Source: Gemmatimonadota bacterium
GTDB lineage: Bacteria > Latescibacterota > UBA2968 > UBA8231
Direction of reading: 5' to 3'
Assembly: GCA_038128265.1 (NCBI GenBank)
Contig: JAYPJE010000014.1
Location: 45,458 to 82,948, forward strand
DNA length: 37,491 bases
Part shown: positions 1 through 37,491 of the stretch, in pieces
Layout of the letters: each line of letters opens with the position of its first letter
Position numbering within the stretch: the first letter of the stretch is position 1
Translations under genes and position numbers: made by a program
Notes under the pieces: generated by a model
What the model saw: only the letters and a program-made list of their open reading frames with translations
Told to the model about the DNA's origin: nothing
The model's database searches: none

Positions 1-429
1 TACAGCGCCAAGCGCAAGCGCTATCGCTACTGCATCCACCAGGGCAAACGCGCCGTGGGGCGCCGCTACACCTGGACGCATTCCGCTCCCATCGACGTGG
101 AGCGCATGCAAACGGCCTGCTCGAGCCTGCTCGGCACGCACGCTTTTGGCGCCTTTTGTAAGCAGGACCCTCCACCCGACGACCTGCACTGTACCCTCTA
201 CGCAGCCGAGTGGCGCCGCGAGGGACGCGCACTGACCTTTGAGATCGAAGGCAACCGCTTTTTGCGCCACATGGTGCGCATCCTCGTCGGCACCATGGTG
301 GAAATCGGTCTGGGCAAGCGCCCCCCAGAAGATCTTGCCCATCTCCTGCAAGACGGTCGCCGCGAAGCGGCCGGACGCACGGCACCTGCCTGCGGTTTAC
401 ACCTGCTTTGGGTGCGCTACGACAGCTGA
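1..429 (+). CDS. truA: tRNA pseudouridine(38-40) synthase TruA, 5'-truncated by the window edge
   Basis: Frame open from base 1 (YSAKRKRYRY...). C-terminal TruA motifs GTHAFGAF, FEIEGNRFLRHMVRILVGT and TAPACGLHL. Confidence 0.93.
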   Translation, partial: YSAKRKRYRYCIHQGKRAVGRRYTWTHSAPIDVERMQTACSSLLGTHAFGAFCKQDPPPDDLHCTLYAAEWRREGRALTFEIEGNRFLRHMVRILVGTMVEIGLGKRPPEDLAHLLQDGRREAAGRTAPACGLHLLWVRYDS

Positions 430-437
430 AGTTTACT

Positions 438-466
438 TTGCATATATACGTGTTATTACTTATTGT
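438..466 (+). promoter_or_regulatory. Putative sigma70-type promoter for the htrA-pssA-tatA-gatA-porV run
   Basis: TTGCAT-N17-TATTGT in an AT-rich gap after the truA stop. Confidence 0.5.
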
Positions 467-512
467 TATGCACTAACTGACACCCGGGAGATCGGCCCTG
501 CAAGCGCTCTTA

Positions 513-1613
513 TTGGCGGCCCTTTCATCATGTCTTTTACACGGCGTAGCACGGTGCGATGAAATCGCGCAGTCGCGCCGCACGGCCGTCGTCAGCGCCG
601 TGGAGAAGGTGCAGCCGGCCGTCGTCAGCGTGCACGTGACAACGCGCGTCCGTTCGCTGCGCCCCTACCGGCTGCGGGATCCATTCTGGGACTTTTTTTC
701 GCCGTTTTACTACGTCGTGCCCGAGCACAGCGAGCGCCCTTCTACCGGTTCCGGCTTCGTCGTCAATTCCGAAGGGTATATCCTCACCAACGATCACGTC
801 ATCGGCGGAGAGACCCAGAACGAGCGCCGCATTACCGTATCTCTTCCCGAGCCGGACGGACGCACGCTGGAGGCGCGCTACATCGCTTCCGACATCGGCT
901 CCGACTTAGCCGTACTGAAGGTCGACGCCGACGATCTGCCGGTTGCGTCCCTAGGTGATTCGGACGATATTTTGGTTGGTGAGTGGGCCATTGCCATAGG
1001 CAATCCCTTTGACTTGGGCCCCACTGTGAGCATCGGCGTCGTCAGCGCACTCGACCGCGACTTTCCGCAGCCGCAGGGCGAGCACTACTACCGGGATATG
1101 ATCCAGACAGATGCGGCGATCAACCCCGGTAACAGCGGTGGACCGCTGGTCAATGCTGATGGCCAAGTAATTGGTATTAATAGCTTTATATATACTGGAG
1201 GCGATTATAGTATCGGGTCGATTGGCATTGGTTTTGCCATACCGATCGGCACGGCGCGCACCTTCCTGGACGAAGTGCAGAAACACGGCCAGGTTCGCCG
1301 CGCATGGAGCGGTATTATCGCCCTCAAGAACATCACACAGCGCCTGGCTTCGTACCTTTCGCTGCAGTCCACCGAAGGGGCGCTGGTGGTTAAGATCGCC
1401 GTCGATAGTCCCGCCGACCGCGCTGGGCTGGAAAGCGGCGATGTGATCGTCGCCATCAACGGCGAGAAGATGCGCAGCGGCGAAGACGCCCTCGGCGTAT
1501 TGAGGGGACTGCGCGTCGACGAAGAGTGCTCGCTGAGCGTTATGCGCTACGGCGAGAGTCTATCGCTTACCATGCGCCTGGAAGAATGGCCGCGCTACCG
1601 ACAGCGCTGGTAG
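513..1613 (+). CDS. HtrA/DegQ-family trypsin-like serine protease with one PDZ domain; start uncertain (in-frame CTG at 477 possible)
   Basis: STGSGFVV, catalytic His (TNDHV), Asp (SDLAVLK), Ser (TDAAINPGNSGGPL); PDZ with SPADRAGLESGDVIVAING; hydrophobic N-terminus. Confidence 0.92.
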   Translation: MAALSSCLLHGVARCDEIAQSRRTAVVSAVEKVQPAVVSVHVTTRVRSLRPYRLRDPFWDFFSPFYYVVPEHSERPSTGSGFVVNSEGYILTNDHVIGGETQNERRITVSLPEPDGRTLEARYIASDIGSDLAVLKVDADDLPVASLGDSDDILVGEWAIAIGNPFDLGPTVSIGVVSALDRDFPQPQGEHYYRDMIQTDAAINPGNSGGPLVNADGQVIGINSFIYTGGDYSIGSIGIGFAIPIGTARTFLDEVQKHGQVRRAWSGIIALKNITQRLASYLSLQSTEGALVVKIAVDSPADRAGLESGDVIVAINGEKMRSGEDALGVLRGLRVDEECSLSVMRYGESLSLTMRLEEWPRYRQRW

Positions 1614-1639
1614 TGGCAACACACTAAATGGAGTAACCC

Positions 1640-2338
1640 ATGCGAGTGATCATACCGCAGCTGTTCACGGCGTCCAACCTGCTCTGCGGTTTTCTGGCCC
1701 TGCACTACGCGTTCCAAGGCAGCTATATACCGGCGGCTTGGCTCGTCTTCTTAGGGGCCGTGATCGATAAGATGGATGGGAAAATCGCCCGTGCGATGGG
1801 TAAGGATTCCATCTTTGGCATCCAGTTCGACTCAATTGTCGACGTCTGCACCTTCGGTTTTGTGCCCGCCGTCATCATATACCAGGGATACCTCAATTCG
1901 GGCTGGGGATTGGCCCTGGCCTTCGCCTATTTGCTCTGCGGTGCGGTGCGACTGGCGCGCTTTAACACCATCAGCCTCAGCGGCGAAAAAGACGAGGATT
2001 ACTACCTGGGCCTACCCATTCCGACAGCGGCTATCTGCCTGACGCAGTACGCCGTTTTTGAGGAAGCCTGGCCGACGGCCTACTCCACACCCGCCGCCGC
2101 GCTGCTAGTGCTCTTCCTCGCCTTTCTCATGGTCAGTCGCTTTGACTACGACACCGTGCCCAACTTCCGCGGCACCTCTTTTGCCGATCGCTTTAAGCAG
2201 CTGTTCTTCGGTGTCTCCATCGCGCTAATCATCTACAAGAGCGAGTATTTCTTCCCGATGACGATCATCTACATTTTCTCCGGCATATACCGCTGGGTCA
2301 TCGGCCTATTTAGCGACGAAGTAACCCAACACGCCTAG
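1640..2338 (+). CDS. pssA: CDP-diacylglycerol--serine O-phosphatidyltransferase (CDP-alcohol phosphatidyltransferase family)
   Basis: CDP-alcohol motif DKMDGKIARAMG...FGIQFDSIVD, plus RLARFN and YYLGLPIPTAA; GGAG RBS upstream. Confidence 0.88.
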   Translation: MRVIIPQLFTASNLLCGFLALHYAFQGSYIPAAWLVFLGAVIDKMDGKIARAMGKDSIFGIQFDSIVDVCTFGFVPAVIIYQGYLNSGWGLALAFAYLLCGAVRLARFNTISLSGEKDEDYYLGLPIPTAAICLTQYAVFEEAWPTAYSTPAAALLVLFLAFLMVSRFDYDTVPNFRGTSFADRFKQLFFGVSIALIIYKSEYFFPMTIIYIFSGIYRWVIGLFSDEVTQHA

Positions 2339-2344
2339 GCACGT

Positions 2345-2626
2345 ATGTTGCGCGACAAACCCGCCAGTCACCTGGTGCTCATACTCTTCACGGGCATGCT
2401 CGGCGCCAACATTCTCGGCGAGGTGCTGCGCGTGATACTCGCCTTTATCGCCGGATCGGACACCATTGTCGAGCGCGCGCTTTTGCAGTACGTGACCTAT
2501 GCCATCGGTCCGCATATGTTCAACCTGATTATTCTGTCATTCTCTTTTGAACTGTCTCTGCGCTTTAATGCAATTACCCTATTGGGCATATTCGTTGGTT
2601 GGTACTACTTTAAGTATAGCTACTAA
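2345..2626 (+). CDS. Small membrane protein, DUF4321-like
   Basis: 93 aa with hydrophobic segments; pattern G-x-LG-x-ILGE...FNLIILSFSFELSLRFN...LLG resembles DUF4321. Confidence 0.6.
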   Translation: MLRDKPASHLVLILFTGMLGANILGEVLRVILAFIAGSDTIVERALLQYVTYAIGPHMFNLIILSFSFELSLRFNAITLLGIFVGWYYFKYSY

Positions 2627-2648
2627 GTCGTCCTGAGGAGGAAACGCC

Positions 2649-2939
2649 ATGTTTGGCATGGGCCACTGGGAAATACTCATTATCTTGGTCATTATCTTGC
2701 TCGTCTTTGGCGCCAAGCGCATTCCCGAGATGGCGCAGGGATTGGGCAAGGGCATTCGCGAGTTTCGCACGGCGATGCGCGACGTCCAAGACGAAATGGA
2801 TATCAACGCGCCAAAGCCCGATGCGCAGGGCAGCAAGATCGAGACGTCGGCACCGACCGACTCCGTCGCACAAAATGCGCCCAATCACGGTGCTGACGGG
2901 GAAAACAGCGCCGAGCAGCGCGCCGAAAAACAGGCCTGA
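2649..2939 (+). CDS. tatA: Twin-arginine translocase subunit TatA/E
   Basis: MFGMGHWEILIILVIILLVFGAKRIPEMAQGLGKGIREFR; GAGGAGGA RBS. Confidence 0.95.
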   Translation: MFGMGHWEILIILVIILLVFGAKRIPEMAQGLGKGIREFRTAMRDVQDEMDINAPKPDAQGSKIETSAPTDSVAQNAPNHGADGENSAEQRAEKQA

Positions 2940-2948
2940 TCCGCATAG

Positions 2949-4394
2949 ATGGCGCTAAACAGAGAAACGGCACACGAACTATCTAAGCGCCTGCAAGCGG
3001 GCGACATTACATCGCGCGAAATTACGCAGGCCACACTCGATCACATCGCCGCCGTCGACGGTGAAATCAATGCGTTTATCAGCGTCGATGCCGATGGAGC
3101 ACTGGCTCAGGCCGACGCGGTCGATCGCCAGCGCGAAGCCGGCGATGCGCTCGGCCCACTGGCCGGCATTCCAATTGCCCTTAAAGACGTGCTCTGCGTG
3201 CGCGGCGGCCGCACGACCTGCGGTTCTCGCATTCTCGAAAACTACATCGCCCCGTACGACGCCACCGCTGTAGCCCGTTTGCGCGAAGCCGGATTGGTCT
3301 TTCTAGGCAAGACCAATATGGACGAATTCGCCATGGGCTCCTCCAACGAAAATTCACACTTTGGTCCGGTGCGCAACCCGCGCGATACCGCGCGCGTGCC
3401 GGGTGGATCTAGCGGCGGTTCCGCGGCGGCCGTAGCGGCCGACGAGACGATTCTTGCCCTCGGTTCCGACACCGGAGGATCGGTGCGTCAACCGGCCGGC
3501 TACTGTGGCATCGTCGGGCTCAAACCGACCTACGGACGCATCTCGCGCTACGGCTTAGTCGCCTATGCCTCTTCGCTGGATCAAATTGGCCCCATGGGCA
3601 AGGACGTGCGCGACACCGCGCTGCTTCTGGGCGCCGTCGCCGGGCACGACCCGCGCGACTCGACCTCTATTGACGCCCCCGTTCCAGACTATAGCGCCCT
3701 GCTTGACGGCGACGTGCGCGGAATGAAAATCGGGCTGGCCAATGAGTTTTTTCCCGCGCAGCTCGACGCGCAAATCGGCGATGCCGTGCGCGCCGCGGCG
3801 CGCGCCCTGCAGGAAGCCGGTGCCGAATTGGTCGATGTGAGCCTGCCCGTTGCCGGCCACCCGGAATATTGCATAGGCACCTACTACCTGATCGCCATGG
3901 CCGAAGCCTCGGCCAACCTCTCGCGCTACGACGGCGTCAAATTTGGCCATCGCGCAGATGAGAGCAGAGATCTATTGGAAATGTATCTGCAGACGCGCAG
4001 CGAGGGGTTTGGCGCCGAAGTGAAACGACGCATTATGCTCGGGACCTACGCGCTGAGCACGGGGTACTACGACGCCTACTATTTAAAAGCGCAAAAAGTG
4101 CGCACGCTGATTCGCCGCGACTTTGACGAGGCCTTTGCCCGCTGCGACGTGCTGCTGTCGCCGGTTGCGCCCACAACGGCTTTTGCGCTGGGCGAACAGC
4201 TAGAGGACCCGCTGCAGATGTATCTAAACGACATATACACGGCCTCGGTCAACTTGGCGGGCATTCCGGGAATTTCCGTGCCGTTTGCCACGGCAACCGA
4301 CGGCCTCCCCATCGGCGCACAGCTGCTGGCACCCGTGCTGGGGGAGGACGTGCTGCTGCGCGCAGCCTACGCGCTGGAACGCGCCGCCGCTTGA
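2949..4394 (+). CDS. gatA: Asp-tRNA(Asn)/Glu-tRNA(Gln) amidotransferase subunit A
   Basis: Amidase signature [37 protein letters not shown]; GatA-specific [36 protein letters not shown]. Confidence 0.96.
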
Positions 4395-4428
4395 TCGAGT
4401 CTACCTGAGAAACTGGAGATCTGCTCTT

Positions 4429-5355
4429 ATGCGTCTACTGACCGCGCTCTTGGCCCTGCTGCTCTGTGCAACTCTACCGGCCGAGGCCATTAACGCCAAC
4501 GCCGGCACCACGGGATACAACTTTCTGAAAATCGGCGTGGGCGCGCGCGCCGCCGCGCTCGGCGGAGCCTACGCAACGGTCACAGGCGATGCCGAAGCCG
4601 CGGCGTGGAATCCGGCCGGGCTATTTGGCATTACCCAGCGCACGGCTGCCGTCTCGCTCAACAGCTACCTAGTCGATTCACAGGCCGGCTTTATCAGCGT
4701 AGCCATGCCATCTGACAAGCGCGTATGGGCGATCAGCGCCAACTATGTCACGTATGGGAATATGCAGCGCACGGACGAGGAAGGACGCGACTTGGGTTCG
4801 TTTTCCGCAGCCGACATGGCCGCGTATCTATCCGTCGCCCAGCCCGTGTGGAAAGACTGGCTGACGCTGGGAGCCAACCTCAAAGCGATTTATTCCAACA
4901 TCGACGAATTCTCTTCCGATGCCTACGCCTTTGATCTCGGCCTGCTGGCCCGCGGTCCTCTGCAGGGCATGCACATCGGCGCTTCGTTGAGCAATCTCGG
5001 CTTTGTGCGCAGCGCCTACGCGGGCGACTTCAAAGATTCGCTGCCTGTGCACATGCGCTTTGGCCTGTCGCACCAGCCGGCGCACATGCCGGTGCCCATG
5101 CTGCTGTTGGCCGATTTCAACGTGCCCAACGACGGCGACCCCTATCTGGCACTGGGCCTCGAAGTCCAGCCTCTTAACGGCCTGTATCTGCGCCCCGGCT
5201 ATAGCATGCAGCCAGTAGGCTCAGCGGGCGAAGAAGCCATGGGGCTGACGGCGGGGGCGGGCCTTGCCGCCAAGCGCTATCGGCTCGACTACGCCTTTTC
5301 TTCCTATGTCGATTTGGGCGATGTGCACCGCGTATCGCTGATCGGCGCGTTCTAA
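4429..5355 (+). CDS. PorV/PorQ-family outer-membrane beta-barrel protein
   Basis: ATG 4429 with GGAG RBS; signal peptide; FLKIGVGARAAALGGAY...WNPAGL motif; amphipathic strands; ends HRVSLIGAF (terminal Phe). Confidence 0.82.
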   Translation: MRLLTALLALLLCATLPAEAINANAGTTGYNFLKIGVGARAAALGGAYATVTGDAEAAAWNPAGLFGITQRTAAVSLNSYLVDSQAGFISVAMPSDKRVWAISANYVTYGNMQRTDEEGRDLGSFSAADMAAYLSVAQPVWKDWLTLGANLKAIYSNIDEFSSDAYAFDLGLLARGPLQGMHIGASLSNLGFVRSAYAGDFKDSLPVHMRFGLSHQPAHMPVPMLLLADFNVPNDGDPYLALGLEVQPLNGLYLRPGYSMQPVGSAGEEAMGLTAGAGLAAKRYRLDYAFSSYVDLGDVHRVSLIGAF

Positions 5356-5375
5356 ATAAGCGCCGCCCAGGAGCG

Positions 5376-8300
5376 CTAGCGCAGCAGGAGCAGCGCGCGG
5401 CTCCGCGTGCTCTCCTGCGCATGCAGCCGATAGTAGTAGACACCGCTAGCCATATGCATTCCTCCGTCGTCGCGCCCATCCCATTTAAGCTCGTAGCGCC
5501 CCGCCGATATTTCTTGGGCCAATAGGCTCCGCACGCGCTGTCCAAGGGCGTTGTAAACGACCAGTTGCACAGGGCCGCGTTTGGCTACTTCAAAACCGAT
5601 GCGCGTCTCGGCGTTAAACGGGTTGGGGTAGTTGGCTAGCAGTTGCATGGTCTGCGGTAGAGATTCTTCCCGATCGCGCACCGACGTTGCGCGCTGGCCC
5701 TCGACCACCTCAATGCGCCGATTAATGGGCAGATCGACCAGGCGCTGCACGCGGCCACTCGGCCAGTGGAGCACGAGTGAATCGACGCGCGTATCACCGC
5801 CCAACCCAAAACTGACGACGCGGCTACTGTGCCCCATGCCCGCCGTGCCGTTAACCTGCCTATGCAGCGCGCGCCCGTTGGCATACAGCGATAGGCGGGT
5901 GCCCACTGCATCTCGATTGCTCTGCACGCCGCGCGCGCGCACCTGCAGCCAGTGGGCCCCACTGCCGTCGTTGCGATACAGGCGGTTGGGACGGCGCTCG
6001 TTAACCACGTAGGGGTCCAGGTCGCCGTCCCCATCGTAATCGCTCAGCAAGACGGCGCGCGCGCGCACCGTATCGGCCATACCCAATGCCATCGCCACAT
6101 CGATAAACGTGCCATCACCGCGATTCATATAGACGCGATCGGCATCGTGTCCGTTGACGACAAAGAGATCGAGATCGCCGTCGTTGTCGTAATCGCCGAA
6201 CGCGCAGCCCGTGCCCGGACCCTGATTTTCAACCCCGCTCTGGCTGGCTACGTCGACAAACGTCCTCGTCGACAGATCGTTGCGCCACAGACCGCTGCGC
6301 CAGCTCTGGTTGGCGACGAAAAGGTCGAGATCGCCATCGCCATCGTAATCGCCCATCGCCAAGCCCACGGCGTCGCCCTCGTCACCGACCTCCGCTGTGG
6401 CGTACGACGAATCGCCCACTTCGGCATAAAACGCATCGTAGATCCCATACATGCTGGCGTAGAGATCCATATCGCCGTCCATATCAAAGTCGGCAAAGGC
6501 AGCAGCTGACCCGGTAAAGCGCTGGTAGCTGACAATGCGCCGAGATCTGCTCTCGTCGATAAAGACATCTCCACCGTTTCGATAGAGCCTATTCGATTGG
6601 CCGCGAAACATAGATACATACAGGTCGAGCGCGCCGTCTCCATCGTAGTCGCCCACTGCCGCAGCATAGCTGGCCTGCACCGCATCCAGGCCAGCCTCTT
6701 GGCTCCGATCGACAAAGGTTCCATCCCCGCTGTTGTAGAGCAGGCGATCGGCTTCTCCCGGCGGCAGAAAACCGCCCTTAGCCATAAAGATATCCTGATG
6801 CCCGTCGCCGTTGAAGTCGGCAAAGACAACCCCTGTGCCGTTGCCCGAATCCGCCGTGCCATTCTCGCGTGTAACGTCGGTAAAGCGATCGCCGTCGTTG
6901 CGGTAGTACACGTTCTCACCCGCACCGAATGAACCGCCGTTGGAGATGTAGAGATCGACGTCGCCATCGCCGTCGCCATCGGCCATGGCCGCCGCCCAGC
7001 CGGCACCCTCCGGATCGGTTACACCCATATCAGCAGCGACATCGACAAAGGGATGCCAGTATAGACTACGCTGCCAGCGGTCGTTTTGGGGCACTTCATC
7101 ATCGCCTTCAAGGGAGAATTCTATCCGATACTGGCCGCTGCGCTGCGGGGAAAAAGGCGGTAGTTCAACCCGCGCACGCTGGCCGCTATCCAGTCCGAGA
7201 ACGCGCACGCGCTCATCGTACAGAACTCGTCCATCGGCCGAAATGTATCCGCGCAGCACGACCCCCTGCGCGCGCTGCGCGCCAAGGTTGGCCACATCGA
7301 CTTCCGGTCGCAGCGTGTCCCACCGCTGGGCACCCGTCGGCGCATGCACGGCAGCAATGGCCACATCGCGCTCGGCAACGGGCCTGACCAACGGCACGAC
7401 CTGATCCACGGCCACGGCGTCAAGAACCTGACGCTGGCCGCTGGGCCAGTCGATTTCTACGTCGACCGCAGCGTCCGTGCGCAGACCAAAATGAGCACCC
7501 GCTGCAGCGCTACCCAACTGCGTATCGACGCGCTGCTGGCGCACTTGTCGGCTATCGTCTTGCCGCACCTGCACGCGCGCTCCTTCGCTGCCCGGCGGCC
7601 ACTCAAAGGCCAACCAGTGCCCCGCGCTGCGCTCGTTGCGCAACAGCGCGTCGGCACCGCGCATGCCGCAGAGAAATACGTCGACGTCGCCGTCCAAATC
7701 GTAGTCGGCGACAGCCACGCCAGCCGTAAACGAGTCGGCGCGCAGCGGCAGCGGCACCGCCGTTGACGAAACATCGTCAAAATGACCGTCCCCTCCATTG
7801 GCATAGATCTCGACCTTGCCCAAATTGGAGACGAGAATGTCGATATCGCCATCCAAGTCGAAATCGGCTGCCACGCCGCCTGCGCTGCTGCTGCGCCCCT
7901 CGGCCGCGCTGAGATGTCGCTCAAAGCGTCCGTCGCCCACGTTTTCCCACAGCGCATTTTCTCGCTCGTTGGCGTGCAGCACGTAGAGGTCAAAGTCGCC
8001 ATCGCCGTCGTAATCGGCCGGCAGGCCCGCTACGCTAAAATCGCTTCCACCCAGCCCGGCCGACTCGGCGACCTGCGTGAACGCACCGCGCCCGTCGTTG
8101 CGGTGCAGTAAATCGGCAAAGCCAAAGTTTGCGACGTATAGGTCCTGATCACCATCGCCATCGTAGTCAAAGGCTACGGCAGCAAAAGTCTCACGGCCCG
8201 AGCGCAGGCCGCTTTGCTCGTGCGTGCGCTCGACAAATCCGCTGGTCGAAAAGGAAGGAAAATACTGGTTGGCACTTACGTAGCGATGGGTGGAGTAAAG

Positions 8301-8762
8301 GTCGAGCTGCCCGTCGCCATCAAAATCGGCAAAGACCGCCGACGTTGCGCCGGGATGGCCTGCAGCCAACTCATCTTCTGGCAACAAAACCAGTGCACCG
8401 CGCTCGTTGCGCAGCAGGGCATTGGACTCGTTAAAGCGCACGGCGTAGAGATCGCGATCGCCGTCGCCGTCGTAGTCGACAAATACGCCCCCCATCGAGC
8501 GACCGACGCCTTCGACTAGGGCGCTCTCGTCGGCAAAAGTGCCGTTGCCGGCATTGGCATAGAGCAGCGAACTCGCACCCACTTCCAGACGAGCGACAAA
8601 GAGATCAGGCCATCCGTCTTCGTTATAATCGCCAAAAACCGCGCCGTTGGCCGCGCCGCCGTCGGCAACCCCGGCCTGCAGCGCGCGCTCGGTAAAGGCG
8701 ATCTGCGCTTCTGCAGAGACAGCACACGAGAGGACAGCGAACAACGCGACAATAGGGGGCAT
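5376..8762 (-). CDS. Secreted FG-GAP/VCBS-repeat protein: two CRTAC1-like propeller+ASPIC/UnbV modules, CARDB-like linker, C-terminal T9SS-type/FlgD-Ig domain
   Basis: Likely ATG 8762 (MPPIVALFAVLSCAVSAEA signal); many D[YF]DGDGD.D repeats; two FGL...WPSG UnbV segments; NYPNPFN...WDGRDDGG...SGVYYYRL tail. Confidence 0.88.
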   Translation of the reverse strand: MPPIVALFAVLSCAVSAEAQIAFTERALQAGVADGGAANGAVFGDYNEDGWPDLFVARLEVGASSLLYANAGNGTFADESALVEGVGRSMGGVFVDYDGDGDRDLYAVRFNESNALLRNERGALVLLPEDELAAGHPGATSAVFADFDGDGQLDLYSTHRYVSANQYFPSFSTSGFVERTHEQSGLRSGRETFAAVAFDYDGDGDQDLYVANFGFADLLHRNDGRGAFTQVAESAGLGGSDFSVAGLPADYDGDGDFDLYVLHANERENALWENVGDGRFERHLSAAEGRSSSAGGVAADFDLDGDIDILVSNLGKVEIYANGGDGHFDDVSSTAVPLPLRADSFTAGVAVADYDLDGDVDVFLCGMRGADALLRNERSAGHWLAFEWPPGSEGARVQVRQDDSRQVRQQRVDTQLGSAAAGAHFGLRTDAAVDVEIDWPSGQRQVLDAVAVDQVVPLVRPVAERDVAIAAVHAPTGAQRWDTLRPEVDVANLGAQRAQGVVLRGYISADGRVLYDERVRVLGLDSGQRARVELPPFSPQRSGQYRIEFSLEGDDEVPQNDRWQRSLYWHPFVDVAADMGVTDPEGAGWAAAMADGDGDGDVDLYISNGGSFGAGENVYYRNDGDRFTDVTRENGTADSGNGTGVVFADFNGDGHQDIFMAKGGFLPPGEADRLLYNSGDGTFVDRSQEAGLDAVQASYAAAVGDYDGDGALDLYVSMFRGQSNRLYRNGGDVFIDESRSRRIVSYQRFTGSAAAFADFDMDGDMDLYASMYGIYDAFYAEVGDSSYATAEVGDEGDAVGLAMGDYDGDGDLDLFVANQSWRSGLWRNDLSTRTFVDVASQSGVENQGPGTGCAFGDYDNDGDLDLFVVNGHDADRVYMNRGDGTFIDVAMALGMADTVRARAVLLSDYDGDGDLDPYVVNERRPNRLYRNDGSGAHWLQVRARGVQSNRDAVGTRLSLYANGRALHRQVNGTAGMGHSSRVVSFGLGGDTRVDSLVLHWPSGRVQRLVDLPINRRIEVVEGQRATSVRDREESLPQTMQLLANYPNPFNAETRIGFEVAKRGPVQLVVYNALGQRVRSLLAQEISAGRYELKWDGRDDGGMHMASGVYYYRLHAQESTRSRALLLLR

Positions 8763-8800
8763 GAGGGTATCTCGCAGGCGGGTTGAAGAGGTGTAGGGCG

Positions 8801-8828
8801 AATATACTCGCAGCACATTGATGTGCAA
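8801..8828 (-). promoter_or_regulatory. Putative sigma70-type promoter of the FG-GAP gene, overlapped by a 14-bp inverted repeat
   Basis: Minus strand TTGCAC-N16-TATATT about 40 nt upstream of ATG 8762; GCACAT-TG-ATGTGC at 8813-8826. Confidence 0.55.
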
Positions 8829-8976
8829 TCGGCGTGTAAGACGCGTGACGGCTCTGCGGTGTCCAGGAAACGTCCCCGTTCGCGCTAACCGCACTTGCGC
8901 GACGCACAAATCATTGTTTAAGCGCAACTAACGCGGCAGGCAGCCCAGTGGAATGCCTTTTGCCACAGCGCGCACT

Positions 8977-11900
8977 ATGCATGCCCACCGCTACATACTT
9001 GCCCTTGCCGCGCTCTGCGTTTCCGGCGTCTCGGCGCACGCGGCGGACGTCTATATCAGCGAAATTCTCGCCGACCCACCCGCCGGCCCGTTGGGCGATG
9101 CCAACGGCGACGGTCAGCGCCATGCCTACGAGGACGAATTCATCGAACTGTCCAACGCCAGCGCCGACACCGTCGACCTGACTGGATGGCACCTGTCCGA
9201 TGACGACGTCGCGCCCGAAGCGCGCTTCGCCTTTCCCGAGGCGACCCTTCTACCCCCCGGAACCCAGCTGCTGCTCTTTGGCGGCGGCCAGCCCACCGGC
9301 CTAATCGCACCTGCCTTCGTAGACGATGGGCGCATCGGCAACGGGTTGAGCAACGGCGGCGACACCATACTTCTCATCGATGCCAACGGCGACACCGTAG
9401 ATCGCGTCGACGGCAACCATTGGCCCACTCAGCAATCTTCCGTCCGCGGGACCGACGGTATGTTCACCGCGCACCTTTCGCTCTTCCCACAGCCCTTTTC
9501 GCCAGGTGCACATGCAGGCGGTGGCAGGACAACCTCTTCACCACCCGCGCCACTCGACACAAATCCAATGGCAGCATCCATTGGACCCTTTATACGCCAG
9601 ATACTGGCCGATCCACCGGACGATGCCAACGGCGACGGCCAGCGCCATGCCTATGAGGATGAATTTATCGAGCTCTTCAACGCCGGCACCGATACCGTCG
9701 CCCTAGCCGGGTGGCAGCTATCCGACGACGACGTTGCCGCCGAGGCGCGCTTTTCCTTCCCGAGCACAGCCATCCTACCTCCCGGTGCTCGGCTGCTGCT
9801 CTTTGGCGGCGGGCGACCAACAGGCCTGAGAGTACCCGCCTTTGTGGACGATGGACGCATCGGCAATGGGCTGAGCAACGGCGGCGATACCATACTCCTC
9901 ATCAATGCCAGCGGCGACACCGTCGACCGCGTCAACGGCAGCCGTTGGCCCACTCAGCAATCTTCCATACGCCCGAAACGCGATGATGCGTTTACCGGTC
10001 ACGCGACCCTTTACGGCACGCCCTATGGCCTGCCGCGCGCTATCCCAACGCCCGATGAACAACGCGGCGTAGACAACCAGAGCACGCGGTCTACGCGCAC
10101 AGCGCACCCCGCTTCCGCCCATATCCGCATAAGCGAAGTCTTGGCCAGTCCCCTAGATGACGCCAACGGAGACGGCGTATTCGACGCGTATGCGGACGAG
10201 TTCATCGAGCTGTTTAACGCCGGACCGAGCCTCGACCTATCGGGTTGGCACCTGTCCGACGACGACGCCACAGCCGCGCGGCGCTTCACTTTCCCCAACG
10301 GTACCATCGCCGCGGCGGACAGCTATGTCGTCCTGTTCGGCGGCGGTTCGCCCAATCCGCAAAAGGGGTTTTTCACGGACGACGGGCGCATCGGCAACGG
10401 GCTGAGCAACGGCGGCGACACCATCCTGCTCATCGATGCCAACGGCGACACCGTGCACAGCTATGCCTTTCCCCCTAGCGCAGACGGCCAGTCGCTGCAC
10501 CTAAACGAGCAGCAGTCCATTCCACACGGACGGTTACCTGCGCGCGCACCCTACTCACCGGGCCGGGAACGCCCCCTCTACGAACGCTTTGATCTAGTCC
10601 TGCCTGCGCTGCGCCTAGAACAGCGCGCTCCCGCCTACTTACGCGGCATGTACCGCAGTGCAATAGACACCATCGCAGCCACTGCAGCATATTGGTTATC
10701 GCTCGACACCAACATCGCAGCCGTCGACCGGCACGGTATAGTGCACGCCCGTCGCATCGGCCATACCCGGGTCGAGGCTTGGTCGGATATGGGTTTCTTA
10801 GCGCAGGCCGCGCTGCAGACGCAGGCGCCGTTGCCGCCGCCCAACGAGCAGCCGCGCATCATCTCCACTCCGCCGACATCCGTCTACGCAAGCGGCCTCT
10901 ACGCCTACCAGGCGCAGGCCGTAGATCCCGAGGGCGCCACACTCGTCTTCTCTCTCGACCGAGCACCCGCCGGCTTCCGCCTTGACTATGCCAGCGGGCT
11001 GCTCCAAGGTCGCGCTCCCGATCAGCCCGGACGCCATTCCATCGCCTTTCAAGTAACCGATGGCCGCGGCGGCTTAGCGAGGCAGGCGTATGAGCTCCAC
11101 GTGCGGCCGCGCCCGCAGCTGCGCATCAGCGAAGTGCTAGCCGACCCGCCGCCCGGTCTGGCCGGCGATGCCAACGGCGACGGGCGGCGCCAACCCTATG
11201 CCGATGAGTTCGTAGAGATAGTAAACGTGGATTCCGCAGCAATCGACATGAGCGGTATGCTGCTAGGCGATGCATATAAAAGCAGTTTCACCTTCCCTGA
11301 AGGCACGCGCATTGCGCCGGGCCAGCGCATCGCCGTATTCGGCGCTCACGCCCCAAAAGGCGATGGTTTTTTCAGCGCCGATGGACGCATAGGAAATGGG
11401 CTAGACAATGTGCGCGATACCGTATTTCTGCTCAGCCCCGACGCAAACGATACGCTTGCCCTGTTCACGTACGACCTCCCATCGCCCCCGCGCCAATCGC
11501 TCGTATGGAGCGATAGCCGCATAGAGCAACACACCAGCCCCGGCGTCGCCCAGCGGTTCTCTCCGCGCGACGAGCGCCCGCTGCTGATCGGCCTCAGTAT
11601 AGCCGATGTATATCTGCACATGATTCAAGGTGATGCAGGCAGCCCCTCCCTCATCGCCCATTGGTCTACTGGACGCCGCGTGCGCATACGCCAAGAAGGA
11701 CGGTGGACATCGTCAGACAGCAGCGTTATACGCGTCGAAAACAACGGCACTGCTCTGCGCGCTCTAACGCCGGGACGCAGCAACCTAGTGGCGCATCTTG
11801 GCCAACACGCCACTTCGCTTCAGCCCGTGACCGTCTATCCGCCGCTGCGCACTCAACTGGTATTTACACCCGCAGATAGCACCGTATTTATGCGCCGCGG

Positions 11901-12378
11901 CCGCAACGCATTCTTTTCATTTCACACCCTAGACGATCGACCGCTCAGCTTCACATGGTATGCCAACGGACGGCGCATCCCCCTGCGCAAGGGGCAGATC
12001 TCCTATAACTGCTGTGCGCAGTCGGTCGATACGCTGTCCGTGTATATGCGCCGCGGCAGGGAGGTTTTCCAGCGGCGCTGGCACATCGCCGAACAAGGCG
12101 CATCCAAACCCGCAGTGCCGCCATGGGCGGTTTCAGCCTATCCCAACCCCTTTAGCGACATCGCATACTTCGACGTATCGACCCCACTCGCAATGCCCGC
12201 ACAGCTGGACATTTTTGACGTGCGCGGACGGCGGGTGCGCACTCTTTCCTCACCGGCCGAAGCGATGCGGTGGGATGGCCGCGACCAGCGCGGCATACCC
12301 GCCGCTTCGGGCGTCTACTTCTATCGCGTGCAGCAGGGCGCACAAAGCGCCGTTGGCAAGCTCGTCCTGCTCCAATAA
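8977..12378 (+). CDS. Secreted protein with four lamin-tail domains, Ig-like (Big_2/He_PIG-like) domains and a C-terminal T9SS-type/FlgD-Ig domain
   Basis: Signal peptide MHAHRYILALAALCVSGVSAHA (alternative ATG 8953); four I[SR][EQ][IV]LA.P...DANGDG...DEF[IV]E[LI].N repeats; NEQPRIISTP...AVDPEG...VTDGRGG; WTSSDSSV; AYPNPF...WDGRD...SGVYFYR. Confidence 0.87.
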   Translation: MHAHRYILALAALCVSGVSAHAADVYISEILADPPAGPLGDANGDGQRHAYEDEFIELSNASADTVDLTGWHLSDDDVAPEARFAFPEATLLPPGTQLLLFGGGQPTGLIAPAFVDDGRIGNGLSNGGDTILLIDANGDTVDRVDGNHWPTQQSSVRGTDGMFTAHLSLFPQPFSPGAHAGGGRTTSSPPAPLDTNPMAASIGPFIRQILADPPDDANGDGQRHAYEDEFIELFNAGTDTVALAGWQLSDDDVAAEARFSFPSTAILPPGARLLLFGGGRPTGLRVPAFVDDGRIGNGLSNGGDTILLINASGDTVDRVNGSRWPTQQSSIRPKRDDAFTGHATLYGTPYGLPRAIPTPDEQRGVDNQSTRSTRTAHPASAHIRISEVLASPLDDANGDGVFDAYADEFIELFNAGPSLDLSGWHLSDDDATAARRFTFPNGTIAAADSYVVLFGGGSPNPQKGFFTDDGRIGNGLSNGGDTILLIDANGDTVHSYAFPPSADGQSLHLNEQQSIPHGRLPARAPYSPGRERPLYERFDLVLPALRLEQRAPAYLRGMYRSAIDTIAATAAYWLSLDTNIAAVDRHGIVHARRIGHTRVEAWSDMGFLAQAALQTQAPLPPPNEQPRIISTPPTSVYASGLYAYQAQAVDPEGATLVFSLDRAPAGFRLDYASGLLQGRAPDQPGRHSIAFQVTDGRGGLARQAYELHVRPRPQLRISEVLADPPPGLAGDANGDGRRQPYADEFVEIVNVDSAAIDMSGMLLGDAYKSSFTFPEGTRIAPGQRIAVFGAHAPKGDGFFSADGRIGNGLDNVRDTVFLLSPDANDTLALFTYDLPSPPRQSLVWSDSRIEQHTSPGVAQRFSPRDERPLLIGLSIADVYLHMIQGDAGSPSLIAHWSTGRRVRIRQEGRWTSSDSSVIRVENNGTALRALTPGRSNLVAHLGQHATSLQPVTVYPPLRTQLVFTPADSTVFMRRGRNAFFSFHTLDDRPLSFTWYANGRRIPLRKGQISYNCCAQSVDTLSVYMRRGREVFQRRWHIAEQGASKPAVPPWAVSAYPNPFSDIAYFDVSTPLAMPAQLDIFDVRGRRVRTLSSPAEAMRWDGRDQRGIPAASGVYFYRVQQGAQSAVGKLVLLQ
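9049..11566 (+). repeat. Four intragenic lamin-tail domain repeats (about 9049-9508, 9589-10030, 10123-10563, 11119-11566)
   Basis: DDGRIGNGLSNGGDTILLI is identical in copies 1-3; copies 1 and 2 are highly similar at the DNA level. Confidence 0.85.
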
Positions 12379-12382
12379 AAAA

Positions 12383-12408
12383 TCCCGCCCCGCGCATGCG
12401 GGACGGGA
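12383..12408 (-). terminator. Intrinsic terminator for sodN; hairpin lies between convergent genes
   Basis: TCCCGCCCCGC-GCAT-GCGGGACGGGA; the adjacent A-run on the left reads as a U-tract on the minus strand. Confidence 0.7.
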
Positions 12409-12440
12409 AAAAGAGTTCGGCGTATAGCCGTGCCGCTGTG

Positions 12441-12902
12441 CTACTTTGCGTACGCCTCCTTAAATGCGTGCAGCAAATCGTGCAATGCCTGCGGGTGCGC
12501 CGCGTCGGTCGACTGCTTGCAGAGCATAGCCGTGCGCAGCATTTTGTGCAGCAGCACGAGCTTTTCCACGTAGACCGCGAACGCATCTGTATCTTCTTCG
12601 GAGGGCGCTTTGAGCCGCTGCGTCATAAAGTACTGGGTTACCGACTCCTGAATTCTATTGGCGTGTTCTTCCTTTGTCACCACCCATCGCGCCAGCTGAT
12701 TCGCGCTCTGGGCGTCGGTCTTGCCCGCCAAATCGCCAATCATCCCCATGGCCTTTTCTATCGTCTGCACGTCTTCGGCAATAGCGGCAAAGCGCGCATC
12801 GTCTCCGTATATGCCACAGGGCACTTCGCAATGGGCCAACAGCGGTGACGTGGCCAGGCACGTGCCGGCCAAAGCGATGGCAATACTGTATCGCAATAAC
12901 AT
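12441..12902 (-). CDS. sodN: Nickel-dependent superoxide dismutase precursor
   Basis: Ni-hook HCEVPCGIY directly after a hydrophobic leader; NQLARWVVTKEEHA and YFMTQR helices; GGAGAG RBS. Confidence 0.93.
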   Translation of the reverse strand: MLLRYSIAIALAGTCLATSPLLAHCEVPCGIYGDDARFAAIAEDVQTIEKAMGMIGDLAGKTDAQSANQLARWVVTKEEHANRIQESVTQYFMTQRLKAPSEEDTDAFAVYVEKLVLLHKMLRTAMLCKQSTDAAHPQALHDLLHAFKEAYAK

Positions 12903-13003
12903 AGAATCTCTCCATTGAATGGGTGCGCACTGTCGGGATGGATTATATTACCAACGGCAGCACTGGTCAACGCACAAACGGCGCCGAGCGCATGGAGAAC
13001 GGC

Positions 13004-13843
13004 ATGTCCAACCTATACGAGAGCAGCCAATTAACCGACCCAGGAGGTTTTACTTCGGGTATAGAAGGGCCCGCCTGCGACGCCGATGGCACCCTATACG
13101 CCGTCAACTTCCATCACCAGGGAACCATTGGCAAAGTGACGCCCGATGGGACCTGCAGCGTCTTTGTCGAATTGCCCGAGGGCAGCACGGGCAATGGAAT
13201 ACGCTTTCACAGCTCGGGTGATATGCTGGTTGCGGACTACACCGGTCACAACGTGCTGCGCATCGATATGCAAACGCGGGACGTCTCCGTCTATGCGCAC
13301 GAACCAACGATGAACCAGCCCAACGACATCGCCATTGCCGCCGACGATACCGTCTACGCCTCCGACCCCAATTGGGCGGAGAGCACAGGGCAGATATGGC
13401 GGATCGACGGCGACGGCACGGCCCATACCATCGACCCCGATATGGGCACGACCAACGGCATTGAAGTGAGCCCAGACGAGAGGACGCTCTACGTAAACGA
13501 GAGCGTTCAGCGCAACGTCTGGGCCTATGACATACAAACCGATGGGGCCGTTACCAACAAGCGCCTGCTGATCCAATTTCCCGATTTCAATATGGACGGC
13601 ATGCGCTGTGATATCGACGGCAACCTCTACATAACGCGCCACGGCAAGGGCACAATCGCCAAGCTATCACCAGCTGGCGACGTGCTGTTGGAAATCGCAC
13701 TGCACGGGCAGAATCCGAGCAACATTGCCTTTGGCGGCCCCGACGGATGCACCTGCTACGTTATGTCACAGGATCGCGGCAACGTGGAAACCTTTCGCGT
13801 CGAGCGGCCGGGGCGCAGCTGGCAGCTCTTTGGTCGAACCTGA
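13004..13843 (+). CDS. SMP-30/gluconolactonase/LRE family beta-propeller hydrolase
   Basis: ATG 13004 with GGAG RBS; IEGP, GNG, PNDI, TNGIEVSPDERTLYV, MDGMRCDIDGNLY, PSNIAFGG. Confidence 0.9.
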   Translation: MSNLYESSQLTDPGGFTSGIEGPACDADGTLYAVNFHHQGTIGKVTPDGTCSVFVELPEGSTGNGIRFHSSGDMLVADYTGHNVLRIDMQTRDVSVYAHEPTMNQPNDIAIAADDTVYASDPNWAESTGQIWRIDGDGTAHTIDPDMGTTNGIEVSPDERTLYVNESVQRNVWAYDIQTDGAVTNKRLLIQFPDFNMDGMRCDIDGNLYITRHGKGTIAKLSPAGDVLLEIALHGQNPSNIAFGGPDGCTCYVMSQDRGNVETFRVERPGRSWQLFGRT

Positions 13844-13864
13844 GCACAACCACCTAACCGCACG

Positions 13865-13907
13865 AGAAAAGCCCCCAGCCGCATTGAGCGGTCCGGGGGC
13901 TTTTTCT
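13865..13907. terminator. Bidirectional intrinsic terminator
   Basis: AGAAAAGCCCCC...GGGGGCTTTTTCT between convergent genes. Confidence 0.85.
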
Positions 13908-13927
13908 AACTGTACGCAGCGGACGGG

Positions 13928-14587
13928 TTAGTCGCTCTGCCCTTCCATCTTGCTTATCTGGTCCCTTACCTCCGCCGCCTCTTCATACGCTTCCTGTGCA
14001 ATAAGCCAGTCGAGATGGGCCTTGAGCCTGTCCACTTCACTCAGCTCTTCGGGACAGACTTCGTCCTCGGCCTCCGCGCAATCTTCTACAGTATCCACTA
14101 CGTCGTCATCGTCGCACTCGGGGTGCCCTACGCCCGCACTCTCGGCAATCTCAATGATGCGACCGGCTTTTTCGAGCACCTGCACGCTAATAAAGAGCGG
14201 AATGGCAAGCTGGGTGGCGATAATCATTCCATCGCTGGGCCTGCAGTCGAGCGGCAGCGCGTCGCCGGGCGCGTCAATGTGCAAACAGGCGTGAAACACA
14301 TCGTCATCCAGCGTGTGAATAACCAGCCGATCGGCGCGAGCGCCCATATGCTGCAAAACATTGCGCAGCAGATCGTGCGGCAGCGGCCGCGGCATAGAGA
14401 CTTTGCGCATGGCCATGGCTAACGCCTGACCTTCGAAATGACCAATTGTGATCGGAACGACGCGCTCGTCGGCTTCACCTTTGAGCAACACGAGAAAATT
14501 TTGCGGAGACCCGATCCCCTGCTGTGCATCGGGGTAGGGGTATATATCGAAGATAGATACGGGAATGATGTCGTCGTCGTTTTTCAT
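13928..14587 (-). CDS. Bifunctional nuclease (DUF151/DNase-RNase) family protein with C-terminal UVR domain
   Basis: VPITIGHFEGQALA, PRPLPHDLL, DCRPSDG; C-terminal IAQEAYEEAAEVRDQI; likely ATG 14587. Confidence 0.88.
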   Translation of the reverse strand: MKNDDDIIPVSIFDIYPYPDAQQGIGSPQNFLVLLKGEADERVVPITIGHFEGQALAMAMRKVSMPRPLPHDLLRNVLQHMGARADRLVIHTLDDDVFHACLHIDAPGDALPLDCRPSDGMIIATQLAIPLFISVQVLEKAGRIIEIAESAGVGHPECDDDDVVDTVEDCAEAEDEVCPEELSEVDRLKAHLDWLIAQEAYEEAAEVRDQISKMEGQSD

Positions 14588-14627
14588 ATCGCACGCGCGT
14601 GGGCTATTACATCGCGCTGTATTTTGT

Positions 14628-14655
14628 AATATACCCCTTCGTCTGCGAACAGCAA
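14628..14655 (-). promoter_or_regulatory. Putative promoter of the DUF151 gene
   Basis: Minus strand TTGCTG-N16-TATATT about 40 nt upstream of ATG 14587. Confidence 0.5.
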
Positions 14656-14660
14656 GCACC

Positions 14661-15356
14661 TCATAACAAACCGTGCTCTTTCATACTCAAAACATCGTCT
14701 GCAGCTATGATTATGTGGTCGAGTATATCTATGCCCATGATTTGGCCGGCACGCACGAGACGCTGCGTGAGCTCAATGTCCTCGCGGCTGGGCGAGACAT
14801 CACCCGACGGATGGTTGTGCGACAGCACGATACTGGCCGCCGAATGGCCGATGGCAACCTGAAACACCTCGCGCGGATGAACGATTGAAGAGGACAAGCT
14901 GCCGATTGAAATAATCTCTCGGTGAATCATCTGGTTGCGCGCATTGAGGTAGAGACAGAGAAAGTGCTCGCGCCGCTGTTCGCGAATATCCTGCAGATGG
15001 GGCAGTGCATCGGCAGGGCGCACAATACTGGGCCGCAGGCCCAAGCCCTTACCCAAGCCGCGACGGGCCAGTTCAAAGGTCGCTACCATCTGCGCCGCCG
15101 TTGCCAATCCGACCCCCTTCAGACGACGCCACCCTGCAACATCGAGTGCAACCAACTCCTCCGTGCTAACCTGTTTTAACACGTCATCTGCCACTTCCAA
15201 CACGTGACGCCCCCGGTACCCAGTTCCCAGGGAAACGGCTAATAGTTCGCCGTCGCGCAGCGATTCCACTCCGCAGTGCAACAGGCGCTCGCGCGGCAGC
15301 TGTGCGCGTCTCCGATCGATCGACGCACCTGTTATCGCACCGACTTCACTCCCCAT
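14661..15356 (-). CDS. radC: RadC (UPF0758) JAB-domain protein
   Basis: PRERLL...ELLA..LGTG N-domain; HhH-like KGVGLA; JAB motif HPREVF...HNHPSG...PSREDIELT...LDHIII; ATG 15356 after GAGAGG. Confidence 0.92.
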   Translation of the reverse strand: MGSEVGAITGASIDRRRAQLPRERLLHCGVESLRDGELLAVSLGTGYRGRHVLEVADDVLKQVSTEELVALDVAGWRRLKGVGLATAAQMVATFELARRGLGKGLGLRPSIVRPADALPHLQDIREQRREHFLCLYLNARNQMIHREIISIGSLSSSIVHPREVFQVAIGHSAASIVLSHNHPSGDVSPSREDIELTQRLVRAGQIMGIDILDHIIIAADDVLSMKEHGLL

Positions 15357-15512
15357 TTTGACCGCCTCTCTCCGCATATTTTCCATGCGCACATTGCCAT
15401 CAGCTGGCGCATTTTCGTGCACTGGGCGACCCACTTCTGTGAACTGCCCGCTACGGTTGCGCGGACGCACGTATCCGCACTCGTGCTACACAGCACATAC
15501 TGTGCCACGTTC

Positions 15513-15541
15513 TTGCCAGCTAAGGCGAGCCGCTCTATATT
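15513..15541 (+). promoter_or_regulatory. Putative promoter of lnt-tatC
   Basis: TTGCCA-N17-TATATT about 60 nt upstream of the lnt start. Confidence 0.6.
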
Positions 15542-15602
15542 TTGCACCCACGCCCATCCACCTCGTCTCTACATCATCTGAAACGTATCTGCGATAAACT
15601 CC

Positions 15603-17138
15603 GTGCGGCCGGCTACACCTTTGTTCCTCTCCACGCTCAGCGGCGTTCTGCTAGCCCTTTCCTTTCCCGGTCCGCCGATCGCCGCGCTGAACTTGCTCTA
15701 CCAGCCGCTCTGGGGTCATGTAGCGCTCATACCCCTATTTTTAGCCCTCTTTCAAGCGACGCCGCGCCGGGCTTTTTACAGCGGCTGGACGGCCGGTTTT
15801 GCCTTTAATTTGCTCTGCCTGTACTGGGTCGCCTACACGCAGGGAGGAGGACCGGCCGTAGTCGGCGGCGCTCTGCTCCTAGCCGTATACCTGGGTCTCT
15901 TTGTTGCCCTGTGGGCACTGGCCTGCAGATATATGATCACGCGCTGGGGATCCTGGGCGTGGCTAGCGGCCCCCGCGCTGTGGACCGCGCAGGAATACGT
16001 CTTGTCTATGGGCGAATTGGGCTTCCCCTGGCTCCTGCTCGGGCATGCCCAGGCCGGTCAGACGCACTTCGTGCAGTTCGCCTCACTAACCGGCGTGTAC
16101 GGCGTTTCGTTCTGGGTTGTGCTGACCAATGTGCTCATCCTCCTGTGCATCGAACAGCGGCAAAGAACTCGGCGCGCGCTGGCTGGCGCATTGGCCGCCG
16201 CGTTTTTGCTACCCTGGGCACACGCTCGCAGCGCGCTAGCCGATGTGGGGGAAGCGTCTCAGCTGCGCGTGGCGCTCATCCAACCCAATTTGAGCATGGA
16301 AGAAAAGTGGTACAGCGGTGGACTCCAACGCAGCATAGAGCGACTGACCAACCTATCGCGGCAAACAGCTGACCGACAGCCGGACCTCATCGTCTGGCCC
16401 GAGACGGCCCTGCCCTGCTACCTGGCTCTGACCGCGGACTGCGAACGGCAAGTGCGGCAATTCGTCAACGAAATGGACACCCCGCTGCTAACCGGCGCAT
16501 CCCACTACGATATGGAGCGCCAACAGCCCTATAACGCCGCGTTCTTTGTCCGCCCCGACCAACGCGATATGCCCTCCTACGCCAAAATGCACCTCGTGCC
16601 CTTCGGCGAGCGCACGCCCTACCGCGATAGCATGCCCTTTCTGCAGTCTATCGACTGGACCCAGCTGACGGGCGATCTCGGACCCGCCGAATTTGCCCCG
16701 GGGCGTCAGCGCACTATTTTCTCGCATGAGCGCGCGCGCTTCGCCGTGCTTATCTGCTTTGAGTCGGTCTTTCCCGACCTAGTACGCCGCCACGTAACGG
16801 CTGGGGCACAGGTGCTCATCAACATCACCAATGACTCCTGGTTTGGGCGCAGCGCCGGTCCCTATCAGCACGCGCTCCTCAACGCTATGCGGGCGATAGA
16901 AAACCGCGTTGCCATTGCCCGCTGTGCCACCAGCGGACAGTCGCTTTTTATCGACCGCTTCGGACGTCGCTACCAAACCAGTGAACTCTTTACCGAGGCC
17001 GCTCTCGTAGGCGATATACCCATCGCCGAGAGCGGCTCCTTTTACAGTCGCCACGGCGACCTCTTTGCGCAGGCCTGCCTCCTATGTGGTCTGCTGGGCA
17101 TTGCCGCAACGCGCCGGAGAAACGCTACGCATCTATGA
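15603..17138 (+). CDS. lnt: Apolipoprotein N-acyltransferase
   Basis: Multi-TM N-terminus, GFPWLLLG, nitrilase triad VWPETA / YAKMHLVPFGE / LICFES, plus TNDSWFG and RAIEN. Confidence 0.95.
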   Translation: MRPATPLFLSTLSGVLLALSFPGPPIAALNLLYQPLWGHVALIPLFLALFQATPRRAFYSGWTAGFAFNLLCLYWVAYTQGGGPAVVGGALLLAVYLGLFVALWALACRYMITRWGSWAWLAAPALWTAQEYVLSMGELGFPWLLLGHAQAGQTHFVQFASLTGVYGVSFWVVLTNVLILLCIEQRQRTRRALAGALAAAFLLPWAHARSALADVGEASQLRVALIQPNLSMEEKWYSGGLQRSIERLTNLSRQTADRQPDLIVWPETALPCYLALTADCERQVRQFVNEMDTPLLTGASHYDMERQQPYNAAFFVRPDQRDMPSYAKMHLVPFGERTPYRDSMPFLQSIDWTQLTGDLGPAEFAPGRQRTIFSHERARFAVLICFESVFPDLVRRHVTAGAQVLINITNDSWFGRSAGPYQHALLNAMRAIENRVAIARCATSGQSLFIDRFGRRYQTSELFTEAALVGDIPIAESGSFYSRHGDLFAQACLLCGLLGIAATRRRNATHL

Positions 17139-18049
17139 CCGACGAGAGTAGGCACCCCGTGCCCGCTGGCAAGAGCGAACTATCGGAACAGCCCTCCCCT
17201 GCGGGTGATATGGCTTTTCTCGACCACTTAGAAGAGCTGCGCTGGCGCATACTGCGCTCACTGGCCGCAATTCTCGTGGGAGCGATCGCGTGCTTTGCCT
17301 TCTCCGATACGGTGATGGGGCTGCTCACCCGGCCCTATGAAGAAGCCGTGCTCAGCCTAGAAAATCAGCGCTCACCGGGCGTTGTCGCCGCCATGCAAAC
17401 CCTGATCGATCGCTGGCTCGACCGAGAACCGGCCCCTGAGGACCAAGTCGCTGACGTAGCGGAAATACCGCCCGCCCGGCGCCTGCAGGCTCTGCGACCG
17501 ATGACGTACTTTTTCATCAGCCTACAGGTGGCTTTTATGGGTGGATTTGTCCTTTCCCTACCCTACGTCTTCCTGCAGTTCTGGCAATTTGTCGCCCCCG
17601 GACTGCTGCACTCCGAGCGGCGCTTGGCCATTCCCATTATATCGCTGAGCGTGCTGTGCTTTGCCATCGGTGCACTTATTGCCTACGAGCTCGTGCTCCC
17701 CATGGGCCTGCGCTTTTTTCTCGCACTCGAACCTCCGGACATGACGTCGCAATGGGCTGCCGACGAGTATATAGGCTTTGTACTGCGCCTCATACTCGGC
17801 TTCGGCATCGTCTTTGAAATGCCCGTCATCGCCCTTTTTCTCGCCAAAGTAGGCGTTTTGACGGCCGATACCATGCGCCGCATACGCCGCTATGCCATTA
17901 TCGTCATATTCGTCATCGCGGCCATTATCACGCCGCCCGATCCCGTCTCCCAACTCATGATGGCCCTGCCCCTCCTCCTGCTCTACGAACTCAGCATTTG
18001 GATCTGTAAAGTGGCAGGGCGAAAAAAGCCTAAAGACGCAGCTCCCTAA
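17135..18049 (+). CDS. tatC: Twin-arginine translocase subunit TatC
   Basis: MAFLDHLEELRWR, QFWQFVAPGLLHSER, FGIVFEMP, AAIITPPDPVSQ...LYE; ATGA overlap with the lnt stop. Confidence 0.95.
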   Translation: MTDESRHPVPAGKSELSEQPSPAGDMAFLDHLEELRWRILRSLAAILVGAIACFAFSDTVMGLLTRPYEEAVLSLENQRSPGVVAAMQTLIDRWLDREPAPEDQVADVAEIPPARRLQALRPMTYFFISLQVAFMGGFVLSLPYVFLQFWQFVAPGLLHSERRLAIPIISLSVLCFAIGALIAYELVLPMGLRFFLALEPPDMTSQWAADEYIGFVLRLILGFGIVFEMPVIALFLAKVGVLTADTMRRIRRYAIIVIFVIAAIITPPDPVSQLMMALPLLLLYELSIWICKVAGRKKPKDAAP

Positions 18050-18059
18050 GCGCGAGAAC

Positions 18060-18099
18060 GCAAAGCGGGGACGCCTCTCCTGAGACGCCCCCGCTTTGC
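18060..18099. terminator. Hairpin between convergent genes (likely terminator)
   Basis: GCAAAGCGGGG...CCCCGCTTTGC 11-bp stem with additional internal pairing. Confidence 0.7.
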
Positions 18100-18117
18100 T
18101 TAGCCTGCTATTCCCTG

Positions 18118-18981
18118 TCAGAATGTGCGCGCCATGCCGATGTAGGTGCGCACGTTGCTCACGTCAATCAGCGGGCCCCACTTGGTGACGTACTGGTAGC
18201 CCGTTTCCGCCAGCAGCGTCCAGTGTCCGCTCGGCACCTGCACGCCAGCCACGACGTTTAGACCCAGCTTGTTGGCCGAGTCATCGCTGTTGCCGGGTGC
18301 GTCGACGCTCAGCTGGTGCAGACCCGTTCCCAACCCCACATACAGACCCGGGCAATTGTAGTCACTCAGCAGGCGATGTATATCGGCCTCTAAGGACAGA
18401 TCCGTCGTGCCGCCGCCCGTGCCCGTTCGGTAGGTAAAATTCAGCCGCCAGCGCCGGTCAAACACGTGGCCCAAACGCACGCCAACGCCCAGTCCATTAT
18501 TCGACCCGGCTTCGGCTAGTAGGTCGTTTTGCGGGTTCCAGCGCAGGTCGGCATCCCGTCCCCAATCGCCGCCAAACAGCACGAGGACCGATCGCTTGCC
18601 CGCGGCGGCAGTAGCCGGACGCAGCGCAGATGCGGGCTGGTAGACCTCGGCCGGCGTGGCCTCTTCGCCAAGCCGCACCCACTCGCGCTCGGCAATAACG
18701 CGCTGCAGAACTTCTATCGTCTCGCCCTGTGCGATATAGGCAATCTCACCAATGCTGAAACCATCGGAGATGCGCACGATGTCAATCTCGCCAATCTGAA
18801 CGTAGCGATCGCCGTCTGCGCGCAGGACCAGAAAGGTCTCACCCATTTGCACGGCATTGTCTGCGCCGGCGTCAATGTAGACAAGGGCCGGCGTCACCTT
18901 GATAACGTAGTGCGCATTCTCGGCTCGGGCCGTGACAGCCAATGCCAACAGCACCGCGATTAGTAGCGTTTTACTCATCAT
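18118..18981 (-). CDS. Secreted protein: N-terminal FlgT_C-like beta domain plus small outer-membrane beta-barrel
   Basis: Signal peptide (...AVTARA); VYIDAGADNAVQMGETFLVLR...IGEIDIVRI; barrel strands GLGVGVRLG, LYVGLGTG, LGLNVVAG, ETGYQY; terminal Phe. Confidence 0.6.
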   Translation of the reverse strand: MMSKTLLIAVLLALAVTARAENAHYVIKVTPALVYIDAGADNAVQMGETFLVLRADGDRYVQIGEIDIVRISDGFSIGEIAYIAQGETIEVLQRVIAEREWVRLGEEATPAEVYQPASALRPATAAAGKRSVLVLFGGDWGRDADLRWNPQNDLLAEAGSNNGLGVGVRLGHVFDRRWRLNFTYRTGTGGGTTDLSLEADIHRLLSDYNCPGLYVGLGTGLHQLSVDAPGNSDDSANKLGLNVVAGVQVPSGHWTLLAETGYQYVTKWGPLIDVSNVRTYIGMARTF

Positions 18982-18984
18982 GCT

Positions 18985-20055
18985 CTACACTCTTTTTTCA
19001 AATTCATCGTCGAAGTCTTCGTCGTCTTCAAACTCGTCCTCGTCGAAATCTTCATCGAAATCTTCATCGAAGTCTTCGTCGCCCGCCCCGCTCTCATCAA
19101 ACCCGTTCAGTCCGCTCATCACGTCGTCGTAGCGCCGCTTGATGATCCATATGGCCGCACCCGTCAGCGCGACGATAAAGGCGACTATGCCACCCGCTGC
19201 GGCCGGCGAGCTCAGCGCATCGGTATCGATGCCAACATCCCAGCCAATATCCCAGCTGGTATCCTCTTCTGCGAGCGCTCTATCCAGCGGTAGCGCATCA
19301 GATGGTTCCACGCGCGCGTCGCTGAGTTCCTCGAGGTGCAGCGAGTCGCGCTCCACGCTAATAACCAGCGTCTTGCCGGCCACCTGTAGGCGCACATCCG
19401 TGTCTTCACTGTAGCGTATGGTGAGTTCGCGTGCTTCCTCTGCCCTATATTCGCCGCTCATGACCTGCGCCAGGCGGTTGCGATCTTCGCCCTGCTGGGC
19501 TTCCAAGCCAATCAGGCGCTCATCGATGGTCACGAGATAGGATTTTATGGCCCCCATCTCATCCCACACCTGCTGGGCAAAAACCGGATAGGCGGAGAGG
19601 GTCTTCTGCGACTTCTGATAGCTTTTGATGTCTTTTTCCAGGCCGCGTACTCGCTCCATGACCTGCTCGACTGCCGCGGGATTCTCAATCGCGCCGACCG
19701 CCTGCTCAAGAGGCGCTTTCTCGTACTCGGCGACATCGCCGACGCGCGGGGTCGAATAGGTCTTCACCAAAACGGCAACGGAGCGATTCGCATTGACGCT
19801 GCGCACTTCGGCCACGCCGACGGGCTCCTGCGGCACGCCCAGCACTTCGCCGCTGAGTGGATGGACGATCTTTTCGCCCTCGCGCAGCAGCGTCACCGAA
19901 GCGCCGCGCACTACGCCCTGATGAGCACCCGCTTCTAGTTCAACCGCAATCGCGCCGTCGCTAGTTACCTGGACGACGCGCGCCGACGCCATTTCAGCAA
20001 GAGCCGATGTGGCATACAGAGCTATACACAATAGAGTACAATGTATGTAGAGCAT
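18985..20055 (-). CDS. Type I membrane protein: signal peptide, FlgT_C-like domain, coiled coil, TM helix, acidic tail
   Basis: ATG 20055 (MLYIHCTLLCIALYATSALA); LLREGEKIVHPLSGEVLG...VGVAEV; heptad-like VMERVRGLEKDIK; TM GIVAFIVALTGAAIWII-KRR; DEDF repeats. Confidence 0.65.
   Translation of the reverse strand: MLYIHCTLLCIALYATSALAEMASARVVQVTSDGAIAVELEAGAHQGVVRGASVTLLREGEKIVHPLSGEVLGVPQEPVGVAEVRSVNANRSVAVLVKTYSTPRVGDVAEYEKAPLEQAVGAIENPAAVEQVMERVRGLEKDIKSYQKSQKTLSAYPVFAQQVWDEMGAIKSYLVTIDERLIGLEAQQGEDRNRLAQVMSGEYRAEEARELTIRYSEDTDVRLQVAGKTLVISVERDSLHLEELSDARVEPSDALPLDRALAEEDTSWDIGWDVGIDTDALSSPAAAGGIVAFIVALTGAAIWIIKRRYDDVMSGLNGFDESGAGDEDFDEDFDEDFDEDEFEDDEDFDDEFEKRV
19012..19080 (-). repeat. 12-bp imperfect tandem repeat encoding DEDF units
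   Basis: GAAATCTTCATC twice (19045-19068), GAAGTCTTCGTC at 19069-19080 and again at 19012-19023. Confidence 0.8.
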
Positions 20056-20136
20056 GGGGAGTCTACTCTCGTTTACCATCCGTATTGTATGTGTGGCGGG
20101 ATTGCTGACCCGCACCAGTTGTTCGCCCTACGACGA

Positions 20137-20835
20137 CTATAATTTGCGCGCGCCGAATGCCAGCAGAAACTCCATCGGCTGGTCCCGGGTGCGCGGCCAC
20201 GTTTCGCGCCCGACTAACCCTACGCCCGGGGAATAATACGATGCGTAGGACATGACCTGGGATTCTTCCACGCGGCGAAAATGCGTAACGACTTGTATGC
20301 AGCGCTCATAGCGCAGCCCGTCGACCGTCAGCAGCGTATCGCGGACGCCGATTTCCTTCTCTATGTAAAAGCCCTGGCTGCGGTATGCGTAGGGAACAGA
20401 TGCCTCCGTCGCATCGACGACGACGACATTGACGCCCCCTTCGGGACCCATTTCAAACACCTTGCCTTCTTCGCGGTAGGCGACCGTGCCATCGTCAAAA
20501 AAGTAGACGTCGCGTTCGGCTCGGCTCTCTCGACGCACAATGCGACGCTCGACCTCCGTCGTCGTGCCGCGCGACAGGTCGTGCCGCCGGTAAATCCAGT
20601 AACGACCTACTTCCAGTGGATAGAACGTCTGCTCAGCCGAATCGATCTCGGACGCAACGGACGCTGTGGGAGCAGGAGCTTGAACCACCTCGTCGACGGT
20701 TGAATGCACGCCGCCAACCTGTCCCCTATGCCACAGCGCAATGGCCGCAGCCATCAGACACGCACCGCCGACCAATCCCAACGCGCGCGCAGCCCAGTCG
20801 CTGCGCCGGCGCCCTTTTTTAAATCGAAATGCCAC
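20137..20835 (-). CDS. N-terminally membrane-anchored hypothetical beta-rich protein
   Basis: GTG 20835 after GGAGG; basic N-terminus then TM; FYPLEVGRYWIY and LTVDGLRYERCIQV...YYSPGVGLV motifs of an uncharacterised (DUF3108/TapB-like) exported family. Confidence 0.6.
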   Translation of the reverse strand: MAFRFKKGRRRSDWAARALGLVGGACLMAAAIALWHRGQVGGVHSTVDEVVQAPAPTASVASEIDSAEQTFYPLEVGRYWIYRRHDLSRGTTTEVERRIVRRESRAERDVYFFDDGTVAYREEGKVFEMGPEGGVNVVVVDATEASVPYAYRSQGFYIEKEIGVRDTLLTVDGLRYERCIQVVTHFRRVEESQVMSYASYYSPGVGLVGRETWPRTRDQPMEFLLAFGARKL

Positions 20836-21020
20836 AATTACCTCCGCATCCTTACTATCGGACCGGCTACCAAAACCTTGATCTTTATATTGGAGCCTAC
20901 GCCGCACCCCATCACACAACCCAAGATGTTGTTATATAAGACCTATACTACCCACTACCTGCGGCCCTCTAGCTTACGACAACTGCGCGGCAAAATCCAC
21001 CCACTGGGGCAAACGCACCC

Positions 21021-21049
21021 TCGCCATAAAAGGCGCGATTCCATATATT
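21021..21049 (+). promoter_or_regulatory. Putative promoter of the ASPDH-like operon
   Basis: TCGCCA-N17-TATATT, followed by AGGAG RBS before ATG 21096. Confidence 0.5.
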
Positions 21050-21095
21050 CTGCCTGTTTTTTCCAGCGCATTCCTCTCTCGATAGGAGAACCGCC

Positions 21096-21893
21096 ATGAG
21101 CACACACGCGACGCGCATCGGCCTGGTGGGCTACGGCCAGATAGGCCGCGCCGTTCATCAGATGATAGATGCCAATCCACACACCGGCATGCAGGTGGTC
21201 TTTGTCCACGACCAATTTACAGCGGCCCTCGACGACGTCCCTACCGATCTAGCACTCGCAGACTTGGCCCAATTTGAAGAGAAAAAACCCGACCTAGTCG
21301 TCGAGATGGCCCATCCCGACGTGACGCGTGCCTGGGGCAAAACCATTCTGGAAAAAACCAACTATATGTTCATATCGGTGACCGCACTGGCCGATCGCCA
21401 GGTCGAGCAAGACATCGAAGAAACGACGCAGCGCTGCGGCACGCGCGCCTTTGTTCCGCACGGCGGCGTCGTCGGCATGGACGCCCTGCTGGAAAATCGC
21501 GACGTGTGGGAATCGGTCGACGTTATCATGAAAAAGCCTCCGCACAACGTCGACTGCGCGGCCGCTGGCCTAGATCCGGACGAGATCAAGGAAGAAACGA
21601 CGCTCTACGACGGACCAACGCGCGGCATCTGTCCGCTCTTTCCACGCAACGTAAATACCCACGCCGCCATAGCCTATGCCGGCATTGGCTTTGACCGCAC
21701 GCACTCGGTGCTACAGGTCAACCCCGCCTGGAAAGAAGCCACCGTTGCCATTCACGCTAAGGGGCCCGGCATCGACCTGCACGTCGAGCGCGTCGAGGGC
21801 ATTACCGGCGTAACGGGCGCATCGACGCCTGCCTCAATCTACAACACCGTGCAGATGATCGGCTCGGCCGGTCCAGGTATCCATCTGCGATGA
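21096..21893 (+). CDS. Aspartate dehydrogenase (DUF108) family NAD(P)-dependent oxidoreductase, ASPDH-like
   Basis: Rossmann GLVGYGQIG; PDLVVEMAHP; LYDGPTRGICPLFPRNVNTHAA; lacks the NadX NPKTS motif. Confidence 0.85.
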   Translation: MSTHATRIGLVGYGQIGRAVHQMIDANPHTGMQVVFVHDQFTAALDDVPTDLALADLAQFEEKKPDLVVEMAHPDVTRAWGKTILEKTNYMFISVTALADRQVEQDIEETTQRCGTRAFVPHGGVVGMDALLENRDVWESVDVIMKKPPHNVDCAAAGLDPDEIKEETTLYDGPTRGICPLFPRNVNTHAAIAYAGIGFDRTHSVLQVNPAWKEATVAIHAKGPGIDLHVERVEGITGVTGASTPASIYNTVQMIGSAGPGIHLR

Positions 21894-23056
21894 AAGCATT
21901 TGCCAGCATTCCCTCGCAAATACCGCGCTCGGGCATACGCGAAATCATGGACATGGCCTGGGCAGTCGAAAAGCAGCGGCCCGTTATCCACCTGGAAGTC
22001 GGCCAGCCCGACTTTGCCACGCCCGCACATATTGTCGATGCCACCTGCCGCTATGCGCGCGAGGGCCATACAAAGTACGTGCCCAATGCAGGTGTAGATC
22101 CGCTGCGCCAAGCCGCTGCGCGCTATTTCCAAGAGCGTAGCGGCGTCGAGACGACGGTCGAGAACATTCTCGTCACGCCCGGAGCCGTTATGAGCATCGC
22201 CTCGGCCTTTTTCTCGCTGCTCGAACCAGGAGACGAAGTGCTGTTACCCGATCCGGGCTGGCCCAACTACAATATGGCCGCGTCGCTTATTCACGCGCAG
22301 CCCGTCTTCTACGATCTGCGCCCAGAAAATCAATTTTTGCCCGACCTGGATCAGATAGACAGCCTCGTTTCGCCGCGCACGAAGCTACTGCTGCTGTGCA
22401 CGCCGTCCAACCCGACGGGGCAAGTCTACGACGCAGATACGATGTCGGCGCTAATGCAGTTGGCTAGCCATCACGACCTCTGGGTGCTGTCCGACGAGAT
22501 CTACGCCGATATCACTTTTGGCGAAGGCCATATTTCGGCGCTATCATACGATGGCGATGGGCGCGCACTCATCGTCAGCGGCATGTCGAAGAGCTACGCC
22601 ATGACGGGCTATCGAGTCGGTTTTACGCGCGGACCGCGCGACTATATCGAGCTGGCAGCCAAGCTGCAGGAACCGTTTGTTTCCTGTGGCACCGGCTTTT
22701 CCCAACTGGCCTCGGCAGAGGCGTTAGGCGGCCCGCAGGACTGCGTCGAAGAAATGCGCGATGCCTACGGTCGACGGCTGCAGATTGCTCTCGATATCCT
22801 GCGCGAATACGACCTATACCGCTACAGTCCGGGTGGAGCCATCTACCTGCTCATCGACATAGCGCCCTCTGGCCTAAACTCGCACGAATTCGCCACGCGC
22901 CTCCTGCAGGAAAGGGGCGTAGCCGTTGCACCCGGCAGCACATTTGGCGCCATGTGTGCCGACCACGTGCGCATTTCCATCGCTGCATCCGATGAGCATA
23001 TCCAACAGGGCGTCACGGCTATCTGCCAAATGGTGCACGATCTGGCAACGGGCTAA
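21890..23056 (+). CDS. PLP-dependent aminotransferase class I/II (AspC/AspB-like)
   Basis: GQPDF, PSNPTG, SDEIY, PLP-lysine motif MSKSYAMTGYRVG, PGSTFG...VRIS; ATGA overlap with the upstream gene. Confidence 0.93.
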   Translation: MKAFASIPSQIPRSGIREIMDMAWAVEKQRPVIHLEVGQPDFATPAHIVDATCRYAREGHTKYVPNAGVDPLRQAAARYFQERSGVETTVENILVTPGAVMSIASAFFSLLEPGDEVLLPDPGWPNYNMAASLIHAQPVFYDLRPENQFLPDLDQIDSLVSPRTKLLLLCTPSNPTGQVYDADTMSALMQLASHHDLWVLSDEIYADITFGEGHISALSYDGDGRALIVSGMSKSYAMTGYRVGFTRGPRDYIELAAKLQEPFVSCGTGFSQLASAEALGGPQDCVEEMRDAYGRRLQIALDILREYDLYRYSPGGAIYLLIDIAPSGLNSHEFATRLLQERGVAVAPGSTFGAMCADHVRISIAASDEHIQQGVTAICQMVHDLATG

Positions 23057-23619
23057 TGCGGCTGCAGCGAGCGCACCGTCTGGCCCTGGCCAGAGTGCAT
23101 GCAGACGTGGCCTCACAGCTAATAAAAACGCTGTCGCAAGCGCTTGGAGAACAGGTATATGTGGGACTAGTTGGTCAGCGGCTCTGTCGCTTTGGCGATT
23201 TTATCGAACCGCTGACCGACCCATCCTGCATTTTTAACTTCTCCATGTGGTCGACCACGGCAGAGGGCCGCCGCGATCAGCAGCTAGGCTGGGGCGTATT
23301 TGACTTGGCCATGCCCATCGCCCGCATCCTGCTCGGCGAAGATTCGACTGCACCGCGCCCGTTCACCAATGCCGATATGAAGATTCTCCGCCCCACCATA
23401 CGCAGCATCATCGGCGCGCTGCAAACAGCGTGGAGCGTCGACGACCGGGGCGTGGCTATTGGAGACATCCAGCTCAAGAACAGCCCGCAGAACATCAGCG
23501 TCATCGCATCGGAAACACCATCGGCCACTGTAGATATGGAAATTGACTTCGGCTCGCGCGCCGATCCGCTTTACTTCTGTTATCCAGCTACGCTGATAGA
23601 AACGTTGGTAGACAAGTAA
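23056..23619 (+). CDS. Stand-alone FliM middle-domain (CheC-like fold) protein
   Basis: FGDFIEPLTDPSCIFNF, ILLG...RPFTNADMKIL...LQTAW, KNSPQNISVI, FCYPATLIETL align by eye with the FliM middle domain; TAATG overlap. Confidence 0.68.
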   Translation: MRLQRAHRLALARVHADVASQLIKTLSQALGEQVYVGLVGQRLCRFGDFIEPLTDPSCIFNFSMWSTTAEGRRDQQLGWGVFDLAMPIARILLGEDSTAPRPFTNADMKILRPTIRSIIGALQTAWSVDDRGVAIGDIQLKNSPQNISVIASETPSATVDMEIDFGSRADPLYFCYPATLIETLVDK

Positions 23620-23671
23620 AAAGTTGACGCACGCGCACCAACCGGCAGCAAACAGCCGTCGGCCTGCGCCC

Positions 23672-24748
23672 TCAGGTATAGCGACCTCGGTCTCGCTTTT
23701 CCAGTATCTCCAACACATCGCGCACGCGCTGGGCGTCGTCTTTGCGGCACACGAGCAGCGCGTCTTCCGTATCGACGACGACGAGGTCTTCTACGCCAAT
23801 CAATGCAACCAGTTTGTCGGCCGGTGCGTACACCGTCGCATCGCGCGCATCAATCGATACAACCTGACCAGAAAATAAATTGCCGTCATCATCGGTTGGC
23901 AGCACATCGGTCAGCGCAGCCCAGGTGCCGATGTCGCCCCATTCGATATCGGCTTCAATCGTCGCCACGTATTCGGCGCGCTCGATAAGCGCATGGTCTA
24001 TGGCCACCGCCTTCAATCGCGGGTACTCCTCTGCGATGACGGCTTCCTCCTGACCGCTGCCGACCGAAGCCGCAATGCGCATCAGGACCTCGTACATTTC
24101 GGGCTCGTAGCGGGCAAATAGGTCGAGTACCGTCGCCGCTTTCCAAACAAACATATTGCTGTTCCAAAGATGGGAGCCGCTGTCCACATACTCCCGTGCC
24201 CGCTCGGCGTCGGGCTTCTCCTTGAATGCATCGACGGCGTAGATGGAAACTCCATCTACCTGACACAGTTCTGCACCGCGGCCAATATAGCCATATCCCG
24301 TCTCCGCGCGCGTCGGCTTCACTCCTAGCGTAAACAAATACTCAGGCCGCTCCTGCAGCGCCTCTTCCGCCACCTGCAGCAGACGACAAAACGCGGCATC
24401 TTTGCCGATGTAGTGGTCGGATCCAAGACTGGCAACGGTACAGCCGGGAAAGCGCGCTTCGAGCAGCGCGCACTCGAGTCCGACGGCAGGTCCCGTATTG
24501 CGCAGTGCGGGTTCGACCAAGATATGGTCTTCTGCCATCTCCGGCAGCTGTTGGCGCACCAAGTCGACCATGGCTGCCCCGGTAGACACGTAGATATCAT
24601 CTCCCGTGCCTATCGTCGCCACGCGCGCAACGGCGTCCTGCAGCATGGTTGTCTCTCCGGCCATAGCGTGAAACTGCTTGGGCCGGTTTTTGCGGCTAAA
24701 CGGCCACAGTCGCGTGCCAATTCCACCGGCGCGAATAACAAATTTCAA
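23672..24748 (-). CDS. manC: Mannose-1-phosphate guanylyltransferase (no cupin domain)
   Basis: AGGIGTRLWPFSRKNRPKQF, EPALRNTGPA, ETGYGYI, FKEKPD, WNSNMF, WGDIGTW; TTG start after AGAGGA. Confidence 0.92.
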   Translation of the reverse strand: MKFVIRAGGIGTRLWPFSRKNRPKQFHAMAGETTMLQDAVARVATIGTGDDIYVSTGAAMVDLVRQQLPEMAEDHILVEPALRNTGPAVGLECALLEARFPGCTVASLGSDHYIGKDAAFCRLLQVAEEALQERPEYLFTLGVKPTRAETGYGYIGRGAELCQVDGVSIYAVDAFKEKPDAERAREYVDSGSHLWNSNMFVWKAATVLDLFARYEPEMYEVLMRIAASVGSGQEEAVIAEEYPRLKAVAIDHALIERAEYVATIEADIEWGDIGTWAALTDVLPTDDDGNLFSGQVVSIDARDATVYAPADKLVALIGVEDLVVVDTEDALLVCRKDDAQRVRDVLEILEKRDRGRYT

Positions 24749-24765
24749 GTGGGTTTTCCTCTCTG

Positions 24766-25761
24766 TTAAGAGCGCGCGACCGAGGAGATCACGTATTCTA
24801 ATACGTCGTCGCTTCCCTGTTCAATTGCCACTGTGCGCCGGGCTGGCATCAGCGCGGTGCTACCGGCAGTCAGGGTATGGGCACCATCTGCACTGCTCAG
24901 CACGGCGCTGCCGCCTACAACCGTCAGCGCGGCGAAGCTATCACCCGTTTCACAGCGCGACGAAGATCCGCGCACAAAGCGCGTATGGAAGTGCTCGCAG
25001 TCGACCAACACTCCGCCGTGCTCACCCATCCCGGGCAGCGTTGACCACGGCTGCGGCGGCGGCAGCTGAGCGGAAAAATCGATTACGTCGAGCGCCTGCT
25101 GCAGATGCAGCTCGCGCGGTTTGCCATCGAGACCCGGACGATCGTAATCGTAGATGCGAAACGTCAAATCGCTTGACTGCTGCACCTCGTATATTACGAC
25201 TCCAGCGCACAGCGCGTGCACCGTTCCCGGCGGCGAAAAGACCAGATCGCCGCGCTGCACGGGGAAAAAGCGAATTACATCTTCGACGCGGCCGGCCGTC
25301 ACGGCGGCGGCAAACGCGGACTCATCGACGCCATCAGCCAGACCGTAGGCGACCCGACCGCCGTCCGAGTGCAGCACGAGCCATGCCTCCATTTTGCCGT
25401 TGTCGCGCAGGTCATGAGCACGCGCATAGGCATCGTCTGGGTGCACCTGAATAGACAGGTCTTGGCGCGCATCGAGCAATTTGATGAGCAGCGGCATGCA
25501 CTTGCCATAGCGCTCAACCACAGCAGAGCCGAGCAATTCTGCGCCGTAGCGTTCCACCAGCGCACCCAATCCCACGCCGCGCAAAGGGCCCGCGCTCACC
25601 CCACTTTCGCGACCGCTATAGGCCGACAATTCAAACGACTCGCCTATGGCGGCCCCATCCGGCAGCTCTTTTCCAAATAACTCAGCAAGGCGCCTACCCC
25701 CCCACACCATTTCGCGAAAATACGGATTCAGAGGAAGAATATCAGGTAGTTTATCAGACAT
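24766..25761 (-). CDS. manA: Mannose-6-phosphate isomerase, type I
   Basis: VWGG, IGES, PLLIKLLDARQDLSIQVHPDD, GKMEAW, PGTVHAL, EVQQSSDLTFRIYDYDR...RELH; ATG 25761 after GGAG. Confidence 0.92.
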   Translation of the reverse strand: MSDKLPDILPLNPYFREMVWGGRRLAELFGKELPDGAAIGESFELSAYSGRESGVSAGPLRGVGLGALVERYGAELLGSAVVERYGKCMPLLIKLLDARQDLSIQVHPDDAYARAHDLRDNGKMEAWLVLHSDGGRVAYGLADGVDESAFAAAVTAGRVEDVIRFFPVQRGDLVFSPPGTVHALCAGVVIYEVQQSSDLTFRIYDYDRPGLDGKPRELHLQQALDVIDFSAQLPPPQPWSTLPGMGEHGGVLVDCEHFHTRFVRGSSSRCETGDSFAALTVVGGSAVLSSADGAHTLTAGSTALMPARRTVAIEQGSDDVLEYVISSVARS

Positions 25762-25786
25762 AACTCCGCCTTTTTTATGCCCATCT

Positions 25787-25815
25787 AACTTAGTTTTCCC
25801 CTTGCGCGACGGCAA
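25787..25815 (-). promoter_or_regulatory. Putative promoter of manA-manC
   Basis: Minus strand TTGCCG-N17-TAAGTT. Confidence 0.4.
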
Positions 25816-25922
25816 GGTAGCAGCGCCGATCGACGCGCACTCAGATGCACGGATTGCCAGCGACGCGCACGGCCTGTACTCCACCTATTTTCCTCAGCAG
25901 CGGGTTAAACGCAATTTTACTT

Positions 25923-25950
25923 TTGCTCTCCCCCCCCTCTTTATTATCTT
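25923..25950 (+). promoter_or_regulatory. Putative promoter of the PilZ gene
   Basis: TTGCTC-N16-TATCTT 50 nt upstream of ATG 26000. Confidence 0.45.
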
Positions 25951-25999
25951 AGCGTAGCTCGCATATAGTCTACCATAAGTGCATCGCACCAGGACGACA

Positions 26000-26407
26000 A
26001 TGGCAAACGACAACGAGGATAGCCAATCGGTAGAAGAGGAAATCCACGCGCTCAGAGCGCGGCTTGCCGAGTTGGAAAAGCAGCGTGCCCAACAGAATAA
26101 ACCGCAGCGTTCTGCGCGCAACGAGCTCTCCACCCCCATCCACTTTATCGGCGATTTTGGACTTATTGAAGCGAGCGGCATCGATCTGTCAGACGGCGGC
26201 ATCTGCTTTGAAACCGGTGAAGATATACCGTTTGACATGGAGTTCGAGTACGAGGGCAAAGTGCATCAGCACAGGGCTCATATGGTGTGGATGCGGCGTT
26301 TAGAAGACGGGCGCTGCCGCTTCGGCTTTCAGTTCCATTCAGACTCTCCGTCCGGCATGCTCTGGTTGTACAGAGAGCTAAAGGACCCGCAGCAGACCGA
26401 CGAGTAA
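26000..26407 (+). CDS. PilZ-domain protein with N-terminal coiled coil
   Basis: EIHALRARLAELEKQ coil; QRSAR; DLSDGG (DxSxGG); AHMVW...RFGFQF. Confidence 0.75.
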   Translation: MANDNEDSQSVEEEIHALRARLAELEKQRAQQNKPQRSARNELSTPIHFIGDFGLIEASGIDLSDGGICFETGEDIPFDMEFEYEGKVHQHRAHMVWMRRLEDGRCRFGFQFHSDSPSGMLWLYRELKDPQQTDE

Positions 26408-26474
26408 TGCGCGCTGCTCCCCTGCGGAGACTCTGCGCGCCCACGATCCGATTAATTCACATGTAACTCGTCGC

Positions 26475-27497
26475 TTACGCCACGTCGCCCGGCGCCAGTA
26501 TCAGGCGCTGCGACAGGGTGAGCAGGCGCTCTTTGTCCGCCAGATCGGCGTCCAGCGGCAGTTGGGCTACGCCGATGAGGCGGCGCATGATTTCCACGCC
26601 GGCAAAGCGCAGCGCCACGTCGCGCGAAAACGAGACGGGCGCGTCATAGTGATCAAAGACGCCGAGCGCATACTGCGACGACCGGCCAGCCAGCAGCAGA
26701 TGAGCGATTAGAACCCCCACGTCGAATTCGCCCGGTCCAAAAAAGCAGAACTCTGGATCGATGATCCACACCCCGTCGGCCGACTGTACCCAGCTACCCG
26801 GATAAAAATCGCCGTGCAGCAGACAGTTCCCATCTGATAAGTAGCGCTGACCCAGCTCTGCCACAACCTCCGCGAGTTCGGCATGCTCAATTAGTAGATG
26901 CGCCCGTTGCGCCAAGCCCGGCGTGATCGCATCTAAGTCGAGCCCACTATCGGCCCGCAGCGGCAGACAAAATATGTGCTCGTGGTTGAGCTCGCGCATG
27001 GGGCGATTTTCTAGGCCGCTGCGCGTCTTTTCGTCAAACGGCGCCCCGTGCAGCGCCGACAGCCAGCGACACAGCGAGTGCAGCGGCGCTAAATCGCCGC
27101 CGCCATCTCGATACGCAAAGGTGAAATCCGCCGTCTCACCCAAATCCTCCAGTAGGACAACGCGGTTGCGCTCGTCGCAGTCGAGCAAGCGCGGCATACG
27201 GGCGGCAACCTCCGCTAGGGGTGCAACGGCTCGATAGAACATCGCCTCTGTCAGCACGCGCTCTTCGGGTGCGGCAATCGATGGATACTTTTCGACCCAG
27301 GGGCGCGACTGCTTGGCGATAAAAGAGCGACGATCGGTACGAACGCGCAGCGTGCAGTTCATATTGCCTTCACCTGCCCGCGTTACATCCTCTATCCGTT
27401 CTCCGCTATGCAGCCATCCGCGCTTCGACAAATAGCGCTCCATGCCTTCGCCGTCACCCACTGCTAGCAGCTCGTACGCGACCCTGTCATTCATCAT
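26475..27497 (-). CDS. 5-methylthioribose kinase (MtnK)-like phosphotransferase, APH/choline kinase fold
   Basis: GEGNMN, KQSRPW, HGDFYPGS, IDPEFCFFGPGEFDVG, FAGVEIMRRLIGVAQ correspond to MtnK motifs GDGNLN, KQALPY, HGDLHTGS, IDPEF, RRxxG. Confidence 0.78.
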   Translation of the reverse strand: MMNDRVAYELLAVGDGEGMERYLSKRGWLHSGERIEDVTRAGEGNMNCTLRVRTDRRSFIAKQSRPWVEKYPSIAAPEERVLTEAMFYRAVAPLAEVAARMPRLLDCDERNRVVLLEDLGETADFTFAYRDGGGDLAPLHSLCRWLSALHGAPFDEKTRSGLENRPMRELNHEHIFCLPLRADSGLDLDAITPGLAQRAHLLIEHAELAEVVAELGQRYLSDGNCLLHGDFYPGSWVQSADGVWIIDPEFCFFGPGEFDVGVLIAHLLLAGRSSQYALGVFDHYDAPVSFSRDVALRFAGVEIMRRLIGVAQLPLDADLADKERLLTLSQRLILAPGDVA

Positions 27498-27673
27498 ATG
27501 ATAAATCCATCCTCAAGCCCGTCTTCGCCGCTCGCCTTGCGCCCGTTGCGCGCATAGCTGGCGTGAAACAGGATGTTGAAAAAGAACTTTTGCGCCCTCC
27601 GCAACTTGGCGATAATTAAAGAAAAAAAACAGTCCATTCGCCAACCATACCACTCTGACGGAAGCCTATTTAC

Positions 27674-28717
27674 ATGCTCAGACAATGCGACCTCTTCACC
27701 AGCGGCCACGAGGCATATCACACCTTCCGCATTCCCTCTATCGTCGCCACCCGCGCCGGCAGCCTGTTGGCCTTTTGCGAGGGACGGCGCGGCGGTCGCG
27801 GCGACAGCGGCGACATCGATATTCTCCTGCGCCGCAGCGATGACGGGGGCAGCACTTGGTCCGCTATGCAAACGGTGTGGGCCGACCCTGGAAACACCTG
27901 CGGTAACCCGTGTGCCGTCGTCGACCGCGACAGCGGTGCTCTGTCGCTGCTGCTGACGCACAATCTGGGCACGGACGTAGAGCACCAAATTATCGAAGGC
28001 AGCAGCGAAGGCACGCGCACGGTCTGGCTAACGCGCAGCGAAGACGACGGGCATTCCTGGAGCACGCCACAGAATATTACCCACGCTACCAAGATGGACG
28101 ACTGGACTTGGTATGCGACCGGCCCGGGCGCTGGTATCCAGCTGCGCAGCGGACGCCTCGTTATTCCCTGCGATCACATAGAAGCCGAGAGTAAAAAATA
28201 TTTCTCCCACGTTATTATCAGCGACGACGGCGGCAAGAGCTGGCGCCTGGGCGGCACCACGCCGCAGGACCAGGTCAACGAGTGCGAGGTGGCCGAATTG
28301 GACGACGGCCGGCTGTTGCTCAATATGCGCAACTACGACCGCAACCAGCGCACGCGCGCTGTAGCAACCAGCGACGACGGCGGAGAGAGTTGGTCGACGC
28401 TGACCCGTCAGAGCGAATTGATTGAGCCCATCTGCCAGGCCAGTCTGCGCCGCCTAGAGGCACCCAATGCGAAACTGCTGCTCTTTTCCAATCCGGCCAG
28501 CGAAGAGAGGCGCGAAAACATGACCGTGCGCCTGAGCCGCGACGACGGCCGTACCTGGCCCGTAGCGCGCTCCCTGCACGCCGGACCGGCCGCCTATTCG
28601 TGCCTGCTAGCCATGCCCGACGGCAGCGCCGCATGTCTGTATGAATGCGGTCAGGAGCATCCATACGAAGTGATTCGCTTTGCCCATTTTGACCCATCGT
28701 GGCTCCTGGGCACCTGA
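27674..28717 (+). CDS. Sialidase-family (GH33/BNR) glycoside hydrolase, no signal peptide
   Basis: FRIP motif; five Asp boxes (SDDGGSTW, SEDDGHSW, SDDGGKSW, SDDGGESW, SRDDGRTW); NECE, MRN, AYS. Confidence 0.9.
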   Translation: MLRQCDLFTSGHEAYHTFRIPSIVATRAGSLLAFCEGRRGGRGDSGDIDILLRRSDDGGSTWSAMQTVWADPGNTCGNPCAVVDRDSGALSLLLTHNLGTDVEHQIIEGSSEGTRTVWLTRSEDDGHSWSTPQNITHATKMDDWTWYATGPGAGIQLRSGRLVIPCDHIEAESKKYFSHVIISDDGGKSWRLGGTTPQDQVNECEVAELDDGRLLLNMRNYDRNQRTRAVATSDDGGESWSTLTRQSELIEPICQASLRRLEAPNAKLLLFSNPASEERRENMTVRLSRDDGRTWPVARSLHAGPAAYSCLLAMPDGSAACLYECGQEHPYEVIRFAHFDPSWLLGT

Positions 28718-28755
28718 CCAGCGCCCGTTGCCCGCTAGAGAATGTGAGCCGACGC

Positions 28756-29886
28756 ATGAACATAACCGATATGCGCGTATTTGCCGTTGCGCAGTTTGTC
28801 TACGTTAAAATCGAAACCGACGAAGGCCTATACGGGCTGGGCGAAGCCTCTCTCAGCGGGCGCAGCATGGCCGTCGTCGAGGCGCTCCACGCGATCAAAC
28901 CCCTGCTTATCGGCCGCGACGCCACGCGCATCGAATTTATTTGGCAGGACATTTTCCGCGGCACGTTCTGGCGCGGCGGCCCCGTCTTGCAGTCGGCACT
29001 GGCTGGCATAGACATCGCCTTATGGGACCTAGCCGGCAAGGCTCTGGGCGTGCCAACCTATCGCCTATTGGGTGGCGCGGCCCGCGACAAGGTGCTGGTA
29101 TATCGCCACGTGCGCTGCAGCGATATACCCGGCATGATCGAACACGCCCGCTCCCTGCTCGAAGAGGGCTACAAGGTCCTGCGCATGTCGCCGCTGGACG
29201 CCTTTGCGCCTGACCACGTATTCGACGCCGTGCGCGGCCTGCGCGAAGCAGTAGACTATATGGCGGCACTGCGCGAAGCGGTGGGCCCGGACGCACAGAT
29301 TATCTTTGAAGCCCATACGCGCCTCAATCCGCCGCAGGCCGTTGAACTGTGCAACAATCTGGCCCCTCATCGCCCCTTTTACGTTGAAGACCCCATACGC
29401 TCGGAAAATCCCGCTTCGTTTGCCCACCTGCGCGCCCACACGGACGTGGCCCTTGGCACGGGCGAACAGCTGCACGACAAATGGACGTTTCGCGAGCTTA
29501 TTGAGCGGGAATTAGTCGACTACCTGCGCGTGGATATTTGCCACACAGGAGGTATTACAGAAGGCAAGAAAATCGCTGCCATGGGCGAAGTGCACTACCA
29601 GGAGATGGCGTGCCACTACACGGCCAGCCCGGTCAGCACGGCCGCCATGCTGCACCTAAATCTCTCCATAGCCAACTGCGCCGTGCAAGAGTTTGCGCCC
29701 AGCGGCGGCTGGATGGACGACGTCATCCAGACCAGCTATGTCCTCGAAGACGGCTACCTACTCGCACCCGGAACGCCGGGCCTCGGCATCGATATCGACG
29801 AAGAGGCAGCGGCGGCGCATCCACCCGCCCTGCCGGACGAACCACCGCATTGGCGTCGTCCAGACGGTTCAGTCAACGATTGGTAA
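28756..29886 (+). CDS. Mandelate racemase/enolase-superfamily acid-sugar dehydratase (DgoD/ManD-like)
   Basis: FWRGGPVLQSALAGIDIALWDL.GK.LGVP; metal-ligand strands FEAH, VEDP, TGEQ; PGLGIDID; RPDGSVNDW terminus. Confidence 0.9.
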   Translation: MNITDMRVFAVAQFVYVKIETDEGLYGLGEASLSGRSMAVVEALHAIKPLLIGRDATRIEFIWQDIFRGTFWRGGPVLQSALAGIDIALWDLAGKALGVPTYRLLGGAARDKVLVYRHVRCSDIPGMIEHARSLLEEGYKVLRMSPLDAFAPDHVFDAVRGLREAVDYMAALREAVGPDAQIIFEAHTRLNPPQAVELCNNLAPHRPFYVEDPIRSENPASFAHLRAHTDVALGTGEQLHDKWTFRELIERELVDYLRVDICHTGGITEGKKIAAMGEVHYQEMACHYTASPVSTAAMLHLNLSIANCAVQEFAPSGGWMDDVIQTSYVLEDGYLLAPGTPGLGIDIDEEAAAAHPPALPDEPPHWRRPDGSVNDW

Positions 29887-29903
29887 ACAAGGACAACAGG
29901 CAC

Positions 29904-29943
29904 AAAAAAATGCCCCCGCCGTTTCCGGCGAAGGGCGTTTTTT
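29904..29943. terminator. Bidirectional intrinsic terminator
   Basis: AAAAAAATGCCC-CCGCCG-TTTC-CGGCG-AAGGGCGTTTTTT between convergent genes. Confidence 0.8.
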
Positions 29944-29959
29944 ATTGGGGGCAGAAAAA

Positions 29960-32593
29960 CTAGTCTTGCAGACCGGCGAAAGCGCGCACGAAAATAAGCG
30001 AGCGGCTTTCGCTGTCCTCTTCAAAGCTGCGATGCTCCCAGCGGAAACCGGCGTTCATCGTCAGCGCGTAGCCCAAATACGATGACTGGTTGGAAAGCTG
30101 CATGGCCAGCACCGTGGCGTTGAAATCGTTCTTAAAACCGGCCGGCACCACCTCGGGCACGTCTTCCATATTTCTGAACAGATCAAACTCAACCCCATAC
30201 TCGACATAGGTCGTGGGCATAATGAAATACTTAGACGTCAGCATAAAGAAGTGCGACCACTCTGTAGTAGCCAGGTCCGTATCGTAGGTCGGATTGATCT
30301 TGCGAAAGATGCTCTTCCAGCGCGGCCAAAGCTGCATATTCTCAGACAGGACGATCGGATAGTCAGCCCGATTGATCATGCCGAGAAACAGGCGATCATC
30401 TCTAAGGTCGGCCGCATCGCCGCGCTGCTTGACGAAGTCGTACTTGACCTTGTTATAGATATTTAACTTGCCAAAGCGCTTGTAATCAAAAGTTAGATAT
30501 CCCGTATTAATGAGCGCATCGGTGGCTTCGAGCGGATCGACGACTTCGCGGAACCCATCAGGGTCGGTCCAAAACAACACCGTGTCTTCGATATTGTCTT
30601 CAACCGAACGCACGTACTCGTAGGCGCGCACTTCAATGCCGGGCCAGTTCCAGCGGCCCTGCACGATGGCGTAGATCTGGTCGGAGTTGCGCTTGCTGCT
30701 GATTTCGTCGGTTGAAGCCAACCCCATAATCAGCTTCACATTGCCGTCGATGTGCACGCCACCGTAGGTATTCCAACCGCGGCGATCTTGACGATAGGGC
30801 AGATCGGCCAAATTGTCGTTTTCAAAGCGATCGACGATGCCGTTGTTGTTCATATCAACGCCAAAGAGAAATTCCGGCGCGTCGACGCCGTAGCGCACAA
30901 AGGGCTCGTCGTAGTCGGGCCGCGGGTTGTCGTTCTTGTTGAAGTCGGAAATAAAGTCGGAGTTTTCGTCGTAGCCGGGAAAAACCTGCGGATCGGGCAG
31001 ACCGCCCGTGCCAAACGGCGTCGTGCCGAAGACAAAGTCACCGCCCTGCCACAGGCGCTGCCAGTCGGGGAAGCGGTCCTGGTCGTCGTTATCATCAACC
31101 GCCTCAAAGGTGTAGCGCTCCAAATTTTCGTAGTCGATAAAACCGCGCGTATCGCTCATAAAAGAGCGCGTCGAATATTCGGGATCAACGCGATACACCT
31201 CGCCATAGGCAAAATACGGATAGGCGTCCTGAGATGCGGTCAGGTAGTAGGCGACGCCCTCTTCCTGTGCCGCCTTGTGTTTCTGGAAATTCTGGTTGGG
31301 AAAGCGGCGGAAAGCGCGGCTGAGCGCCCACTCCGAGCGCAGGTTAAAGCCGTTGGCATCTTCGATATTGAAGTTGAAGCCAATGATATCGCGCCCCGTC
31401 GGCAGCCCGTAATCAAAGCGCACAAAGCGCAGGTTGGATCCGTCGCTGACGTTGCCGTGCGCGCGTTCAACGAGCAGAAATACGGGCTCGTCTTGTCCGT
31501 TAACCTGCAGGTTGGAAGTAGCCTCAATGCGGTAGTCGTTGGCCACGGCCAGTTCGAATTGAACTTCGCGCACTTCCTGAAAGCTTTCGATCTGGTCATT
31601 CTCGCTCAGTTCGAAGTCGGTCAGGATGTTGTATGTGAGTTCGATCGCCTCAACGCCGTTGGCCTCGATGACGCCCCCGCGGCGCACGCCGCCGCGCAGC
31701 ACCGGCACGATCTCCGGATGCTCAACGCCGTTGATCAGGATGCGTTCGGAAAACAGGCGCGTGCCGCCAACGCCGTCTTCCGGGCTATCGTCGCTCAGGC
31801 GCAAGACCACTGTTTCAACCTGACCTTCGTTCTGCGCTCCGGTCAGCACGCCCTTGAGCGAGTTGCGACTCAGCTTGCGCGTGCTAGAGAAGTTGGCCAC
31901 GTTGAGATAGGTAAAGCCGAGTCGCGAAAAGTCGTTGAGGCGCACGTTGGCGTGGCCACCAAATAGGTTGGTCACATCGCCGAGCGCCTGACCACCGGCA
32001 TTTTCGCCCATGACCACGGTGCCGGGCGAAGCCAGCCGCGACGAGAGAATCGTTCCCTCAAAGCGCTCCGACGCAAAATCCCACTGAATGCCGTTAAAGG
32101 CCGGCTTGTTAAAGGTCAGCGGCGTCAAACGCGTGTTGATGGCATCGCCAATCATCAGCGCCGAGTAAAAGCCCCCCTTCGACATCGAAGAAACGACCAA
32201 GTTGCGAAACCAGGAGCCGTACTTGGGTGCCTTGCGCACCGTCGTCCCCGAGTTGGCCGGACTGTCGATCGCCCAATTGTAGATCGAGAAGCCGCGCGTC
32301 ACGTAGTTCCCGTACATGTCGTAGGTGCGGAAACCCTCCAGCTCGGTGGATACGTAGCGCTCATAGTTGTTCATCGCATAGTTCGTATACCCGTCACCGG
32401 TCCAGCGATAGAAGTGGTAAAAGCTCTGAGACTGTTCCCACTTGCGCATAGAGGGGGTCATCGCCATCTCATACACTTCTACACCCTGAGGCTCACGCCC
32501 GCTCAAGAAGCTGACCTTCTGCGCATCGACACACACTGCCGTCAACGAAGCTACGGCCAAGGCGCACAATGCTAAATTTCTCATATTCGGCAT
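29960..32593 (-). CDS. Large secreted hypothetical protein, possible outer-membrane protein with Asp-rich Ca-binding-like loops
   Basis: 877-aa ORF; signal peptide; DDNDDQDRFPD, DENSDFISD, DMNNNGIVD motifs; amphipathic beta-strand-like C-terminus; own promoter and terminator. Confidence 0.75.
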   Translation of the reverse strand: MPNMRNLALCALAVASLTAVCVDAQKVSFLSGREPQGVEVYEMAMTPSMRKWEQSQSFYHFYRWTGDGYTNYAMNNYERYVSTELEGFRTYDMYGNYVTRGFSIYNWAIDSPANSGTTVRKAPKYGSWFRNLVVSSMSKGGFYSALMIGDAINTRLTPLTFNKPAFNGIQWDFASERFEGTILSSRLASPGTVVMGENAGGQALGDVTNLFGGHANVRLNDFSRLGFTYLNVANFSSTRKLSRNSLKGVLTGAQNEGQVETVVLRLSDDSPEDGVGGTRLFSERILINGVEHPEIVPVLRGGVRRGGVIEANGVEAIELTYNILTDFELSENDQIESFQEVREVQFELAVANDYRIEATSNLQVNGQDEPVFLLVERAHGNVSDGSNLRFVRFDYGLPTGRDIIGFNFNIEDANGFNLRSEWALSRAFRRFPNQNFQKHKAAQEEGVAYYLTASQDAYPYFAYGEVYRVDPEYSTRSFMSDTRGFIDYENLERYTFEAVDDNDDQDRFPDWQRLWQGGDFVFGTTPFGTGGLPDPQVFPGYDENSDFISDFNKNDNPRPDYDEPFVRYGVDAPEFLFGVDMNNNGIVDRFENDNLADLPYRQDRRGWNTYGGVHIDGNVKLIMGLASTDEISSKRNSDQIYAIVQGRWNWPGIEVRAYEYVRSVEDNIEDTVLFWTDPDGFREVVDPLEATDALINTGYLTFDYKRFGKLNIYNKVKYDFVKQRGDAADLRDDRLFLGMINRADYPIVLSENMQLWPRWKSIFRKINPTYDTDLATTEWSHFFMLTSKYFIMPTTYVEYGVEFDLFRNMEDVPEVVPAGFKNDFNATVLAMQLSNQSSYLGYALTMNAGFRWEHRSFEEDSESRSLIFVRAFAGLQD

Positions 32594-32637
32594 AGGTACC
32601 TAGAGCAAAGAGGCTTTCTCAAAAAAAGTGGTCAAAC

Positions 32638-32666
32638 AGTATAAGAAACCCAATCAAATACAACAA
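32638..32666 (-). promoter_or_regulatory. Putative promoter of the 877-aa gene
   Basis: Minus strand TTGTTG-N17-TATACT in an AT-rich gap. Confidence 0.55.
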
Positions 32667-32698
32667 GTCCTAAATAATATAGTATGGTGTCTCAATCT

Positions 32699-33388
32699 TC
32701 AGAAGTGAGATGTTTCCCACGCTACGGGCGCGAGGAGTCCCTCGCGCTGCACCACGACGAGCAAATCGCCGCGCCCCACTCGTATTTCGACTGGGTTGGC
32801 TACCACTTCGTTGGAAATGCCGTCGCGCACGCCCAGTTCCAGCGCTTCGCCGTGCAGGGCAAAGCGCAGCCCACGCGTCTCGATTCCCTCAACGGGCCCG
32901 CCGAGCGGCGTGAGGGAAATCTTCTGGCCCACCGCGGCGCGCAGGCGCAGGACATCTGAGACTAGGCGCATCTCACAATAATCATCGATCACGCGCAGGG
33001 CGATCGACGCTGAAAACGCCTTGAGCATGCTCAAATTCCACAGCCAATGATCGCTCCGCCCGCCCGTAAACCCCACTAGCGTTGCCGCCTCAACGCCCAG
33101 CTCGACCGCATAGCGCAGCACCTTCTGCACGTCCGAGCCCGTATTGTCGGCGTCTACTTGCACCAAGCGTTCAGAGGCAATCTGCGCACGCACGGCCGGC
33201 GCAATGGAATCGAGGTCGCCGACCACCGCGTGCGGCACGACTCCGCACTGCCAAACCCAATTGGCTCCCCCGTCGGCGCACAGCACGAGCGGCTGACCCT
33301 CCATGAGCTCGTCCCACAGAGCCGGCGACGGTTTCTCGCCGTTGCCGACGATGAGCGCGTGCGCGCACGATACCTTTTCACTGGCCAT
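32699..33388 (-). CDS. thiN: Thiamine diphosphokinase (alternative GTG start 33397)
   Basis: IVGNG, CADGGAN, VVGDLDSI, SDVQKVL, GFTGGRSDH..N, ETRGLRFAL, GISN. Confidence 0.92.
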   Translation of the reverse strand: MASEKVSCAHALIVGNGEKPSPALWDELMEGQPLVLCADGGANWVWQCGVVPHAVVGDLDSIAPAVRAQIASERLVQVDADNTGSDVQKVLRYAVELGVEAATLVGFTGGRSDHWLWNLSMLKAFSASIALRVIDDYCEMRLVSDVLRLRAAVGQKISLTPLGGPVEGIETRGLRFALHGEALELGVRDGISNEVVANPVEIRVGRGDLLVVVQREGLLAPVAWETSHF

Positions 33389-33409
33389 CCTTTTCACTCG
33401 CCATACTGT

Positions 33410-33438
33410 TTAGCGATGCAAAACCTTTTGTATATATT
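33410..33438 (+). promoter_or_regulatory. Putative promoter of the SWGxIK-tail gene
   Basis: TTAGCG-N17-TATATT about 40 nt upstream of ATG 33477. Confidence 0.45.
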
Positions 33439-33476
33439 CTTCCTCGCAGCCCCCGCGCCCTTCACAGGAAGCACGT

Positions 33477-34076
33477 ATGACGCGCCTATTTGCCCTGCTC
33501 GCTGTCGCGCTGGTCCCATGGCCGCTCAGCGCACAGGATCCGGGGTTCTCTCCCGATGAACCAGCAGCCCTACCGACACAGCTGGCGGGCCGCTGGATCA
33601 ATGCATTCTACTTCGCACGGCCCGACGAACCGCCGCGCCCGTTCTGGCAGATCGTCGAATTCGATGCCAGCGGCCAGGCGCAGCACAGCTATTTTTCGCG
33701 CGATCCCGTCGCCGAGCCATCCACGCCCTATACGAGCATTATATCGACCTGGCAAGCCGGGCTCTTTGTCGATCCCGAGGCGGCCAAAGGCATTTTTCCC
33801 GTTATCCGCCTGCAGCCCAGCGAACAGATAAACTACGACGCACTGCGCGACCGCTTTCAACACATACGCGGCAATTTCGGACCGCAGTTTCGCCGCTATA
33901 CCCTATCGTCCGACGGGGCACAGCTGACGCTTTCCGAACTCGTCGTGCTCGAGGTACCGGGCGATATCGTCATCTCTTTTCCCTCGGCAGCGCGCGACAT
34001 GATTTTCAGCCGTCTCGTCGACCGGCCCAGCGCGGTGGAATGGACCAGCTGGGGCCAGATAAAGCGCGGTCACTAA
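33477..34076 (+). CDS. Secreted hypothetical protein with C-terminal SAVEWTSWGQIK motif
   Basis: Signal peptide MTRLFALLAVALVPWPLSA; LAGRW lipocalin-like start; AGGA RBS. Confidence 0.7.
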   Translation: MTRLFALLAVALVPWPLSAQDPGFSPDEPAALPTQLAGRWINAFYFARPDEPPRPFWQIVEFDASGQAQHSYFSRDPVAEPSTPYTSIISTWQAGLFVDPEAAKGIFPVIRLQPSEQINYDALRDRFQHIRGNFGPQFRRYTLSSDGAQLTLSELVVLEVPGDIVISFPSAARDMIFSRLVDRPSAVEWTSWGQIKRGH

Positions 34077-34085
34077 ACGGCACCG

Positions 34086-34373
34086 CTATACGGACTGCGC
34101 GGCTAGCTGACGCCGCACGGCCTCATCGCCGGGCGCGCGCACGCGAATAAACAGCTCCTGTATCCCCTTGGAGGTCTGCAGCACCCCGCGAAAGCCGCCG
34201 GGCATTTCTCCCTGCAGCTTAAAGTCGCCGACGGCACGCCTGCGGCCAATGGACTTACCGCCAATAGAACGGCTGATAATCACCGCCTCGACGCCGGGAA
34301 TGCGCTCTATCGCGTCGATCGTGCGCCGCCCCTCCTTATCGGTCGAGCGATGCCTGCCGCGCCCTTTTCCCAT
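34086..34373 (-). CDS. Small basic hypothetical protein, DUF2103-like
   Basis: GRHRST...IERIPGVEAVII...LQTSKGIQELF resembles DUF2103; GAGG RBS. Confidence 0.5.
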   Translation of the reverse strand: MGKGRGRHRSTDKEGRRTIDAIERIPGVEAVIISRSIGGKSIGRRRAVGDFKLQGEMPGGFRGVLQTSKGIQELFIRVRAPGDEAVRRQLAAQSV

Positions 34374-34416
34374 CCTTGCCTCGCCTAGTAAAAGCCACTC
34401 GCCGCACGGTTCCGGG

Positions 34417-35025
34417 CTAAAGCGCGCTGAAGTTCTCCGGACCGATCGCGCTCGGCGTCAGGTGCACCTCGGCAATAGCCCCCTTAAACCAGCAGACCCG
34501 ATTCTGGCGGACGCCGATGGACAGTTCGCCGGCACCCATTGGGGTCAAGTCGACCGGACCGCGCTGCTCCAATTGACCGTCGACGTAATTTATCTGCTCG
34601 TTTCCATCGCAGCTCATCGCCAGATGATACCAGCGACCCAGTGGGTGTAAGAATCCTTCATTAAGCAGCGTGCAGTGCGAATCGCCGGAACTTATAAACG
34701 TATCTAAGTACCATTCTCCACTCCTATTTAAACGCGTTTCAAACAGGGCGCGATCGCCGCTGATGCTGCCCGCGTGAAAAAAGCGCTGCTCGGCTAATCC
34801 CCCCGGATCGGGGCGAAAAATGAGTTCAAGCGTGAACGCTTGCAGGCCCTCCAGCGGATTGACCGGGGCGAAGAGCCCATCGGATGCGCCCGCAAATTCT
34901 ACCGCCCGCCCGCGCGGCGCCTCCACAACCCGTGGCTGTCCTTCAGCCCGCAGCGCGATATCGCCTAAACGCTCGACGGAATCTAGTGGCCAACTTGTTT
35001 TTTGCACCGCATGCTCCTTTGCCAT
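34417..35025 (-). CDS. LamG/concanavalin A-like domain protein
   Basis: GRAVEFAG, FTLELIFRP, GRWYHLA, NYVDGQL, WFKGAIAEV; no signal peptide; start could be 35037. Confidence 0.8.
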   Translation of the reverse strand: MAKEHAVQKTSWPLDSVERLGDIALRAEGQPRVVEAPRGRAVEFAGASDGLFAPVNPLEGLQAFTLELIFRPDPGGLAEQRFFHAGSISGDRALFETRLNRSGEWYLDTFISSGDSHCTLLNEGFLHPLGRWYHLAMSCDGNEQINYVDGQLEQRGPVDLTPMGAGELSIGVRQNRVCWFKGAIAEVHLTPSAIGPENFSAL

Positions 35026-35049
35026 GATCTCGCGCACAGCGCGCCCTAC

Positions 35050-35451
35050 TTAACGACCGCCCGGCGGCGGTCCGTCGCCCAACATCGCGCTAATAAAGAG
35101 GAATTTAAGCGGCTTGTCGCCGATGTTGCGATGCTTGTGAAAGACATCGCGCGGCAACAGTACGCAGTCGCCCGGGCCCAATTGATAGGTCTCATCGCCG
35201 ACCTCTACTTCCATCGCGCCCTCCAAGATGTAGAATGCCTGTTCCTGATCGGGATGCGAGTGGCCATCGCCCGACAGGCCGCCCGGCTCGTACTCGTTGG
35301 TATGAATGACCAGGCGCTCGCTGTCGAGGGCGGCGGGGCGATCGTCGCGGCGCGCATGGGGGCCGACAATCACCCGCGAAATGCTGCCGGGATGTCCGTG
35401 GTTTTCCGGCGGCTGTGCAAAGCACTCTTTTACGCTGTATTTTTCCGTCAT
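35050..35451 (-). CDS. Cupin-domain protein
   Basis: Cupin motifs GHSHPDQEQAFYILEG and PGDCVLLPRDVFH. Confidence 0.88.
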   Translation of the reverse strand: MTEKYSVKECFAQPPENHGHPGSISRVIVGPHARRDDRPAALDSERLVIHTNEYEPGGLSGDGHSHPDQEQAFYILEGAMEVEVGDETYQLGPGDCVLLPRDVFHKHRNIGDKPLKFLFISAMLGDGPPPGGR

Positions 35452-35539
35452 CGCTGTCCATCTCCTCGTTATCGTTTTCCTCAGGCGGCGCGGCGTGCCG
35501 CACCGCCCCGATTCGCTGCTGCGCGCCGGGCCATCGCGC

Positions 35540-36253
35540 TCAGTAGGCGCCCAGTTTTTCCAGCACTAAAGCCAGGCCGACGATGCACGCCGTTTCGGTT
35601 TTGAGCACCCGCTGGCCCAGACCGGCGAGGGCAAAACCCGCAGCGCGCAGCGCATCGCGCTCGCGCGCCGACCAGCCGCGCTCAGATCCCACAGCCAGAA
35701 TGTAGCGCGACGCCGTGCCCGCATGGGCCCCGAGCGAAGTGTCCGCCTCGTAATTGTCGAGCGCCAGCCGCTCTGCCTCCGGCAAACAGCCAATACAGTC
35801 GGCGAGCGAATCGTGCAACACGACTTCGGGCAAATGCGTGCAAAAGGCCTGTTCTGCTCCTTCGCGCAGAAGGCGCTGGTATTCGCCCCCGCTCCACAGC
35901 CGGCTGTTCAAGTAGGATTTCTCCCCCTTATCGGTGGCGACAAAATGCATTCTTTCAACGCCCTGCGTGGTGAGGTCCTTTAAAATTCGGCGCGCACTGG
36001 GCGGGCGCGGCAGCCCAATAACCATTTCCACCGGATAGGGCTGCGGCACGTCGGGGCCAAAGTGAAAGTCGAGCGTAAGACCGCGCTTGCCAACGGCGAC
36101 GATGTGTGCTTTGCCGCGCGGTCCATCGACCAATCCCACATCAAAGCGATCGCCCTCTTTGCAGCCGATTACGCGCAGCACGTGCACGGCGCGCGCGTCG
36201 TCGAGGGGCAGGAGACGCGCTAGCTCGCGCTCCTCAAAGAGGACGATGTTCAA
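35540..36253 (-). CDS. rsmE: 16S rRNA m3U1498 methyltransferase RsmE (SPOUT)
   Basis: HVLRV, EGAEQA, AVGSERGWS..ER, LGQRVLKTETA; TTG 36253 after GAGG, overlapping the upstream TGA. Confidence 0.88.
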   Translation of the reverse strand: MNIVLFEERELARLLPLDDARAVHVLRVIGCKEGDRFDVGLVDGPRGKAHIVAVGKRGLTLDFHFGPDVPQPYPVEMVIGLPRPPSARRILKDLTTQGVERMHFVATDKGEKSYLNSRLWSGGEYQRLLREGAEQAFCTHLPEVVLHDSLADCIGCLPEAERLALDNYEADTSLGAHAGTASRYILAVGSERGWSARERDALRAAGFALAGLGQRVLKTETACIVGLALVLEKLGAY

Positions 36254-36468
36254 GGCACCTCGTCGCCGTCTATGATTTCTTCGCGCCGACACTCCAGGCC
36301 CGCGCACAGACGCACGACGATATCCTCCTCCACGTCGCACTCACCTTCGACGATAATTTGAGTCAGGCGATCATAGCTAATGCCGACGAGGTTGGCAATC
36401 TGGTGTTTAAAGAGAAAGTTATGGCGCCGCATTACCTGCTCTAACGCCTTCACATCTATCCGCGGCAT
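36250..36468 (-). CDS. Small XRE/Cro-like helix-turn-helix protein
   Basis: KHQIANLVGISYDRLTQII...VVRLCAGLECRREEII; ATG 36468 after GAGG. Confidence 0.65.
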   Translation of the reverse strand: MPRIDVKALEQVMRRHNFLFKHQIANLVGISYDRLTQIIVEGECDVEEDIVVRLCAGLECRREEIIDGDEVP

Positions 36469-36880
36469 ACAGTACACCTCATACCTTTTTTCAACAAGTT
36501 CGCAGCGACGGCACGTTGGCCCGCAACAGCGGGCCTAAACGAGGTCACCTACCCCCATATAAATGCTCCATAAACATTTAAAAAATTTGAATATACGTCA
36601 ATATCGACCAATCCTCTGTCCACCCCTGCGAAACGCCTCGGGCGCCCGGGGTGGGCATTTTCGCCAAATGGCCGATACATAGATAGGGCCCAAGCAATAG
36701 GCCGTTGACCTACGTGCAAACTACACAAAACTGCAAACGCGGCCGCTGGCACGCTGGACAGCGGCCACAGCCGCACTGCCACCTACTTTTTGCCGTTTCG
36801 ATGAACTATGTGGCAATTGAAACTTTTTTTATTTTATTTGGTGTATAAAGGGGCTCAAATCCTTTTTCTATGGACGTGAA

Positions 36881-37219
36881 GTGGACTCTTTACTCAGCAC
36901 AAATCTGATGCTCACGATTGTATGCCTCGGCGCGCTTGGCATATCCGTCCGCATCATGTCTAGCTTCTCGAGCGAAGCAGCCCGACTGCGTCCCAAGCTG
37001 GCCAAGATCAACGGCGCTCTGGCCGTGCTGCGCGAGCGATCTGCGGCGCGCAAACCCAATATAGTGGAGCTGCAGGAAGCGACCTCGCCGCTGCGCGACG
37101 AAGAGAAAATGTTGCGCGAATACTTTGAAAAGCTCACCCAGATCGATCTGGAAGAAATGCGCAAAGAGGACGAACAGCAGCGGGAAAAAGAAGGCAAGAG
37201 CATTCGTCACCGCGGTTGA
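36881..37219 (+). CDS. Hypothetical protein with N-terminal TM anchor and coiled coil
   Basis: Hydrophobic LMLTIVCLGALGISV followed by a charged helical region. Confidence 0.6.
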   Translation: MDSLLSTNLMLTIVCLGALGISVRIMSSFSSEAARLRPKLAKINGALAVLRERSAARKPNIVELQEATSPLRDEEKMLREYFEKLTQIDLEEMRKEDEQQREKEGKSIRHRG

Positions 37220-37291
37220 TCACGGGCCCGTCTAACCGTTTCTGCAGCACGCAATCCTACAGCCCTCGCGCGCCCAGCAATTCTACGCCCC

Positions 37292-37491
37292 ATGTTCAAA
37301 CTGGTTCAACCCATCATCGGCACGCGCGACATACAGCGCGCCATCGCCTTTTACACGTGCGACTTGGGCTTTGACCTCATCTTTTCCGACGACAGCGACA
37401 ACCCCAACTACGCCGGCTTTCGGCGCGATGCGGTCGAACTGCACATGCAGTTTCAGTATCCCCACGAAATGAGTCGGATTCGACTTCGATT
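37292..37491 (+). CDS. VOC/glyoxalase/bleomycin-resistance family protein, 3'-truncated by the window edge (missing from the ORF track)
   Basis: Manual translation MFKLVQPIIGTRDIQRAIAFYTCDLGFDLIF...YAGFRRDAVELHMQ. Confidence 0.8.
   Translation, partial: MFKLVQPIIGTRDIQRAIAFYTCDLGFDLIFSDDSDNPNYAGFRRDAVELHMQFQYPHEMSRIRLR

Follow-up and report, generated by a model that had tools for sequence, protein, structure and literature searches.

Which reaction is carried out by an aspartate-dehydrogenase-like enzyme whose gene is joined to that of an aminotransferase, and does such a bacterial pair have anything to say about the related animal enzyme, ASPDH? The question is raised by two genes in the window analysed here, a 37,491-nucleotide stretch of contig C14. 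A preliminary description of the locus read the pair as a bacterial homolog of animal-type ASPDH coupled to a PLP aminotransferase, and proposed that the operon might reveal what the eukaryotic enzyme acts on. To judge from the comparisons below, the conserved dehydrogenase-aminotransferase operon is neither the NAD-making NadX nor the animal tryptophan-pathway enzyme.

A predicted two-gene module

The first gene (21096..21893, forward strand) encodes P0001, a 265 aa NAD(P) oxidoreductase of the ASPDH superfamily, assigned through its translation, Pfam, NCBIfam, a strand alignment and a tree; close homologues carry the database name 'DUF108 domain-containing protein'. Its ATG start codon at 21096 lies 6 nt behind a Shine-Dalgarno-like AGGAGA (21084..21089, forward strand) read off the sequence. 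The second gene (21890..23056, forward strand) encodes P0002, a class-I (AspAT-like) PLP aminotransferase of 388 aa, assigned from sequence, translation, Pfam, a search for relatives of known structure and synteny. As had been described for this DUF108-family dehydrogenase and its partner, the stop of the first gene overlaps the start of the second through ATGA at 21890-21893, which sequence, translations and Pfam all bear out.

Upstream of the operon lies a 176-nt divergent intergenic region (20920..21095), which we examined by promoter scan and Rfam. It holds a single weak sigma-70-like match (21021-21049); promoter-like sites upstream of the operon were not enriched (2 versus 1.4 expected in shuffles), and a terminator scan of the same side did not rise above shuffles. 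An Rfam search for a riboswitch or leader over 20700-21300, run with an E-value threshold, returned only a chance lncRNA match (E 0.56). On the downstream side, a third seemingly 'coupled' ORF (23056-23619, with a weak FliM match) was left out of the operon because it is not conserved: in the closest relative, L006, the similarity is split over two frames, and elsewhere it is absent. The dehydrogenase and aminotransferase genes are predicted to form a self-contained, co-transcribed module. Full-text searches of the literature on ASPDH, DUF108, 2-aminomuconate reductase, and clusters of aspartate dehydrogenase with an aminotransferase gave no paper describing such an operon, in line with the earlier view of the pair as uncharacterised.

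The dehydrogenase is set apart from NadX

One reading of P0001 is that of an ordinary L-aspartate dehydrogenase, NadX, making iminoaspartate for NAD synthesis. The protein combines a homoserine-dehydrogenase-type N-terminal domain (NAD_binding_3, PF03447, 39.9 bits) with Asp_DH_C (PF01958, 60.6 bits), both above the Pfam cut-offs. The same architecture is found in Thermotoga maritima NadX (TM1643, 1J5P/1H2H) and Archaeoglobus fulgidus AspDH (2DC1), which are the only solved relatives of P0001 found by sequence (E 1e-13 and 1.5e-7), and the motifs GxGxxG, PxG...G.D, K.P and FPRN.N are common to P0001 and NadX. P0001 also gives weak matches to all AspDH NCBIfam models, but these fall far under the curated cut-offs (111.5 versus 177 for NF009828, the best; 84.6 versus 206.55 for TIGR03855). 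At the column of the NadX catalytic histidine (His193 in T. maritima), which is His in 32 of 38 NadX-side rows, P0001 has Val217. In the tree, a branch with 100/100 support lies between P0001 and the NadX-type sequences, which answers the phylogeny that had been proposed as a check and agrees with the earlier judgement that P0001 is not a canonical NadX.

The genomic setting points the same way. NAD synthesis genes sit on contigs other than C14, with nadA on C53, nadB on C15 (534 bits against a cut-off of 453) and nadC on C2, and the preliminary description was correct that neither nadA nor nadC is nearby; the conserved neighbour of P0001 is an aminotransferase instead of the nadA or nadC that accompany the NadX role. 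Taken on scores, histidine column, tree, the complete nadB, nadA and nadC set elsewhere, and partner, the NadX identity is largely refuted and hardly credible: by these comparisons P0001 is not NadX, and the pair would not be required in NAD synthesis. A gap-filling role in NAD synthesis was rejected on the presence of the same three genes.

The lack of an NPKTS motif had also been offered as a departure from canonical NadX. The motif is indeed missing from P0001, but it does not hold as a general mark of NadX: just 2 of the 104 family rows contain NPK[TS]S (P0242 and P0265, both of which pass proteobacterial-type AspDH models), and P0186 passes the TIGR03855 NadX model without it.

The dehydrogenase falls outside the animal ASPDH clade

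We next compared P0001 with animal ASPDH. The motifs PDLVVEMAHP, LYDGPTRGICPLFPRNVNTHAA, GVTGAST and the terminal PGIHLR are all present in the P0001 translation, and the likeness to human ASPDH proposed for them was checked by BLASTP on another mammalian orthologue, the Sorex araneus protein named ASPDH isoform X2 at NCBI (P0212; 31% identity over 277 aa, E 2e-33), which they match. The two have in common PDLVVExAHP, LYxGPxRGxCP, VTGxxT and PGIHL, the Sorex C-terminus being PGIHLC. The AHP motif is shared with other non-NadX groups as well and is therefore not diagnostic of the animal enzyme.

A June 2026 preprint (bioRxiv 10.64898/2026.06.05.730449) reports human ASPDH to be a 2-aminomuconate reductase (AMR), which reduces the C2 enamine/imine of 2-aminomuconate with no ammonium released. 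The preprint also describes a catalytic histidine (human His223) shifted two residues upstream of the NadX histidine and implicated in proton transfer, and counts transamination among the plausible fates of the AMR product. On this report, the premise that the substrate of animal ASPDH is uncertain is out of date, and the operon cannot serve, as had been hoped, to reveal what the eukaryotic enzyme acts on; it is without bearing on the animal pathway.

P0001 might still be AMR-like, reducing 2-aminomuconate or a related conjugated enamine, with the aminotransferase acting next on the unsaturated amino acid. This would fit the shared motifs, the placement of P0001 together with animal ASPDH on the non-NadX side of the tree, and the transamination suggested for the AMR product in the preprint (bioRxiv 10.64898/2026.06.05.730449). 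Against it, the AMR clade (18 rows, with metazoan and choanoflagellate ASPDH among them) excludes P0001 with 100/100 support, and a 97-row tree also puts P0001 outside this clade (100 SH-aLRT). The AMR histidine column, occupied by His in 25 of the 27 rows from that clade, is Ala215 in P0001. P0001 further differs from animal ASPDH at column 189, where it has His and the animal enzyme Met, and after beta-2, where Asp-Gln stands in place of Asn-Arg. Raw phmmer scores put P0001 no nearer to AMR-type proteins (92-121 bits) than to AspDH representatives validated by NCBIfam (90-121 bits).

Gene content also separates the two groups. The gene for 3-hydroxyanthranilate dioxygenase (3-HAO) was found in none of four genomes holding the pair, that of the window and three others (G000, G001, G002 and G003), and in both genomes with a bacterial AMR-type gene (G012 and G180), and kynureninase was absent from three pair-holding genomes (G000, G002 and G003) and present in the same two AMR-type genomes, G000 being only 84% complete. 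Together with the clade and the replacement of both histidines, the missing 3-HAO argues that P0001 and animal ASPDH are not orthologues, so that the original description of it as an animal-type homolog does not stand, and we consider an AMR-like activity of the pair very unlikely.

Proteins of the AMR type also occur in bacteria, namely in Ca. Uabimicrobium and a Myxococcota MAG, and both Uabimicrobium-type genomes carry 3-HAO and kynureninase. Anyone tracing how the animal enzyme arose should turn to these bacterial proteins, which bear the animal-type signature. In both G012 and G180 the AMR-type gene has no pathway gene or aminotransferase beside it, nor does 3-HAO, and their neighbourhoods gave no clue to the step that follows the AMR product.

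An active site without either histidine

Strand alignment of P0001 orthologues indicated that the loss of both histidines is a property of the group. None of 118 orthologues has His at the AMR or the NadX catalytic column, and the AMR column is Ala in 117 and Ser in one. By this alignment P0001 is a 'His-less' third active-site type, which lacks the histidine of NadX as well as that of animal AMR. Three residues conserved across the superfamily are invariant (118/118), namely His122 of PHG, Lys147 of MKKPP and Arg184 of FPRNVN, which argues that P0001 keeps alpha-amino/alpha-imino carboxylate chemistry. Other histidines are less constant, with His189 present in 104/118 orthologues and His220 varying (87/118). 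No replacement base for the lost histidine was identified in P0001; oxidative deamination would require one. Asp39, at the end of beta-2, is found in 117/118 orthologues and suggests a preference for NAD over NADPH, a weak point that we do not take as proof of NAD specificity, since T. maritima NadX aligns an Asp there too.

The aminotransferase partner

Pfam places P0002 in Aminotran_1_2 (236.9 bits). Its best solved relatives are class-Ib AspATs, Phormidium lapideum 1J32 (E 1.3e-71) and the Thermus thermophilus enzymes 1BJW/1B5P, to which it aligns end to end (E 1e-71 to 1e-66); the PLP-lysine (SKSYAMTG), PSNPTG, DEIY and carboxylate-arginine (VRIS) motifs all align with 1J32 and 1B5P. P0002 differs from 1J32 in having Val in place of the Lys of GGKQS. 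This is the position of Lys109 in Thermus AspAT, and GAV is found there in 55/56 P0002 orthologues. We take Lys109 to be the binder of the distal carboxylate, and its replacement by Val weakens the case for Asp or Glu as substrate. It is not proof of a non-dicarboxylate substrate, since P0002 carries an N-terminal SGIR motif, which presumably serves the distal-carboxylate role in other class-I enzymes. P0002 reaches no NCBIfam equivalog cut-off (best 283.9 versus 575), including that of the AspAT equivalog NF041091 (283.6 versus 550). Going by its Pfam domain and solved relatives, P0002 is an aminotransferase of the amino-acid type and not the sugar type.

Conservation of the linkage had been named as a check on the proposed pairing, and it was upheld. 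On genome contigs, a P0002 orthologue (63-94% identity) follows the dehydrogenase by 0-26 nt in 55 of the 56 loci having downstream DNA, with the ATGA overlap in 33 of the 56, and on metagenome contigs it is present at 18 of the 19 P0001-type loci that leave room downstream. At the two exceptions (L049 and L125), where the dehydrogenase is 64-67% identical, a different AspAT-like class-I aminotransferase occupies the same place, which indicates that the class of partner is kept though the gene differs. Most of these counts stem from a single GTDB family whose wider synteny is conserved, so they do not represent independent events. Outside this family the pair occurs only in a few Planctomycetota, and the link is absent from sister subfamilies of the P0001 orthologue group. 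At two Phycisphaerae loci (L055 and L057), these two genes alone are in common with the window, and they appear to move together. Elsewhere in the superfamily, a P0123-type relative at L094 adjoins a DegT-type sugar aminotransferase and an ABC-2 exporter.

Dehydrogenases that make a carbonyl for an aminotransferase to aminate are familiar from SerA/SerC and WbpB/WbpE, and P0001 could likewise be a hydroxy-acid or alcohol dehydrogenase acting ahead of P0002. Its homoserine-dehydrogenase-type N-terminal domain, the loss of the amine-handling histidines and the sugar aminotransferase beside the L094 relative would agree with such a route. The retained FPRNVN and MKKPP residues and the amino-acid type of P0002 speak against it, hydroxy-acid chemistry has no precedent that we could find in the ASPDH family, and we judge this order of events improbable.

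Candidate routes through a shared intermediate

The reading we favour, tentatively and at a little short of an even chance, is that P0001 and P0002 share a 2-oxo/2-imino acid intermediate in a transdeamination or ammonia-assimilation shuttle whose leading substrate is a dicarboxylic amino acid. P0001 would interconvert an L-2-amino acid with the 2-imino/2-oxo acid and ammonium, using NAD(P)(H), and P0002 would link the same keto acid to glutamate/2-oxoglutarate or other amino acids, so that the two acting together would constitute the shuttle. Aspartate/oxaloacetate would be the first, unproven candidate. We infer C2 of an amino acid as the site at which both enzymes act, and the same holds for the substrate's identity and the direction of flux. 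The conserved AspAT-like partner, the architecture of the pair with its overlap, the invariant superfamily residues of P0001 and the joint mobility of the two genes support this reading. Counting against it, in addition to the lost histidines of P0001 and the Val at the Lys109 position of P0002, the same genome already has a glutamate dehydrogenase and, on contig C1, a separate class-Ib AspAT with K109, which would make the shuttle redundant; a gap-filling glutamate dehydrogenase role was rejected for the former reason.

Transdeamination by an aminotransferase and glutamate dehydrogenase is part of general amino-acid catabolism. It is mentioned in the abstract of PMC9986279. The proposed shuttle would follow the same logic, with an aminotransferase and an NAD(P)-linked amino-acid dehydrogenase arranged around one keto acid. 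Unlike that system, the dehydrogenase here has the ASPDH fold and not the ELFV type, and both genes are in one operon that is predicted to be translationally coupled.

The order could also be reversed. In plants, ALD1/SARD4 makes pipecolate by aminotransferase-first logic, and P0002 might similarly act first, giving a 2-oxo product that is, or cyclises to, a ketimine or enamine, which P0001 would reduce as an NAD(P)H imine reductase to a new, possibly cyclic, L-amino acid. A self-contained, mobile pair is what would be expected of a two-step conversion of a common metabolite, and the loss of both catalytic histidines may fit a preformed imine that needs hydride transfer alone. Human ASPDH, the only non-NadX member of known activity, likewise reduces an enamine/imine at C2, according to the preprint (bioRxiv 10.64898/2026.06.05.730449). 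Set against this, P0002 showed no features specific for diamino acids, and Asp39 hints, with the weakness noted above, at NAD and not NADPH. Proline synthesis (proC, proA) and the DAP/lysine route (DapL, 572 bits) are complete, so no pathway gap calls for an aminotransferase-first route, which we regard as unlikely. Gap-filling roles in proline and in lysine/DAP synthesis were rejected on the same standard genes; dapD is absent from 9/9 relatives.

A broader possibility, which we hold to be somewhat doubtful, is that P0001-type enzymes form a third catalytic class, missing both histidines and marked by an invariant acidic residue after beta-2, which would act on a substrate that is neither aspartate nor 2-aminomuconate in a mobile two-step route off the metabolic maps. 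Such a route could run from the aminotransferase through a ketimine or enamine to a new or cyclic L-amino acid, or be a transdeamination shuttle that does not use glutamate. Members of the ASPDH superfamily are mostly annotated 'aspartate dehydrogenase', yet just 6 of the 101 full-length representatives nearest P0001 pass a curated AspDH model, and human ASPDH, the sole assayed non-NadX member, is reported in the preprint to catalyse another reaction. The operon provides a conserved handle on a further branch of the superfamily through its dedicated aminotransferase partner, which makes a substrate screen straightforward.

Identity and conservation of the gene pair

The dehydrogenase and aminotransferase genes of the window form a real, conserved and previously uncharacterised pair, a variant within a known superfamily. 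Read from the sequence, the first ORF (21096-21893, + strand) encodes a 265-aa ASPDH-superfamily dehydrogenase (P0001) and has AGGAGA 6 nt upstream of its start codon; the second (21890-23056, + strand) encodes a 388-aa aminotransferase (P0002), and its ATG overlaps the TGA of the first as ATGA. P0001 matched the Pfam families Asp_DH_C (60.6 bits) and NAD_binding_3, and P0002 is a class I/II aminotransferase (Aminotran_1_2, 236.9 bits). Sequence and Pfam thus bear out the overlap and the domain identities of the preliminary description, and every motif quoted there was found in the P0001 translation. Of solved structures, P0002 is closest to the aspartate aminotransferases of Phormidium and Thermus (E 1e-71 to 1e-66), with which its PLP lysine, PSNPTG, DEIY and carboxylate arginine all match up. 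We found no riboswitch in the operon leader.

We then considered how widely the two genes are linked. On genome contigs, 57 loci encode P0001 orthologues (64-95% identity), 56 of them with downstream DNA; a P0002 orthologue (63-94% identity) follows the dehydrogenase after 0-26 nt in 55 of these 56, with an ATGA overlap at 33 of them. The exception, L049, has another class-I aminotransferase, AspAT-like and of 28% identity, 136 nt after the dehydrogenase. Among 80 metagenome loci, 21 were of P0001 type and 19 of these had downstream room; 18 of the 19 carry a P0002 orthologue and the remaining one, L125, has an enzyme of the L049 type, the metagenome contigs probably duplicating genome contigs in part (L120 and L046, for example, are equally long). 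The linkage is conserved in both sets. In another 59 loci the dehydrogenase is most similar to the compared proteins P0123, P0124, P0125 or P0126 or to a paralogue on contig C31 of the window's genome; 28 of them have at least 1.2 kb downstream, and no P0002-like gene adjoins the dehydrogenase at any of the 59. The linkage is therefore specific to the P0001 orthologue group. The two weak matches among these loci were a DegT-type sugar aminotransferase at L094 and, at L172, a gene of 23% identity that lies 1.75 kb upstream on the opposite strand.

In the GTDB phylum, a P0001 orthologue (E<=1e-80) was found in 67 of 168 genomes, that of the window (G000) included, all of them in one family (66/75), and in none of the 92 genomes of 13 other families at the same threshold. 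Since most P0001 loci share wider synteny (lnt, tatC ... manC, pmi), most of the linkage counts reflect descent. The Phycisphaerae loci L055 and L057 have only the two pair genes in common with the window, and argB and argF lie beside the pair there on the opposite strand; these are more independent cases of linkage, and L049 and L125 are further independent ones.

Two other features of the window were observed on the + strand. A 187-aa ORF (23056-23619) overlaps the aminotransferase stop (TAATG) and has a weak, though near full-length, FliM match (32.6 bits); similarity to it is divided between two frames in L006, the closest relative, and is essentially missing elsewhere, and it is probably a decaying relic rather than a third operon gene. 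At 27674-29886, a BNR/sialidase-like gene is directly followed by a mannonate/galactonate-dehydratase-family gene, both retained in the closest relatives and unrelated to the pair.

Relationship to NadX and animal ASPDH

NadX, the L-aspartate dehydrogenase (AspDH) of NAD synthesis, was rejected as the identity of P0001, which missed all NCBIfam AspDH cut-offs by far (best score 111.5 against a cut-off of 177; 84.6 against 206.55 for the NadX model TIGR03855). Among solved structures, just two relatives of P0001 turned up: T. maritima NadX at 54.6 bits and A. fulgidus AspDH at 34.5 bits. In the assembly (4.29 Mb, 84% complete), a genuine nadB scores 534 bits (cut-off 453) on contig C15; nadA and nadC lie on contigs C53 and C2, away from the window on C14, in agreement with the earlier remark that neither is nearby.

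A June 2026 preprint (bioRxiv 10.64898/2026.06.05.730449) reports that human ASPDH lacks aspartate dehydrogenase activity and acts as a 2-aminomuconate reductase (AMR), using NAD(P)H and yielding L-2-aminohex-3-enedioate, and that its His223 sits two positions before the His conserved in NadX. Searching 1.84 billion cluster representatives with P0001 (HMMER) returned 1605 relatives at E<=1e-3, mammalian ASPDH among them: P0212 (named Sorex araneus ASPDH), P0229 (Equus) and P0205 (Rhinolophus). Aligned over 277 aa, P0001 and P0212 show 31% identity and have PDLVVExAHP, LYxGPxRGxCP, VTGxxT and PGIHL in common, so that the motif match to human ASPDH put forward in the preliminary description is verified for a mammalian orthologue rather than for human ASPDH as such. 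By raw score P0001 is no nearer to the animal branch: it reaches 92-121 bits against AMR-type rows, and 90-121 bits against representatives passing AspDH models.

In the family alignment, Val217 of P0001 occupies the NadX His column and Ala215 the mammalian His column, so P0001 has neither His; the two-residue offset of the mammalian His agrees exactly with that given in the preprint. None of 118 P0001 orthologues has a His at either column (Ala215 in 117/118, Val217 in 112/118), and the nearby His220 varies (87/118).

Two concordant unrooted trees, a quick 97-row IQ-TREE and a careful 60-row one, covered the representatives nearest P0001, distant NadX such as that of T. maritima being left out. 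Among these rows, a 100/100 branch splits the NadX-type rows, including six over an NCBIfam AspDH cut-off, from all others, P0001 included; judged by sequence, P0001 is not NadX. The AMR clade (18 rows, 100/100 in the 60-row tree) holds mammals, Macrostomum, Salpingoeca, Ca. Uabimicrobium and one Myxococcota MAG, and a second clade (100/98) of proteins without either catalytic His (His-less) joins it at 93/91. P0001 groups at 100/100 with the compared protein P0013 and the Planctomycetota copies (L049, L055). This group, which P0123 and P0124 join at 99/93, is placed outside the AMR clade, yet on the non-NadX side of the tree. The preliminary description had taken P0001 for a bacterial homologue of animal-type ASPDH whose operon might reveal the eukaryotic substrate. 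This did not hold up: from its place outside the AMR clade and Ala215 instead of the AMR His, we conclude that the animal enzyme does not have its bacterial counterpart in P0001, so the pair cannot inform the animal pathway.

We found no 3-hydroxyanthranilate dioxygenase (3-HAO) in G000 (84% complete) or in the pair-holding genomes G001, G002 and G003, the last with a pair locus from a complete-chromosome record. Both bacterial genomes with AMR-type proteins, G012 and G180, gave 3-HAO matches of 192-194 bits, a positive control for the G000 search. Kynureninase followed the same pattern, being found in G012 and G180 and not found in G000, G002 and G003.

Bacterial proteins with the His of the animal AMR type, for example P0217 (a Ca. 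Uabimicrobium sp. by name) and P0277 (Myxococcota MAG), sit within the AMR clade (100/100), where they are basal to the eukaryotic rows. Their loci are L086/L089 (G012:C1:936920-937738) and L087/L090 in G180, with proteins P0217 and P0254/P0277, and no informative operon was seen in the neighbourhoods of either genome. The preprint describes a clear prokaryote/eukaryote separation (bioRxiv 10.64898/2026.06.05.730449), so bacterial proteins with the animal signature bear on the origin of the animal enzyme, a lead separate from the pair.

Proposed function and related subfamilies

Residues conserved across the superfamily are invariant in the P0001 orthologues (118-orthologue alignment), and the one assayed non-NadX member, human ASPDH, acts at C2 of an amino/imino dicarboxylate (bioRxiv 10.64898/2026.06.05.730449). 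From these we infer that P0001 would carry out C2 amino/imino-acid redox chemistry. Class-I aminotransferases act at the same centre, and the simplest reading would be that P0001 and P0002 share one 2-oxo/2-imino acid, either within a transdeamination or assimilation shuttle, or with the aminotransferase acting first and imine reduction last. No missing pathway step was found in G000, where NAD, proline and DAP synthesis are already provided for and glutamate dehydrogenase is present.

Contig C31 of G000 carries a second His-less ASPDH-like paralogue (L001:1018-1806, + strand), a protein of 262 aa with 44% identity to P0001; its gene is flanked by one of the enolase superfamily (MR_MLE) and a glucuronyl-esterase-like one. 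Metagenome genes of this type have an adenosine-deaminase-family amidohydrolase upstream, with an MR_MLE gene in between at L144. P0125-type genes have an amidohydrolase upstream at L147 and L163, and downstream a TctA transporter (L147, L151) or a molybdenum hydroxylase (L102), while other His-less genes are followed by a PALP-family PLP enzyme (L124, L170) or the DegT-type sugar aminotransferase (L094). These recurrent subfamily-specific neighbours suggest several distinct functions within the superfamily. Of the 101 full-length 50%-cluster representatives nearest P0001, only 7 match an AspDH NCBIfam model at E<=1e-50, and just 6 exceed a curated AspDH cut-off; many of these proteins still carry the source label 'aspartate dehydrogenase'.
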